Assembly: GCA_963931445.1 (NCBI GenBank) | Contig: OZ007016.1 | Span: forward strand, 1,358,538-1,422,537 | Source: an uncultured Clostridia bacterium | GTDB lineage: Bacteria > Bacillota > Clostridia > TANB77 > CAG-508 | Direction: 5' to 3' | DNA: 64,000 nucleotides | Shown: one piece after another, positions 1 to 64,000 of the stretch | How positions within the stretch are numbered: the first letter of the stretch is position 1 | How the letters are laid out: every line of letters begins with the position of its first letter | The notes under the pieces: generated by a model | What the model saw: only the letters and a program-made list of their open reading frames with translations | Databases searched by the model: none | What the model was told of the DNA's origin: nothing | Translations under genes and position numbers: made by a program

Positions 1-191
1 GCTATTCCTTTACACCTTTCATCAATTATTGGTGTTATAGAATTTATAGATACTTTAAACACAATAATAGCAATCAAAAGTATTATAATTATTTTTAAAA
101 TTTTTCTTACATTTTTTTTATCATGAAATTTATCTAAGTTAGGTAGTTTTATTCTGTTTCTACTAAATATTTTTTCAGTTTTATTATCCAT
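1..191 (-). CDS. YunB-like sporulation membrane protein, N-terminal part (gene runs off the window start)
   Basis: ATG at 191-189 overlaps the stop of the upstream ORF (ATGGATAATAA). Translation MDNKTEKIFSRNRIKLPNLDKFHDKKNVRKIFKIIIILLIAIIVFKVSINSITPIIDERCKGIA gives a basic N-terminus, one TM helix, then an I-x-P-x-x-D stretch resembling B. subtilis YunB as I recall it. Truncated, so absent from the ORF track. Confidence 0.35.
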   Translation of the reverse strand, partial: MDNKTEKIFSRNRIKLPNLDKFHDKKNVRKILKIIIILLIAIIVFKVSINSITPIIDERCKGI

Positions 192-1707
192 TATATCTAG
201 GAATATATAATTGCATACCCACATCTATTTCATCTTTGTTTTCTATTCCATTAATCCTTGCAATTTCTTCTACTGTACTTTTAAATTTTTTAGCTATTTT
301 CCATAGTGTATCTCCTTTTTTTACATAGTATATAACTAAACTATGTAATCTCATGTCTTTATTAGTTTCTTCATTAATATCATCTATTATATTTATTTTA
401 ATATTTTCTATTAATGTTACAGTAAAGTTCACATCCACCTTTACCTCTATTTCTCCATCTGTTAACACTACAAAATCTTGCATAACTACTTCCGCACTTG
501 TACTTATATTTGAATTTTGATTAACTCCTTTAAAGTCTATATTAAAATTAAATGGTATAGTTTGTTTTTTTATATTTATTCCATTTTTTTCATTATATAT
601 ATATACTAAATTTAACTCTCCTTCATATAATATCTTTTCATTTAAAATTGTTTGTTTTATAATATTTACACTTGTTTCTACATCATATAATTTATTCGCT
701 CCAATTTCTGGCACTAATTGTTTTTCTCTAATATTACATGTTGATTGTTTTCTTTCCTTTTTTTGCATTAATTGTATTTGTTTTTGTGTAAAAGTTATTT
801 CTGTTTTTGGACTATATAAATCTTGAATAAGATTTATATTTTGCTTTTGATATACCTCACATGCAATTTCTAATTCAACTTCTACATAAATAGAATGTTC
901 TTCTACATTATTTGGTTTAATAATTACATTCTTTATTTCATATTTTGTATCAAAATTATTTTCTTCTGTTACATTTTCCATATCTATAAAACTCATTACT
1001 GGTATTATGCTTTCAACTGAATTTATTCTATTGTCTTCTGTAAGATATAACATTTTTACATTTAAATCTGCTTTTGCTAAAACTTTGTTGTAACTTACTT
1101 TTATGTCTTTATTTAATATATCTAAATCTACCTTCATAATTTCTGATAAATTATCTATATTGTCTATAATTATAGTATCTTTAGCATAAGTTTTTACTAC
1201 TCCTTTTCCTACTAATGAATTTAAGTTTAAATTTTCATTTAACATTTGTATCTCTTTAGAATTTATTTCTTTTACTATTTTTATTTCTTCATTTGATGTA
1301 AGTTTTATATCTACTTCTAAAAAAGCTTTTAAATTTATCTTTCTACCATTTATAATCTTACATTCTACTTTTTTTAAACTTACATTCGTTTCTAAATTCA
1401 TGTCTGATTTTGCATCTTCTACATTTATTATTTGAGAAAAATCTAAATTTACATTTAAACTTCTTGTGCTATTATTTTCGTCATCTGCTTGATATATTAT
1501 ATATGTATTTACACATCCGTCTAATTTTATCTTTCCTTCATTAATTTCCTTCTTATAAATACATACATTACCACTTGCAAAAATAGTATTTATAATGTCT
1601 GGTTTTATATCAGGAATTATACTATCACCTTCAACTATAAAATTTTCTTTTTTTTGATTTATGATATGATTAATACATATATTATCTCTAGTTGCTTCTA
1701 GCATCAT
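184..1707 (-). CDS. SipL/SpoVID-like spore morphogenetic protein (repeated SPOCS/DUF3794-type region plus C-terminal LysM)
   Basis: C-terminus DTLWKIAKKFKSTVEEIARINGIENKDEIDVGMQLYIP is a LysM motif. The N-terminal IPDIKPDI...GKIKLDGCVNTYIIY pattern is typical of SPOCS domains. GGAGGG RBS lies before the ATG. The order with veg and yabG is as I recall for the C. difficile sipL locus. Confidence 0.6.
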   Translation of the reverse strand: MMLEATRDNICINHIINQKKENFIVEGDSIIPDIKPDIINTIFASGNVCIYKKEINEGKIKLDGCVNTYIIYQADDENNSTRSLNVNLDFSQIINVEDAKSDMNLETNVSLKKVECKIINGRKINLKAFLEVDIKLTSNEEIKIVKEINSKEIQMLNENLNLNSLVGKGVVKTYAKDTIIIDNIDNLSEIMKVDLDILNKDIKVSYNKVLAKADLNVKMLYLTEDNRINSVESIIPVMSFIDMENVTEENNFDTKYEIKNVIIKPNNVEEHSIYVEVELEIACEVYQKQNINLIQDLYSPKTEITFTQKQIQLMQKKERKQSTCNIREKQLVPEIGANKLYDVETSVNIIKQTILNEKILYEGELNLVYIYNEKNGINIKKQTIPFNFNIDFKGVNQNSNISTSAEVVMQDFVVLTDGEIEVKVDVNFTVTLIENIKINIIDDINEETNKDMRLHSLVIYYVKKGDTLWKIAKKFKSTVEEIARINGIENKDEIDVGMQLYIPRYNG

Positions 1708-1784
1708 CAAAATCCCTCCTTAAATTTCTAATTACTTAATATATATGGAGGTACAAAAAAAAAATTCCTATTTCTAGGAATTTT

Positions 1785-2066
1785 TTAAACTTCTATTGCA
1801 GGAACTTGTGGTATTAATGGACTATAACCTGTTCCATCAAATACATCTACTTCAATAGTTTTGGTAAGTATATCTGTATAACTATAACTTACATTTCTAT
1901 TGTTTTCTTCAAATTTAATTACAAATAAATTTGGATAAGCTTTTTGAATAGTAGCTTCTTTTGAAAACGATTTACTCCTTCCTAATGATCCTTTTACTAT
2001 TATCTTTTGTCCTATTTTTTCATCAATATCTGTTTTTAAATCTGTAATATCTTTTTGGCAAATCAT
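1785..2066 (-). CDS. veg: Veg protein
   Basis: 93 aa. ...KGSLGRSKSFSKEATIQKAYPNLFVIKFEENNRNVSYSYTDILTKTIEV is colinear with B. subtilis Veg (RVSYSYADILTETVEL). Confidence 0.85.
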   Translation of the reverse strand: MICQKDITDLKTDIDEKIGQKIIVKGSLGRSKSFSKEATIQKAYPNLFVIKFEENNRNVSYSYTDILTKTIEVDVFDGTGYSPLIPQVPAIEV

Positions 2067-2207
2067 TTAATCACCTACTTTTATATTTCTTGTCAAATAA
2101 TATCATAAAAACGCACTTGAGTCAAAATAGTTCCTATCAATTCAAGTTACTAAAATCCTTTATTTTCTAAGTGTTTCAAAATATTTTTTACCAGTATTAC
2201 AAATATA

Positions 2208-3060
2208 TTACATTTTTGTAACATATTTGTAATATATTACATTAACAATACTTTTTTCTTTCCTTCTGCCCCTATTCCGATTTATTCCTCTTTCTCCATC
2301 TCGTAAATCGTCTTCTATATCTTTTATTGTTAAATATTTATCCGAATCTGTAGTAGCAATTTTCTTAGCTACTATTAACGGATCTATAAAATCTATTAAA
2401 ATTCTTGCAGGTGATGAAGCAAAATTTGCTCCTTCTGCTATTAATGCTTCATAATAACTTTGACATGCACCAGCAAAAATTACTATATCCTTATTTTTCT
2501 TATTCTTTCTTATATTTTTTACAGTTTGAGCAAAATACTTTGAATTTCTATAGTTATATATATCTTCATAATTTCTTCCTGATTTTATCATTCCGATCAT
2601 GTCCTGTTATAACAACAATATCTGGATTATATCTTTCTATTAAATTATTTGCAACATTTACTTGATTTCTTTCTGGAATATTTTTTACAATAGCTTTCAA
2701 TCCCATTTTTTTATAGTAAATATTAGATTTTTCGCTATATCGTTTATCTCCATCTAAATGAAGAATCCTACCTGTATAAATTATTTTGTTATTCCTATCA
2801 AAAAAATTATTATTTTGAGTTTCTTTTGATTTTATCTTACTTTTTACATTACTATCTAATATATTATATATTTTTTTTATTTCATTTTTATTTATTATAT
2901 TTAAATCCTCTATATGTGCATCTGCTTTAAGTCTTATGGTAATTCCTCTTAGTATAGCTATTTTATCATTTACTATCATATCAACAAAGAAAACCACATC
3001 ATGATTGTGTGACTTTCTTGTTACAATATCTCCTTTTTTTACATTATTCACTCTAATCAC
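2208..3060 (-). pseudogene. yabG: Sporulation-specific protease YabG, disrupted by a 1-nt frameshift
   Basis: Two overlapping ORFs (2566-3060 and 2208-2600) are colinear with YabG: ...PDIVVITGHD then GMIKSGRNYEDIYNYRNSKYF...IFAGACQSYYEALIAEGANFASSP. The frame switches at CATGAT-C-GGAATG (about 2594-2596), which is not a homopolymer. Confidence 0.8.
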
Positions 3061-3195
3061 CTCGTATTATATTAGTCCGTCATTATATATTATGTCGAAT
3101 AATGTAAATTAGTGAAATTTTTATATTTGCTTTAATGATGATATTATTGTTATTAGTTATCTATATTTTTTTAGTTCTATTGGACTTACTCAAAG

Positions 3196-3203
3196 AATAC
3201 AAT
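3196..3203 (+). promoter_or_regulatory. Possible sigmaE-type -10 element (AATACAAT, compare CATACAnT) upstream of spoIIID
   Basis: Motif lies about 40 nt upstream of the spoIIID start. There is only a weak -35 (TTCTATT) about 14 nt upstream. This is a motif-level match only. Confidence 0.2.
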
Positions 3204-3239
3204 GTAACAAAACATAGTTTTCTTAGGGGGTTTTTGAAA

Positions 3240-3357
3240 TTGGAAAAAATGTATATAGAAGAGCGTGCGATTAATTTAGCACATTATATAATAGATTCAA
3301 AAGACACTGTGAGAGGCGCTGCTAAAAAATTTGGTATTAGTAAAAGCACTGTTCACA
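3240..3357 (+). pseudogene. spoIIID: spoIIID, 5' segment of a split gene (codons 1-39, HTH up to the recognition helix)
   Basis: (TTG)EKMYIEERAINLAHYIIDSKDTVRGAAKKFGISKSTVH matches the SpoIIID N-terminus. AGGGGG RBS at 3225-3230. After 3357 the frame continues into unrelated element sequence (TEVTFQNG..., stop at 3479). The start could instead be ATG 3249. Confidence 0.85.
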
Positions 3358-3493
3358 CCGAAGTAACATTCCAGAACGGTAAGAATAAATCACCTATAAT
3401 TCCAGAAAGTATTGAAATTAAAAAGGTTTTCTTAGCAGAGAAGAATCCTATTGTAAAATTAGGATTAGTAATAAAATAATTAGGAGGTTTGTT

Positions 3494-3886
3494 ATGGATA
3501 GTAAAGAATTAAAAAAAGAAATTGTAGATAAAAAAACAGGAATAAGTTATACATTAGTCGGAGATTATTATATGCCTAACTTATATTTGGAACCAGAAGA
3601 AAAAATCACATTAAATAAATATGGGTTATTAAGATTAAATTATTTGAAGAAGCATAAGAAAGCAGAATATACCATACTTTTTATAAATAGAGAACTAAAC
3701 AAACATTTAAAAGAAATTCAAGAACAAGCACAAAAGGAAATTGATTTAATAATAGAAGATTTAAAATCAAAAAGTGATTTAACAGAAGATATGAAAAATA
3801 CTAACCCTTTATATTGGGTTGGTACAATGAATGCAATAAAAAATCAAGCAGAAGAAATTGTTTTAAAGAAATTAATTTATGTATGA
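3494..3886 (+). CDS. TnpV-family transposon protein
   Basis: 130 aa. YTLVGDYYMPNL...YGLLRLNYLKKHKK...WVGTMNAIKNQAEEIVLKKLIY matches the TnpV pattern known from Tn4451-type elements. GGAGG RBS. Confidence 0.65.
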   Translation: MDSKELKKEIVDKKTGISYTLVGDYYMPNLYLEPEEKITLNKYGLLRLNYLKKHKKAEYTILFINRELNKHLKEIQEQAQKEIDLIIEDLKSKSDLTEDMKNTNPLYWVGTMNAIKNQAEEIVLKKLIYV

Positions 3887-3957
3887 TAAATTATTTACTT
3901 TAAAATAAAAATGCCTTAAAAACGATTTTGAGGCTTAACTGAATAAAGGAAATAACT

Positions 3958-3995
3958 AACTACTTGTAGTTTATAAACTATGAGTAGTTTTTTTG
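3958..3995 (+). terminator. Intrinsic terminator after tnpV
   Basis: AACTACTTGTAGTTTATAAACTATGAGTAGTT hairpin followed by a T-run. Confidence 0.6.
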
Positions 3996-4423
3996 TTTTC
4001 AAAAAGAGAATATGCCTCAAACTCTATAAAAGTGATAGGTGTGATGAGCCGATGCTATAAAGTTCATCCGTATTTGTATAAGTAGTCTAATTATACAAAG
4101 TGCGTGAGTGAGATTTTAGAACACAGACTCACAATAATAAAAGAGTATTCGGTGGCAAAACTTGGTGTGGATTTATAATTGTAAAAAGTTTGGACAAGTA
4201 TGAACAAAGATATTTAAAAGTATCAGCAATTATAGTAGCAACAGCTACTTACTAGACTACCTATGAAACGAGGCGAATGACCGACGGTTTCAGTTTGTAT
4301 GGGTGTAATAATTCTATTTTACAAATGGGATATTACACCTAATTCTACTTTAGCTCATTCCCTCTGGTTTCTGTAAAAGGTAGCCATATAGCGTGGAAGT
4401 TTGAAACCGAGCAAGGTTTCAAA

Positions 4424-4460
4424 GAGTAAGAAAAAATTTATTTTTTTCTTGCTCTTTTTT
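4424..4460 (+). terminator. Terminator-like hairpin ending the ORF-free region
   Basis: GAGTAAGAAAAAA..TTTTTTTCTTGCTC stem (1 mismatch) followed by TTTTTT. Confidence 0.45.
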
Positions 4461-4586
4461 CAATAAATGCAGATATGCAATTTATTGAAAAGCATAACAA
4501 ATGACAATTCATTTGTTATGAGAAAACTAAAAAATGCTAGTAGCAATTTTTAGTTTTGGGTTGTAGGGTTTACCCTGCCACACGGA

Positions 4587-4624
4587 CACTTTTACCTAAA
4601 AAGTGTTGTAGTGTGTTACAACAC
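4587..4624 (+). other. Candidate MobV-type oriT (hairpins with GTGTGT loop)
   Basis: CACTTTT/AAAAGTG hairpin, then GTGTTGTA-GTGTGT-TACAACAC hairpin about 75 nt upstream of mob. TAGTGTGTTA resembles the pMV158 nick region TAGTGTG/TTATAC as I recall it. Confidence 0.4.
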
Positions 4625-4697
4625 ATTCTAAATAAGTGCCATTTTTTAGTTTAGTTTGTGTTACTTTATTTAGCTATTCAAAGGAGGTAGATATTAT

Positions 4698-5945
4698 ATG
4701 AGTTATGCTATAATAAGGAATCAAAAATACAAAAGAGAAAATTTAAAAGGCATATTTAGACATAATGAAAGGAAAAATGAAAATTATTCTAATAAGAATA
4801 TTGATAAAGAGAAATCACATTTAAACTATTCATTGAAAGATCCAAAATATAGTTATGAAAAAGAATTTGAAAGAATAAGAAAAGAATATAATTTAAAAGG
4901 TCAAATTAAAACTGTTAGTAATATTGCTTGTGAATATATCATCACATCCGACAATGAATTTTTTAATAAAATTGGAGAAAAAGAAACTAGAAGATTTTTT
5001 GAAACTGCATATAAATTTGTATGTGAATATAAAAATTTAGGAGAACAATATATTTTATCAGCGAAAGTTCATAATGATGAGGATACTCCACATTTACATC
5101 TAGTTTTCTTACCTGTTGTTCACACAAAAGATAAAAAAGGAAATAATATTGATAAATTAGCTTGTAGTGAATTTTGGAAAGAAAAAGACAGTTACAGACA
5201 ATTACAAAATGCCTTTTACGAATATATGGTTTCACACAATTTTGAATTAGAAAGAGGCTTACCAAAAGAAGAAACTAATAGAACACATTTGAGTATTGAA
5301 GAATATAAAAAAATTACAAATTATGAGAAAACTAAAGAAATATTGCAAGATATAACATTAGAACTTCCAGAAGTACCAAGTATTGAAGATTTTAATAAGG
5401 TAGTTTTCAAAAGAAATGAAAAAATACAAAAAGAAATTATTGAGCCAAAAGATAAACTCATTGAAAAATTATACTCTGAAAACAAACAATTACACGGAGA
5501 AATAGAAAGACAAGTAAATGTAATTGATGAGGCAGAAAAATACCAAAAAGAAAGAGATAAAATACTTGAAGATAATGAGAATTTGCATAATAAAGTATAT
5601 CAAATGGAACACGATTATAAAGTAAAAAGCAATTCCCTTGATTTTAGATATAATAATAGAAAAGAAGAACTAGAAAAGGAATTTGAGAAAAAAGCATTTA
5701 ATTTAGAATATGAATATAAGCATAAAATACACAAACTAGAAAAAGAAAATACTAGACTTCATAAGGTTATAAAAACTTTTGAGGAAACTGTAAAAAAATT
5801 TATTAAATGGATTTGTAACAAATTTGAATTACCTTCTGAAGATGAAATTGTTAGAAATTTCGAAAAAGAAACTGGAAATTCTTTAAATGCTGAAAAACAA
5901 TTTGCTAAAAAAGAAAGAGTTAAAGAGTTTGAAAAAGCGTTATAA
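4698..5945 (+). CDS. Mob/Pre (MobV-family) plasmid recombination/relaxase protein
   Basis: MSYAIIRNQKYKRENLKGIFRHNER N-terminus and the HNDEDTPHLHLVFLP histidine motif, with a long coiled-coil C-terminus. GGAGG RBS. Confidence 0.8.
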   Translation: MSYAIIRNQKYKRENLKGIFRHNERKNENYSNKNIDKEKSHLNYSLKDPKYSYEKEFERIRKEYNLKGQIKTVSNIACEYIITSDNEFFNKIGEKETRRFFETAYKFVCEYKNLGEQYILSAKVHNDEDTPHLHLVFLPVVHTKDKKGNNIDKLACSEFWKEKDSYRQLQNAFYEYMVSHNFELERGLPKEETNRTHLSIEEYKKITNYEKTKEILQDITLELPEVPSIEDFNKVVFKRNEKIQKEIIEPKDKLIEKLYSENKQLHGEIERQVNVIDEAEKYQKERDKILEDNENLHNKVYQMEHDYKVKSNSLDFRYNNRKEELEKEFEKKAFNLEYEYKHKIHKLEKENTRLHKVIKTFEETVKKFIKWICNKFELPSEDEIVRNFEKETGNSLNAEKQFAKKERVKEFEKAL

Positions 5946-5946
5946 A

Positions 5947-5968
5947 ATAGAGGGCTTACACCCTCTAT
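5947..5968 (+). terminator. Hairpin after mob
   Basis: ATAGAGGG-CTTACA-CCCTCTAT. The following T-run is weak. Confidence 0.4.
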
Positions 5969-6005
5969 TTATATGACATGCAATTTGTCGCTATGATTAT
6001 AGCAT

Positions 6006-6043
6006 AAAAGTAAGTAATTTTCAAACTTCAATTACTTACTTTT
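6006..6043. terminator. 14-bp perfect hairpin between convergent mob and anti-sigma-like genes
   Basis: AAAAGTAAGTAATT...AATTACTTACTTTT. Confidence 0.5.
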
Positions 6044-6052
6044 ATTTAAAAA

Positions 6053-7216
6053 CTAATTATTAGGTATATATGGCTCTATTTTGTTTTCATTACTTGTTAT
6101 TGTGTTTGTATCCACTTCTTTAGTAACATATCCATTTACTGTATTTTCTGTCATCATAATTTTTTCTTCTACTATGTTTTTTTCTGTTTTCACTTCTTCA
6201 TCTGTTATTCCACTGCCACTTTCGTCAACATAAACAATTTTGTATCCGTTATAATTGTCTTTAATATAATTCAAAAATTCTTGCACCTTATCCTCGCCTA
6301 TATAGAATCCTTTACCTGTGTCAAGAATATTTGTTAGAAGATAACCTTTGTCAGTTAATGATACACTTATATTTTTATATCCTAATAATGGGATATCAAC
6401 ACTTATACCTATGCTTTGACTAAACCTTTCTGATGTATATTTTTCTGTATCATTATCACTATATATATTCTCTAAATTTTTATTATTAAACAACTTTTGC
6501 CAAATTATTTTATTATCTACACCATAAAATTCTACATTTATATCTTCTTGTAAATCTTCATCCCAATAATTATAGTATATTGTTCCAAAAGATATAATTT
6601 CTTCTAAATTCAAATCTTTCGTAAACTCTCCAAGTGTTGTTGGTCTATAATATGAATTTACATATACATAGTAATCAGTATCTCCTTCAAATTTTATTGC
6701 AATAGCACATTTTTCTTCTATATCTTTTATTGAATATAATTCTGCCTTTTTATTATAAGTAGTTTCAGTATATGTGTCATATCCTGTTAAAGTTGCATTG
6801 CCAATATTTTTTAGTATATTATTATTTGATATCTTTGTTATTCTACTTGAATATTTACTATTATTATATTCAACCTCATTAAATTGCTGACTAATAGACA
6901 TTTCATTCCATTTTGGGATTACTGCTGTATCTGTAGAAGTATCTTTCTTATCAACTTGTACTTCTTTTATAATCCAGTCATCTTTTTTTGAAATAATAAT
7001 ATCTGGCTTTGAAGTAAATATACCACTTTTATAAAGTCCTATCACTGCAATGAATACAATACAAATTGGAGCAAGAATATACTTTAATTTTAAATTTTTC
7101 ATAATATTCACCTTGTTATTGGATGCTATTCGATTTGTTTCTTCTATATCTGTTTCTTCAATTAAGTATTTTTCATCAATATCTCCAATGGCTTTTAATA
7201 AATCCTTATTATTCAT
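6053..7216 (-). CDS. Membrane-anchored protein, putative anti-sigma partner of the upstream ECF sigma
   Basis: Overlaps the sigma gene stop. N-terminal MNNKDLLKAIGDIDEKYLIEE motif, which is common after clostridial ECF sigma genes, followed by one TM (LKYILAPICIVFIAVIGLY) and a large extracytoplasmic domain. Confidence 0.45.
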   Translation of the reverse strand: MNNKDLLKAIGDIDEKYLIEETDIEETNRIASNNKVNIMKNLKLKYILAPICIVFIAVIGLYKSGIFTSKPDIIISKKDDWIIKEVQVDKKDTSTDTAVIPKWNEMSISQQFNEVEYNNSKYSSRITKISNNNILKNIGNATLTGYDTYTETTYNKKAELYSIKDIEEKCAIAIKFEGDTDYYVYVNSYYRPTTLGEFTKDLNLEEIISFGTIYYNYWDEDLQEDINVEFYGVDNKIIWQKLFNNKNLENIYSDNDTEKYTSERFSQSIGISVDIPLLGYKNISVSLTDKGYLLTNILDTGKGFYIGEDKVQEFLNYIKDNYNGYKIVYVDESGSGITDEEVKTEKNIVEEKIMMTENTVNGYVTKEVDTNTITSNENKIEPYIPNN

Positions 7217-7766
7217 ACAAACCACCTTCTTTCAGATAATTTCTTAGTTGATTTCTAAGCCTTAATAAAATTGTTTTGGTATTACTTTCAGTTATCTTAT
7301 TTTTAGAAGAAATTTCTTTAATCGAATATAAATACCAATACCTTTCTAAAAAAATTTTTCTTTTACCTTGTGATAGTTTTGATAAAAAATTATTAAGTGC
7401 ATTTACCAATTCATTATAGTCTAATTCTTTTTCTACATCATTATTTGAAGAAATACATTCATTTAATTCTTCAAGAGCAATTTCTAATGTATAATCTCTT
7501 TTTTTAGCTTTTTTTCTTTCATATTGATTAATAGCCAAGTTTCTAGTAATTTTTCCAATATATACTTTTAGTATATTGGGTCTCTGTGGAGGAATATTGT
7601 TCCAAGTTTTTAAGTATGTATCATTAACACATTCTTTAGCTTCTTCATTATCTTGCAATATGTTAAATGAAATTGTATTACAATATCTTCCATATTTTTT
7701 ATTCGTTTCATATATTGCTTTTTCTTGTCTATTCCAATATAAATTTATTATTTCTTCATCTTTCAT
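7209..7766 (-). CDS. ECF-type sigma-70 family RNA polymerase sigma factor
   Basis: Region 2-like ECVNDTYLKTWNNIPPQRPNILKVYIGKITRNLAINQY and region 4-like KRKIFLERYWYLYSIKEISSKNKITESNTKTILLRLRNQLRNYL. Confidence 0.7.
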   Translation of the reverse strand: MKDEEIINLYWNRQEKAIYETNKKYGRYCNTISFNILQDNEEAKECVNDTYLKTWNNIPPQRPNILKVYIGKITRNLAINQYERKKAKKRDYTLEIALEELNECISSNNDVEKELDYNELVNALNNFLSKLSQGKRKIFLERYWYLYSIKEISSKNKITESNTKTILLRLRNQLRNYLKEGGLYE

Positions 7767-7954
7767 ATTTTCCTCCCTTCTATCTATAAAGACAGAAATT
7801 ATTTTAATTGGTTACACTTTTTCATTTTTTTAGAAAAATTGAGCAAGATTTTTCACTTGCTCATATATTTTATTGTAAATTTATTATATTAAATCTGAGC
7901 AACAACTTACTATTATTAGATTTGTTGTAATGATTTAATTGTTTTAAAATTACA

Positions 7955-8569
7955 CTATTCAATTCTAATTACTTCATTTACTGGTATATTGTTATTTGAT
8001 AAAGTGTTAGTAATATTATTAGACTCATTTTCTAATATGTTAGAAATAATATTATTAATTGTGTTTAAATCTTCATCAGTTATCTTTGCTTGTTTATTTC
8101 CTTTTTGTATTTCCTTGCAATCTTCTTTAATATAATAAACTTCATTATTTAAAGTAATTTTATGAGTATTTATTCCAGCACATATTTCATTATTATATTT
8201 TGAATTTACTAATATATTTTGTATTATTTCTATATCTTCATACTCTGTTATCGTAACTGTTTTTCCTTCATATTCAATCTCCATTTTTATATCTTTTGGA
8301 AGTTCATACTTCATAAACCAACTTCCCATTTTTACCCCAATATTACTTTCATAAGGCTCATTTGGAGAAACCCCAACATATCTAATTACTTTATATCCTA
8401 GTCCCCAATAAGTAACTTTACATCCATCACTACTTATAGTTTTAATGCAGAATTTTGGCTCATGATTTGTTGTTACCCTACCACTATCAATATAGTTTGT
8501 AATAACTCCCACTATAACTACTGCAATTACAATTATAACACCAATTATCAACCACTTTTTATTTTTCAT
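7955..8569 (-). CDS. Hypothetical signal-anchored exported protein
   Basis: N-terminal MKNKKWLIIGVIIVIAVVIVGVI anchor. No recognisable domain. GGAGG RBS. Confidence 0.4.
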   Translation of the reverse strand: MKNKKWLIIGVIIVIAVVIVGVITNYIDSGRVTTNHEPKFCIKTISSDGCKVTYWGLGYKVIRYVGVSPNEPYESNIGVKMGSWFMKYELPKDIKMEIEYEGKTVTITEYEDIEIIQNILVNSKYNNEICAGINTHKITLNNEVYYIKEDCKEIQKGNKQAKITDEDLNTINNIISNILENESNNITNTLSNNNIPVNEVIRIE

Positions 8570-8660
8570 ATACTACCTCCTCAACAACTTACTATTTCAT
8601 TAAAAGAATAATACCATAAAAATAAAAGATTATCAATGTTTTATGATAATCTCCTAAATA

Positions 8661-8999
8661 TTATTTATTATATTTATCTAAAAATTCTTTCATTGCTATA
8701 TTTACTAATCTTGTTAGTGAAATTCCTGTTTCTTGTGTTATCTTATTTAAAGCTTCTGCATTTTCTTTTCTAATCATTACACTTCTATAAATTGTTATCT
8801 CATCTTCTGGTTTGGCATAATATTTTACACTTCCTTTAGACAGTAAATCTTCAATACAAACATTTATCATATCACTAATTGTTGCGTCATAATCTTTATC
8901 TACTATTTCTTTTAATCTTGTATATAATCTATCTTCTAAATTTATACTCTTTTGAACTGTATAATTTGATTTTTTATATAACCTATCTATTGCACTCAT
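8661..8999 (-). CDS. Tandem ribbon-helix-helix protein, paralogue A
   Basis: Start moved to the internal ATG with a GGAGGTG RBS. Two RHH-like halves (QKSINLEDRLYTRLKEIV...ISDMINVCIEDLL and YRSVMIRKENAEALNKITQETGISLTRLVNIAMKEFL). About 55% identical, by eye, to the ORF at 9940-10284. Confidence 0.55.
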   Translation of the reverse strand: MSAIDRLYKKSNYTVQKSINLEDRLYTRLKEIVDKDYDATISDMINVCIEDLLSKGSVKYYAKPEDEITIYRSVMIRKENAEALNKITQETGISLTRLVNIAMKEFLDKYNK

Positions 9000-9075
9000 A
9001 TTACACCTCCAGTAATTAATATATAACCTTTTCACGATTATTATACTTAAAACATTTGCAGTATGTAACTTAACT

Positions 9076-9099
9076 TTATCGTGTATTGATACACGATAA
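9076..9099. promoter_or_regulatory. Perfect 11-bp inverted repeat, a candidate operator in a divergent promoter region
   Basis: TTATCGTGTAT-tg-ATACACGATAA between the RHH paralogue A gene and the gene at 9163. Confidence 0.45.
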
Positions 9100-9162
9100 T
9101 AGGTTGAATAAAAAGTGTTTTTAATATATAATATGTTCAAATGTTTTGAAAGGAGGTAAAAT

Positions 9163-9862
9163 ATGCAAGTTTCTGAAAAATGTGTAAAATTACTAAAATC
9201 TCTTAATATTTCTGCTTTAAAATCTAATGTCCTAATTGCTGATTTAAAGACAATACAATATGGTATAGTTGATGAGAAAAGTGATCCAAGTTTAGATTAT
9301 GATAATTATTGGCATAAACCATTAAGCAAAGATATGCTTAATTTGGTAGATGAATGGAAAGACAAACAATTTTCTGAAGATTTATTTTTGATTTTAAATA
9401 CTAATTTAAAACAAATTGTAAAAGATGATAATACAAAATATTCTGCACAAATGATTTTTCCATTATTTATAGACAACAAATTAGACGGATTTACTATTTT
9501 CTTTAGAACTAAACGGCGACTATATATTAAGTAGTTCTAAAGCACCTAAAACAATTAGAGATTTTATACAACAAGATTTAAACAACGAAAATAAGCCAGA
9601 AACAAAACATCTTGATTTGAATTGGTTTAATAAGAGTAATATTGATATGGTAGATGATAAAGTAGAAGAAAATATAAATGATTTACTAGATATAGAAGAA
9701 TACATTATACTTAATCATAAATTACAGAAATTAACTGTAGAGCTTATATCTAATTTAGATTTAGCACAAACACATAAATTTCGTGAATATCAGCAAGTAG
9801 AATTAGAACTTTCTTCTTATCAAAATAGTTTAGCATACTATATTGCTTTAAATAAAAAATAG
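9163..9862 (+). pseudogene. Hypothetical protein, apparently frameshifted at an A-run
   Basis: ORFs 9163-9534 and 9617-9862. The second frame is open from 9485. Removing one A at 9511-9513 gives a continuous ...IFFRTNGDYILSSSKAPKTIRDF... protein of about 230 aa. Confidence 0.4.
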
Positions 9863-9939
9863 TCTATTATATAAATTTATTATATAATAAACTATGCTTG
9901 GTTTTATAATATAAGGTAAGTTGATATTTTCATATTAAC

Positions 9940-10284
9940 TTATCTTTTATTATCATATTTTTCTAAAAATTCTTTTACAGCACAATTTAATAATCTTGTT
10001 ACAGAAATACCAGTTTTTTTATGAAGTTTTTGTAAGTTATTTAAATTTTCTTTTCTAATCATAATACTTCTATATGTAACCGTTTCATTTTCTGGCTTTT
10101 CATAAAAGGAAGGCTTATTTTCATATACATATTCTTCTATGCACACATTCATAACTTCACTAAATGTTGCGTCATAGTTCTTTTTAGTAAATCTCATTAG
10201 TCTTTTGTATAAACTATCATCAATGTTAATTGATTTCTTAACAGTTTTATTGTTGATAGAATATAATCTGTCTACTGCACTCAT
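9940..10284 (-). CDS. Tandem ribbon-helix-helix protein, paralogue B
   Basis: Start at the internal ATG after GGAGGTGG. MSAVDRLYSINNKTVKKSINIDDSLYKRL...YRSIMIRKENLNNLQKLHKKTGISVTRLLNCAVKEFL. Confidence 0.55.
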   Translation of the reverse strand: MSAVDRLYSINNKTVKKSINIDDSLYKRLMRFTKKNYDATFSEVMNVCIEEYVYENKPSFYEKPENETVTYRSIMIRKENLNNLQKLHKKTGISVTRLLNCAVKEFLEKYDNKR

Positions 10285-10447
10285 ATATCCACCTCCTATT
10301 ACTCGTTTTACAACCATTTGAATTATATAAAATTTTATTTTTAAATAATACTTGTTGCTATTCCTTATGAACGAGCATAAACAGGTTTATACTTAGTGCG
10401 TATTTGCATAAAATAAGAGAGTATAGCCACTCTCTTTATACAAATTG

Positions 10448-11419
10448 TTATTTTTTCTTTTTTAGTTTTTTTATTATTTCATTAGATAATTCTTCACTTG
10501 GTGTTACTTTTACAGTTAGTCCATCTTTTGTTTTTATTACATTTGAGCTTAACCTTGCTCTACTGTTGTAAACATTTTCTTGGTTTTTACAACTAAATGT
10601 ATCATATAGTGACTTTGGGTTATTTGCAATAAATGCTTTTCCACAATGCTTACACAGTTTTAAATATTTCTTTTCTTGTATTGCATATAATTTAAAGTTT
10701 TCATCTATGTATTCTTTTAAACTCCTAATATGTATTGTTAGTCCGTCATATTCTAAATTAACTCTTATATGATTTGATTCTAATTTATTTATTTCTCTTG
10801 TATTGATATATTCTCCATTATCTTTTTTCAATTCTGTTAAAGTATTATACATAAATTGAGCATATTTTATTATCATATCTGCTTGTTCGTAATATTTTTC
10901 ATTTTCAAATAACACATTATTTATTTCTGGAGAAATAAATTTTTCCATACTATGTTCATATATATTTTTGTTTATTTTCTCCAGTAATTCTTTTATTTCT
11001 TCATCAGTAGAAGTAGGAAAGAATATTTTAAAATAATCAACTATTTTCATTATGCTAAAGCAATCACTATTATTGATATAATTAAATTCTTTTAATAGTA
11101 TTTCCTTGTCTAATGTATAATATCTATTTACTGGAAAATCGTGTATAAGTCCTAAAAGTCCATATTGGTTTACATATTCAAGCAATAATTTGTCAGTATT
11201 CTCTTTTTGTTCTATAGATAATTTTCCTAAATTGATAAAATCTATTAACGGTTTATCATTTTCTTTATAATCATCAAAATCAATTAAGGAATAGTTTGTT
11301 CTATGTATTTCCAAAATTTTAGGAACAACATATTTGATGTTATTTATTACCGTTATTTCATATTCTTCAAATTTTGGCATTGACTCATTGTTAAAGCCAT
11401 ATTCTAAATTCATTTTCAT
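10448..11419 (-). CDS. Hypothetical 323-aa protein with C-terminal Cys-rich motif
   Basis: CKHCGKAFIANNPKSLYDTFSCKNQ near the C-terminus, and a basic tail. No family recognised. Hairpin AAGAGAGTGGCTATACTCTCTT lies downstream. Confidence 0.45.
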   Translation of the reverse strand: MKMNLEYGFNNESMPKFEEYEITVINNIKYVVPKILEIHRTNYSLIDFDDYKENDKPLIDFINLGKLSIEQKENTDKLLLEYVNQYGLLGLIHDFPVNRYYTLDKEILLKEFNYINNSDCFSIMKIVDYFKIFFPTSTDEEIKELLEKINKNIYEHSMEKFISPEINNVLFENEKYYEQADMIIKYAQFMYNTLTELKKDNGEYINTREINKLESNHIRVNLEYDGLTIHIRSLKEYIDENFKLYAIQEKKYLKLCKHCGKAFIANNPKSLYDTFSCKNQENVYNSRARLSSNVIKTKDGLTVKVTPSEELSNEIIKKLKKKK

Positions 11420-11466
11420 AACATTCTCCTATTCATAAAAATTTTTTAAAAATATATTGTAATCTA

Positions 11467-11495
11467 TTGACATTTAAAAAGTATTACTTTATAAT
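11467..11495 (+). promoter_or_regulatory. Consensus sigmaA promoter (TTGACA-17-TATAAT) directed at the HTH gene
   Basis: TTGACA 11467-11472, 17-nt spacer, TATAAT 11490-11495. Flanked by direct repeats TGTAATCTATT, one just before the -35 and one about 10 nt after the -10. Confidence 0.55.
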
Positions 11496-11693
11496 AGAAA
11501 TGTAATCTATTTCATAGCGTAAAGTATTAGTATTGATTTTATGTTAATTTTAATACTTTCTTTATAACAATATATTACAATAAATATTTATAATTGTCAA
11601 ATGATGTATATAAATTACGAGTTGTACTTTATATATATAGTATTTTTATATCTAAAAAAGTGCAAGTAAAAAATATAAGTAAAGGAGGACAAA

Positions 11694-12161
11694 ATGGATA
11701 AAAAAGAAAAAATTTTACAAATGTATTTTGAAGAACACCAGAAACAAGACATTATTGCTGAAACTGTTGGGGTTTCTCAAAGTTATATTTCTCAAGTAGT
11801 TCAAAAAGATACAAGATATACTAACGAAAAAGAGATAAGACATAATGAATCAATGCAGAAAAAGGCTGAATATAATAAAGAGTATAATAAAACTTATATT
11901 AGAAAAAGGAAAAATAATTTAATAGAAGAATATTATGCTTTACTTGAATTGTTAAAAAGAGATAGCGAGTTTCTATCAACAAAATCTGAAATGTCAGACA
12001 TTGCATTTGCTAAATGGAATAGATCAATATATCAATATGATAAAAATTCTAGCAATTTAGTTTTAAGAAAAGGAATAAATGTTACAAAAGATGTACCAAG
12101 AGTAGTAAAAAATATTGTGAGAGCAAGTAGTATAAAAAGTTCAAATGTATATTCAAGATAA
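11694..12161 (+). CDS. Small HTH DNA-binding protein
   Basis: QDIIAETVGVSQSYISQVVQKD helix-turn-helix. AAAGGAGG RBS. Terminator TCACTTTG..CAAAGTGA plus a T-run at 12163-12190. Confidence 0.5.
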   Translation: MDKKEKILQMYFEEHQKQDIIAETVGVSQSYISQVVQKDTRYTNEKEIRHNESMQKKAEYNKEYNKTYIRKRKNNLIEEYYALLELLKRDSEFLSTKSEMSDIAFAKWNRSIYQYDKNSSNLVLRKGINVTKDVPRVVKNIVRASSIKSSNVYSR

Positions 12162-12240
12162 TCACTTTGTTAAGTCAAAGTGAATTTTTTATTTTAGTAA
12201 TATTTTTAGAACTTTAATAATAGTATTGAAAAGGAAGTAG

Positions 12241-12417
12241 GTGAGAATTTTGAAAAAGGCTTTAAATATTACATTTTATAATCCTAATACAGAAGAACAA
12301 ATAGTACAAGCTATGGCTGGAGTATTGGCATATAACTTGGCAGAGAATGATGAAAAGATAAAGTTTGATTATAATTTTCAAAATTCTCACTGTATAGAAG
12401 ATGAAATTGAGATATAA
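12241..12417 (+). CDS. Possible 58-aa small ORF (below the ORF-track cut-off)
   Basis: GTG/TTG start after AAGGAAG. VRILKKALNITFYNPNTEEQIVQAMAGVLAYNLAENDEKIKFDYNFQNSHCIEDEIEI. Its first 16 nt are the perfect reverse complement of nt 12373-12388 within the same ORF. Confidence 0.3.
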   Translation: MRILKKALNITFYNPNTEEQIVQAMAGVLAYNLAENDEKIKFDYNFQNSHCIEDEIEI

Positions 12418-12537
12418 AATTTAATAATCTTAATTGAATAAAATAATCATATATGTTAAAATCGAAACAGATAATATTTTCCTTATATATAGATAAATAT
12501 GATAAAATGTAGTATAATAGAAAGAGAGGTTGATTTT

Positions 12538-12978
12538 ATGCTAAAATTGTATTTAGATACTTGTTGTTATAATAGACCATTTGATGATTTAGAACAAGAA
12601 AAGATAAATCTAGAGGCAAATGCAATAGAGAATATATTTAGAAAGCATATAAATAAAGAAGTAGAAATTTATAAAAGTATGGTAATAGATTTTGAAATAT
12701 CCAAAATTAAATTAGATAATAAAAGACGACAAGTAGAAGATTTATATGACGCAATGGAATTATCACAAATTACTTATACACCAGAGATTAAACAAAGAGC
12801 ATTAGAATTAAAGCAATTTAATATAAAAGATATGGATGCATTACATTTATCTTTTGCAGAAAGTACAGATATAGATTATTTTATTACAACTGATAGGTTG
12901 TTAATAAATGCTTCAAAAAGAGCAAATTTAAGGATTAAAGTTATAAATCCAATAGAATTTATTATGGAGGTGATTTAA
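12538..12978 (+). CDS. PIN-domain protein (putative toxin nuclease)
   Basis: MLKLYLDTCCYNRPFDD (first acidic residue), DALHLSFAE and YFITTDRLL motifs. AGAGAGG RBS before ATG 12538. The track ORF start at 12499 was rejected. Confidence 0.55.
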   Translation: MLKLYLDTCCYNRPFDDLEQEKINLEANAIENIFRKHINKEVEIYKSMVIDFEISKIKLDNKRRQVEDLYDAMELSQITYTPEIKQRALELKQFNIKDMDALHLSFAESTDIDYFITTDRLLINASKRANLRIKVINPIEFIMEVI

Positions 12979-13179
12979 ATGGCTGTAACAGTAAGAGAGT
13001 TAGAAAGAATAAGACGAGAAGGTCTTAAAGCTTTAAAAGATAAATTAGGTGTTGAAGGTATGATAAAATTCATACAAATGTATAGTGATGGAAAAGGAGA
13101 TTATACAAAGGAAAAATATGAAAATAATGAAGAATTAACAATAGAAGATTTTGAAAAATATTTAGCTGAAAACAACTAA
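12979..13179 (+). CDS. Small acidic protein translationally coupled to the PIN gene (possible antitoxin)
   Basis: The ATG immediately follows the PIN stop (TAAATG). 66 aa. No recognised family. Confidence 0.4.
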   Translation: MAVTVRELERIRREGLKALKDKLGVEGMIKFIQMYSDGKGDYTKEKYENNEELTIEDFEKYLAENN

Positions 13180-13315
13180 TCAAATACAAATTAAAACTAT
13201 TCTCAAAAAGAGAGTAGTTTTTTATTGCTTTTTTATAACTTATGTGCTAGAATGTAACAGAACGAATATAAAGTTACTGACATAAACAATGTATAAGAAA
13301 GTGAGAATTTGAGTT

Positions 13316-14914
13316 ATGAAAATTGCAGCATATTGTAGAGTTTCAACAGAAAAAGAAGCACAAATAGACTCTCTTGAAAAGCAAATAGAGTTCTTTAATG
13401 AATTTACCCAAAAGAACGGTTATGAGTTGTACAAGCTATATGCAGATGAAGGAATTTCTGGAAAGCAAATAAAAAATAGAAAGCAATTCCAACAAATGAT
13501 GAAAGACGCAAAGGCAAAGAAATTTGAAAGAGTAGTTGTTAAAGATGTCAGCCGTTTTGCTAGAAATACAGTAGATTTATTACAAAGTATAAGAGAGCTA
13601 AAATCCTATGGAATACAAGTAGATTTCTTAAATAATGGCGAAGTTATGGAAGGTGGTTCTGAATTTATACTAACTATTTTAGGTGCAATGGCACAACAAG
13701 AAAGTGCCAATATGTCTAAAAGGGTTAAATTTGGAAAAGACATTACAGCTAAAAAAGGTCGAGTACCTAATTTGGTATTTGGTTATGACAAAATACCAGG
13801 AGAAAAATATACTTTAAGAATAAATGAAGAAGAATCCAAAATTGTAAAAGAAATATTTGAAAGCTATGTATATAAAGGAATGGGAACAACAAAGATTGCT
13901 TGGGAATTAAATGATAAAGGAATAAGAACAAAGAAAACAAAGTCAAAATGGGTACAAACTTCTATTGTAAGAATGCTAAAGAATCCAATATATACAGGTA
14001 GAGTAACAAATAAGAAATCAGAAATTACTGACTTTATAACAGGAACAAGAAAAAATTTACCAGAAGAAGATTGGATTGTTGACTACAAACCAGAAATGAG
14101 AATTATATCAGATGAATTATTTAATAGAACACAAGAAATTTTAGAACAGAGGTCAAATGAATTTAAACTAAACAATAAAAGAGAAAAAACAGAATATGTA
14201 TTTAGTACACTAATATATTGTAAACATTGTGGTTATTCCTTTAGAAGAATAAGAAGAAAATACACAGAAGATGGCAAAGAATATATAAGATGGGTATGTA
14301 GTGGAAGAAACTCAATGGGTGTAAATCATTGCCCTAACACAACTGTAATTGATGAAGAGGAACTTTTAAATGCCATTAAAGAATATCTTAAAAGTATAAT
14401 TTCTAATAAAAAGAATTTTATGAAAGCTGTTGAAAAAGAATTTGAAAAAATAACAGCTTTAAGAGAAAACAATGAAAGAAGTGAAAAAAGTTTACTCAAA
14501 GAAATAGAAAAAGTAACAGTTAAGAAACAAAAATATATGGAGATGTTCCAAAATGAAGTAATCAATATGCAAGAGCTAAAACAATATACAAATCCATTAA
14601 ATGAAGATATAGCAAGATTAGAAAGAGAATTAAAGCTAATTACTTCTGAAATAAAAGAAAAAGATGTATTAGAAAAAGAACTAACAAAAACAATAAAAAC
14701 AGTAGATGACATTTTAAACAATGAAACAATTACAAATGCAATGCTTAAAACAATAATAGATGTGATTGAAGTAGATGATGATTCAAATGTAGAAGTAAGA
14801 CTAAAATTATTAAATGAAATTGGAAGTAGCCCTATGGTAATTACGAATTTTGATGATATAAGAAATCAATATTCTACCGTTACGAAAAGTAACAACAGTA
14901 CACAAAGATGTTAG
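13316..14914 (+). CDS. Large serine recombinase (TnpX/SpoIVCA class)
   Basis: N-terminal resolvase domain MKIAAYCRVSTEKEAQ...ERVVVKDVSRFARN (catalytic Ser in RVST), a recombinase domain, a zinc ribbon CKHCGYSF...WVCSGRNSMGVNHCPN and a coiled coil. The last 3 sense codons and the stop lie beyond the attR crossover. Confidence 0.9.
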   Translation: MKIAAYCRVSTEKEAQIDSLEKQIEFFNEFTQKNGYELYKLYADEGISGKQIKNRKQFQQMMKDAKAKKFERVVVKDVSRFARNTVDLLQSIRELKSYGIQVDFLNNGEVMEGGSEFILTILGAMAQQESANMSKRVKFGKDITAKKGRVPNLVFGYDKIPGEKYTLRINEEESKIVKEIFESYVYKGMGTTKIAWELNDKGIRTKKTKSKWVQTSIVRMLKNPIYTGRVTNKKSEITDFITGTRKNLPEEDWIVDYKPEMRIISDELFNRTQEILEQRSNEFKLNNKREKTEYVFSTLIYCKHCGYSFRRIRRKYTEDGKEYIRWVCSGRNSMGVNHCPNTTVIDEEELLNAIKEYLKSIISNKKNFMKAVEKEFEKITALRENNERSEKSLLKEIEKVTVKKQKYMEMFQNEVINMQELKQYTNPLNEDIARLERELKLITSEIKEKDVLEKELTKTIKTVDDILNNETITNAMLKTIIDVIEVDDDSNVEVRLKLLNEIGSSPMVITNFDDIRNQYSTVTKSNNSTQRC

Positions 14915-15041
14915 TGAAAGATTATTGAAAATAAGCCCTTATCTAGCACAAGAAGTTAGAACTATTTTAAATGAAAATAAAGCAGAAAGGCATATTAGAG
15001 GAGGAATGGCAACTCGCTTAAAATATAGTAAGAAAATGTAA
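14901..15041 (+). pseudogene. spoIIID: spoIIID, 3' segment of the split gene (45 codons plus stop)
   Basis: Frame gives (VH)KDVSERLLKISPYLAQEVRTILNENKAERHIRGGMATRLKYSKKM*, colinear with the SpoIIID C-terminal half (HKDLTERL...KLKYKK). It has no start codon or RBS of its own. Confidence 0.85.
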
Positions 15042-15062
15042 ATAAATATTAGGAGGATTATT

Positions 15063-15275
15063 ATGAATAATAAACTATATAATGTATTAAAATGGATAAC
15101 ACTAATTTTACTACCTGCAGTAGGAACTTTATACTTTGCTTTATCTGTAATTTGGAATTTTCCTTATGATGATCACATTATTGGTACTCTTGCAGCTATT
15201 GATACTTTTTTAGGTTCATTATTAATGATTAAAAGTACAAATATAAATAAAGAAGCTAAAAAGGACGATGATTAA
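15063..15275 (+). CDS. Phage-holin-like small membrane protein (two TM segments)
   Basis: YNVLKWITLILLPAVGTLYFALSVIWNFPYDDHIIGTLAAIDTFLGSLL resembles a small Firmicute phage holin family. GGAGG RBS. Confidence 0.4.
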   Translation: MNNKLYNVLKWITLILLPAVGTLYFALSVIWNFPYDDHIIGTLAAIDTFLGSLLMIKSTNINKEAKKDDD

Positions 15276-15288
15276 TCGTCCTTTTTTT
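15258..15288. terminator. Bidirectional terminator between the holin-like gene and fabI
   Basis: AAAA-AGGACGAT-gatta-ATCGTCCT-TTTTTT. Confidence 0.6.
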
Positions 15289-16057
15289 AAATTCCCATTA
15301 TATTATATCCGTTATCTGCATATATTACTTGACCTGTAATTGCTGAAGCCATTTGGCTAAATAAAAATGACACTACATTTCCTACTTCTTCTGTTGTAAC
15401 ATTTCTTCTTAATGGTGCTTTTTCTTCTACTACATCCAATATACTTCCAAAATCTTTAATTCCTTTTGCAGATAATGTTTTTATTGGTCCTGCTGAAACT
15501 GCATTAACTCTAACATTTTTCTTTCCTAAATTAGCCGCTAAATATCTTACACTTGTTTCTAACGCTGCTTTAGCAACTCCCATTACATTGTATCCTGGAA
15601 GTACTTTTGTAGAACCATAATATGTTAATGAAACTAAACTTGCACCATCATTTAACATATCCAATTCATCTGCTATTCTAGCTACAGCTACAAAAGAATA
15701 TGCACTTACATCATTTGCATGAGAAAATCCTTCTCTACTTGTTGTTATAAAATCATTTCTTAAATCTTCTGTATTAGCATGAGCTATGCTATGTAATATT
15801 CCATCTAATTTTCCATTTTCTTTTTTTATTTTTTCAAAGCATTCTTTTATCGAATCATCACTTGAAGCATCACATGTATATGCTTTAGCATTTGGAATCT
15901 CTGAAATTAATTCTTCTACTTTTTCTCTATTATCCTCTCCCATAAATGTAAATAACACTCTAGCACCATTATCAGCAGCTGATCTTGCAGCCCCCCATGC
16001 TATACTCCATTTATTTCTAATTCCCATGACTAATACTGTTTTATTTTCTAATAACAT
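15287..16057 (-). CDS. fabI: Enoyl-ACP reductase FabI
   Basis: GIRNKWSIAWGAARSAADNGARVLFTF and YYGSTKVLPGYNVMGVAKAALE (Y-x6-K) motifs. Confidence 0.85.
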   Translation of the reverse strand: MLLENKTVLVMGIRNKWSIAWGAARSAADNGARVLFTFMGEDNREKVEELISEIPNAKAYTCDASSDDSIKECFEKIKKENGKLDGILHSIAHANTEDLRNDFITTSREGFSHANDVSAYSFVAVARIADELDMLNDGASLVSLTYYGSTKVLPGYNVMGVAKAALETSVRYLAANLGKKNVRVNAVSAGPIKTLSAKGIKDFGSILDVVEEKAPLRRNVTTEEVGNVVSFLFSQMASAITGQVIYADNGYNIMGI

Positions 16058-16118
16058 TTTCTATCCTCCTATTTATTTTAATTTTTTAGATAAATTAACT
16101 ATTGTAATCTTAGAATAA

Positions 16119-16907
16119 CTACATATCTCTAAATTTTCTATATCTTTTTTCTAACAATTCTTCTACATCTAATTTCTGTAGTTCTTTTGTGTATTCTACT
16201 ATTTTGTTTTTTATTATTCTTGACATTTTTTCTACATCAAATTTTGCATTTCCTTTTGGTTCTTTTAAAACTTCATCTATAACTCCTAGTTCTAATAAAT
16301 CATTTGCTGTTAGTTTCATTTTTTCTGCTGCTTGTTCTGATTTTGTACTATCTTTCCATAATATACTTGCATATCCTTCTGGAGATAGTATAGAATATAC
16401 TGCATTTTCAAGCATTAATATTCTATCTCCTACCCCTATTGCTAAAGCTCCTCCACTTGAACCTTCTCCTATTACAAATACTATAATTGGTACTTTTAAT
16501 CCAGACATTACCATTAAATTTCTTGCAATTGCTTCTCCTTGACCTCTTTCTTCTGCTCCCAGCCCTGGGTATGCTCCTTTAGTATCTATAAATGTTATAA
16601 TCGGTCTTTTAAACTTTTCCGCTTGTTTCATAAATCTTAAACTTTTTCTATAAGCTTCTGGATTAGGCATTCCAAAATTTCTTTCAATATTCTCTTTTGT
16701 TGTTCTTCCTTTTTGTTCTCCTATTATTGTATAATTCTGATTTCCTATATTTCCTACCCCGCAGACTATGGATTTATCATCTTTAAAAAATCTATCCCCA
16801 TGAAGTTCTATAAAATCATCAAATATATTATTTATATAGTCTAGTGCAGTTGGTCTATCTGGTTCTCTTGCAATTTTAACTCTTTGCCATGCAGAAATTT
16901 TAGACAT
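16119..16907 (-). CDS. accA: Acetyl-CoA carboxylase carboxyltransferase alpha subunit
   Basis: [26 protein letters not shown] motif. Confidence 0.85.
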
Positions 16908-16944
16908 TTTATAATTTCCTCCCTTAATAATGAATTTATGAAGT

Positions 16945-17787
16945 TTAATTACTATTAAATTTTAATAATTTATATAATATATCTTTCATATCTTTTCTTT
17001 CAACAATTTTATCAATAAATCCATGTTCTAATAAAAACTCTGAAGTTTGAAATCCATCTGGTAAATCTTGACCTATTGTTTGCTTTATAACTCTTGGTCC
17101 TGCAAATCCAATCATTGCATTAGGTTCTGCTAAAATTATATCTCCAAGACTAGCAAAACTTGCTGTAACTCCACCATAGGTTGGATCTGTAAGAACTGTT
17201 ATATATAAGATTCCATGTTCATTTAATTTTTCTATTGCAGCTGAAGTTTTTGCCATCTGCATTAAAGATATAATGCCTTCTTGCATTCTTGCACCTCCTG
17301 AAGCACAAAATACAATTAATGGCAATTTTAATTCTATAGCTTTTTCTATTGAATAAGTAATTTTTTCTCCAACCACTTTCCCCATGCTTCCCATCATAAA
17401 ATTACTATCCATTACACATATTACAACTTTTTTTGAATTTATTTTCCCTGTTCCACATTTTACCGCTTCATCTAGTCCAGTTTTTTCTTTTAATACTTCT
17501 AACTTTTTTATATAATCCTCCATTTCTAAAGGATTACTCGTTTTTACATCTATTTTAAATTCATTAAAAGTTCCTTCATCAATTATTTGCTCAATTCTTC
17601 TTCTGCTAGAAAGTCTAAAATGGTTACCACAATTAGGACATACACTATAATTTTTGTGTAAATCTTCTTTATATAAAATCTCTTTACATTTACTGCACTT
17701 AACCCACTTTCCTACTGGAATATCACTCTTATGCTCATCTTCTTTATCATCATACTCTATTCTTTTCTTTATTTTATCAATTACCAT
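16945..17787 (-). CDS. accD: Acetyl-CoA carboxylase carboxyltransferase beta subunit
   Basis: Zinc ribbon [29 protein letters not shown] and the CT domain. Start set at MVIDKIKKR after an AAGGAG RBS. The longer track start runs into the repeat element. Confidence 0.85.
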
Positions 17788-17801
17788 ATAAATTTCTCCT
17801 T

Positions 17802-17995
17802 TTCGTTTTAGGGACAGGTCTCGCAACGAACTTTTATTCGTTTTGGGGACAGGTCTATTTTTAATAATATTTTAAACATCTATAACTTATCAATTAAATT
17901 TAAAAACTTAGATTTAATAAACTCTAAAATTTTTGTCTTTAGATATGTCCCTAAAACGAACTTTTATTCGTTTTTAGACCTGTCCCTAAAGCGAA
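17802..17995. repeat. 194-bp palindromic MITE/REP-like element (two 55-bp inverted modules around an AT-rich core)
   Basis: Module 17802-17856 is TTCGTTTTAGGGACAGGTCT-cgc-AACGAACTTTTATTCGTTTT-GGGGACAGGTCT. Its inverted counterpart 17941-17995 is AGATATGTCCCTAAAACGAACTTTTATTCGTTTTTAGACCTGTCCCTAAAGCGAA. The right end overlaps the accC stop. Confidence 0.7.
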
Positions 17996-19320
17996 CTTAT
18001 GAATGATGTGTCATAATTATTGTTTATAAATTGCTCATTTGATAATATTTTAAATAGGAAGTCTATGTTTGTGTCTATTCCTTCTATAACACATTCTTCT
18101 AGTGCTCTTTTCATTTTTGCAATTGCTGCATTTCTATTTTCTGCATGTACTATTATTTTTGCTATCATTGAATCATATACTGGTGGTATTGTGTATCCTG
18201 TATATACTGCTGTATCGACTCTTACTCCATTTCCTCCTGGTAAATTTAACTCTGTTATTTTGCCTGGACATGGTCTAAAATTTTTATCTGGATTCTCCGC
18301 ATTTATTCTACATTCTATTGCATGGCCTCTAAATGTAATATCTTTTTGAGTAAAACTCATTTTTTCTCCTGAAGCTATTTTTATTTGTTCTTTTACAATA
18401 TCTATTCCTGTTACCATTTCTGTTACTGGATGTTCTACTTGTATTCTTGTATTCATTTCCATAAAATAAAAATTCCTGTCTTTATCTACTAAAAATTCTA
18501 TAGTTCCGGCACTAGTATAATTTGATGCTTTTACTGCTTTTATTGCTGCTTTTCCCATTTTCATTCTTAAATCTTCTGTAAGTACCATTGAAGGACTTTC
18601 TTCCAAAACTTTCTGATTTTTTCTTTGTACTGAACAATCTCTTTCGCCTAAATGAATGGCATTTCCGTATTCATCTGCTAATACTTGCATTTCTACATGT
18701 CTAGGATTTACTATAAATTTCTCTATGTATATAGAATCATCATTAAAAGCCGCTTTTGCTTCTTGCTTTACTAAATTAAAAGCTTTTTCCATTTCTGATT
18801 CAAATTCTACTTTTCTTATTCCTTTACCGCCACCACCGGCAGATGCTTTAAGTAAAACCGGATAACCTATTTCTTTTGCACATTTAATTGCATCTTTAAG
18901 ATTTTCAATACAACCTTCTGATCCTGGTATTACTGGAACTTTTGCATTTTTCATTAATTCTTTACTGTTAGATTTGTTTCCCATTAAATCAATTACTTTA
19001 TAAGAAGGACCTATAAATTTTAAATTACTTTCTTCACACATTTTTGCAAAGCTTGCATTCTCTGATAAAAATCCAAATCCAGGATGCACACTATCACAAT
19101 TTGTTCTACATGCTGATTCTAATATATTTTGTATATTTAAATAGCTCTTTCCTGATGGTGCTGGTCCTACACATACTGCTTCATCTGCAAGTTTTGTATG
19201 AAGTGCTTCTTTATCTGCTTCTGAATATATTGCTACTGTTTTTATATTCATTTCTTTACATGCTCTTATAATTCTTACAGCAATTTCTCCTCTGTTTGCA
19301 ATCAAAACTTTCTTTAACAT
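17986..19320 (-). CDS. accC: Biotin carboxylase
   Basis: MLKKVLIANRGEIAVRIIRACKEMNIKTVAIYSEAD... is a full-length ATP-grasp biotin carboxylase. Confidence 0.9.
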   Translation of the reverse strand: MLKKVLIANRGEIAVRIIRACKEMNIKTVAIYSEADKEALHTKLADEAVCVGPAPSGKSYLNIQNILESACRTNCDSVHPGFGFLSENASFAKMCEESNLKFIGPSYKVIDLMGNKSNSKELMKNAKVPVIPGSEGCIENLKDAIKCAKEIGYPVLLKASAGGGGKGIRKVEFESEMEKAFNLVKQEAKAAFNDDSIYIEKFIVNPRHVEMQVLADEYGNAIHLGERDCSVQRKNQKVLEESPSMVLTEDLRMKMGKAAIKAVKASNYTSAGTIEFLVDKDRNFYFMEMNTRIQVEHPVTEMVTGIDIVKEQIKIASGEKMSFTQKDITFRGHAIECRINAENPDKNFRPCPGKITELNLPGGNGVRVDTAVYTGYTIPPVYDSMIAKIIVHAENRNAAIAKMKRALEECVIEGIDTNIDFLFKILSNEQFINNNYDTSFISSL

Positions 19321-19391
19321 TGATTATCTCCTTGTATTTATTAATTATTTATGATACACTATTATTCATTAACACTGAAAGGAGTGTTTTT

Positions 19392-19730
19392 ATGGAAAAT
19401 GTTGCTATGTTTTTCTACTCGTACGGTCAGGACAATGAACGGAATAGAGGTAGCAAACCTCTAATTTCAGTATTCAACAATATTTCTGCTTTTTATCGCC
19501 TCGGCGTATTAAGCGAGAAGTATAAGAATTGTCCAACTCGTATTCGGCTTATCAATGAGCTTTGTAGAGAATTTTCTCTTTGCAAGCATCAGGACTTGCC
19601 AAATCTTCTGGATATTTCTCTTGAAGGACACTATAGTCACCGGCTACTTAAGCAAATTATGGAAGAAACGGGATATCATATTCCTGTAAAACCTGTTTGT
19701 TCAGGTTTCCATGCATGGCGCGTACACTAA
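19392..19730 (+). CDS. Orphan 112-aa protein on a G+C-richer insert, antisense to the fab operon
   Basis: ATG after GAAAGGAG. MENVAMFFYSYGQDNERNRGSKPL...CSGFHAWRVH. Local composition is visibly richer in G+C than the flanks. No family recognised. Confidence 0.4.
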   Translation: MENVAMFFYSYGQDNERNRGSKPLISVFNNISAFYRLGVLSEKYKNCPTRIRLINELCREFSLCKHQDLPNLLDISLEGHYSHRLLKQIMEETGYHIPVKPVCSGFHAWRVH

Positions 19731-19753
19731 GTAAACAAATATTCAACATTTCG

Positions 19754-19786
19754 GCTTGGAGATAAATATTTGTCTCCAAGCTTTTT
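19754..19786 (+). terminator. Intrinsic terminator of the orphan gene
   Basis: GCTTGGAGATA-aatatt-TGTCTCCAAGC followed by TTTTT. Confidence 0.6.
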
Positions 19787-19793
19787 GTATCTT

Positions 19794-20216
19794 TTAAACT
19801 ATTGCAAAAGTAAGCTCACCTTTTGCTGCAATTTTTCCATCAACAGTTGCTATCGCTTCTCCTATTCCAATAGGTCCTTTTTGTTTTATAATTTTTACTT
19901 CTAGTTTTAATACATCTCCTGGTAATACTTGTTTTTTAAAACGAAGTTTATCTATTCCTCCAAACAAAGCATTTTTTCCTTTGTTTTCTTCCATTGATAG
20001 TATTGCAACAGCACCTGTTTGCGCTAAAGCTTCTACTATTAAAACCCCTGGCATAATTGGATTTCCTGGAAAATGTCCTTCAAAATGAGGTTCATTTATA
20101 CATACATTTTTGTATGCTACAGCACTTTCTCCTGGTACATATTCCTCTACTTTATCTATCATTAAAAATGGTGGTCTTTGTGGAATTATTTTCATTATTT
20201 CATTTATATCTAACAT
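19794..20216 (-). CDS. fabZ: 3-hydroxyacyl-ACP dehydratase FabZ
   Basis: [24 protein letters not shown] motif. Confidence 0.9.
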
Positions 20217-20252
20217 ATACCTAAACTCCTTTATTTAAATTTTATTAATATG

Positions 20253-20708
20253 TTATTTAATCTTGAATAATGGTTTGCCATAGTCTACCATTTCTCCATC
20301 TTTTACACATACTTCAGCTATTTCACCATCAAATTCAGATTCTATTTCGTTCATTAATTTCATAGCTTCTACAATGCAAAGTATATCTCCTTTTTTTACT
20401 TTGCTACCCACTTCTACATAAGCCTTAGCATCTGGAGAAGATTTTGAATAAAAAGTACCAACCATTGGAGATTTTACTATTTTATAGTCTTCTGATACTT
20501 GTTTTTTATCTTCTACTCCTTCTTTACTTTCTTCTATTTTCTTATCTGGTACAGTAATATATTGAATTTCTTGTTTTGGTGGAATCATAGTAGCAGTCTT
20601 ATCTTTTTTCATACTTATTTTAATTCCATCCGGAAATTCTATGCTAAGCTCATCTATTTTCGAATTTCCCATATCATCTATTAATTTCTTTATATCTTCG
20701 TAATTCAT
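20253..20708 (-). CDS. accB: Biotin carboxyl carrier protein
   Basis: C-terminal biotinyl domain with the [13 protein letters not shown] motif. Confidence 0.85.
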
Positions 20709-20724
20709 TTTCTATTCCTCTTCT

Positions 20725-21960
20725 TTACTCATATTTTTTTAATAATATAGTTGCATTATGTCCGCCAAATCCTAATGAATTTGACATTGCATATTTAACA
20801 TGGGTATTTCTCCCTTCATTTGGAACAATGTCTAAATTACATTCTTCGTCTAGAACTTTGAAATTTATTGTGGCTGGTACAAAACCTTCTTCAATAGCTT
20901 TAGCACAAGCTACTGCTTCTACTCCTCCTGCTGCACCCAGTAAATGTCCTGTATGGCCTTTAGTTGAACTTACCATTACTTTTTTACTTGCTTCACCTAA
21001 TGCAGTCTTTATTGCCTCTGTTTCGCAAGAATCATTTAGATGTGTTGAAGTTCCATGTGCATTTATATATGTAATTTCTTCTGGTCTTACATTTGCTTCT
21101 TCCATAGCTATTTTCATAGCTCTAGCGCCACCTTCTCCTCCTGGGGCTGGTGAAGTTATATGATATGCATCAGAAGTCGCACCATATCCAACTATTTCTG
21201 CATATATTTTAGCGTTTCTCTTGATAGCATGTTCTAATTCCTCTAATATAACTATTCCTGCACCTTCTCCCATTACAAATCCACTTCTTTCTTTATCAAA
21301 TGGGATACTTGCTCTATTTTTATCTGTTGCTTGTGATAGTGCTTTTATATTAGTAAATCCAGCTATCCCTATAGGTGTTATAGCTGCTTCTGTACCACCT
21401 GATATAACTATGTCTTGATATCCATTTTTTATCATTCTAAAACTTTCACCTATACAATGTGTTCCTGATGCACAAGCAGTTACCATTGAAATTGATTCAC
21501 CTTTTGCACCTAGCTCTATTGCAACATTTCCTGCTGCCATATTAGCTATATTCATTGGAATAAACATTGGACTTACTCTGTCTGGTCCTTTTTCATGGAT
21601 ATTTGTCATTTCTTTCTCCATTGTTTCTAATCCACCTATTCCTGAACCTAATATTACTCCGACTCTTTCCATATTTTCTTTTTCTCTATCTAATTTGCTG
21701 TCTTCCCAAGCCTCTTTTGCTGCAATTATTGCAAATTGAGAAAAAGTATCTAATCTTTTTGCTGCTTTTCTATCAAAATATTCTTCTGGATTATATCCTT
21801 TTACTTCTGCTGCTAGCTTAACTTTAAAATTAGTAGTATCAAAATGTGTTATTTCATCAATTCCACACTTTCCTTCTTTTATACCTTTCCAAAATTCTTT
21901 TGTATTATTCCCTATTGGAGTTATTGCCCCAAGTCCTGTTATAACTACTCTTCTTTCCAT
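20725..21960 (-). CDS. fabF: 3-oxoacyl-ACP synthase II
   Basis: RRVVITGLGAITPIGN..., active-site ACASG, and HGTSTxxND/GHxxGAAG motifs. Confidence 0.9.
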   Translation of the reverse strand: MERRVVITGLGAITPIGNNTKEFWKGIKEGKCGIDEITHFDTTNFKVKLAAEVKGYNPEEYFDRKAAKRLDTFSQFAIIAAKEAWEDSKLDREKENMERVGVILGSGIGGLETMEKEMTNIHEKGPDRVSPMFIPMNIANMAAGNVAIELGAKGESISMVTACASGTHCIGESFRMIKNGYQDIVISGGTEAAITPIGIAGFTNIKALSQATDKNRASIPFDKERSGFVMGEGAGIVILEELEHAIKRNAKIYAEIVGYGATSDAYHITSPAPGGEGGARAMKIAMEEANVRPEEITYINAHGTSTHLNDSCETEAIKTALGEASKKVMVSSTKGHTGHLLGAAGGVEAVACAKAIEEGFVPATINFKVLDEECNLDIVPNEGRNTHVKYAMSNSLGFGGHNATILLKKYE

Positions 21961-21987
21961 ATCTTTATCCTTTCATTTCTTATTAAT

Positions 21988-22728
21988 TTACATTACCATT
22001 CCGCCATCTATATTAATAACTTGCCCAGTTATATATGAACTATCTTCTGATGCTAAAAATTTTACAACTTTTGCAACTTCTTTTGGGCTTCCCATCCTTC
22101 TTAATGGAATTTGTACATTTATTCCTTCTTTTACATTATCTGATAAAACTTTTGTCATATCTGTATCTATAAATCCTGGTGCTATAGCATTTACTAAAAT
22201 ATTTCTACTTGCTACTTCTTTTGCTAGGCTTTTTGTAAATCCTATTATTCCTGCTTTTGATGCTGAATAATTGGTTTGACCTGCATTTCCTGCTACACCT
22301 ACTACTGATGAAACATTTATTATTCTTCCTGATTTTTGTTTTATCATATATGGAATTACATTTCTTGTTACATTAAATGTTCCAATCAAGTTTATATCTA
22401 TTACTGCTTCAAAATCTTCTTTTTTCATTCTCATTATTAATCCGTCTTTTGTAATACCAGCATTATTTACTAATATATCTATTTTTCCAAATTTTTCTAC
22501 AGTTTCTTTAACCATAGACTCACATTGTTCAAAATTCGCAACATCTGTTCCTACAAATTCGCATCTTACTCCATATTCTTCTATTTCTTTTTTTAGGTCC
22601 TCCATTCCTTCTTGCATACTTCTATAATTTACTGCTATATCAAATCCATTTTGTGCAAGTTCTAATGCTATTTCCTTTCCAATTCCTCTTGTTGCACCTG
22701 TTATTAACGCTACTTTTCTTTCGCTCAT
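21988..22728 (-). CDS. fabG: 3-oxoacyl-ACP reductase
   Basis: SDR: ALITGATRGIGKEIA, NNAGIT, YSASKAG. Confidence 0.85.
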   Translation of the reverse strand: MSERKVALITGATRGIGKEIALELAQNGFDIAVNYRSMQEGMEDLKKEIEEYGVRCEFVGTDVANFEQCESMVKETVEKFGKIDILVNNAGITKDGLIMRMKKEDFEAVIDINLIGTFNVTRNVIPYMIKQKSGRIINVSSVVGVAGNAGQTNYSASKAGIIGFTKSLAKEVASRNILVNAIAPGFIDTDMTKVLSDNVKEGINVQIPLRRMGSPKEVAKVVKFLASEDSSYITGQVINIDGGMVM

Positions 22729-22750
22729 TTTTTATTCATCCTTTCTATTT

Positions 22751-23689
22751 TTATTTTAAAGCTTGTAATGTATTTTCCAATGTTTCTATATTTTCAATAT
22801 TAAATACATTTACTTCTTTTTCTAATTTTTTACATACTTTTTTTACAAAACCCGATAATGTTTTTCCTGGTCCTATTTCTATAAATGTATCTATTCCCAT
22901 TTCTATCATTTTTTCAATAGATTTTCCAAATTTTACTGGATTTACAACATGTTTTGATAATATTTCCACCATATTATCTTCTTTTCCATATTCTTCTCCA
23001 TTTAAGTTCTTTATAACTGGCATAGTAAAGTCTTTAAAATCGATTTTTTCTAATTCTTTTTTTAGTTCTGTTGATGCTTCTTGTAATTTTTCTGTATGAA
23101 ATGGTCCACTAGTTTTTAATTCTATTACTCTTTTTGCACCTAATTCTTTTGCATTTTCCATAGCTTGAGCTACTGCTTCTTTTTCTCCTGATACTACTAC
23201 TTGACCAGGACAGTTATAGTTTACTGCTTTTACAAATCCATTTGTTACTTTCATGCAAGCTTCTTCTACTTTATTGTCTTCTAAACCGATTATTGCAGCC
23301 ATTGCCCAATCTCCTTTGGGTGCTAAATTTTGCATTAGTTTTCCCCTAGTTCTTACTATTTTTGCCCCATCTTCTAAACTAATGGCACCTGCTGCAGTTA
23401 ATGCACTATATTCTCCCAAACTTAAACCTGCTGCCACAACTGGTTTTATTCCGTTATTTTTTAATATTTCTAATATTGCCATACTCATTGCATATATTGC
23501 TATTTGTGTATTTTCTGTTTTATTAAGTTCTTCTTGGCTTTCTTCATATGTAAGTTTTTCGATATTTTCATTTAATACACTATCTATTATTTTATATACA
23601 TTTCTTGCTTCTTCATATTTTTCATATATATCCTTTCCCATTCCAACTACTTGTGTTCCTTGTCCTGGAAAAATATAAGCTATTTTCAT
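22751..23689 (-). CDS. fabD: Malonyl-CoA:ACP transacylase
   Basis: FPGQGTQVVGMG and GLSLGEYSAL motifs. Confidence 0.9.
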   Translation of the reverse strand: MKIAYIFPGQGTQVVGMGKDIYEKYEEARNVYKIIDSVLNENIEKLTYEESQEELNKTENTQIAIYAMSMAILEILKNNGIKPVVAAGLSLGEYSALTAAGAISLEDGAKIVRTRGKLMQNLAPKGDWAMAAIIGLEDNKVEEACMKVTNGFVKAVNYNCPGQVVVSGEKEAVAQAMENAKELGAKRVIELKTSGPFHTEKLQEASTELKKELEKIDFKDFTMPVIKNLNGEEYGKEDNMVEILSKHVVNPVKFGKSIEKMIEMGIDTFIEIGPGKTLSGFVKKVCKKLEKEVNVFNIENIETLENTLQALK

Positions 23690-23838
23690 GTTTTATCTCC
23701 TTTGATTTTAAACTTATCATTTATCTTTATATGTGATACTATAATTGCAATCTCAAAATTTTCGTATAAAATTATAGCATATATAATATTTTTTTGCATT
23801 AGTTCTAACCAATCGGTCGAAAAAATAGATTCAGCTTT

Positions 23839-23893
23839 AGACCTGTCCCTAAAACGAATTTTTTTTCGTTTTAAGACCTGTCCCTAAAGCGAA
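23839..23893. repeat. Solo 55-bp module of the same repeat family, in the fabD-mutS2 divergent region
   Basis: AGACCTGTCCCTAAAACGAATTTTTTTTCGTTTTAAGACCTGTCCCTAAAGCGAA is nearly identical to 17941-17995. Confidence 0.7.
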
Positions 23894-23938
23894 TTTTATG
23901 ATATACTTATGTTATTATATTTGATTGGAGAATTTAAA

Positions 23939-26191
23939 ATGAATTTAAAATACTTAAAAATTTTAGAATATGATAAGGTTATTCATAAATTAAGTACATA
24001 TTGTAAAACTTATATTGGTAAGGAAAATGCAAATAATATATTGCCTGAATTTAATTCTAATGCAGTTATTGCTTCTTTAGAGTTTACAACTGAAGCTATT
24101 AGTTTAATTTATAGAAAGGGTAATGTTCCTATTTGTGATATTCCAAATATTTCTGTTTCTCTTAAAGTTCTAGATAGTATTGGTGTTTTAAGTAATTTAA
24201 CATTACTAAATATTGCACGATTTTTGAAAATTTCTAGAGAAGTAAAAGAATATTTTTTCTCTTCAGATGATATAGATTTATCTGTATATTTTAAATTATA
24301 TGATTTGTTTGATTTGCTCTATGCAAATCAAAATATAGAAAATAAAATTTTCTCTGTTATATTGGATGAAAATACTATTTCCGATAATGCTTCTACTAAA
24401 CTTGCTTCAATTAGAAGAGAAATTAGAAAACTAGAGCAAGATATTAAAGATAAATTAAACTCTTTTATACATTCTAGTACCTATTCTAAATATATTATGG
24501 AACCAATTATTACAATTAGAGCTAATAGATATGTAATTCCAGTTAAGGAAGAATATCGTTCACAAATAAAAGGCTTTATACATGATATTTCTAGTAGTGG
24601 TTCTACTGTATTTATTGAACCAATTAGTATTTTTGAATTAAATAATAAAATAGCTAACTTGAAAATCGAAGAAAATATAGAAATTGAAAAAATATTAGCA
24701 AATCTTACTAGTATGTTATATGATTATACAAATTATTTAAAAAGCAATATTTCTATCTTAGGAAATCTAGATTTAATATTTGCTAAAGCTTCATATTCTA
24801 TAGAAATTGACGGCATTTCACCTAAAATTAATAATGATAAATATATAAATCTAATATCTGCAAGACATCCGTTAATTGATAAAAATGTAGTAGTGCCTAT
24901 TGATATTTCAGTAGGCAAAGCATATTCTTCATTAGTTATAACTGGTCCTAATACTGGAGGTAAAACTGTTTCTCTAAAAACTACAGGGCTTTTACTTCTT
25001 ATGGTTTATTCTGGTATATACATTCCTGCAAAAGAAGAAAGTTCGATATTTGTTTTTGATAATATATTTGCAGATATTGGAGATGAACAAAGTATTCAGG
25101 AAAACTTAAGTACTTTTTCATCACACATAACTAATATTGTAGAAATAACAAATAATATTACTTCAAATAGCTTAGTTTTACTAGATGAACTTGGTTCTGG
25201 AACTGATCCTATTGAAGGAGCCAATCTTGCAATTAGTATACTAAAATACCTTTTTGATTTAGGTGTTGTAACTTTGTCTACTACCCATTACCAAGAGTTA
25301 AAAAACTATTGTATTGCAACAAATGGATTTCAAAATGCAAGTTGTGAATTTGATATAGAAAATTTGAAACCTACATATAAATTGCTAATTGGAATTCCTG
25401 GAAAAAGCAATGCTTTTGCAATTAGTAAAAAACTTGGATTAAATAATAAAATTTTAAATATGGCTAATTCTTTAATGAAAAATGATGATATACATATAGA
25501 AGATTTAATGAAAAAAATATATGATAGTAAAATACAAATTGAAAAAGAAAATGAAAAAATCAAAAAAAATTCTGCTCAAATAGAATCACTTAGAAAAAAA
25601 TTAGAAAATGAAAATAATCTACAAAAAGAAAAACAAGATAAAATGTTAGGAGATGCCAAAAAAGAAGCAAAGGAAATTATATTATCTGCTAAAAATAAAG
25701 CAAATTCAATTATAAAAGAATTAAATAACTTAAATAAAAATGATTTGTCTAAAGCAAATAATTTAAGAAATACACTAAATGATGAATTAAAATCTATTTC
25801 ATCTAATACTTCTAATAACAGCTTGAATTTAGAAGATTTAAAAGATTTAAATAGTAAATTTAGTTTAAAAAATAGTTCTTTAGAATTTAACACTAAAAAC
25901 CAAAAATCTTCTGTAACATTTGTAAAAGGAAATAATTTAAAATCTAAAAATATTTCTAATGAAATAAATGTAATTGGATTAAATGTTGATGAAGCAATTT
26001 TTGTAATAGATAAATATTTAGATGATTGCTCTATTGCTAAACTTGTAACAGTTAGAATAGTACATGGAAAAGGAACTGGCAAATTAAGAGAAGGTATTCA
26101 TAATTATTTAAAAACTAATTCTCATGTAAAATCTTTTAGACTAGGTACATTTGGTGAAGGTGAAATGGGAGTTACCGTTGTTGAACTTTAA
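23939..26191 (+). CDS. mutS2: Endonuclease MutS2 (MutS domain plus C-terminal Smr)
   Basis: Walker A ITGPNTGGKTV, DELGSGTDP, and a Smr tail VRIVHGKGTGKLREGIHNYL. Start at MNLKYLKILEY after GGAG. Confidence 0.9.
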   Translation: MNLKYLKILEYDKVIHKLSTYCKTYIGKENANNILPEFNSNAVIASLEFTTEAISLIYRKGNVPICDIPNISVSLKVLDSIGVLSNLTLLNIARFLKISREVKEYFFSSDDIDLSVYFKLYDLFDLLYANQNIENKIFSVILDENTISDNASTKLASIRREIRKLEQDIKDKLNSFIHSSTYSKYIMEPIITIRANRYVIPVKEEYRSQIKGFIHDISSSGSTVFIEPISIFELNNKIANLKIEENIEIEKILANLTSMLYDYTNYLKSNISILGNLDLIFAKASYSIEIDGISPKINNDKYINLISARHPLIDKNVVVPIDISVGKAYSSLVITGPNTGGKTVSLKTTGLLLLMVYSGIYIPAKEESSIFVFDNIFADIGDEQSIQENLSTFSSHITNIVEITNNITSNSLVLLDELGSGTDPIEGANLAISILKYLFDLGVVTLSTTHYQELKNYCIATNGFQNASCEFDIENLKPTYKLLIGIPGKSNAFAISKKLGLNNKILNMANSLMKNDDIHIEDLMKKIYDSKIQIEKENEKIKKNSAQIESLRKKLENENNLQKEKQDKMLGDAKKEAKEIILSAKNKANSIIKELNNLNKNDLSKANNLRNTLNDELKSISSNTSNNSLNLEDLKDLNSKFSLKNSSLEFNTKNQKSSVTFVKGNNLKSKNISNEINVIGLNVDEAIFVIDKYLDDCSIAKLVTVRIVHGKGTGKLREGIHNYLKTNSHVKSFRLGTFGEGEMGVTVVEL

Positions 26192-26211
26192 GAAAATTTC
26201 TTAAAGTTCAA
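26181..26211 (+). terminator. Perfect 15-bp-arm palindrome overlapping the mutS2 stop
   Basis: TTGAACTTTAAGAAA-a-TTTCTTAAAGTTCAA followed by T-rich sequence. Confidence 0.5.
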
Positions 26212-26383
26212 TTCCTTTTGCTTTAATTTCTTATTATATAAGAAAAGTGGCTTCCCTTTTTGTAGCATTTAGCTTCGCGAATATGCATAGCCCCAGTAAA
26301 CTTAACCTTGCCCAATAGCGAAAATTGATAAGAATACTGAAATATCAAGAAAAATATTGATTTTTCCTATACAACAAAAAAAA

Positions 26384-26411
26384 ATGAACTTCAAGGTTTT
26401 CCTTAAAGTTC
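26384..26411 (-). terminator. hup terminator
   Basis: TGAACTTCAAGG-tttt-CCTTAAAGTTCA. On the minus strand it is followed by a T9 run. Confidence 0.6.
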
Positions 26412-26424
26412 AATTTATATATAA

Positions 26425-26703
26425 TTATTTTTTATTTACTAATTCTTTTAATGCTTTTCCTGCTTTGAATACAGGTGCTTTAGAAGCTGGTATTTTAATT
26501 TCTTCTTTAGTTTGTGGGTTTCTACCTTTTCTAGCAGCTCTTTTTCTTACTTCAAAAGATCCAAATCCAACTAATTGAACTTTATCTCCTTTAACTAATG
26601 CTTCTGTTACAACATCTATAAAAGCATTTAATGTTGCTTCTGCATCCTTTTTTGTTTCTCCTGTTTTAGCTGCGATAGCTGCGATTAATTCTGATTTGTT
26701 CAT
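26425..26703 (-). CDS. hup: HU family DNA-binding protein
   Basis: [36 protein letters not shown]...[20 protein letters not shown]. Confidence 0.9.
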
Positions 26704-26837
26704 TTTCATTACCTCCTATAAGATTTTCATATGTAGACTGTAAACGCTATCTACTACTATCAATATTCTCCAAGTATTTTTAAAATCCTTCTTTTTTTTA
26801 TTATTTTTTGCATATTCCTACAATTTTTTTATAATTT

Positions 26838-28484
26838 TTAATAAATTTTTAATATTTTTAATATTTTATATACATTTTTCCCAAAAGGAATTTTATTAAG
26901 TTGTTCAATTGAAAATACTTTTAGTATTACTATTAATACTATATATATTGTAACTCCTATCAATAGTGTTAATAGTATACACAATTTTTGTGAAAATATA
27001 CTTAATAATCTTGTATATGTGGATATCATGCATATTAGCATCATTATTGTTGCTATTATTGGCTTTACAAAATCTTTTAAACCAAAATCTATTGAAATAT
27101 ATTTTTTAAGTACATATAAAGCTATTATAAAAGTAATAATATGACTTATAACAGTAGATATTGCAGCTCCTGCTGTTCCTCCAAATATAAAATCATTTGA
27201 ATTAATTTTAACTAACATAGTATTTAAAATAAGCTTAATTATAGAACCGAAACTTAATATTAATGTTGGAACTATATTTTTTCCTAAACCATGTAATACT
27301 GAATTTATATTTTGATTTAACATTATAAAGCAAATTGATATAGAGCTTATTTGTAATAAAAAAGTACCTGCCGATTGATTTGGAAATAGTAATTCTAATA
27401 TAGGTTTTGCAAATAATATCATTCCTGCTGTACTAGGAATTCCTATTAAGACTGATATTAACATTGAAAAATTTATTTTTTTTATAGCACTTTCAAAATT
27501 TTTACTAGCTTTTGCTGAAGATACAACTGGTATTAATGTACTTGTAAATGCAAAATTAAATGACAATGGAAATGATACCAAAGTATCTATTTTTCCACTT
27601 AATATTCCATATTCTAATTTTGCTTGTGTTTCTGTCATAAAATTTTTTAAGTTTCTGACTATGGTCATTGAATCTATATTTTTATTTATTCCTCCAATAA
27701 TTGGTCCTATGGACATTGGTATGGAAACAAATAATATATCTTTAATGTTTTTTCTTATTCCTTTATACTTATAATTTACACTTCTTCTAATTTCATTTGC
27801 AATTTCTTTTCTAACACTTCCATAATATCTAAATAAATATATAAAACAAATTATTTCTGATAATGTTGTTGCTATTGCTGCTCCAGCAGACATAACCTTT
27901 GTATCTAATCCAGTAGTTTGAGCTATAAATTCAATTAATCCTATTGTTAAAATTGTTCTAAATATTTGTTCTATTGTTTGTGAGTTAGCTCCTATATTCA
28001 AATTTTGCCTTCCATTAAAATAACCTTTTATTACAGATGTTATTGATACAAAAAATATTGATGGTGATAATGCAAGTAAACTTAATTTTGCTTCTGGTAT
28101 TTGAATCCATTTATATGATATTGTTTCTGCAAAAGCAAATAATATTACAGATAGTATAAATCCCAAAAGTCCAAAAGTAATTATTGCAATTTTAAATACT
28201 TTATGAGCCCCTTTACTATCTCCTATTGCTAATCTTTCTGAAATTAATTTTGATACTGCATTTGGTATTCCTATTGAAGATATTGTAAGAAATAACGCAT
28301 AAATTTGAAATGCACTAGAATATATAGCATTTCCCTCATCTCCAAAACCTTGCCTGTTTGTTAAATATATTTTATTAATTACTCCAATAATTTTTATAAA
28401 TATGTGTGCTACAAATAAAATAATTACATTTTTTAAGAAACTAGTCTTATTTAATTTTTTATCTTTTAATATTAATTTTCTCAT
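26838..28484 (-). CDS. spoVB: MOP-superfamily flippase, SpoVB-like (stage V sporulation protein B)
   Basis: 548-aa polytopic protein. GDEGNAIYSSAFQIYALFLTISSIGIPNAVSKLISE matches the SpoVB/MurJ-type N-terminal pattern. Assignment to SpoVB rather than a generic polysaccharide flippase is tentative. Confidence 0.5.
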   Translation of the reverse strand: MRKLILKDKKLNKTSFLKNVIILFVAHIFIKIIGVINKIYLTNRQGFGDEGNAIYSSAFQIYALFLTISSIGIPNAVSKLISERLAIGDSKGAHKVFKIAIITFGLLGFILSVILFAFAETISYKWIQIPEAKLSLLALSPSIFFVSITSVIKGYFNGRQNLNIGANSQTIEQIFRTILTIGLIEFIAQTTGLDTKVMSAGAAIATTLSEIICFIYLFRYYGSVRKEIANEIRRSVNYKYKGIRKNIKDILFVSIPMSIGPIIGGINKNIDSMTIVRNLKNFMTETQAKLEYGILSGKIDTLVSFPLSFNFAFTSTLIPVVSSAKASKNFESAIKKINFSMLISVLIGIPSTAGMILFAKPILELLFPNQSAGTFLLQISSISICFIMLNQNINSVLHGLGKNIVPTLILSFGSIIKLILNTMLVKINSNDFIFGGTAGAAISTVISHIITFIIALYVLKKYISIDFGLKDFVKPIIATIMMLICMISTYTRLLSIFSQKLCILLTLLIGVTIYIVLIVILKVFSIEQLNKIPFGKNVYKILKILKIY

Positions 28485-28595
28485 AATTAATATTATTCTT
28501 CTATTAATTATTTATTCAAAATAAGGACTTTTTTTATAAAAATACTTGTTTTTTTCTCTATTTTATAAGATAATATATATGTATGATTTTATTTA

Positions 28596-30962
28596 TTGAA
28601 AGTGGTGAAATTATTGAAATACATAGATAATTTTTTAAAATTTTTAAAAACAGATAGGAATACTTTTGTAACATATATTTTAACTTTAATTTCAGCATAT
28701 ATTTTAGTTGATAGATTAGTTGAATTGATGTTTATGATATTTACTGGAGTAGGTTATTCTTATTGGGGACCTATTAAATATACCTTAGCTTTTGCCTGTA
28801 TAATTTTTGCATTTTATTTTTCTTTTAGTTCAAAATTTGCAAAAGCAGATATTGATAAATTAAGGTTTTTTAATACTTATGTAATTTCTTTATATGTATT
28901 AACTGTATCATTTACAGTACAAGGTTTAAATTCTCTTGCTTGGACATTTATACTATCTGCACCTAATTATGCACAGATAGTCGAACAGTATTCAAATTTA
29001 TTTAGACCTGCTTTTACTGCTATTTCATTATATATTCCACTTGTTAGTTTTTATAAAGTATTTAAGTGGCTTACTTTTACAATTAATGATACAAAAGATC
29101 TTAAAGATTCAATATTTGATTATGGTGGTATTAGCTTATCTGGAAAGCCAAAAGATACAGGTAAATACTCATGTGAAGTTATGCTTTGTGTAGATACTGA
29201 ATCTGGAGAAGATGTAATTATTCCAGAAACCAAAAGATTAGAATCATTTTTAGTAGTGGGTGTATCTGGTTCTGGTAAAACTACTATGATATATGAACCT
29301 ATGATGGCAAGAGATTTAGATAGAAAATACTTTTTTAGAGAAATTTCTAAAGAAATGGGATTTACAGCATTAAAAACAGGTATTGCAACTCTTAATTTGC
29401 CATATGATAATTCTTATTTAAATGAAAACTTTTCACTAGATATGTTAACACCAAATCCAGATAAAGAAGATTTATATAAAGCTTACATGAAAAAAATGAT
29501 CTTAGGTAAATCAAATGGAAAATATATTTACAAAAACTTTGGATTAACATATTTATCAGCTGATTATGATTCTGTTGAAAGAATTCTTAATGTAGCTAAA
29601 AATTATAAAATCAAGGTTAATTTAATTGACCCAAATAGTTCTTCTTCACCTGGTATGAATCCATTTGTATACGAAGATCCTATAAAAACTGGTATGGCAA
29701 TTTCTTCTGTATTAAAAGGACTATATTCTACAAGTAGGCCTGACCTTCAAATGGCTTTTAGAGAAAATACTGCTATACAAATTATAGAAAATCTTTCAAT
29801 TTTATTAAAGGAAATGTATCCAAGATTAAATAATGGTGATTTACCAAACCTTGAAGATATGCTTAATATGATGAACGATTTTTCTTTAGTAGAAGAAATG
29901 TGTAATCAAATGAAAGAAATTCCTGAACTTGTAGCCAAATATAAAATACTAATAAAATATTTTGAAAATAATTTTTACGCAGATAGTAAAGACTTAGCTA
30001 CAACAAAACAATCTGTATATACAGCATCAGCTGAATTAGACAATTTACTAAGATATCCTGGTGTTAAAAATATATTATGTAATAGAACAAATAATTTAGT
30101 ATATGACAAAATATTAGCTGATGGAGAAGTAACTTTTGTATGTACAAGAAGAGGAGATTTAGGTGCAAATGCACATAAAGCATTTGGTATATTCTTCTTA
30201 CTACTTATGCAACAATCTGTACTTGCAAGACCTGGAAATGATAATACAAGAATACCACATTTCTTGTATATAGATGATTTTCCTGAGTTTTTATGCAAAG
30301 CAATAGAACCGATATTTACTGTATATAGAAAATATAAAGTTGGTAATATTTTATCTGCTCAAACTTTATCTCAATTAAATGGTGATGAAAAAGATAATTT
30401 TAGAGATGAAATACTTGCCAACTGTGTAAATAAAGCAATATTTGGTAATGCTTTACCTGAAGATGTTAAATGGTGGCAAACAGAATTGCAAGACAAAAGA
30501 GAATGGTCTTGGTCTAGCAGTTATGAAACTAATACTGAAAAAGAAAATTATGGTTATGATTCTAAACTAAATATGATAAAATATGAATGGAAACCTAATT
30601 ATTCTGCTGGAAAAATAATGTCTTTAAAAGGAAAACAAATTTTGTTTAAAGTTAAAGATAGTAAAGGAAAAAGTTATGTCGCTAAGGGTAAATTAGATTT
30701 TCTAGAAGCAAAATATAAAGAACCTAAAAAACTTAAAGAATATAACTTTGAAAAATTTACAAGTGGAATATCTGATGAAATTAAAAAGAAACCTGTTTCC
30801 ACAAAATTTAGAGGTAATTTTGCAGCAGCTACTGCAGATAATGATCCTACAAATTTTAATAATGAAGTAGATCCAATTAAAACAGATAGTACAGATTCAA
30901 AATATTTCCTAGATAATGATGATGCAATTATATTTGACTTAAACAGAAAAAAAGATAACTAA
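28596..30962 (+). CDS. Type IV coupling protein-like (TraG/TraD/VirD4 family) membrane ATPase
   Basis: About 5 N-terminal TM segments. Walker A FLVVGVSGSGKTT. Walker B and TraG-D_C-like HFLYIDDFPEF...GNILSAQTLSQL. The start codon is uncertain (TTG/GTG cluster 28596-28614). Confidence 0.55.
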   Translation: MKVVKLLKYIDNFLKFLKTDRNTFVTYILTLISAYILVDRLVELMFMIFTGVGYSYWGPIKYTLAFACIIFAFYFSFSSKFAKADIDKLRFFNTYVISLYVLTVSFTVQGLNSLAWTFILSAPNYAQIVEQYSNLFRPAFTAISLYIPLVSFYKVFKWLTFTINDTKDLKDSIFDYGGISLSGKPKDTGKYSCEVMLCVDTESGEDVIIPETKRLESFLVVGVSGSGKTTMIYEPMMARDLDRKYFFREISKEMGFTALKTGIATLNLPYDNSYLNENFSLDMLTPNPDKEDLYKAYMKKMILGKSNGKYIYKNFGLTYLSADYDSVERILNVAKNYKIKVNLIDPNSSSSPGMNPFVYEDPIKTGMAISSVLKGLYSTSRPDLQMAFRENTAIQIIENLSILLKEMYPRLNNGDLPNLEDMLNMMNDFSLVEEMCNQMKEIPELVAKYKILIKYFENNFYADSKDLATTKQSVYTASAELDNLLRYPGVKNILCNRTNNLVYDKILADGEVTFVCTRRGDLGANAHKAFGIFFLLLMQQSVLARPGNDNTRIPHFLYIDDFPEFLCKAIEPIFTVYRKYKVGNILSAQTLSQLNGDEKDNFRDEILANCVNKAIFGNALPEDVKWWQTELQDKREWSWSSSYETNTEKENYGYDSKLNMIKYEWKPNYSAGKIMSLKGKQILFKVKDSKGKSYVAKGKLDFLEAKYKEPKKLKEYNFEKFTSGISDEIKKKPVSTKFRGNFAAATADNDPTNFNNEVDPIKTDSTDSKYFLDNDDAIIFDLNRKKDN

Positions 30963-30971
30963 TATATATCC

Positions 30972-31010
30972 AAAATGAACTGAATTTAAAATAGATTCAG
31001 TTCATTTTTT
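30972..31010. terminator. Bidirectional terminator between convergent genes
   Basis: AAA-ATGAACTGAAT-ttaaaatag-ATTCAGTTCAT-TTTTT. Confidence 0.6.
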
Positions 31011-31060
31011 ATTGTATATGAATTTCAAATTTGGTTTTAAAATATCACTAATTTACTTTA

Positions 31061-31996
31061 TTATATTCCTAGCAATTTTACTTCTACATTTTCCATTTTA
31101 TATTTTCCAGAATCCAATTTGAACTCTACCAATGTTTTATCTAAAGATTCTTTATTTTGTCTTAAATCAGTAGAAAAATATAATTTAATTTTTTCTATTT
31201 CTAATTTATTTACTACTATTACTTTAAATGTTTCTGCCATATTTTTTTCATCTTCACATATAAAAATAAGTTGTGGCATTGAACTAAATCCTGAATCACC
31301 TGGTAAATAATTAGCATAAAAATCATTGTATAATCTCATTTTATCTATTAATTTCTTTTCCCATTCTTCTTCTCTTCTTATAACTTCGAATAAGAATTCA
31401 ATTGATTTATTATTTTTAGTTAATTTCACATTGCCACCTGTAGCTTTAAATGTTTTTCCTGTTTGTTTAGCAGTAATTGCTGGTTTTACTGTATATGATT
31501 CAAATGCTTTTACTTTTCTTAAATATGCAATAATTGTTTGATTTCCTGCTAATCTTTTCTTTATCATTGGAACTGGTTTTGTATTATCTGTAGGTTGCCA
31601 TTTGCATTCTATTCCTCTTGAATTAAGTAAATATTTTCCCATTTTTTCTAGACAATATATTCTATATATTCCTTTTCCATCTTCACCATTAAAAAAATAT
31701 CTTGTAAGTATTTTTGATTTTATTAATTGTTCTAATTTATTATTTAATTTATCTTGAGAAGCCACTTCTACATTTTTCCATTGTAACATTTGATATAATT
31801 GTCTTGATGTCATAAATTCAAACTCATTAACAAGTTCTAGTATTTTAAAATGTAAATCGTTTATATGACCTATATTAATTTTATGAATTATTTGATTCAT
31901 TGATACATATCCATCTTTACCATCAAATGTTTTTATTTCTCCTTCTCTTACTGCAAAAGGTGATACTACCGCCTTTATTTCATTGTCTTCTACCAT
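31061..31996 (-). CDS. Replication-relaxation family protein (putative)
   Basis: N-terminal winged-helix-like LHFKILELVNEFEFMTSRQLYQMLQW...KLEQLIKSKILTRYFF resembles the Replic_Relax family. Assignment is from pattern memory only. Confidence 0.4.
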   Translation of the reverse strand: MVEDNEIKAVVSPFAVREGEIKTFDGKDGYVSMNQIIHKINIGHINDLHFKILELVNEFEFMTSRQLYQMLQWKNVEVASQDKLNNKLEQLIKSKILTRYFFNGEDGKGIYRIYCLEKMGKYLLNSRGIECKWQPTDNTKPVPMIKKRLAGNQTIIAYLRKVKAFESYTVKPAITAKQTGKTFKATGGNVKLTKNNKSIEFLFEVIRREEEWEKKLIDKMRLYNDFYANYLPGDSGFSSMPQLIFICEDEKNMAETFKVIVVNKLEIEKIKLYFSTDLRQNKESLDKTLVEFKLDSGKYKMENVEVKLLGI

Positions 31997-32127
31997 AATA
32001 CATCTCTCCTTTTTTGGTATACTACATCTAAAAAAGTACTACTTCTTTAGTGTTTACATAGGTATTCTACCACATTATATATTTTTATGTCAATGGGGAC
32101 CTTGAATAATGACACCATTGCTATATC

Positions 32128-32847
32128 TTAAAGTTTAAGAAATTTTTCTATTTCTTTATTAGTTAAATATCTCCATTCTCCTAATTTTAATTTTTTTACA
32201 TCTATATTTTCTATTTTGCTTCTATGTAATGCTAATACTTTTTTTCCGATTGAATTACACATTTTTCTTACTTCTCTATTTTTTCCTTCGTGTATTGTAA
32301 TTTCTATTCTTGATATATCTTTTTCTTTATCTAATTTTAATATTTTTACTTTTGCACTTCCAGATATATAGTTTTCTATTGGTACTCCTTGCTCTAAGTT
32401 TTTAATTTCTTCTTTTGTAATAATTCCTTTTAAAGTTACATTATAAGTTTTTTCTACTTCATATTTTGGATGAGTTACTTTATATATAAATTCCCCATCA
32501 TTAGTAAGAATTAATGCACCTGATGTATACATATCTAGTCTACCAACAGGTAATATTTTTTCTTTTACTTTTACTAAATCTAGAACTGTATCTCTACCAA
32601 ATTGATCTTTAGTAGTTGTAACATAACCAATTGGTTTATTTAATAATATATATACTTTTTTGTCAGTTTTTCCTATTTTATTTCCTTTATAAATAACTTC
32701 ATCTTTTTCTGGATTTATTTTTTTACCTAATTGTGTAACAACTTCTCCATTTACTTTTATTAAACCATTTAATATGAGCTCTTCTGCTTTTCTTCTTGAA
32801 CAAACTCCATAATTTGCTAAGAATTTTTGTAACCTTACTTCCTCCAT
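32128..32847 (-). CDS. rluB: RsuA/RluB-family pseudouridine synthase
   Basis: S4 domain RLQKFLANYGVCSRRKAEELI and catalytic GRLDMYTSGALILTNDG. Confidence 0.8.
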   Translation of the reverse strand: MEEVRLQKFLANYGVCSRRKAEELILNGLIKVNGEVVTQLGKKINPEKDEVIYKGNKIGKTDKKVYILLNKPIGYVTTTKDQFGRDTVLDLVKVKEKILPVGRLDMYTSGALILTNDGEFIYKVTHPKYEVEKTYNVTLKGIITKEEIKNLEQGVPIENYISGSAKVKILKLDKEKDISRIEITIHEGKNREVRKMCNSIGKKVLALHRSKIENIDVKKLKLGEWRYLTNKEIEKFLKL

Positions 32848-32864
32848 TTTTCACCTTCATATAT

Positions 32865-33770
32865 TTATTTTCTATTATCTAATTTATTTAATACTTCTTT
32901 AAAATAATCTGGCAATTCTGCCTCTAAATGCATTTGTTTATTTGTTATAGGATGTTTAAAATCTAAGCTCTTTGCGTGTAACATTTGCCCTTGCACTCCA
33001 AATTCATTTTTTCCATTTGAATATACTATATCTCCTACTACAGGATGTCCAATTTCAGATAAATGAACCCTGATTTGATGTGTTCTTCCTGTATCTATTT
33101 TTAATTGTAGTAATGTATAGTTTGAATATCTTTTTAGAACTTTAAAATGTGTTATTGCTTCTTTCCCATCTTTTCTAACTGCCATCTTCTTTCTATCTTT
33201 TGTGCTTCTACCTATTGGCATATTTATTGTTGCTTCTTCTTCATTAATATTTCCTCTTACTAAAGCAATATATATTTTTTTAACTTGTCTATTTTTTATT
33301 TGATTGCTCATATTTATATGTGCTAAATCATTTTTAGCAACTATTAACAATCCAGATGTATCTTTATCTAGTCTATGTACTATTCCTGGCCTTATTTCTC
33401 CTCCTATTCCAGATAGACTATCTTTACATATTGACATTATAGCATTTACCAAAGTTCCCTCTAAATTTCCACTTGCTGGATGTACTACCATTCCTTTTGG
33501 CTTATTTACAACAATTATATCATTATCTTCATATATTATATCTAATGGTATTTCCTCTGCTTTTATTTTAGTTTCTTTTGGATCTGGAATATTTATACTT
33601 ATATTATCACCAATTTGAACTTTATATGATATTTTTCTTTCTTCTCCATTTACTAATATATTTCCATTTTCTATTAATCTTTGTATATTTGTTCTTGAAA
33701 TATTTTCATTTTTTTTAGAAATATATGCATCTAAACGCATATTATCTGTATCTACTACTATATTTTCCAC
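32865..33770 (-). CDS. rluD: RluA/RluD-family pseudouridine synthase
   Basis: S4 domain plus HRLDKDTSGLLIVAKN and GRTHQIRVH motifs. Confidence 0.8.
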   Translation of the reverse strand: MENIVVDTDNMRLDAYISKKNENISRTNIQRLIENGNILVNGEERKISYKVQIGDNISINIPDPKETKIKAEEIPLDIIYEDNDIIVVNKPKGMVVHPASGNLEGTLVNAIMSICKDSLSGIGGEIRPGIVHRLDKDTSGLLIVAKNDLAHINMSNQIKNRQVKKIYIALVRGNINEEEATINMPIGRSTKDRKKMAVRKDGKEAITHFKVLKRYSNYTLLQLKIDTGRTHQIRVHLSEIGHPVVGDIVYSNGKNEFGVQGQMLHAKSLDFKHPITNKQMHLEAELPDYFKEVLNKLDNRK

Positions 33771-33781
33771 TGTTATACTCC

Positions 33782-35485
33782 TTAATATTCTCTTTCATAT
33801 AGTACAAAATTATTATCGGAATAAATTTTTTTATAATGTTCTCCATCTCTAGATAAAAACATATTTAGTTTTGTATTCTTTTTTATTAATATATGTGTTA
33901 TTCCATATTTATTAAATGTATTTTCATAATATGTTGAAAGATTTGTTGTATTTATATAATCAGAAAATATATCATTTCCTTCATATTTTCCTTCTTCATT
34001 TTTAACTCCATTAAATTCTGGTGTATATAAATCTGCTCTAGAATCTATAAATACAGGTATTCCTCTATATAACATATAACTTCCATAATTATATTCATTA
34101 AATATTTTCATATTTTCAATATCTATATTTTCTAATATATAATCACATGCTTCTACTGGGTAAGAGCTTGTACTTACTATTGGATTATTTATTTTTTCTC
34201 TGTAAATTGTAAAACTTACTAATATTCCTAATAATATAGTTACAATTTTTCCAAATGTTGAAGTTATTGCATTTATAGATTGTTCTGTTCCATCTTTATC
34301 GTATTTATCTATTAAGGCAACTATTAATTTTGCAAATATAAATCCACCTATTAATACAAACATTGATATTTGTCTTCTAGACATAAAAGCTAGTAATACC
34401 AAACCTGCTAGCATAAATAAATCTCTTAATTTTATTTTAGTATCTGTAAACATTAATATCATTAAAAATAGTACTAATACAGTCATTGTTTTTAAATCAT
34501 TTATAAGTGTTAATGGTAAGTGCTCACTTATATTGTCCATTGTATTTCCTTGCATTGTTTTAATCAAATATGTATATGGTGCACTTCCTACTGGAGTAAG
34601 TAAGCCGGTAAAAGCACAAATAATCATTATTATAATAAGATATTTAATATTATCTTCTGGCTTAAATATTATTTTATATGGTTTTTCTCTCCTTGCTCTT
34701 TTATTTTCATCTACATTTTCTTTTTGCTTTTGTAATCTTTCTATTTTTTCTGTTATTTTATCAATTTTCTCTTGAGATTTATTTTTTAATGTTAATTTTT
34801 TTACTTTAGATTTATTTATTTTAATTGCAAATTTATAATATAGATTTGAATCAACTATTTTAGATAATATATATTCTACAATATATGGTAAATATAATAC
34901 AAAATAAAATGGCCATACTGCTAAATGTACATTAGCAATAATTATTGGTATAATTATTAAATATATTGCATACCTTTTCTTTTTTGTTTCTATAAATCTT
35001 TCTATAAATAAAATGGTTAATACAAATAATATATATGTAACTAGTTGAGCTCTTGCAGCAATAAAACTTTTAAGTAAATACATCATTCCCAAAGTTATAA
35101 AAAATGCTACTAATTGATTTTTACATATTTTATTTAAAGCATAATATATAATTATTCCTAATATTATTGATAACATAGCTGTTGCTATGTAAATAGCTGT
35201 AAATCCACCAATACCTATATTTTCTCCTAAATGATACACCAAATATGTTGCTACATCATATGCCCAATGTGGATATGTATATTCTAAATTTTCATGCCAA
35301 GAAAATGGATCTTTCATATCAATTCCATTTTCTAATATATGTTCTCCTATTGCTATAGTGTAATAAGTATCATTTTGTAATGTTTTTGGTGTTAAAGCAA
35401 AACTAAAAATAATAATAATAAATATTGCAAGTACATTAAATTTTATTTTTGTATTCTTATTCATTTTTTTCTTTTCCTTTCTCAT
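33782..35485 (-). CDS. Large polytopic membrane protein (GT-C-like glycosyltransferase candidate)
   Basis: 567 aa with many TM segments, a central charged coiled segment and a C-terminal soluble domain. No firm family assignment. Confidence 0.35.
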   Translation of the reverse strand: MRKEKKKMNKNTKIKFNVLAIFIIIIFSFALTPKTLQNDTYYTIAIGEHILENGIDMKDPFSWHENLEYTYPHWAYDVATYLVYHLGENIGIGGFTAIYIATAMLSIILGIIIYYALNKICKNQLVAFFITLGMMYLLKSFIAARAQLVTYILFVLTILFIERFIETKKKRYAIYLIIIPIIIANVHLAVWPFYFVLYLPYIVEYILSKIVDSNLYYKFAIKINKSKVKKLTLKNKSQEKIDKITEKIERLQKQKENVDENKRARREKPYKIIFKPEDNIKYLIIIMIICAFTGLLTPVGSAPYTYLIKTMQGNTMDNISEHLPLTLINDLKTMTVLVLFLMILMFTDTKIKLRDLFMLAGLVLLAFMSRRQISMFVLIGGFIFAKLIVALIDKYDKDGTEQSINAITSTFGKIVTILLGILVSFTIYREKINNPIVSTSSYPVEACDYILENIDIENMKIFNEYNYGSYMLYRGIPVFIDSRADLYTPEFNGVKNEEGKYEGNDIFSDYINTTNLSTYYENTFNKYGITHILIKKNTKLNMFLSRDGEHYKKIYSDNNFVLYEREY

Positions 35486-36224
35486 TTATATATTAAATTC
35501 TGCATATATAATACTGTGATCTGATTTTTGTTTAGAATCAACTGTTTCATATTTTAATAATTCAATATTATTTGAATAAAATATTGTATCTATACATCCT
35601 TGTCCTAGTTTTGAAAACCAAGTATCTTCTGTGTTTTTTAATCTTTTTAATTTCTTTTCTAAAATATTATATTCTTCATATTCTTCTTTTTTTTCAAAAG
35701 TATATTTTCCTTTTCCTAATCTTGTTACTCCAACATTAAAATCTCCACCTATAATTATTATTTCCTTTTTATCTATTTTAGATATTATTTTATTTAGTTC
35801 TTTACATGCCAAAATTCTCTCATCTTCATAAGTAGACAAATGCACTGAAAATAGATTTATTTTAGCTGTTCCGAAGTGATATCCTATTATATAAAATTCC
35901 TCTTTGTTCATGATTTATATCAGTTAATGGCATAAGATAATTTACTGAAAATGAAATAGGAAATCTGCTTATTATTCCATCTCCATAATATCCATCTTCT
36001 AAAGTAATATTGCTTTCCATAGAACAATATGGTAAATATACTTTCTTACTAAATTCTCTTATTTGATTCACTTCTCCAGCTCTTTTTGTATACATATCAA
36101 TTTCTTGTAAAAATACAATATCTGGTTTATATGCATTTACAATTTCTGCTTGTCTATTTATATCTATTATTCCATCTAGTCCCTTTCCATGAGCTACATT
36201 AAAACTAACTATTTTTATTAACAT
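35486..36224 (-). pseudogene. Endonuclease/exonuclease/phosphatase (EEP) family protein with a frameshift
   Basis: ORFs 35862-36224 (IVSFNVAHGKG...DIVFLQEID) and 35486-35911 (...IIIGGDFN...SDHSIIYAEF) are colinear with EEP enzymes. The frame switches in the run AAAA 35892-35895 (TTTT on the coding strand). Confidence 0.7.
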
Positions 36225-36308
36225 AAATTACCTCTTAAAATAAATTTCGATACTTATTATATCAAAAAAGAGCTTTTAAATAAAGCCCCTTTTTTTAATT
36301 TATTTAAA

Positions 36309-37190
36309 TTATCCTTTTATTTGTTTTGCAACTTCTTCTGCAAAATTTTCTTCTCTTTTTTCTAATCCTTCACCTTTTTCAAATCTTACAAATCTTACTA
36401 TTTTTGCACCTTTTGATTCTACTAATTTACCAACTTTTACATCTGGATCTTTAACAAATTCTTGCTCTACTAAGCATATTTCACTATAAAATTTTCCTAT
36501 TCTTCCTTGTACTATTTTTTCTGCTATTTCTGCTGGTTTTCCTTCGTTCATTGCTTGAGCTTTCAATATTTCCATTTCTTTTGCAAGTCTATCCGCTGGA
36601 ACTGATTCTCTATCTAAATATTCTGGTCTAGCAGCTGCTATTTGCATACAAACATCTTTTGCAAGTTCATTTGTACCATTTTCCATTTCAACTAAAACTG
36701 CAATTTTTCCATCTCCATGTATATAACTTTCTAATAAATTGTTTGTTTCAAATCTAGCGAATCTTCTTATTGACATATTTTCACCTATTGTTGCTATCTT
36801 ATTTGTTAAAACTTCTCTTACTGTTTTATCTGATTCAGCTATTGATTTTTGTTCTAACAATGCTTCTACATCTGCTGGATTTTGTTCTGCTACTTGTTTT
36901 GCCACATCTTTAACAAAATTTCTAAATTCTTCATTTTTAGCAACAAAATCTGTTTCTGCATTAACTTCCACTGCAACTCCTACTTTTCCATCTTCTGATA
37001 TATATGTTTCAACTAATCCCTCTGCTGCAATTCTATCTGATTTTTTAGCAGCTTTAGTAATACCTCTTTCTCTTAAAAGTTCTATTGCCTTTTCTTCGTC
37101 TCCATTAGTTTCTGTTAAAACTTTTTTGCAGTCCATCATACCTGCACCTGTTTTTTCTCTTAATTCTTTAACTTGACTTGCTGTAATCAT
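36309..37190 (-). CDS. tsf: Elongation factor Ts
   Basis: MITASQVKELREKTGAGMMDCKKVL... Confidence 0.95.
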   Translation of the reverse strand: MITASQVKELREKTGAGMMDCKKVLTETNGDEEKAIELLRERGITKAAKKSDRIAAEGLVETYISEDGKVGVAVEVNAETDFVAKNEEFRNFVKDVAKQVAEQNPADVEALLEQKSIAESDKTVREVLTNKIATIGENMSIRRFARFETNNLLESYIHGDGKIAVLVEMENGTNELAKDVCMQIAAARPEYLDRESVPADRLAKEMEILKAQAMNEGKPAEIAEKIVQGRIGKFYSEICLVEQEFVKDPDVKVGKLVESKGAKIVRFVRFEKGEGLEKREENFAEEVAKQIKG

Positions 37191-37269
37191 TTAAAATCCT
37201 CCTTTTATATTAAAATAAGGAGATAGAGCAGATTAAAGCTCTCCTCCTTTTATTTATATTTTATAAATA

Positions 37270-38061
37270 TTACTTTTTTTCTTCATTATTTTCTGCTGAA
37301 GCAACTACTTCTTCCATAGATTCTGGTTCTACTTCTGTATTTTCTTCTACCATTTCATTTTGGGCTGTTTCCATTGATTCACCTTGTTTTCCTTCTATAA
37401 CTGCATTTGCCATACAATCTGCAATTAAAGCAACTGCTCTTATTGCATCATCATTTCCTGGTATAGCATAATCTACATCTTCAGGATTACAATTTGTATC
37501 AACTAATCCTATAACTGGAATACCTAATTTTCTAGCTTCTAATATTCCTATTCTTTCTTTTTTAGGATCTACTATAAACATTACTCCTGGAAGTTCTTTC
37601 ATTTCTTTAATTCCGCCAAGATTTTTTTCTAATTTTTCCATTTCTTTCTTTAAAAGAATAACTTCTTTTTTAGGTAGAACATCAAAAGTTCCATCTTCTT
37701 GCATTTTTTCAAGTTCAGCTAATCTTTCGATTCTCTTTCTTATTGTACCAAAGTTTGTTAGAGTGCCTCCTAACCATCTTTGATTAATGTAGTACATACC
37801 ACATTTTTCTGCTGCTTCTTTAACACAATCTTGTGCTTGTTTTTTTGTTCCAACAAATAAAATTGTTTTTCCTTCTTCTGCTTGTTCTTTTAAGAAGCTG
37901 TATGCTTCGTCTAATTTTTTAGATGTCTTTTGTAAATCGATAATGTGAATACCATTTCTAGCTTGAAATATATATTCAGCCATTTTTGGTTCCCATCTTC
38001 TTGTTTGATGTCCAAAATGAACACCTGCTTCTAGTAATTGTTTCATTGCAACTACTGCCAT
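37270..38061 (-). CDS. rpsB: 30S ribosomal protein S2 (with acidic C-terminal tail)
   Basis: [22 protein letters not shown]... Confidence 0.95.
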
Positions 38062-38247
38062 CTTTTATTCCTCCTTTTTGTTTTACCTCCACAAAGTATT
38101 AACATTTAAAAAGACTTGTTTTTTAGCAAGTTTAAAATGCTATAAAACAAGCACTCCTCTTTAAACTAACTTGTGTGTGTTTTTTTTAACATATATTAGT
38201 ATAACATATATATTAAGCATTTTCAATACTTTTTTTGCATTTTTTAC

Positions 38248-38934
38248 CTATTTCTTCCTTCTTTTCATTTTCCTTAATTCATCTTTTGTTATTTTATCTA
38301 TTCTATTTGATTCTATTATTTTTTGTATTGCTTTATTATATGTAAAGTCATCTAATCTATTATTTTTTAAAAATTCTATTACTTTAGTTTTGCTTTTTAC
38401 AAATGCTACAGAAACTCCCCAAGCTATTCCCATTTTTACATAATATTTATCTAATTTTATGTTTTCATATATTTCTAATACACTATCTATATATTCATCT
38501 ATTAAATAGTAATCCATTAGCATTATACATAAAAATCTCACTTCAAATTCATTTTGAGAATCTTTGTATTTTTGTAAATATTTCCACATTTCTTTTAAAC
38601 TTTTATTTGTAAATTTATAAGTAGAGCAACAACAATCACATATAGCCCAATTATCTATTATTTGAACAAATGTATCTAAATATTTTAGTCTTGTTTCTAA
38701 CTCTTCATTAATGTAACCTATTACCAAACCATATATCATTTTTTCTTCATAAAATTCACATTTATAATTATCTAAAAACTCTTTCCAATTTTCTTTTGAA
38801 ATTCTTTTTGCTATTTCTCTTAGTTTAGGTATTCTTACTCCTATAATGTTACTTACATTTGGACATAATGAACTATTAAATTCTTTATACTTCTCATCTG
38901 CAATTTTATATAATTCTTCTCTTAAACTTATCAT
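38248..38934 (-). CDS. DNA alkylation repair (AlkD-like HEAT repeat) family protein
   Basis: ADEKYKEFNSSLCPNVSNIIGVRIPKLREIAK and ...NWAICDCCC... pattern of the DNA_alkylation family. Confidence 0.6.
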   Translation of the reverse strand: MISLREELYKIADEKYKEFNSSLCPNVSNIIGVRIPKLREIAKRISKENWKEFLDNYKCEFYEEKMIYGLVIGYINEELETRLKYLDTFVQIIDNWAICDCCCSTYKFTNKSLKEMWKYLQKYKDSQNEFEVRFLCIMLMDYYLIDEYIDSVLEIYENIKLDKYYVKMGIAWGVSVAFVKSKTKVIEFLKNNRLDDFTYNKAIQKIIESNRIDKITKDELRKMKRRKK

Positions 38935-39100
38935 TACTTTCTCCGCTTCTATTCTATAATTTAATATTAGATTTTACATTATTATAATATTTTTTCTTTA
39001 TATTGTCTGTATAAATTATCATATTTTTTATAATTATATAAAATTTGGTTCATATATATACGAAAAATAGCTCTACAAATTTGTAAAGCTATTTATTTAA

Positions 39101-39919
39101 CTATGCACTCTTCAATTCAAGCCTCAATTTATCAGCTATCATTGCGATAAATTCACTGTTTGTAGGCTTGCCTTTATCAGCAGATACAGTATAACCAAAT
39201 ATTCTTTCTACTGTTTCTTGTTGACCTCTTCCCCATGCTACTTCTATTGCATGTCGAATAGCTCTTTCAACTCTTGATGGAGTTGTCTTATACATACTTG
39301 CAATCTCTGGATATAATTGTTTTGTAATTTGATTAATCATATCAATATTATTTACTACCATTATTATAGCTTCTCTTAGGTATTGATACCCTTTAATATG
39401 AGCTGGAACACCAATTTCATGTATTATATTTGTAACTAATGCTTCTAAATTTTCTTCATTTTTTTGGTTTATTGGGGATATATCTATATATTGTGCTTTT
39501 ATTTCTCTATTTATTAAATTCATTTTATTATTTGTTGGTTGATAATATTTAAGTTCCTTTATTCTTTTTATTAAAATACTTATGTCAAATGGTTTTACTA
39601 TATAATATTGTGCTCCTAATTCAATAGCTTTTTGTGTTATTTTATCTTGACCAACTGCAGATAAAATAATGCACATAGGCATTTTGCTTACTTGTTCTGA
39701 ATTTAATTTTTCTAATACTCCTAACCCATCTAAATGTGGCATTATAATATCTAATAATGCTATATCTGGTTTAGTTTCTAAAATTTTTTCAAAAGCATCC
39801 TGCCCATCTCTTGCTACTCCTACAACTTCTAAGTCTTCATCTCTTGATAAATGATTTACTAATGTTTTTGCAAAATCTTGATTGTCATCTGATACTAAAA
39901 TTTTGATTTTTTCTTTCAA
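39101..39919 (-). CDS. spo0A: Sporulation master regulator Spo0A
   Basis: Receiver domain ([12 protein letters not shown]) and a Spo0A-specific C-terminus [18 protein letters not shown]...[17 protein letters not shown]. Confidence 0.95.
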
Positions 39920-40012
39920 TGTTCTATCCCCCTAATATTAAAAATTGTAAAATTTTTACAGTCAGATTATATAACTTTTTCCAAAATTTTACAATAGTTT
40001 TTTTAAAATTTT

Positions 40013-40654
40013 TTAATTTTTATTTTTTTCTATATATTTTTCCTTAATAATATTATACTTTAGAAGATTTATTATTTTATTATCATATTTAGTATCAAAT
40101 ATTTGATTTTTTTGTTTTTTAGTTACTTCTATTTTACATATTATATTTTCTTTATAATCTATATTAGTAATATTTATATTATTTTTACTACAATAGTATT
40201 TAAATTTTTCTATATCTTGATATAATATTTCGACTTCTACTTCATAGCCTAATTCTTTTTCTATTATTTCTGACTTTTCTACTACCTTTGTTGAAGCTTC
40301 AGCATATGCTCTAGTTAATCCTCCTGTGCCTAATAATATTCCTCCAAAATATCTTGTAACAATTATTAATACATTATTTAAATTATTTTTTTCTATTACA
40401 TTTAAAATAGGTGAACCAGCTGTTCCATTTGGTTCACCATCATCACTATATTTTTTTATTAAATTTTCTGAATTTATTATATATGCATAACAATTATGCC
40501 TCGCATCATTGTATTTCTTTTTTGTATCTTTTATAATTTTTTCTGCTTCTTCCACATTTTCAACATAAAAAATATTTGCTATAAATTTAGACTTTTTTTC
40601 ATTTATTTCTGCTCTTTCTTCTCTTTTTATAGTTTTAAATTTTTCTACACTCAT
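40013..40654 (-). CDS. YigZ/IMPACT family protein
   Basis: KKSKFIANIFYVENVEEA...ARHNCYAYII...DDGEPNGTAGSPIL. Confidence 0.8.
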   Translation of the reverse strand: MSVEKFKTIKREERAEINEKKSKFIANIFYVENVEEAEKIIKDTKKKYNDARHNCYAYIINSENLIKKYSDDGEPNGTAGSPILNVIEKNNLNNVLIIVTRYFGGILLGTGGLTRAYAEASTKVVEKSEIIEKELGYEVEVEILYQDIEKFKYYCSKNNINITNIDYKENIICKIEVTKKQKNQIFDTKYDNKIINLLKYNIIKEKYIEKNKN

Positions 40655-40675
40655 ATACTTAACCTTTCTTATTTT

Positions 40676-41941
40676 TTATAAACCTGCTGTATAACCAGTA
40701 GAATATGCAATTTGTAAGTTAAAACCTCCAGTATAAGCATCTACATCTATTATTTCTCCTGCAAAATATAATCCTTTTATAAGTTTTGATTCCATTGTTT
40801 TTGGATTTATTTCTTTAATATTTATTCCTCCAGAAGTTATTATTGCCTCCTCTATCGGTCTAAATCCTTGTATTACTATTTCTAATTTTTTCATAACCTC
40901 TATAAGCTTTAATCTTTCTTTTTTAGTTATTTCATTAACTTTTTTATCTGGTTGTATTTCAGATAATTTAATTATTACTGGTATCATCTTTTTTGGTAAT
41001 AAATCTTCTAAACTATTTTTAAAAGCTTTATTTTTTTCTTTATCAAAATCTCTTAATATTCTTTCATTTAATTTTTCTTCTGAAAGAGCTGGTTTCAAAT
41101 CAATTAAAAGTACAACATCTCCACTTTTCATTAAATTTTCTATATTTTTATATCTTAATAAATGTGCCGTTCCACTTAAAATAATTGGACCAGAAACTCC
41201 AAAATGGGTAAATATCATTTCTCCAAAGTCTTCATATATTATTTTATTGTTTGTTTTATCTTTAAAATATATATGAACATTTTTTAGACTTAATCCTTGC
41301 ATTTTTCTACATATTTCTAAGCTTTTTTCTTTATTCACACTAAGTGGTACTAATGATGGCTTTATTTTTGTTATACTATGACCTAAATTTTGTGCTATTT
41401 TGTATCCATCTCCGGTTGATCCAGTACCTGGATAACTTTTTCCTCCTGTAGCTAAGATAACTTTATCTGCTAAAATAGTGTTTTCTTTTCCATTTGTTAT
41501 TGCTTTTACTCCACATACTTCCTTATTTTCTTTTAGTAGTATTTCTTCTACTTTTGTATTTAATATAATTTTTACATTTAACTTATTTATTATTCTTATC
41601 AATGCTTTTTGAACATCTTGCGAACTATCTGTTACAGGAAAAACTCTATTTCCCCTTTCTACTTTTGTTTTTACTCCTTCTTTTTCTAACATTTTAATAA
41701 TATCTACATTATTAAAATTATTAAAGCAACTATACATAAACATACCATTACCTGGTATGTTTTTTATAAAATCTTCTATTGGAATACTGCTTGTTATATT
41801 GCATCTTCCTTTTCCTGTTATTAGAAGTTTTTTTCCAAGCATATTCATTTTTTCTAAAATAGTAACATCATTTCCATTTTGTGCAGAAGAAATAGCTGCT
41901 AACATTCCAGCAGGTCCTCCACCAATTACTACTACTTTCAT
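40676..41941 (-). CDS. HI0933/YhiN-like NAD(FAD)-utilising flavoprotein
   Basis: MKVVVIGGGPAGMLAA..., GKGRCNIT, and a C-terminal GGFNLQIAYSTGYTAG. Confidence 0.75.
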   Translation of the reverse strand: MKVVVIGGGPAGMLAAISSAQNGNDVTILEKMNMLGKKLLITGKGRCNITSSIPIEDFIKNIPGNGMFMYSCFNNFNNVDIIKMLEKEGVKTKVERGNRVFPVTDSSQDVQKALIRIINKLNVKIILNTKVEEILLKENKEVCGVKAITNGKENTILADKVILATGGKSYPGTGSTGDGYKIAQNLGHSITKIKPSLVPLSVNKEKSLEICRKMQGLSLKNVHIYFKDKTNNKIIYEDFGEMIFTHFGVSGPIILSGTAHLLRYKNIENLMKSGDVVLLIDLKPALSEEKLNERILRDFDKEKNKAFKNSLEDLLPKKMIPVIIKLSEIQPDKKVNEITKKERLKLIEVMKKLEIVIQGFRPIEEAIITSGGINIKEINPKTMESKLIKGLYFAGEIIDVDAYTGGFNLQIAYSTGYTAGL

Positions 41942-41959
41942 TTACTGCTCCTTATATTT

Positions 41960-43210
41960 TTACTTACCTTCCATATTTTCTATTGCTTTAAGGACTCCTA
42001 TTTTTCCGTATTCATAAGTAAGTCCACCTTGCATAAATGCTATATATGGTGGTCTTATTGGTCCATCACATGAAAGTTCTATTGATGAACCTTGAGTAAA
42101 TGCTCCTGCTGCCATAATAACTTTATCTGTATAACCTGGCATATCCCATGCTTCTGGTATTGAATTAGAATCTATTGGTGAACCCATTTGTATTCCTTGA
42201 CAATATTTTATAAGTTTTATTTCATCATTGAAATTAATATTTTGTACTATATCTGCTCTTTCTTCATCATATTTTGGTTCTACCTCATAACCTAATTTTT
42301 CTAGCATTCTACTTGCAAAAACTGCTGTTTTTAAGCTACTTGATACAACAGAAGGTGCCATGAATAACCCTTGTAAAATTGATTTTGTTATTCCTAGAGT
42401 TGGTCCTACTTCTTTTCCCTCTCCTGGTACAGTAAGTCTTTCAGCTGCTAATTTTATTAGCTCTTTTTTTCCTGCAATATATGCTCCATTTGGTGCAATC
42501 CCCCCTCCAAGATTTTTTATTAGTGATCCTACTATTACATCTGCCCCTACTTCTAAAGGTTCTTTTTCATTTACAAATTCACAATAACAATTATCTATCA
42601 TAATTATTGCATCTTTGCTATATTTTCTTATATGTTTTATAACTTTTTCTACTTGTTCTATTTTTATGCTTTTTCTAGTACTATAACCTTTTGATCTTTG
42701 TATTTCTATTAATTTTACTTTTCCCTGTTTTAGTCTTTTTTCTATTTGCTCATAATCAAAATCATTATTAATTAATTCTATTTTTTCATAATTAATTCCA
42801 AAAGATTTTAATGAACTATTATTTTCTTTAATTCCTATAACTTCATCTAGAGTATCATATGGCTTGCCTGCTATACTAAGCATTGTATCACCAGGTCTTA
42901 AAAATGCAAATAAAGCAACAGTTAAAGCATGTGTACCAGAAATAAATTGTCCTCTTACTAAAGCATCTTCTGCTCCAAGTACTTCTGCAAATACTTTTTC
43001 ACATGTATCTCTTCCTATATCTCCATAACCATACCCTGTAGTTTGATTAAAATGCATATCAGAAATATTATTTTTTTGAAATGATTTTAATACTTTTATT
43101 GAATTATATTCACAAACTTTATTAATTTTTTTAAATATAGGTTCTATATCTTTTTCTACTTCATTTGCTAAATTAATTAGTTTGTCTGATATTCCAAATT
43201 CTTGGTACAT
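41960..43210 (-). CDS. YnbB / methionine gamma-lyase-like PLP enzyme (aluminium-resistance family)
   Basis: FQKNNISDMHFNQTTGYGYGDIGRD and SLIKNLGGGIAPNGAYI motifs. Confidence 0.7.
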   Translation of the reverse strand: MYQEFGISDKLINLANEVEKDIEPIFKKINKVCEYNSIKVLKSFQKNNISDMHFNQTTGYGYGDIGRDTCEKVFAEVLGAEDALVRGQFISGTHALTVALFAFLRPGDTMLSIAGKPYDTLDEVIGIKENNSSLKSFGINYEKIELINNDFDYEQIEKRLKQGKVKLIEIQRSKGYSTRKSIKIEQVEKVIKHIRKYSKDAIIMIDNCYCEFVNEKEPLEVGADVIVGSLIKNLGGGIAPNGAYIAGKKELIKLAAERLTVPGEGKEVGPTLGITKSILQGLFMAPSVVSSSLKTAVFASRMLEKLGYEVEPKYDEERADIVQNINFNDEIKLIKYCQGIQMGSPIDSNSIPEAWDMPGYTDKVIMAAGAFTQGSSIELSCDGPIRPPYIAFMQGGLTYEYGKIGVLKAIENMEGK

Positions 43211-43228
43211 TTTATTTTTCTCCTTTAA

Positions 43229-44977
43229 CTAATTTTCATCTATTTTATCTGTATAATAACTATTTCCATACCATTCTTGAACTTTATAATATTTACCTAT
43301 AAAGTTTGGACTAATATCTTCTATTTCATATATAGGTTCTTGAACTATCTCCCCATTTTCGTTTATTACGCCCCATTTATCATCTAATTTTATTCCTGCA
43401 AACCCATATACATTTAATTCTGTCACCATATCATATTTTTTATCTACTACTGTATTTCCTTGTTTATCTACAAAACCCCATTTCCCATTTATTTCTTCTG
43501 CATATAATTTATTATTAGGAAATACTTCTTTTCCTGTTAATTCTTTTCCTGTATAATCAAAATATCTATTTTCAGTTTCTGAATAAACTCTAATATAATT
43601 ATCTTTTATATCTATATTAGCATTTTCCATTGTAACTACTATTTGCATATTTTTATTTATTAAACTGACTGTACTAGTTTCTGATATATTTGCTTGTAAT
43701 AGTTCTGTATTATTAATTTTTATAATACTATTATAATTTAAATCTACTAATGATTTTCCTGTTAAATCTATTATTCCATTTTTTCTACCATTAGCAACAA
43801 TATAATAGTTATTATCTATTTCTTCTATATTAGTATATTTTTTATCTATTATTACATTTCCGTTTTTGTCAATTATATAATATATACCTTCTTTATCGTA
43901 TACTATGTAATTTTGGTTATCTTTTGTAGGCATTTTGTATACATAACCATCAGTCATTTCATTTCCATTTAAATCTAATATTTTATCTTGTCCATCTTCT
44001 GTTGCATTAATATATATTCCACCAAAACTAATATTACTATATTTTGTATCTATTTTTATTTTCCCGCTTCTATCTACTATTCCTTGTTTACCATTTCTTT
44101 GAACTATAAATACATCATTATATGCATAATAAATAATTTCTTCATATTCATAATTTAATAATAATTTATTATTTTTTAGTAATCCTGCTTGTCCATCTTT
44201 ATATGCAACTATATAAACATCTTTTTCATTTTCAATTTCTGTAACTCTCTCTATTTGTGTATAACTATTATCTAATATTACTTTACCTTTATAATCTATA
44301 TACCCATATCTATACCCTTCATCTTTAATTTTACAAGTTATAAAACCTGTTCTTTGGTATTTGGTATTTGTATCATAATAATTATCTACAGATATATTAT
44401 CATATTCTGTTTTTATAACTTCTACTCCATTTATATTTATAACTCCATATTTTGTTCCTTGTTTTACAAGAAGCATTCCTTCTTTATATGTTACTGCTTC
44501 TATTTCATCATATATTGGTTTAGTTATTTCTTTTCCATCTATACTTATTAAACCAAGTTTCCCATCTTTTTTATATTTTAATACTGTATTTTCAAAAGGA
44601 ACTTCATCTGCTGTAGTATCTGTTGGTATTGCTTGAACATTACTATAACCAGTAATTATTTGTTCTCTTTTTTCATTTAAAACTTTTGTTTCATATTCCT
44701 TAGTTTCTGTATTGTAATTAGACATACATACAAATACTGGTTTTGATGGATTAGGAATTTGTATAATATTATAATTTGGTTCTATTATTATATTGCCACT
44801 TTTATCTACTACTCCATATTTTCCATCAACTTTAACTTGGTTATATAAAATTTCACTAACATATTCAACATCAAAAACATATTTTGCTCTATTTTTAAAA
44901 TATATAATTGATATACTCACAGTTAATATTATAATTATTAATATTATAACTATTGATATTATTTTCTTTTTACTCAT
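43229..44977 (-). CDS. Membrane-anchored WG-repeat (KWG) protein
   Basis: N-terminal TM and many G-K-[WY]-G-[VFL]-[IV]-D..G repeats, for example NGKWGFVDKQGN and DDKWGVINENGE. Confidence 0.7.
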   Translation of the reverse strand: MSKKKIISIVIILIIIILTVSISIIYFKNRAKYVFDVEYVSEILYNQVKVDGKYGVVDKSGNIIIEPNYNIIQIPNPSKPVFVCMSNYNTETKEYETKVLNEKREQIITGYSNVQAIPTDTTADEVPFENTVLKYKKDGKLGLISIDGKEITKPIYDEIEAVTYKEGMLLVKQGTKYGVININGVEVIKTEYDNISVDNYYDTNTKYQRTGFITCKIKDEGYRYGYIDYKGKVILDNSYTQIERVTEIENEKDVYIVAYKDGQAGLLKNNKLLLNYEYEEIIYYAYNDVFIVQRNGKQGIVDRSGKIKIDTKYSNISFGGIYINATEDGQDKILDLNGNEMTDGYVYKMPTKDNQNYIVYDKEGIYYIIDKNGNVIIDKKYTNIEEIDNNYYIVANGRKNGIIDLTGKSLVDLNYNSIIKINNTELLQANISETSTVSLINKNMQIVVTMENANIDIKDNYIRVYSETENRYFDYTGKELTGKEVFPNNKLYAEEINGKWGFVDKQGNTVVDKKYDMVTELNVYGFAGIKLDDKWGVINENGEIVQEPIYEIEDISPNFIGKYYKVQEWYGNSYYTDKIDEN

Positions 44978-44994
44978 ACATTATCTCCTTTGTT

Positions 44995-46317
44995 TTATTC
45001 TTCATTACTTTCTTTTTCTTGTTGTTCATTCATATTTCTACATATTTTTACATATTTTATTCTCTTGTCATCTATTTCTTCTACTTTATATGTTAAATTA
45101 CTATCTTCTAGTATTGGATGTTCGTTTTCATCTGGTATTCTCCCTAATTTATCTATTAAATAACCTGATAATGTTTCATAATCTCCTTCTGGTAATTCTA
45201 TATTAAAATTCTTTTTTAATTCGTATGTTGTAATTGCTCCACTTAAAATATATGTATTTTCATCTATTTTCTTAAATTCAATTTCCTCTTCGTCATATTC
45301 ATCAAATATATTTCCAACTAATTCTTCAATAATATCTTCCATTGTAATTAATCCAGCTGTTCCTCCATATTCATCTATTACTATAGCTAGTTGAACTTTA
45401 TTTTGTTGCATTTCTTTAAAAAGTTCATCTATATCTTTAGATTCTGGTACAAAATATGGTTCTCTTATTAATTTTTTTATATCAATTTTTTTATTATCTT
45501 TTAATGGTTTTAAAAGGTCTTTAACAAATAATATTCCTTTAATATCATCAATACTTTCCTCATATACTGGTACTCTACTATATTTAAATTCATCTATTTC
45601 ATCTAATATTTCTTTTATATCATCATTTATGTCTATCGCATACATTTCTGTTCTTGGTGTCATAATTTCAGAAACTATTATATCATTAAATTCGAAAACA
45701 TTATTTAAGAGTAGCTTTTCTCCTTTTTCTATTGTACCTTTTTCTTCTCCTTCATCAATCATCATTTTTATTTCTTCTTCTGTTACAACTTCTTCTTCTG
45801 ATTCACTTACTCCAAATATTTTTGAAACAATATTTGTGGAGAATGTAAGTAGTTTTACAAATGGTGCTGTTATTGTTGATATTCCTCTTATTACCCCTAT
45901 TGTTGCATAAGATATTTTTTCATAATATTTCATTGCTAATCTTTTTGGAACCAATTCTCCAAATACAAGAGTAAAAAAAGATAATATAATTGTTATTAAT
46001 ATTATTGAAATTCCTCTCCAAGCTGACAAATTTAAAAATGGCATTAACTCATTTAATATTGGAGCTAATTTATCAGCAAAAGCATCTGATGCAAATGCAC
46101 TAGATAAAAATCCTGCTAATGTTATTCCTATTTGAATAGTTGCTAAAAATTTGCTAGGTGATTTTAACATTTTTAAAATACTTTTTGCTTTTTTATTTCC
46201 CTCTTTTGCTTCTTTTTCTATTCTAGCATCATTTAATGATATAAATGCAATTTCTGTTGCTGCAAAATAAGCATTAAGTAATATTAAAATTATTAAAACT
46301 GTTATTTGTGTTAACAT
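44995..46317 (-). CDS. Hemolysin/CNNM-family protein (DUF21-CBS-CorC_HlyC)
   Basis: DUF21 TM region, a CBS pair (IMTPRTEMYAI...) and a C-terminal transporter-associated domain. Confidence 0.8.
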   Translation of the reverse strand: MLTQITVLIILILLNAYFAATEIAFISLNDARIEKEAKEGNKKAKSILKMLKSPSKFLATIQIGITLAGFLSSAFASDAFADKLAPILNELMPFLNLSAWRGISIILITIILSFFTLVFGELVPKRLAMKYYEKISYATIGVIRGISTITAPFVKLLTFSTNIVSKIFGVSESEEEVVTEEEIKMMIDEGEEKGTIEKGEKLLLNNVFEFNDIIVSEIMTPRTEMYAIDINDDIKEILDEIDEFKYSRVPVYEESIDDIKGILFVKDLLKPLKDNKKIDIKKLIREPYFVPESKDIDELFKEMQQNKVQLAIVIDEYGGTAGLITMEDIIEELVGNIFDEYDEEEIEFKKIDENTYILSGAITTYELKKNFNIELPEGDYETLSGYLIDKLGRIPDENEHPILEDSNLTYKVEEIDDKRIKYVKICRNMNEQQEKESNEE

Positions 46318-46535
46318 TAAAATTTTCCTTTCTATGTAATTTTAATTAATATTGTTTACATATATAATGATAAGTTATTTCAGTCTCGTTGTCAAGAAAT
46401 TACAAAAGAAAAGACTTATTTTAATATACAAAAATATTATTTTTTTCGATAATATTTTTAATATTTATTCTAAGTCTTTTGCAATATAATATATTAAATT
46501 TTTGTTAATTAATTCTTAATATTTAAAATTTCTAA

Positions 46536-47807
46536 TTAAAACCCTGTTCTTGGAAGATTTATTTCTTTTTTTCCAGTTTGAGTTATATTTTCATCTTCTA
46601 CTATTTTATCTTCATTTTCAGGCTTTTTATAATTATTTACATTTACAGTATATTTTTGATTTAATTCAATTTCAATTTCTATTAGTTCATCATATATTGT
46701 ATAGCCATCTGGAGATTTTACTTCTTGTATATAATATTTTCCAGGAATAATATTTTCCACTACAGCTATTCCTTTTTCATTTGTTGTAACATCAGAATAT
46801 ACTATTTTTTTATTTTCATCTAATATATTAAATTTAGCCTCTTTTAATAATTCTTTTGTTTCTGCATCTTTTTTTATTATTTCTATTTTAGTTGTATTTG
46901 GTAAATATTTTATTTTGGCTTTTGTACTTTGAAATTCATACTCTCCTGCAACTAATGCATAACTTTGTTTAGAAGAATCTCCTGAATCTCCATATAAAAT
47001 AGGTTTTGTTTTAACTTCTGCTGTAACTTCTAATTCCAATTCTCCACTTTTATCTAATTGTGATATAGGAATTAAAATTTTAAAGTTTTCTCCTGATTTA
47101 TATTCATGTTTTTCTATATTATTACCATCAACAATTTTTACATTTTCTAAATCTAATTTATTTAATTTTATTGTATATTTTGTATACTCTAAATTAGCTT
47201 CAACTTCAAATTCTTTGCTAATATAATTAGGATCTATATTATCTAATTTCCATTTTTCACTAATTTGATTTATATTAACTATAGATACTGGCTTTGTTTG
47301 AGATGAACTTCTAGCTATTTTTGCAATCTTTTCTGCTGCATTAACTACTCTGTCACCTTGAGAATTTAATCCAGCAAATTTTTTCCAATTATAATTATAC
47401 ATTGCATCATAAACTGCCATTTTAGTTGCAGCAAATGCTTCTATATCACTATTACATCCAAGCTCTTTTGCTGTTTTAAATGGATAACCATTTACTACTG
47501 CTCTCCATATTTTATTATCTGTAACTAATCTATCTGCTTTTACTGTATAACCTTCTGTTGATGTAACACCTGGTAAATTTCTATTTAAGCAATATGCTGG
47601 ATATTCTATTCCATTTTTTTTGTATACAACAAATTCCACTCCTACTTTTATTCCATCATATGTAAAACATACTAATTCTCCTTTAGAATATAAATTTGCT
47701 TCTTCTATTATATATGTAGCTGCATTTACTTCTTGCTCAAATATATTAAAACTAAAAAATATTGATATTATTATTGTTAATATTGATATTATTTTTTTTA
47801 ACTTCAT
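46536..47807 (-). CDS. Secreted adhesin/pilin-like protein: thioester-type domain plus Cna-B/SpaA fold, ending at LPRTGF
   Basis: Signal peptide. AYCLNRNLPGV...VVNGYPF...EAFAATKMAVYD (TQxA-type domain with K in place of Q). C-terminal KFNILDENKKIVYSDVTTNEKGIAVVENIIPGKYYIQEVKSPDGY. The ORF stops directly after LPRTGF. Confidence 0.6.
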   Translation of the reverse strand: MKLKKIISILTIIISIFFSFNIFEQEVNAATYIIEEANLYSKGELVCFTYDGIKVGVEFVVYKKNGIEYPAYCLNRNLPGVTSTEGYTVKADRLVTDNKIWRAVVNGYPFKTAKELGCNSDIEAFAATKMAVYDAMYNYNWKKFAGLNSQGDRVVNAAEKIAKIARSSSQTKPVSIVNINQISEKWKLDNIDPNYISKEFEVEANLEYTKYTIKLNKLDLENVKIVDGNNIEKHEYKSGENFKILIPISQLDKSGELELEVTAEVKTKPILYGDSGDSSKQSYALVAGEYEFQSTKAKIKYLPNTTKIEIIKKDAETKELLKEAKFNILDENKKIVYSDVTTNEKGIAVVENIIPGKYYIQEVKSPDGYTIYDELIEIEIELNQKYTVNVNNYKKPENEDKIVEDENITQTGKKEINLPRTGF

Positions 47808-47835
47808 ATTTTTTCCTTCTTTCTATTTATATTTT

Positions 47836-48528
47836 TCAAATTATCTCTTTTGCTTGAACACATCTTCTATATTCATACATATTTTCTACACAAGTTATCA
47901 AAGTTATTCTATTATCTATAGTATCTTCTATATACCTCCAATCTGTTTGATATATTATTTCATTCATCTCAACACTATATTCTCTTTTACCATTTTCAGT
48001 ATAATATATAATTTTATCTCCTTTTTTTAATTTTTTAATATTTTGAAAAAAGTTACAATTATACCCTCTATTATGACCAGCTAGAGCTACATTTCCATTC
48101 CATTTTTGACTTTCATTAAAATGTCCCACTGCTGTAGCTAATATTTCTTGTGTGGTTCCAGATTTTATTGGAGCTATTAAACCTATTTTTGGTATTTCTA
48201 TTCTCCATATATTTTCTATTTCTTTTTGCTTACTATATGTTTCTTTCTCTTTTTTATTTGTTATAGTTTTACTTTTATTTACATTATAATCAATATTTGA
48301 CACTTGTAACAGTTCTAATAATTTATCATTTAAATTTGTTTTTATATTTCTTTTTTTCGCTATTACATATTTATTTTGATAAATTACACTTACATTACTT
48401 ATTTGATTATTTAATCTATTATTATTTTTAAATATTGAAATATCTAATATTGCAAATAAGATTACAGATAAAATTATAGTTACAAAAAACGAAACTGTAT
48501 TAATCCATTTGCTTGTATAGTTTAACAC
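47836..48528 (-). CDS. Sortase family transpeptidase
   Basis: N-terminal TM. VALAGHNRG, and ITLITC with the catalytic Cys. Confidence 0.8.
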   Translation of the reverse strand: MLNYTSKWINTVSFFVTIILSVILFAILDISIFKNNNRLNNQISNVSVIYQNKYVIAKKRNIKTNLNDKLLELLQVSNIDYNVNKSKTITNKKEKETYSKQKEIENIWRIEIPKIGLIAPIKSGTTQEILATAVGHFNESQKWNGNVALAGHNRGYNCNFFQNIKKLKKGDKIIYYTENGKREYSVEMNEIIYQTDWRYIEDTIDNRITLITCVENMYEYRRCVQAKEII

Positions 48529-48743
48529 ATAAAATGCACCATCCTTTATATTGTATTTTTAATAATAATTTTGAATTTAATTTAGAAATTAATTAAATTT
48601 AGGCTTTAAAAAAATTATTTGTTGATTAAAACATATTTGATTTATTATAGATTTAAATTGAATAAATTAACTTTTGATAAAAATTGCAATTTTTATTATG
48701 TAAATATGATACTATATATTATTTGATTTGTAAAGATTTTTTC

Positions 48744-48761
48744 ATCGACATTTATCGACAT
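48744..48761. promoter_or_regulatory. Direct repeat ATCGACAT x2 with 10-bp period upstream of the sortase operon
   Basis: ATCGACATttATCGACAT. The reverse complement reads ATGTCGAT x2, which is close to the 0A box TGTCGAA. Confidence 0.3.
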
Positions 48762-48834
48762 AAATCATTTATAGATACTATTCTGTATTATTAAAATTCT
48801 AAAATATCTATTTACAAAAAATTGTTGGCATATA

Positions 48835-48879
48835 CGGGGAATATTGACACATTTTTTAACTATGTCAATATTCCCCGTC
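48835..48879 (-). terminator. 16-bp perfect hairpin downstream of the histidine kinase gene
   Basis: ACGGGGAATATTGACA...TGTCAATATTCCCCGT. There is no strong U-run. Confidence 0.45.
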
Positions 48880-48910
48880 ACTCCTGATAAATTCTCTCAA
48901 CTTCTTGTAA

Positions 48911-50401
48911 TCAATTTGCGTCTAATTCAAAATAAAATTCTACTCCATTTTCTTTATTTATAGCTCCATAACTATTTTTATAATTATTCATTATAGCTTT
49001 TACTAAAGCAAGTCCTATTCCTGTTCCTCCATCTGTTCTGTTTCTTGAAGTATCTTCTTTGTAAAATCTACCCCAAATTTTATTTAAATTTTCTTCTTTT
49101 ATATTATTACCTGTATTAAATACAGAAACTCTTATTTTTCCTTCTTTTTCTTTTTTCTCTATTTTTATTTCTATCTTTTTTTCATTATTTATTTCTATTG
49201 CATGTTTAATTGCATTTGTAAAATAATTGGTTACTACTTGCTCTATATAGAAATCATCTGCATTAACCATTACTTTTTGATTTGCACTAAAGTCTATTTT
49301 TATATTTTTTTCTTCAATCATTACTTTGCATTTTCTTATAACTTCATTTATTAATTCCACAATATCAAATTCTTTATTATTAAACTCTCTTTTTCCATAT
49401 TCTAATTTTATTAGTTCTAGCAATTGTTTTACTAATGTATCCATTTTATTTGATTCATCTAAAATTACTTCAGCATAGAACTTTCTAGATTCATCATCTG
49501 TATTTACATTTTCTATTAGCCCTTCTGCATATCCTTGAATTAGTGCTATTGGTGTTTTTAGTTCATGTGATACATCCGAAATAAATTGTTTTCTCATTTC
49601 GTCAATTTTAGATTTTTCTTCTATGTCTTTTTCTAATTCTACATTATTTTCTCTTAATTGTTTTATTGTGCTTTCTAATTTATCTGACATAGTATTTATA
49701 TTTTTTCCAAGTTCATTAATTTCGTCATCAGTATCTGCAATTCTATATTTTTGACTAAAATCTAATTTTGCCATTTTATTAGTTATATCGTTTAATTCCA
49801 CTATTGGTGATGTAAATTTTTTTGATATATATGAGGCTATAAAAGATGAGATTAATAGTATTATAAAACCTATTATTATTAATGCTTGATTTGAAATTTC
49901 TACACTTTCTTCTATTGGTACAGCTGGCATACTTATATATAAATAATAGCCATTATCTAGTTGTCCAGAAAGTAATATATAACTTATACTATTATATTGG
50001 TCGTTTATTCTTGTTATTTTTATATTGTCTTCTTCATATATAATATTGTTTTGATTTGACTCATTTTTAGCACTTGTTATAACATCTATAGTTGAATATA
50101 TATCTTTATTAGTATTAAATATTATTATATTTTCATCAGTTTCAATGAATATATCAAAATTATTATTAAATGCTATTCTTTTTAGTTCTTCTTCTATATT
50201 TATATTATTTTTATTTGAATTATAATAATTATTTATCTTTTGATAAACAAGTTTTACAGTTCTTGTTTTTGAATATAAATAAAAAGATTCTAATACTATA
50301 CTATTTATAGCAACTAAGCATAATACAATTATTGCTATTACAACGCAAAGTGTTAAAAATAGTTTAAATCTAACAGATTTAAAATTATTTTTTAGTTTCA
50401 T
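48911..50401 (-). CDS. Sensor histidine kinase (two TM, HAMP, HisKA, HATPase)
   Basis: H-box FISDVSHELKTPIALI and G-box DGGTGIGLALVKAI. Confidence 0.85.
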   Translation of the reverse strand: MKLKNNFKSVRFKLFLTLCVVIAIIVLCLVAINSIVLESFYLYSKTRTVKLVYQKINNYYNSNKNNINIEEELKRIAFNNNFDIFIETDENIIIFNTNKDIYSTIDVITSAKNESNQNNIIYEEDNIKITRINDQYNSISYILLSGQLDNGYYLYISMPAVPIEESVEISNQALIIIGFIILLISSFIASYISKKFTSPIVELNDITNKMAKLDFSQKYRIADTDDEINELGKNINTMSDKLESTIKQLRENNVELEKDIEEKSKIDEMRKQFISDVSHELKTPIALIQGYAEGLIENVNTDDESRKFYAEVILDESNKMDTLVKQLLELIKLEYGKREFNNKEFDIVELINEVIRKCKVMIEEKNIKIDFSANQKVMVNADDFYIEQVVTNYFTNAIKHAIEINNEKKIEIKIEKKEKEGKIRVSVFNTGNNIKEENLNKIWGRFYKEDTSRNRTDGGTGIGLALVKAIMNNYKNSYGAINKENGVEFYFELDAN

Positions 50402-50448
50402 TTTTTATCCTCTTCATTACTTTTAAGTTTTAATATTTAAAATATTTC

Positions 50449-51126
50449 TTATTTTATTTCAAACTTATAACCTATACCTCTAATTGTTTGTATGTATTTG
50501 CCTCTTTTTCCTAATTTATGTCTTATTTTTTTTATATGACTATCGATAGTTCTTGAATCTCCATAATAATCATAGTTCCATACATTATTTAATATTTTAT
50601 CTCTTGATAGAGCTATTCCTACATTATCTACTAAATATTTTAAAAGTTCATATTCTCTTAAGCTCATCTCTATTTGTTTATTATCAACAGTTACAGTTCT
50701 TCCTTCTGAATCTATTACTATTCCACCATAATCTTTTAATTTATTTGCTTCTGGATTTGTTCTTTTTAATATTGCATCTACTCTTGCTACTAATATTTTA
50801 GGACTAAATGGTTTAGAAATATATTCATCTACACCTAACTCAAATCCAAATAATTCATCTTGTTCTTCTCCTCTTGCTGTGAGCATTATAATTGGTACTT
50901 TAGAATTTTGGCGAATTTGCCTTAATACAGACCAACCATCAAGTTTTGGCATCATTACATCTAAAAGTATTAATTTTATTTTATTTTCATTTTTTTCAAA
51001 AATTTCTAATGCTTCCTCTCCATCTTGTGCCTCTAATATTTCATAACCTTTTTTCATTAAAAAATCTTTAATAAGTTTTCTCATTCTTACTTCATCATCT
51101 ACTACTAGAATTTTCATATCAATCAT
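50449..51126 (-). CDS. OmpR-family response regulator
   Basis: KILVVDDE...LLDVMMPKLDG receiver and a winged-helix C-terminus IQTIRGIGYKF. Start chosen 9 nt after GAAAGG. Confidence 0.85.
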   Translation of the reverse strand: MIDMKILVVDDEVRMRKLIKDFLMKKGYEILEAQDGEEALEIFEKNENKIKLILLDVMMPKLDGWSVLRQIRQNSKVPIIMLTARGEEQDELFGFELGVDEYISKPFSPKILVARVDAILKRTNPEANKLKDYGGIVIDSEGRTVTVDNKQIEMSLREYELLKYLVDNVGIALSRDKILNNVWNYDYYGDSRTIDSHIKKIRHKLGKRGKYIQTIRGIGYKFEIK

Positions 51127-51263
51127 TTTTTTCATCCTTTCATAAAATTCATTGTACATCTTTTTATACATGCATTAAAGAAACTACTAATATTTTACTA
51201 TTTTATTGTGTCCTTTTTATGAAATTATTAATACTTTTTAAATTTTAATCTTAATATATATTT

Positions 51264-52358
51264 TTAGTGCTGATTAAATTCCTTATTTTTTTCTTGAATT
51301 TGATGTATATAAACATTTTGTCCTGGATATGCCATTTTCACATTTTCTGATTCTAAAACTTTTAATATCTCCTTGTTTACATTTTCTCTAAATATTAGAT
51401 ATTCTGCATAATCTACAATGTCTGTATACATGTATATTAATATGTTTATTGCATCTAAGCCTATTGTATCAAAATTTACTCTTATTGTATCTTTATCTAT
51501 GTTATTATCAGTATTTAAAACAAATTTTATTTTATCTGTAATCTTTTGAATTTTATCTGTATTTGTTTCTAGTGGAAGTTTAATATTTAATAAATACCTT
51601 CTTTGCTTAATTCTTGACCAATTTACAACATTATTTGTAGTAAAAACTGAATTTTGTATAGTTACAATTGTATTATCTGAAGTTTGTATTTTAGTACATC
51701 TAAAGGAAATTTCTACAACAGTTCCTTGATTTTGTCCTACTTCAATCCAATCCCCCACTAGAAATGGTTTATCTGACATTATTGAAAATCCTGAAATTAA
51801 GTTTTTAACAAAGTCTTGTGCTGCTAATGCTACTGCTGCACTTCCTATTCCTAGACCTGCTATTAAACTAGATGGATTAATTCCAAATACAGTTAAAATT
51901 AATAATCCTGCACCTATAATTATAATGTATTTTAATATTTTACTTGTAAAATTAGCTACTGTCTTATTTCCATCAGGCTTTTCAGAATTTCTTAATTTTT
52001 TTACAATTCCTTTTTTAGGATCTACAAATTCAACTAAACCTTTTGCTATTGTACATATTATTATTATTTGAATTCCTTTTTCACATATTGAAAATATATT
52101 TTCTGGAAGATTTATAATCATTAACCCTATATATATTCCACAACATAATAGTAAGGATTTTATTGCAATATATAATGGATTATGCTTTATTTTAGACTTA
52201 TTTTTTTCTTTTAGGTTAAATATTTTTATTATTGCATATGAAATAATTGGACTAAATGCTAAAAATATTAACATTACAATTACTGATATTCCTAAATTCA
52301 TTATTTGTTCTGTATGAATATTTTTAAAAAAGTTTGTTATATTATTAATAATTTCCAT
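51264..52358 (-). CDS. MscS-family mechanosensitive channel
   Basis: PFLVGDWIEVGQNQGTVVEISFRCTKIQTSDNTIVTIQNS. Confidence 0.8.
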   Translation of the reverse strand: MEIINNITNFFKNIHTEQIMNLGISVIVMLIFLAFSPIISYAIIKIFNLKEKNKSKIKHNPLYIAIKSLLLCCGIYIGLMIINLPENIFSICEKGIQIIIICTIAKGLVEFVDPKKGIVKKLRNSEKPDGNKTVANFTSKILKYIIIIGAGLLILTVFGINPSSLIAGLGIGSAAVALAAQDFVKNLISGFSIMSDKPFLVGDWIEVGQNQGTVVEISFRCTKIQTSDNTIVTIQNSVFTTNNVVNWSRIKQRRYLLNIKLPLETNTDKIQKITDKIKFVLNTDNNIDKDTIRVNFDTIGLDAINILIYMYTDIVDYAEYLIFRENVNKEILKVLESENVKMAYPGQNVYIHQIQEKNKEFNQH

Positions 52359-52374
52359 ATATTATCATTCCTTT

Positions 52375-53028
52375 TTATATACTAGCTATTAAGGCTTTTA
52401 TTTTTATTCCTTGTTCTTTAAACATTTTTTCATGTTCTGTTTCAATATTGTCCCAAAATTTGGATTCGTTTTCTAAATCATAAGTAATTTTTTCTATGTA
52501 AAATCCTGAATCCTTTAAATATTTTATACTATCATTAAATAATCCATCATCATCTGTTTTAAAAAATATTTGTGCACCTTTTGTCAAAAATGTTTTATAT
52601 TTTTCTAATTGTCTTGTATGAGTTAATCTTTTTTTTCTATGTTTTCCTCTTGGCCATGGATTGCAGAAATTTATATAAATTCTTTCTATTCTATCTTCTT
52701 TTGATAAAATATTGTCAATTCTTTCTATATCATATCTTGTTATATAAATATTATTTATTGGTTTATTATCTTTTTTGTATTCTTCTTCTATTTTTCTCTT
52801 TGCTAATCCTAACATTGCATCTACTAAATCTATAGCTATATAATTTATATTCGCATTTTTGGAAGAAATTACTGAAATAAATCCACCTTTTCCACACCCT
52901 AATTCTATATGTATCGGATTTTCGTTAAATAACTCTCTCCATTTTCCTTTATATTCTTCTGGATTATCTATATAAAAACTACTTTCTTCTAACTCTTTTC
53001 TAGCCCATGGTTTAAATCTTATTCTCAT
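52375..53028 (-). CDS. trmB: tRNA (guanine-N7)-methyltransferase
   Basis: MRIRFKPWARKEL...HIELGCGKGGFI...INFCNPWP. Confidence 0.85.
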   Translation of the reverse strand: MRIRFKPWARKELEESSFYIDNPEEYKGKWRELFNENPIHIELGCGKGGFISVISSKNANINYIAIDLVDAMLGLAKRKIEEEYKKDNKPINNIYITRYDIERIDNILSKEDRIERIYINFCNPWPRGKHRKKRLTHTRQLEKYKTFLTKGAQIFFKTDDDGLFNDSIKYLKDSGFYIEKITYDLENESKFWDNIETEHEKMFKEQGIKIKALIASI

Positions 53029-53178
53029 TTTTTGCTATTTTCTCCTCCCTATCTTACTTTTAATATTATATCATCAAGATTTTGTATTAACAATAGTTTT
53101 TTTGTTTAATATGTTTTCTTTTGTAGAAATTTGTGATACAATACTTTTAAATTATTAATTTGTATTTAGGAGGTAAAT

Positions 53179-53418
53179 ATGCAATTAAATAAATGTAGTA
53201 GATGTGGATGTTTTTTTACAAATAATGGAGAAGTTTGCCCAAACTGTCAGCCTAAAGATAACCTAGAAATGAATAAATTACAAAATTTTTTAGAAAATTC
53301 AAACATAAATTGTTCTATCGAAAATATATCTTATAATACAGGTATTAGTATAAAAAATTTAAATAGGTATTTTTCTAATGATAATTTCATAAATTTCAGG
53401 CCTGATAATCAATTATAA
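53179..53418 (+). CDS. Small zinc-ribbon protein
   Basis: CSRCGCFF...CPNCQ at the N-terminus. GGAGG RBS. May belong to the YvyF-like family (uncertain). Confidence 0.4.
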   Translation: MQLNKCSRCGCFFTNNGEVCPNCQPKDNLEMNKLQNFLENSNINCSIENISYNTGISIKNLNRYFSNDNFINFRPDNQL

Positions 53419-53445
53419 ATTTCTTATTATATAATACTAAAATTA

Positions 53446-53491
53446 AAGAATATATTAGAATTTTTATTTAATATTCTAATATATTCTTTTT
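53446..53491. terminator. Bidirectional terminator (16-bp perfect stem)
   Basis: AAGAATATATTAGAAT...ATTCTAATATATTCTT-TTT. Confidence 0.6.
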
Positions 53492-53525
53492 TATTATATA
53501 AATGACTGTTTAGGTTTGATTTATT

Positions 53526-54029
53526 TTAATTCTCGTTCTCTAATAATTCTTTTTTTAAATTTTCATCAGCTATATATTCTATAGCCATTTTGTCATTTTC
53601 TACTGCTACCATTACTATATCTTTATTTTGTCTTAGTCTTTTACTTGCATATTTTAATATAAGTCCCTTATTTTTTACTGCTTCATATACTACTTCATAA
53701 TCATCACGCAATCTTTTAGATGCATAATACAACTCTTGTCCATTAATTTTTACTGCATCTAAAATTACTTCTTTATCATCAGCTAATCTTTGGCTTACAT
53801 AACATGCTGTCCATCCAACTTTTTTTATGGATTCCAATACTATTTCTTTATCATCTTTTAAATCTTTTCCTGCAAACTCTAATGCATTTCCATCTTGTTT
53901 AATTGCTGTTAATACTACTTCTCTATCATTTTTTAATTCTTCTGAAGCATAATCCAATAAACTTCCTTGTTTACTTACCATACTTAGCACATATTCTTTA
54001 TCATTACTCTTTTCTTTTTCAAATTCCAT
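53526..54029 (-). CDS. DUF4116 repeat protein
   Basis: Repeated D-[RK]-E-[VI]-[VI]-L-x-A-[VI]-K-x-[DN]-G-x-x-L-x-[FY]-A motif, five times. Confidence 0.6.
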   Translation of the reverse strand: MEFEKEKSNDKEYVLSMVSKQGSLLDYASEELKNDREVVLTAIKQDGNALEFAGKDLKDDKEIVLESIKKVGWTACYVSQRLADDKEVILDAVKINGQELYYASKRLRDDYEVVYEAVKNKGLILKYASKRLRQNKDIVMVAVENDKMAIEYIADENLKKELLENEN

Positions 54030-54057
54030 AATATCATCTTTTCTAGCTATTTATATA

Positions 54058-55137
54058 TTATTCTTTTACATATTCATTCATTGGTTTTACTAAATATTTT
54101 AGCTCATCTAATTTGTCTGTTGAAACATAACCTGGCTTACCATTTATTACATCTGGTATTCTATTTACAATAGTTGCACATGTAAGTTCTACTGTTGCTG
54201 GTCTTGATACAACTATTGTTGTATTTGGTTCTCCTTCTATAGTCCATTCATTTTTATCAAAGTCTTCTTTAGAATAAACTTTTCCTATACATTGAGCCTC
54301 TATAGTTATTCCTTCTTTTGTTTTTGTTGTTACTACTGCACTCATTCCTGTAGCCATACCAGCTTTTACTGTCATTCCTAATGTTGATGAATTTATATCT
54401 TCTTTATATGTTTGAGGTACACATTCTTGTTTTTGACTTATTGGTGTTAATCCTAATTTTGAGCATAACCAACCATTTACATTCCACATATATGATGGTA
54501 AGTATTCACCTGAGTTTATAACTTTTTGTCTTTCTTCATCACTTATTCTATCTGCTGAAGCTATTTTTTTATCAAATTCTTCTAAGCTCAAACCTGCTCC
54601 ATGTGCTTCAGCAAGTGCTATTCCATAATCTTCAACATTATATGATGAGCTTCCTTTAATTTTAGTTATTTTTTGAGTAGAACCTGCTATACTACTAATT
54701 AAATTTCCCCAATAAATATCTTGATATCCGCTTCCTGTAATAGTACATCCATTTTGTTTAGCTAACTTATCTATTTCATCTGTAACTGTTGGATTTGAAT
54801 TAAATGGAAAGAAAGCTTCTTCACAAGTAGATATTGCATTTATTCCTAATTTTGCACAAAGTAAAAATGCATCTTTAATATCATTTAGTAAGCTCATTGT
54901 TGTAACAATAACAATATCTGGTTTTAATTCTTTAAGTAAATTTTCTGCATTTTTTGCATCTGTTACAGTTACTCCTCTTTTTTCTCCTCCTATTATTTCT
55001 CCTATGTCCTTTCCTATAACTGCTGGATTTACATCAAGTGCTCCTACTACTTCTCCACCTTTTTCAAAAACATAACGCATAGTATAAACTGACATTTTTC
55101 CTGTACCATATTGTACAACTCTTACTTTTCTATTCAT
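54058..55137 (-). CDS. DapB-like NAD(P)-binding dehydrogenase (amine dehydrogenase / 2,4-diaminopentanoate dehydrogenase-like)
   Basis: N-terminal Rossmann VRVVQYGTGKMS. Size and layout fit this family. The substrate cannot be inferred. Confidence 0.4.
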   Translation of the reverse strand: MNRKVRVVQYGTGKMSVYTMRYVFEKGGEVVGALDVNPAVIGKDIGEIIGGEKRGVTVTDAKNAENLLKELKPDIVIVTTMSLLNDIKDAFLLCAKLGINAISTCEEAFFPFNSNPTVTDEIDKLAKQNGCTITGSGYQDIYWGNLISSIAGSTQKITKIKGSSSYNVEDYGIALAEAHGAGLSLEEFDKKIASADRISDEERQKVINSGEYLPSYMWNVNGWLCSKLGLTPISQKQECVPQTYKEDINSSTLGMTVKAGMATGMSAVVTTKTKEGITIEAQCIGKVYSKEDFDKNEWTIEGEPNTTIVVSRPATVELTCATIVNRIPDVINGKPGYVSTDKLDELKYLVKPMNEYVKE

Positions 55138-55205
55138 ATAACCACCCTTTCAATAATATATTTTTTCACATAGATTATATCATTAATTATAAAAAATATA
55201 CAAAT

Positions 55206-55868
55206 TTATTTAAATAAATTTGAAATAAATTCCCATATTCCTTTAAAAATACCAGTAACTATAGCAATAATTATATCTATAATTGCTTTTAATATTGGAT
55301 TACTTTCATAGAAATTTCTAATTATTTTATTTGTTGGTGGAATAATCCATAATATTGCAAAAATAACTACAATAATTAATATTGTTATAAACAAATCTCT
55401 AATCTTTTCTTTTGTCCATCTTTTTTTAATTCTATAACCTAAACTTCTTAAATAATTTTCATAAGCATTTTGATATTCCATATTTAAATTTTCTTGCATT
55501 TGCATTCTTCTTTTTATTTCTTCTTCTCTTAATTGTTTTTCTAATTCTACTTTTTGCTGTTCATGATAATTTATATCTAAATTATTATAATTATTATTTT
55601 CTAAATTATAATTTCCAGAGTTTTTTTCAATTTCTTCTTTTCTTATTTCTTCTAAATTATTATCATATTCCATTCTTTTTTGTGCATCTTGTAATACCTC
55701 ATAAGCTTCGTTTATTTTTTTCATCATTACTTCTGCATTTTTTTTATCTGATTCTTTTTGTAAATCTGGATGATATTTTTTTACTAATACCTTATATGCT
55801 TTTTCTATTACTTCTGGTGAGGCTTTCTCGCTTACTTCTAATATTTCATATAATGTTTTTTCTTTCAT
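55206..55868 (-). CDS. J-domain (DnaJ-like) protein with C-terminal membrane anchor
   Basis: LYEILEVSEKASPEVIEKAYKVLVKKYHPDL, and TM segments at the C-terminus. Start after AGGGGA. Confidence 0.7.
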   Translation of the reverse strand: MKEKTLYEILEVSEKASPEVIEKAYKVLVKKYHPDLQKESDKKNAEVMMKKINEAYEVLQDAQKRMEYDNNLEEIRKEEIEKNSGNYNLENNNYNNLDINYHEQQKVELEKQLREEEIKRRMQMQENLNMEYQNAYENYLRSLGYRIKKRWTKEKIRDLFITILIIVVIFAILWIIPPTNKIIRNFYESNPILKAIIDIIIAIVTGIFKGIWEFISNLFK

Positions 55869-56004
55869 TATTTTTCCCCTCATATACATTCTTAAACAAA
55901 ATTATATCATTAATACTTATAAAAAGATAGTATTTTTTATACTTTTATGATATAATGAATTGCGAATAACAATTATTATTTATTCTACAAAGAGGTGATA
56001 TTTT

Positions 56005-56778
56005 TTGAAATTAACTTCTAATGGTGAAACATTAGCTGAAAGTAAAGTTTTAATTATGTATATTCTAAATTGTATAAAAAAACCAATATCTAATAATAAT
56101 TTATACAAAATTGTATTATCCGTTTTAGACATGAATTATTTTTATTTTCAACAATTTCTACTTGATTTAGTAAAAAGTGAATTTGTTCTTTCTTATTCAC
56201 AAGATGAACAACAATTATATTTAATAACTGATAAAGGTATTAAAACCTTAGAATTAACAGAAGATATTATTCCTGGAATACTAAAACTTCAAGTTGATAC
56301 TAATTTAAAATATACTCTAGATGATGTTAATGAGGAAAATTCAATAGTTGCTGAATATACTCCAATTAATGAAAATTATTATAATGTAACTTGCAAAATT
56401 ATGGAAAATAATGAATGTCTTTTTGAAGTAAAAACATTTGCAGGCTCTCGTGAACAAGCAAAACATATTGTAGATAATTGGAAAAATCATGCTAATACCA
56501 TGTATCCAGAACTTTTAGGAATATTAACTAAAACTTTTAAAGATGAACCTTTAGATAATACTAATAAAAAGCATAATTCTAAAGTGCCAGATTCTCCAAG
56601 AAATGTTTATAATTATGATATAATCAATAGAAGTATTGATGAAGCTTCTAACTCTCAAAATTATGATGAAAAAAATATAACCCCTAAATTATCTACTGAT
56701 TCTTCTAATGATCGTAATAATTCTTACATTATTGAAGGAAATTTAAATTTATTTGATATGATAAAACCAGAAAAATAA
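56005..56778 (+). CDS. DUF4364-family (PadR-like) putative regulator with low-complexity tail
   Basis: LAESKVLIMYILNCIKKPISNNNLYKIV...FYFQQFLLDLVKSEFV pattern. Confidence 0.45.
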   Translation: MKLTSNGETLAESKVLIMYILNCIKKPISNNNLYKIVLSVLDMNYFYFQQFLLDLVKSEFVLSYSQDEQQLYLITDKGIKTLELTEDIIPGILKLQVDTNLKYTLDDVNEENSIVAEYTPINENYYNVTCKIMENNECLFEVKTFAGSREQAKHIVDNWKNHANTMYPELLGILTKTFKDEPLDNTNKKHNSKVPDSPRNVYNYDIINRSIDEASNSQNYDEKNITPKLSTDSSNDRNNSYIIEGNLNLFDMIKPEK

Positions 56779-56820
56779 TTTCATTTTCTGGTTTTATCAT
56801 AATTAAAATAATATTAGTTT

Positions 56821-58518
56821 TTATATACTTACATTAATTTCTATATTTTTTGTTAAAATTGTATAAGTTCCATAATTTATGTTTTTATAATTATTATTTT
56901 TTAAATATTCTATTGTATCCTTATAACTATTACTTATAATAAATATATATTCTTGTTTTTCTAAATCTATTTGTTTTATTTCTGATTCTAAATATACATA
57001 ATTATATGTTTCTCCAACTTTAATTATTCTTTGGGTTCCTCCTGTATATTTTTTAATTTCTACAGTATTTACATATTCATATGGAGACAATTTTAGTTCA
57101 ATTAAATTATATATTTGTGGTTGACATCTATATGCAAATATATATTTTTGTGTATTCCTAGTTTGTTCATTTTCTTCTAATAACTTTGTTATTTCAGTTA
57201 AATGTAAATCTTCATACCAATTAATTTTATTCACACCATCTATGGTATAATAAAAAACTTCATAATTTACACATAGCATTAATATCATTGTAATAAAAAC
57301 TATTAGCAACATTCTAAAATTATTACATATATTCAATATTGCTATAGTAACAAAATATAATATAGGTATATATAATACATTTGCCTTATTAGGTGTAGGT
57401 ATTCTAGTAGTTAATAATCCTATTAAAACAGTTGTAAATGCAATAATCATAATTATACTTATATTGTATTGCTTTTCTTTTAATTTTTGTATTGCATTCT
57501 TGAATTCTAATACATATCCAATTACAAATAGTGGTACATAGATTAAATATATTGTTCCTTCTGCAAAAAAAATTGTGTTTAAGCTTTCTAAACCAGTTCT
57601 ATATATATTTAAAATATTTATTTCATTTTGTCTAAATTCAGTTAGTACAGGTAATGTAAATATTCCCAATTTTGTATTATTTACAATTCCATAATTTACT
57701 AATAAAAAATAAATTAATGGCATTGCAAAAATTGCAATAGGAATTCCCATAATAATTATTTGCTTTATTTTTATCTTCTTTATATATAGCATATATATAC
57801 ACCATACTAATAAAAATATAGGCATTGTAATCCAAGATAAAGAATATGTATATAATGTTAATCCAATAAAAATACCAGCTATAACATATTGATAATTTTT
57901 TTCTGCCTTATTTAAAAAATATAAATCAAGCATAAATAATCCTGCATATAAATTACAATCTAAAGCCATTCTTGCATTAAAAATATTCCAAGGGCATGTT
58001 ATTATTAAAAAAGTAAAAAGTAATGCTGTTTTCTTGTCTTTAGATTTTGAAATTAATAAATATGAAACTATGACAGATATTAAATATACTAATAACACTG
58101 GTAATCTATAAGCTATCATATTTGTTCCAAATATTTTTATAGATAATGAAACTAAATATGCACAGAGTGAACTCTGTCCTCCTCCAAAGTTTACTAGATA
58201 TAATGGATATGAATTCAAATATCTATCTGTACCATATTCTGATAAGCAGTATGCATCATAAATCATTCCTGCTTCATCAACCCCAATATATTTTGGAATT
58301 TCTCCAAATTTATATATAACTGTTATAAATATAATTATTGAAAATATTATCCATATTTTTTTATAATTTTTATTACAAAAAATATCAATCTTTGATTTTT
58401 CATTAGTATTTTTAATTTGGTTTTTTTCTTTAATATATTTTAATATTAAAGAAATTATTACAATAAAAATCAAAATAATTAGAGAAAAAAAATTTGCCTT
58501 TTCCACAATACTCACCAT
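56821..58518 (-). CDS. GT39/ArnT-like glycosyltransferase (polytopic membrane protein)
   Basis: GVDEAGMIYDAYCLSEYGTDRY loop motif after TM1, and more than 10 TM segments. The start is uncertain (track ORF extends to 58590 from a TTG). Confidence 0.5.
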   Translation of the reverse strand: MVSIVEKANFFSLIILIFIVIISLILKYIKEKNQIKNTNEKSKIDIFCNKNYKKIWIIFSIIIFITVIYKFGEIPKYIGVDEAGMIYDAYCLSEYGTDRYLNSYPLYLVNFGGGQSSLCAYLVSLSIKIFGTNMIAYRLPVLLVYLISVIVSYLLISKSKDKKTALLFTFLIITCPWNIFNARMALDCNLYAGLFMLDLYFLNKAEKNYQYVIAGIFIGLTLYTYSLSWITMPIFLLVWCIYMLYIKKIKIKQIIIMGIPIAIFAMPLIYFLLVNYGIVNNTKLGIFTLPVLTEFRQNEINILNIYRTGLESLNTIFFAEGTIYLIYVPLFVIGYVLEFKNAIQKLKEKQYNISIIMIIAFTTVLIGLLTTRIPTPNKANVLYIPILYFVTIAILNICNNFRMLLIVFITMILMLCVNYEVFYYTIDGVNKINWYEDLHLTEITKLLEENEQTRNTQKYIFAYRCQPQIYNLIELKLSPYEYVNTVEIKKYTGGTQRIIKVGETYNYVYLESEIKQIDLEKQEYIFIISNSYKDTIEYLKNNNYKNINYGTYTILTKNIEINVSI

Positions 58519-58792
58519 AAAAATAATATTATTTTTTTTTATTAAAGTCAAGCATTTATTTCTTAATATAATCACTTTTTGTTCACACAATGTTCAAAAT
58601 TAATTTGTATAATATGCTCATAGTTGATAAACATATTTTATCAATTATATATAAGTAAAACATCCCCTTTTATTTTCAAAAAAGCAACTATTTTATTAGT
58701 TGCTTTTAATTGTATAAAAAATATTTGACTTAATTGAATTTAATACTGTTTCAGAAACTTTTCTCATAAATATATTCATTTTTTCTTATACC

Positions 58793-58834
58793 AAAAAAGA
58801 CAGGTACATTATTTTTAATATTCCTGTCTTTTTA
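58793..58834 (-). terminator. Terminator after rplL
   Basis: Minus strand: AAGACAGG-loop-CCTGTCTT followed by TTTTT. Confidence 0.6.
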
Positions 58835-58847
58835 GTATTATTTATTC

Positions 58848-59213
58848 TTAAGCAAGTTCAACAACTGCTCCTACTTCTGTAAATTTAGCTTTTAATTCTT
58901 CAGCTTCTTCTTTCTTTACATTTTCTTTAACTGTTTTTGGAGCTCCATCAACTAAATCTTTAGCTTCTTTTAATCCTAATCCTGTAGCATCTCTAACTAC
59001 TTTTATAACTTGAATTTTGTTTGCTCCAGCTTCTTTTAATACAACATTAAATTCTGTTTTTTCTTCAGCTGCTCCTGCTGCTCCACCAGCTACTGGTGCT
59101 GCAACAGCTGCTGCAGATACTCCATATTTTTCTTCTATTCCTTTTACTAATTCTGATAATTCAACAACTGTTAAGCTATCAATTGTTTCTAATAATTCAT
59201 CTATTTTTGCCAT
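58848..59213 (-). CDS. rplL: 50S ribosomal protein L7/L12
   Basis: [32 protein letters not shown]... Start after AAGGAGG. The track ORF start was rejected. Confidence 0.95.
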
Positions 59214-59345
59214 TTTAAAATCCTCCTTAAAATATTTATTTTTTTTATAATAATTTACATTATTATTTTGCAAACTTGGCTGTTTGCGATTTTTAATTCT
59301 TGTAATTACTTAATTTGTAATTCATTATATTCTTATATCATATTT

Positions 59346-59846
59346 TTAAGCATTTTCTTTTTGAGCTTTAACTTGATCAAGTGCAATAGCAAGTTTTGTA
59401 ATATTTCCAAGTAAAGCACCAGCAAGTTTTGCAAGAAGTTCTTGTCTTGATGGTAATTTTGCTAAAGTAATTATTTCTTCTGCTGTCATAACTTTACCTT
59501 CTATAATTCCACCTTTAATTTTGTAGAATTCGTTATTTTTTGCAAAATTATATACAGCTTTAGCAGGTGCTAAATAATCTTCTTTACTTGTAATTAATGC
59601 TGTTGGACCTTCTAATAAGTTATCTAATCCTGATTCACCATTTGCATTTAAAGCTCTTTTTATTATATTGTTTTTTATAACTCTATAATCTGCATTTGCT
59701 TGTCTTACATCGTTTCTTAATTTAGTAACATCTTCAACTGTTATACCTCTATAATCAACTAAAAGGATTAAAGATGCATCTTTTAAATCTTCAGCTAAAT
59801 TATTTACTAATTCTTCTTTTTGTTTTAATATTTTTTCACTAGCCAA
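59346..59846 (-). CDS. rplJ: 50S ribosomal protein L10
   Basis: ...LILLVDYRGITVEDVTKLRNDVRQANADYRVIKNN... Confidence 0.95.
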   Translation of the reverse strand: MASEKILKQKEELVNNLAEDLKDASLILLVDYRGITVEDVTKLRNDVRQANADYRVIKNNIIKRALNANGESGLDNLLEGPTALITSKEDYLAPAKAVYNFAKNNEFYKIKGGIIEGKVMTAEEIITLAKLPSRQELLAKLAGALLGNITKLAIALDQVKAQKENA

Positions 59847-59995
59847 TTTATTTCACCTCTTTTTCTATAAATGATATATAATAATTTAAAAATCTGTATA
59901 TATAGCCATAGGCAAATATATACAGATTTTTTCCGTACTATATTGCCTAGGTAAGACTTATTTTAATGCTTACTGTCTTTGGCTATATTAAATTA
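59847..59995 (-). promoter_or_regulatory. rplJ leader with attenuator hairpin (L10-leader-like)
   Basis: Minus strand: terminator AAAATCTGTATATAT...ATATATACAGATTTTT about 60 nt upstream of rplJ. An upstream ATATAGCC can pair alternatively with GGCTATAT in the 3' arm of the terminator. Confidence 0.4.
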
Positions 59996-60003
59996 TTTTT
60001 TAT

Positions 60004-60687
60004 CTATTTTTGATCAATATACATACTTGGTCCCATAGTTGTTGATATAGCTACACTTTTTATATATTGTCCTTTAGCTGCTGCTGGTTTTGCTTTTATA
60101 ATAGCATTCATTATTGTTTCATAGTTTTCTAATAATTTGTCTGTACCAAATGAAACTTTTCCAAAACCTAAATGGATAATATTTGTTTTGTCTAATCTAT
60201 ATTCAACTTTACCAGATTTTATATCATTTATTGCTTTTGTAACATCCATTGTTACTGTTCCTGATTTAGGGTTTGGCATTAATCCTTTTGGACCTAATAC
60301 TTTACCTAATCTACCTACAACCCCCATCATATCTGGAGTTGCAACTATAACATCATAGTCAAACCAATTTTCTTTTTCTATTTTTGGTATTAATTCTTCT
60401 GCTCCAACAAAATCTGCTCCTGCTTTTTTTGCTTCTTCAGCTTTTGGTCCTTTAGCAAAAACTAATACTCTTTGAGTTTTACCTGTACCATTTGGAAGTA
60501 CTGTTGTACCTCTAACTTGTTGATCAGCTTGTTTTGAGTCAACACCTAATTTAACATGTAGCTCAACTGTTTCATCAAATTTTGGCTTAGGCATTTTTTG
60601 AACTAAATCTAGTGCTTCTTTTACATTATACACTTTTGCTTTATCAATTAGCTTTTCTGCTTCTTGATATCTCTTTCCTTTTTTCAT
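60004..60687 (-). CDS. rplA: 50S ribosomal protein L1
   Basis: [20 protein letters not shown]... Start after AAAGGAGG. Confidence 0.95.
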
Positions 60688-60741
60688 TTTTACCTCCTTT
60701 GGTTCAAACGAGCTTTTTTGCTCTCCCAATTTAATTTAAAA

Positions 60742-61170
60742 TTATTCTTCTACTACAACACCCATAGATCTTGCAGTACCTGCTACCATACTCATAGCAG
60801 CTTCTAATGATGCTGCATTTAAATCTGGCATTTTTTGTTTAGCAATTTCTTCAACTTGTGCTTTAGTTAATTTAGCTACTTTTTCTTTATTTGGCTTTCC
60901 TGAAGCTTTTTCAATTTTAGCAGCTTTTTTAATTAAAACAGCCATTGGTGGTTCTTTTGTAATAAATTCAAATGATTTATCTTTGTAAACAGTAATTACA
61001 ACTGGAATTATCATTCCATTTAAATTAGCTGTTCTATCATTAAATTCTTTTACAAATTGCATAATATTTACACCACTAGCACCTAAAGCTGGTCCAACTG
61101 GTGGAGCTGGTGAAGCTTTACCTGCAGGTATTTGTAATTTTATAACATTACCAATTTCTTTTTCCGCCAT
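60742..61170 (-). CDS. rplK: 50S ribosomal protein L11
   Basis: [21 protein letters not shown]... Confidence 0.95.
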
Positions 61171-61224
61171 TGTCTTCTAAGCACCTCCTTTAAATGAAAT
61201 ATGTATATTAATCTAAAAAGATTA

Positions 61225-61761
61225 TTAACTTATTTTTTGTACTTGAGAAAATTCTAATTCAACTGGTGTTTCTCTTCCAAACATAGATACTAATACTTTA
61301 ACTTTGTTCTTTTCTTTATTAATTTCTGTTACAACACCTATAAAGTCTGTTAATGGCCCATCTAATACTTTTACTGAATCATTAACTTCATAATCTACAT
61401 TTACTTGTGTTATTTCAAATCCCATAGCTCTTATTTCATCTTCTGTAAGAGGTATAGGATCTGTTCCAGAACCTACAAAGCCTGTAACACCTCTTGTATT
61501 TCTAACAATATACCATGTTTTCTCAGTTACAATCATTTTTATTAAAACATAACCCGGAAAAACCTTCTTTATATTAGTTTTTCTTTTTCCATCTTTAATT
61601 TCTATTTGTTCTTCCATAGGTACAATTATATTAAAGAAAAAATCTTCTAACTCTCTATTTTTAATTGTTTTTTCAAGGTCTGTTTTTACTTTATTTTCAT
61701 AACCTGAATATGTATGTATAACATACCATCTTGGTACTAATTCTTTTTCTTCTTGAGACAT
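61225..61761 (-). CDS. nusG: Transcription antitermination factor NusG
   Basis: [15 protein letters not shown]..., with a C-terminal KOW. Confidence 0.95.
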
Positions 61762-61779
61762 AGTTAAGCCTCCTTTATA

Positions 61780-62157
61780 TTATTCTGCATTTTCTTGATT
61801 ATTAGACTCAGATGTTGTTTCATTTTCTATATTATTTGTGTCAGTTGATACTTCATTTTCTGTACTATTTGAATTTTCAACTACTACAGTATTAGTTGTT
61901 TCTGTACTTGTATTTTGTACCATTTCTTTTAATTTTCCAATACCATATTTATTTATACTTTCAAATGCTAAGTCTAATACAAATACAATAGCAGCTGTTA
62001 CTAATACAATTGTTATTACTGCAATAGTATTATTTAATAATTGCTTTGGTGTTGGCCAAATTACTCTTTTTAATTCTGCCTTAAAATCTTTCATAAAGTG
62101 CTTTTTGTCTTTATTTTGTTTTTTATTATCTTGCTTTTTATTTACTTCTTTAGACAT
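61780..62157 (-). CDS. secE: Preprotein translocase SecE with low-complexity C-terminal extension
   Basis: FMKDFKAELKRVIWPTPKQLLNNTIAVITIVLVTAAIVFVLD core, then about 45 aa rich in T/N/E/S. Confidence 0.85.
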   Translation of the reverse strand: MSKEVNKKQDNKKQNKDKKHFMKDFKAELKRVIWPTPKQLLNNTIAVITIVLVTAAIVFVLDLAFESINKYGIGKLKEMVQNTSTETTNTVVVENSNSTENEVSTDTNNIENETTSESNNQENAE

Positions 62158-62183
62158 TATTTTTTCCTCCTTAAAGGCATTTA

Positions 62184-62348
62184 CTATTTTGTTTCTTTAT
62201 GTGTAGTACGCTTTTTGCAATATTTGCAATATTTAACAACTTCTAGTCTTTCTGTATTGTTCTTTTTATTTTTTTCTGTCATGTAATTTCTTCTTTTACA
62301 TTCTGTACATTCCAATGTTATTGGTTCTCTTGCTCCTTTTGCAGCCAT
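62184..62348 (-). CDS. rpmG: 50S ribosomal protein L33 (below the ORF-track cut-off)
   Basis: Hand translation [64 protein letters not shown]. Confidence 0.9.
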
Positions 62349-62426
62349 TTTATACACCTCCAGATTTATTTAAGCTTAATGTTTTTTGCTATTTTTATAA
62401 GCGTATGTATCTACATACGCTTGAAT

Positions 62427-62455
62427 ATTGTATCATATTTTTTTAGTATTGTCAA
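62427..62455 (-). promoter_or_regulatory. Consensus sigmaA promoter for rpmG-secE-nusG
   Basis: Minus strand: TTGACA (62455-62450), 17-nt spacer, TACAAT (62432-62427). The 5' UTR then forms hairpin AAGCGTATGTA..TACATACGCTT (62398-62421). Confidence 0.6.
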
Positions 62456-62516
62456 TGTTTTGAATGTATTTTTTATCAATTTTGCTACCTTTCTATCAGC
62501 ACTCAACTTTTACACA

Positions 62517-63954
62517 GAGTGTGTAAAGTTTTTTGTGTAAACTGACTTTATACCTTTTATGATTTTTTATATGTATAATTATATCATACCATAAGCAAGA
62601 ATTGTATTATTTTTACAATTTTTGCTTTTTTATATTCTTCCAACATATAAAATTTCTAATTCTCTTAAAGTTTCTCCCCATTCTGGTACTCTTGATGTCC
62701 AGTTTTTAGTCACTTTTTTCGTTGATAAATACAATACTTTCATTAATGAATCTCTTGAAGGATAAACATTTCTTGCTTTATTTAATCTTCTATAACTACT
62801 ATTTAAACTTTCTATTGTATTAGTTGTATATATCATTTTTCGTATTTTCTGACTAAATTTGAAAAATGGGATTATTATTCCCCAATTTTCTTCCCATCTG
62901 TCCATTGCTGTAGGATATTTTACTTTCCATTTTTCAGTCACTTCATACATTAATTTCTTTCCTATTTCTTCATCTGACGCTGTATATATTGTTTTTAAAT
63001 CTTGGGCAAATGAGTATTTATCTTTATGTGATACATATTTTAATGTATTTCTTGTTAAATGTACTATACATGTTTGATGCTCTGTATTTGGAAATGCTAT
63101 TTGTATTGCTTCCTTTATTCCTGTTAGTCCATCACTTGATAATACTAATATATCTTTTAATCCTCTATTTTTTAAGTTATTAAATACAGTCATCCAAAAT
63201 TTTGAACTTTCACTTTCTCCTATATATATTCCTAACACTTCTTTTATTCCTTCTTTGCTTATTCCCATTGCTATATATGCTGCTTTTTTACCTATTACTC
63301 CATTTTCTTTTACATTAAAATGAATTGCATCTATAAATACAAATGGGTATATTTCTTCTAATCTTCTAGATTTCCATTCTTCCATTTCTGGTATTATTTT
63401 ATCTGTTATATTACTTACCATTTCTGCTGATACACTAAATCCATACATATCTTCTATGAATGTACTTATTTCTCTTGTAGAATTTCCCATTGCAAATAAA
63501 TTTATTATTTGTTGTTCTATACTTGATATATCTCTACTATGTTTTGGAACTACTATTGGATCAAATTCCCCTTTTCTATCTCTTGGTATATCTAACTCTA
63601 TTTCTCCCAAATTGCTTTTTACCTTTTTCTTTGAAGTTCCATTTCTATAATTTTCTTTATTTTCCGTTGTATATTCATATTTGTTATGCCCTAGATGTTC
63701 TTTCATTTCAGCTTCTAACATACTTTGTATTATTTTCCCAAATGATTTTTTTAATTTACTTTCTACATCAAAAACTGTCTTTACATCTCCTTCTTTTAGT
63801 ATTTCCTTCACTAATTTGTTCATTGCTTCTTCTTCTGCTAAATTTTTCTCTTTTTCTTCCATAGAAAAAATACCTCCTTGATATTATTTTTTATTATATC
63901 ATAAAAGGTATTTTTTATTTTACACAAAATTTATGACAGTCTCTTTACACACTC
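62517..63954 (-). mobile_element. IS256-family insertion sequence (about 1.44 kb)
   Basis: Terminal inverted repeats GAGTGTGTAAAG (62517-62528) and CTTTACACACTC (63943-63954), plus an inner GTGTAAA repeat at both ends, enclose a single transposase gene. Confidence 0.8.
62630..63862 (-). CDS. IS256-family (Mutator-type) transposase
   Basis: 410 aa. ...QSMLEAEMKEHLG..., FIDAIHFNVKENG, LSSDGLTGIKEAIQIAFPNTEHQTCIVHLTRN. Confidence 0.9.
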   Translation of the reverse strand: MEEKEKNLAEEEAMNKLVKEILKEGDVKTVFDVESKLKKSFGKIIQSMLEAEMKEHLGHNKYEYTTENKENYRNGTSKKKVKSNLGEIELDIPRDRKGEFDPIVVPKHSRDISSIEQQIINLFAMGNSTREISTFIEDMYGFSVSAEMVSNITDKIIPEMEEWKSRRLEEIYPFVFIDAIHFNVKENGVIGKKAAYIAMGISKEGIKEVLGIYIGESESSKFWMTVFNNLKNRGLKDILVLSSDGLTGIKEAIQIAFPNTEHQTCIVHLTRNTLKYVSHKDKYSFAQDLKTIYTASDEEIGKKLMYEVTEKWKVKYPTAMDRWEENWGIIIPFFKFSQKIRKMIYTTNTIESLNSSYRRLNKARNVYPSRDSLMKVLYLSTKKVTKNWTSRVPEWGETLRELEILYVGRI

Positions 63955-64000
63955 GTTCTACAAATACAAGCTGAGACGGAAGCCAAAACCTTCGTTGGTA

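Follow-up and report, generated by a model that had tools for sequence, protein, structure and literature searches.

The window analysed here (64,000 nucleotides from an uncultured Clostridia bacterium) raises the question of whether a sporulation regulator gene split by an 11.5-kb serine-recombinase element is lost or is rebuilt when needed. The gene, spoIIID, lies in two pieces (Table 1); coordinates and profile matches agreed with an earlier note on this DNA in placing the split within the recognition-helix codons (between ...SKSTVH and KDV...), the most conserved stretch of spoIIID. Up to position 3356, the 5' part encodes (M)EKMYIEERAINLAHYIIDSKDTVRGAAKKFGISKSTVH from either start codon. 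Past codon 39 the frame enters, as the note had claimed, unrelated sequence (TEVTFQNG...) and stops with TAA at 3477-3479, which results in a chimeric ORF of 79 aa (3240-3479). Joining at CACA restored SpoIIID, again as claimed: the 84-aa product covered the whole Pfam SpoIIID profile (6.5e-39) and scored 124 bits on TIGR02844, above the equivalog cut-off of 111.5 bits.

Table 1. Features of the split spoIIID locus (positions in the window)
Feature	Position	Strand	Remarks
spoIIID promoter (putative)	3174..3203	+	GTTCTATT 3174-3181, 13-nt gap, GAATACAAT 3195-3203
spoIIID 5' part	3240..3356	+	codons 1-39; start TTG 3240 or ATG 3249; RBS AGGGGG 3225-3230
attL core CACA	3354..3357	+	predicted crossover dinucleotide CA at 3354-3355
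Element-encoded tail	3357..3479	+	40 codons and a stop codon, continuing the frame of the spoIIID N-half
Inserted element	3358..14904	+	11,547 bp; boundaries ambiguous by 4-nt core
attP right arm CCGAAGTAACATTCCAGAACGGTAA	3358..3382	+	kept in all attL junctions; imperfect inverted copy of left arm
TnpV-family protein	3494..3886	+	130 aa; PF14198 2.8e-34; in 3/25 complete elements
MobV (Mob_Pre) relaxase	4698..5945	+	415 aa; PF01076 4.7e-45; in 16/25 elements
390-aa protein	6053-7225	-	function not assigned; overlaps ECF-type sigma factor gene
ECF-type sigma factor	7209-7766	-	TIGR02937, 60.9 bits
204-aa protein	7955-8569	-	no assignment; variable cargo
Two paralogous RHH proteins	8661-9140 and 9940-10317	-	variable cargo
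323-aa protein	10448-11419	-	no assignment; variable cargo
HTH protein	11694-12161	+	155 aa; variable cargo
PIN-domain protein	12499-12978	+	variable cargo
Intrinsic terminator	13193..13221	+	12-pair stem then T run; shields recombinase gene from upstream cargo
Recombinase promoter (putative)	13225..13253	+	TTGCTT, 17 nt, TGnTAGAAT; housekeeping (sigmaA-like) extended -10 type
Inverted repeat GTAAC-N15-GTTAC	13254..13278	+	directly after -10 element
Large serine recombinase	13316..14914	+	532 aa; ORF crosses attR; overlaps spoIIID 3' half by 11 nt
attP left arm CTACCGTTACGAAAAGTAACAACAGTACA	14875..14904	+	includes attR core CACA 14901-14904; kept in 77 attR junctions
spoIIID 3' part	14904..15041	+	codons 40-84 plus stop; KDVSERLL...KYSKKM, stop

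The CACA core was common to both junctions, and identity extended to 8 of the 11 nt that end with this core. In the reconstructed attP the dyad centre fell on the CA at 3354-3355, with arms symmetric at 15 of 24 positions. Both excision products predicted in the earlier note, attB and attP, were encountered as exact joints in public metagenomes, on separate contigs. Empty-site contig L095, aligned to window positions 2708-3357 and 14895-16074 (flanks 95-96 % identical), displayed the attB and encoded the identical 84-aa protein. Circular-joint contig L090 aligned to 13088-14904 and then to 3351-5978, its order being recombinase, TnpV and Mob (93-95 % identity to the window element). Scaffold L091 harbored two element copies with an 11,935-bp period, while contigs L100 and L101 were 100 % identical across 18.6 kb except for occupancy of the spoIIID site. 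Recombination of attL with attR at the CA of GTA-CA-CA yields an element circle and an intact spoIIID, and these products occur naturally. The change of the recombinase C-terminus to ...STHRSNIPER upon excision was reproduced, and a natural protein (P0159) ends in ...THRSNIPER. Circular forms in metagenomes could stem from vegetative excision for transfer.

The element was not a single event. Of 80 species-level genomes examined, 77 had a recombinase 85-97 % identical to that of the window abutting a spoIIID 3' half; these 3' halves began at K40, and the recovered 5' halves all ended at H39 (26/26). Present in at least 77 species-level genomes, this is a large, previously undescribed family aimed at one spoIIID codon across many uncultured gut Clostridia. 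Recombinases were up to 100 % identical between hosts with flanks only ~72 % identical, which indicates that the elements spread horizontally. Secondary insertion sites occurred occasionally.

Elements ranged from 4.7 to 12 kb and shared two modules only: the recombinase, with a terminator, a putative promoter and a leader of its own, and a tail of 40-48 codons fused in frame to SpoIIID residues 1-39. The remaining cargo varied and was not phage-like, comprising MobV relaxase, TnpV, and toxin-like and defence-like genes. The window relaxase scored 132 bits on NCBIfam MobV (cut-off 100) and conjugation genes were absent, so this appears to be an integrative mobilisable element. The 390-aa protein is possibly an anti-sigma factor. 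The label "skin-like" was probably apt for an excisable split of a sporulation gene but not for the content, where a relaxase and TnpV were found and phage genes were not.

The recombinase displayed the Resolvase (PF00239, 4.5e-35), Recombinase (PF07508, 1.8e-23) and Zn_ribbon_recom (PF13408, 7.9e-13) domains. It remained under the NCBIfam equivalog cut-offs of CcrB, XisF and CcrC, and phage and plasmid collections yielded no characterised relative exceeding 46 % identity. The terminator preceding its gene (one found versus 0.0 expected in shuffles) had similar sequences in 51 of the 77 loci. The pattern TTGnnn-17-TGnTAnAAT was present in 70/77 loci; resemblance to the consensus suggests a promoter of housekeeping type, although the -35 hexamer of the window copy matches at 3/6 positions and a generic scan made no call. 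The -10 element was followed by GTAACnGAA in 71/77 loci, and the inverted repeat, which resembles a GTAACA...GAACG motif of the att arms, is possibly a recombinase operator. At the other end, the motif GTTCTAwT...GAATACAAT was kept 5' of spoIIID both in four empty-site relatives and in 24 loci that harbor an element. It appears to be of mother-cell (sigmaE/K-like) type, the sigmaE assignment being suggested by likeness to the published consensus (-10 of CATA..T type, -35 ATA; PMC3789822).

The tail was found in all 25 complete elements and was open in 24, every indel being in frame; L045 displayed a stop inside it. Its dN/dS was 0.26-0.29 versus 0.86-1.45 for shifted frames, and conservation between elements fell from ~0.87 to ~0.4 exactly at its stop codon. 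The tail is coding and under purifying selection. It had no other occurrence among 1.84 billion representative proteins. Direct reading of 14840-14904 showed that, 5' of the circular joint, the tail frame of the window element meets a stop, after which it lacks any start codon, so that this tail can be translated only as a spoIIID fusion. The chimera matched none of the known directionality factor (RDF) families, and its AlphaFold2 model was uninformative (pLDDT 53.8).

These features are probably those of a skin-like intervening element able to excise, for which we propose the chimera as candidate directionality factor; the latter role is pure conjecture. The recombinase of this integrated, active mobile element uses spoIIID as its chromosomal attachment site and would be made constitutively from the housekeeping-type promoter, as is the case for SprA (SPbeta) and for CD1231 (skin element of C. 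difficile). As long as the element is integrated, the spoIIID promoter would yield the SpoIIID(1-39)-tail chimera; sigmaE firing this promoter in the mother cell would trigger excision, with the chimera, or the tail alone, acting as directionality factor. After excision, the spoIIID promoter would drive the intact gene and no longer the tail. The switch would thereby be self-timed and self-limiting, and the element would be retained in the forespore and in vegetative cells. The combination of a constitutive recombinase and a small mother-cell-specific directionality factor has documented precedent (PMC5025042; PMC6957869). A recombinase promoter of its own and a tail translated from the spoIIID promoter offer a plausible answer to the timing puzzle posed by this host gene.

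The earlier note left open whether spoIIID is inactivated or reconstituted. Under plain insertional inactivation, the gene would be knocked out, a loss tolerated as these host-adapted, reduced-genome gut Clostridia abandon sporulation, and its halves would be intact because insertions are recent. Recent, horizontal acquisition fits this, as do the decayed junctions of some genomes (the attL deletion of the P0270 element in at least 23 contigs, the tail stop of L045) and the frameshift in adjoining yabG. Yet stops or frameshifts affected none of the 77 spoIIID 3' halves (dN/dS 0.09) and none of the 26 5' halves (dN/dS 0.12), and the excision products exist in nature. The yabG frameshift is kept across species with both parts open and is thus not ordinary decay; the neighbouring sporulation genes for SipL and, in relatives, YunB are intact. 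Moreover, the decayed P0270 element, deprived of attL and recombinase, adjoins another spoIIID copy that has a promoter of its own. L101 has this second copy uninterrupted and L100, identical in all other respects, shows a fresh insertion in it, which indicates that spoIIID is still needed. Inactivation is therefore quite improbable, and reconstitution is the more plausible outcome. Hosts known mostly from metagenome assemblies might also suggest a chimeric contig in which a plasmid-like element was joined into spoIIID. This was rejected, its probability being negligible: identical junctions came from several independent long-read and short-read assemblies of different samples and from 77 species-level genomes, and a shared core of only 4 nt is too short to mislead an assembler.

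Excision might also take place without any developmental programme, the recombinase acting alone or with an unidentified factor in low constitutive excision and re-integration. TnpX of Tn4451, like some other large serine recombinases, excises without an accessory factor. The element would then be mainly a selfish mobilisable transposon whose landing site is a very conserved sequence by happenstance; sporulation would be confined to an element-free sub-population, as phase variation of sporulation capacity, and the tail would serve elsewhere, for instance in neutralising the truncated HTH fragment, in integration or in transfer. The housekeeping-type promoter, frequent horizontal transfer and relaxases, free circular or tandem forms common enough to be assembled, occupied and empty sites in one genetic background, and the secondary insertion sites all agree with such a view. 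An in-frame fusion to the host N-half, conserved behind the spoIIID promoter under purifying selection, argues against it, and a window tail deprived of its own start in the circle is hard to square with an irrelevant spoIIID promoter. Characterised elements splitting sporulation genes, furthermore, all employ a directionality factor that is itself under regulation (PMC5025042, PMC6957869). We consider non-programmed excision rather unlikely, and favour programmed reconstitution.

The earlier note considered spoIIID a new host; the family is indeed undescribed, but Galperin et al. 2022 (bioRxiv 10.1101/2022.02.25.481979, Table S3) list one case, a 64.7-kb skin-like interruption in Ruminiclostridium cellulolyticum H10. 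Host gene and split place are the same or similar (N fragment of 126 nt versus 117 nt here), whereas that element is about six times larger and its recombinase, Ccel_3111 (511 aa), sits beside the N fragment and is encoded on the opposite strand. Judged from that supplementary-table entry alone, which provides no family, mechanism or excision evidence, it appears to be an unrelated case. In gerE of Bacillus cereus ATCC 10987, the gin element is likewise a small, non-prophage intervening element with a serine recombinase in a small mother-cell HTH regulator gene, but gene and recombinase lineage differ, and it concerns one strain instead of many species with relaxases (PMC5595907). SPbeta in spsM (SprA/SprB) and skin in sigK (SpoIVCA/Skr) of B. 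subtilis share the recombination unit at the element edges, a sigmaA promoter for the integrase, a sporulation promoter for the RDF and the precise rebuilding of a mother-cell gene (PMC4191935, PMC6957869). Elements of the present family are, in contrast, small, non-prophage, often mobilisable and targeted to spoIIID; SprA (PDB 9dxh) aligned to recombinase residues 11-492 with weak similarity (E = 3e-12).

The mobilisable clostridial transposons Tn4451/Tn4453 (TnpX, TnpV, TnpZ) also combine a large serine recombinase, TnpV, a Mob/Pre relaxase and a circular intermediate. TnpX elements do without a directionality factor and enter many GA-containing sites; their circle creates the tnpX promoter. 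Here, one site was used in 77/80 genomes, with CA as core; the recombinase is located at the opposite end, reading outward, and TnpV is confined to a few elements. The fdxN element of Anabaena is likewise excised during development by a large serine recombinase, in heterocysts, which are terminally differentiated, and its XisF was the second-best NCBIfam match of the window recombinase (159.6 bits, far under the equivalog cut-off of 375); organism, gene and accessory factors (XisH, XisI) all differ.

Skin(Cd) of C. difficile is likewise a large serine recombinase element splitting a mother-cell regulatory gene, with constitutive CD1231 controlled by CD1234, a small factor with a sigmaE promoter (PMC5025042); the corresponding expression of both partners is here suggested by promoter motifs. 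Its recombinase is not a close homologue, its phage-like genes have no counterpart here, and its host gene is sigK, whereas spoIIID acts one cascade step earlier. CD1234 expression needs SpoIIID, so the same arrangement would be impossible with a split spoIIID; the candidate factor of the window element is instead a fusion to the host N-half and not a free-standing gene.

The earlier note had described spoIIID as split into a 39-codon and a 45-codon part by an 11.5-kb serine-recombinase element, and both coordinates and frames were confirmed in the window. Beyond codon 39 the frame ran into 40 unrelated codons closed by a stop at 3477-3479, while the end of the recombinase ORF overlapped the 3' half of spoIIID by 11 nt. 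CACA was common to both junctions, which were identical at eight of 11 nt up to and including this motif. Joining at CACA gave an 84-aa product covering positions 1-81 of the 82 in Pfam SpoIIID PF12116 (6.5e-39) and scoring 124 bits on TIGR02844 (equivalog cut-off 111.5); its identity with SpoIIID proteins whose genes lie unbroken at the syntenic locus, between yabG and fabI, reached 95%. Membership of the SpoIIID family, named beforehand as a point on which the claim could fail, was thus supported by the profile match. No second spoIIID copy was found within the 64-kb window. All sequence statements made previously hold: the finding is real and its interpretation was largely right.

Coordinates of features discussed in the text (window numbering)
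Feature	Position	Strand	Remark
yabG, two overlapping ORFs	2208-3060	-	extra C at ~2590-2592
Putative spoIIID promoter blocks	3174-3181 and 3195-3203	+	conserved motif, blocks 13 nt apart
spoIIID 5' part, codons 1-39	3240-3356	+	TTG start, or ATG at 3249
Paralogous ribbon-helix-helix genes	8661-9140 and 9940-10317	-	
Intrinsic terminator	13193-13221	+	upstream of recombinase promoter
Inverted repeat GTAAC-N15-GTTAC	13254-13278		candidate operator
Large serine recombinase ORF, 532 aa	13316-14914	+	Resolvase, Recombinase, Zn_ribbon_recom domains
spoIIID 3' part, codons 40-84	14904-15041	+	overlaps recombinase ORF by 11 nt
Dp-1-type holin gene, 70 aa	15063-15275		between spoIIID and fabI
accA, single ORF, 262 aa	16119-16907		

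The exact 84-aa joined protein was present in a public protein collection. Its contig (L095; ENA ERZ17292901) displayed an uninterrupted spoIIID with the rejoined empty site, attB, exactly as predicted, and aligned with window 2708-3357 and then 14895-16074, being 95-96% identical on both sides, including a small holin gene downstream. It was reached by exact protein look-up instead of an attB scan; an exact scan of JGI metagenomes for the attB of the window species gave no match. The circular joint, attP, was encountered in metagenome contig L090 (ENA ERZ28613825), where an element 93-95% identical to that of the window lay in the permuted order recombinase, TnpV, Mob and aligned with window 13088-14904 and then 3351-5978. 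Its recombinase ended in ...THRSNIPER, the C-terminus foreseen for the excised form. Exact attB also occurred in L101, and attP with protein P0302 and in L091, a scaffold in which an 11,935-bp relative is present twice, head to tail (circular or tandem form). Both joints that the earlier note had proposed to look for were therefore encountered in natural sequences (L095 and L090), and the uninterrupted spoIIID beside yabG that it had suggested seeking in relatives was present as well: in more distant relatives (~79% nucleotide identity) the gene was intact between yabG and fabI. As read from these alignments, the element is window 3358-14904 (11,547 bp), limits so placed because the natural empty site and the circular joint align there, and both recombination products occur in nature. 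Precise excision, followed in silico and in natural sequences, would restore the spoIIID reading frame. The holin gene downstream lies outside the element, since it is present in the empty-site contig; in L002 and L007, which are related more distantly, it was missing there. In locus L045 (~1066-1218, ~11546-11690), an integrated element had, beyond its recombinase, an attP-like joint and another left end in place of the spoIIID 3' half, and both left-end ORFs contained stop codons; this arrangement suggests tandem elements or a mixed assembly.

The recombinase exceeded the cut-offs of PF00239, PF07508 and PF13408 in one protein and displayed the serine of its N-terminal YCRVST motif. The attP arms (CCGTTACGAAAAGTAAC... 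and ...GTAACATTCCAGAACGG) were symmetric at 15 of 24 positions about CA, with a shared core of 4 nt; across elements the conserved arms read CCGTTACGAAAAGTAAC..GTACAC on one side and ..GATGTAACAC..AGAACGG on the other, forming an imperfect dyad centred on the CA of GTA-CA-CA. In many elements attP mimicked attB over up to ~18 nt. Domain set and att-site architecture (short, dyad, no long end repeats) are those of a large serine recombinase. The protein scored below the equivalog cut-offs of CcrB, XisF and CcrC, and its best matches in annotated collections were 33% (plasmids) and 46% (phages) identical, none being a named relative. GC-rich hairpin-forming insertions of ~90-130 nt were seen within the 3' part of some recombinase genes (L065 ~6565-6660, L084 ~11540-11660; proteins P0143, P0155 and P0165); they were in frame and added ~30 residues, and similar insertions lay between promoter and recombinase ATG in L021 and L085. 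The insertions resemble small MITE-like repeats and appear foreign to these genomes, whose GC content is 25%. At attR, the right end, about half of the complete elements (e.g. L029 ~11422-11604, L035, L052, L080, L087) carried an ATG in the recombinase 3' end that opens the spoIIID frame (M..LRKVT(T/S)VHKDV...), and the 3' half could there be made as a separate ~60-aa ORF from the recombinase transcript; the window element lacks this start.

Relatives of the recombinase numbered thousands at 85-97% identity and differed in length only in the C-terminal tail, which is an out-of-frame read of the spoIIID 3' half. When one genome per species was scanned, relatives turned up in 157 species, and the best 80 loci were kept. 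Hosts were uncultured low-GC Clostridia (e.g. Clostridium sp. CAG:343) from the guts of humans, mice, rabbits, chickens and ruminants, and elements ranged from 4.7 kb to more than 11 kb. In 77 of the best 80 loci the spoIIID 3' half began at K40 exactly at the recombinase gene end, and wherever the flank among them was long enough (26 out of 26) the 5' half ended at H39. Of the other three loci, one stopped at the end of its contig, one had the cut at the corresponding position of a divergent spoIIID homologue and one lay at an unrelated site. These sequences show a mobile element that is site-specific and can be excised precisely, and that lands in the sequence coding for the SpoIIID recognition helix; that it is an active, spoIIID-specific integrative element appears almost certain, and by its splitting of a sporulation gene it reads as a skin-like intervening element. 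Rare insertions lay outside spoIIID (L089 ~11546; P0294, P0297, P0266/P0272/P0299/P0300), one of them fusing the left-end frame to a protein-kinase-like N-terminus, and the recurrent context ...NSDQFxxVxxVH| may mark a secondary insertion site.

Recombinase genes displayed a median nucleotide identity of 87.8%, with some pairs at 100%, while host flanks were mostly unalignable and, where alignable, had a median identity of 71%. Loci L026 and L028 shared identical recombinases within flanks only 72% identical, whereas L015 and L026 shared flanks at 93.6% with recombinases at just 90%. Loci L100 and L101 were 100% identical over 18.6 kb, the sole difference being occupancy of the spoIIID site. 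By these comparisons, the elements move horizontally between species. The window element carried TnpV, a MobV relaxase, an ECF sigma factor with a possible partner protein, two ribbon-helix-helix proteins, an HTH protein and a PIN protein; other members carried a Schlafen/AlbA-domain protein and unknown genes. The relaxase was shared by 16 of 25 complete elements. Among the window ORFs there were no genes for type IV secretion, and no oriT was identified. With its own recombinase and MobV relaxase but no conjugation machinery, the element is, on gene content, an integrative mobilisable element. Rfam gave no match anywhere in the window. Segments of the two ribbon-helix-helix genes matched each other at 77-82% identity, with the offset fixed at 1,285 nt.

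Only two modules were universal among complete elements: the recombinase with its upstream region and the first 120-144 nt at the left end. Upstream of the recombinase, the terminator was followed in 70 of 77 loci (of the best 80) by TTGnnn-17-TGnTAnAAT, an extended -10 promoter of housekeeping type. The window copy was missed by a generic scan because its -35 hexamer matches at only three of six positions, and the call rests on conservation across the 70 loci. An inverted repeat followed the -10 element in 71 of these 77 loci; the window copy (GTAACAGAACG...AAGTTAC) resembles the GTAACA..GAACGG motif of the attP arms and may be an operator for autoregulation. From the promoter motif we infer that recombinase expression is constitutive, possibly self-limited.

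The left-end module extended the frame of the SpoIIID N-half by 40-48 codons (typically ...STVH|KDVTLKNGKK.GQVIPESIEIKKVFLAEKNPVVKLGLVIK*). This tail frame was open in 24 of 25 complete elements, all length differences being in frame; its dN/dS was 0.26-0.29 vs 0.86-1.45 in shifted frames, entropy at third codon positions was about twice that of positions 1 and 2, and conservation between elements dropped from ~0.87 to ~0.4 exactly at the tail stop codon. An extended att site or regulatory DNA, considered as a cause of this conservation, was ruled out by the third-position variation, the in-frame indels and the end at the stop codon. By this coding signature, the tail is a protein-coding module, predicted to be translated upon integration as a 79-87-aa chimera with the host HTH N-half. 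In the circular form of the window element the tail frame has a stop and then no start codon (14840-14904, read by eye), so that there it would be translatable only as a spoIIID fusion. A word-indexed search and HMMER over 1.84 billion representatives found no tail relatives outside the element family, the rest being low-complexity noise, and no link to a known family of recombination directionality factors (RDFs). An AlphaFold2 model of the 76-aa chimera (22 sequences; mean pLDDT 53.8, pTM 0.25) was too poor to interpret.

In organisms where it has been studied, spoIIID depends on sigmaE. The upstream motif GTTCTAwT...GAATACAAT was conserved whether the locus was occupied or empty. It resembles both the -10 of CATA..T class and the ATA-type -35 of mother-cell promoters (PMC3789822), and is a candidate sigmaE promoter.

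The insertion could either inactivate spoIIID or leave it to be rebuilt. No stops or frameshifts were present in 77 3' halves and 26 5' halves (dN/dS 0.09 and 0.12), values that are weaker than they look since transfer is recent, and which were accordingly downgraded as proof of long-term maintenance. More telling than dN/dS was a fossil element (P0270, 23 contigs) that had lost its recombinase and, through an in-frame deletion of 12 codons, its attL core, the left-end junction, while keeping 8.3 kb of cargo. Behind it, the spoIIID promoter and gene occurred a second time (157 bp duplicated at 93.6% identity; L100/L101, 9850-10210, 18380-18800). L101 carries this further gene uninterrupted, whereas in L100, which is otherwise the same, a new element has entered it. 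Where the old element can no longer leave, a whole spoIIID is thus kept. Neighbouring sporulation genes were intact (SipL; YunB in relatives). We lean towards the view that excision serves to rebuild spoIIID during sporulation. Next to it, yabG was split by an extra C after the ...TGHD codons (CAT GAT C GGA ATG). The same extra C occurred in a second species ~78% identical in DNA (CAC GAC C GGT ATG), in loci L007-L009, L096, L097 and L099, and in independent long-read and short-read assemblies; L002, L005 and L098 displayed an uninterrupted gene. Both parts were open and conserved and the shift site has a rare CGG codon; the shift may be a programmed +1 frameshift, not decay or sequencing error. 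Downstream, accA was called as two fragments (131 aa and ~100 aa) in L007, L008 and L095.

How such an excision would be timed is the puzzle raised in the earlier note. In the skin systems of B. subtilis and C. difficile, SpoIIID itself is needed to switch on excision of the sigK-splitting element, so that control must work in another way when spoIIID is the gene that is split. The data suggest a constitutive recombinase and a factor expressed from the promoter of the interrupted gene itself, an arrangement that would answer the puzzle. No free-standing candidate RDF gene was conserved, leaving the chimeric ORF as sole candidate; that it is the directionality factor is possible, if doubtful. 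Known small RDFs measure roughly 58-73 aa, and the chimera is only slightly above this size. With the recombinase always present, sigmaE would fire the spoIIID promoter in the mother cell and the chimera would be made; it would permit attL x attR recombination, and excision would rebuild spoIIID behind the same promoter and uncouple the tail, while the forespore would retain the element. Taken together, and only tentatively, the element may have no RDF gene of its own and may create one upon integration, by fusing a 40-48-residue tail to SpoIIID 1-39 (most of the HTH); the factor would be made from the target's sigmaE promoter alone, restricted to the mother cell and to the integrated state, and excision would end its gene and create spoIIID in one step. 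If true, the developmental switch would both time and extinguish itself, and it would come one tier before every known case in the cascade of the mother cell.

SpoIIID stands near the top of the mother-cell programme, and the element family, common among these Clostridia, may modulate spore-mediated transmission. Automated sporulation calls in metagenome-assembled genomes are likely confused, because a split spoIIID is scored as absent or as a pseudogene. The family also offers a compact, highly site-specific serine integrase system of ~2 kb with hundreds of natural examples of attB, attP, attL and attR.

Among known elements, skin, SPbeta, vfbin and vrin are prophage-derived in content and gin is not; the window element displayed no phage structural, lysis or packaging genes. 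Tn4451/Tn4453 carry the recombinase TnpX, TnpV and a Mob/Pre relaxase, and insert at many sites with a GA core. The window element shares TnpV and Mob_Pre with them, but TnpV occurred in only three of 25 elements, TnpX (PDB 2mhc) matched the recombinase only in the catalytic domain (1e-8), and their low target specificity contrasts with 77 of the best 80 insertions at one spoIIID codon with core CA. The nearest full-length match among solved structures was SprA, with weak similarity. Described hosts of intervening elements are sigK, spsM, spoVFB, spoVR, gerE, spoIVFB and kamA (PMC4191935, PMC6957869). The proposal of spoIIID as a new host gene has one precedent: spoIIID of R. cellulolyticum H10 is listed as split by a 64.7-kb skin-like element whose recombinase, Ccel_3111, lies on the opposite strand and adjoins the N fragment (Galperin et al. 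2022). Beyond that listing, no other mention of spoIIID as a host was found in further text searches. Size, content, geometry, spread and the conserved fusion ORF set the present family apart from that case. While spoIIID is not entirely new as a host gene, no earlier description appears to exist of the family, of its prevalence and mobility, or of its candidate control mechanism. The proposed scheme has parallels in the constitutive recombinase and sigmaE-controlled RDF of C. difficile (CD1231/CD1234; PMC5025042) and in SprA/SprB of SPbeta (PMC6957869), and the element is better described as a member of a widespread, horizontally mobile family of spoIIID-specific serine-recombinase elements, marked by an unusual ORF that fuses host and element sequence.
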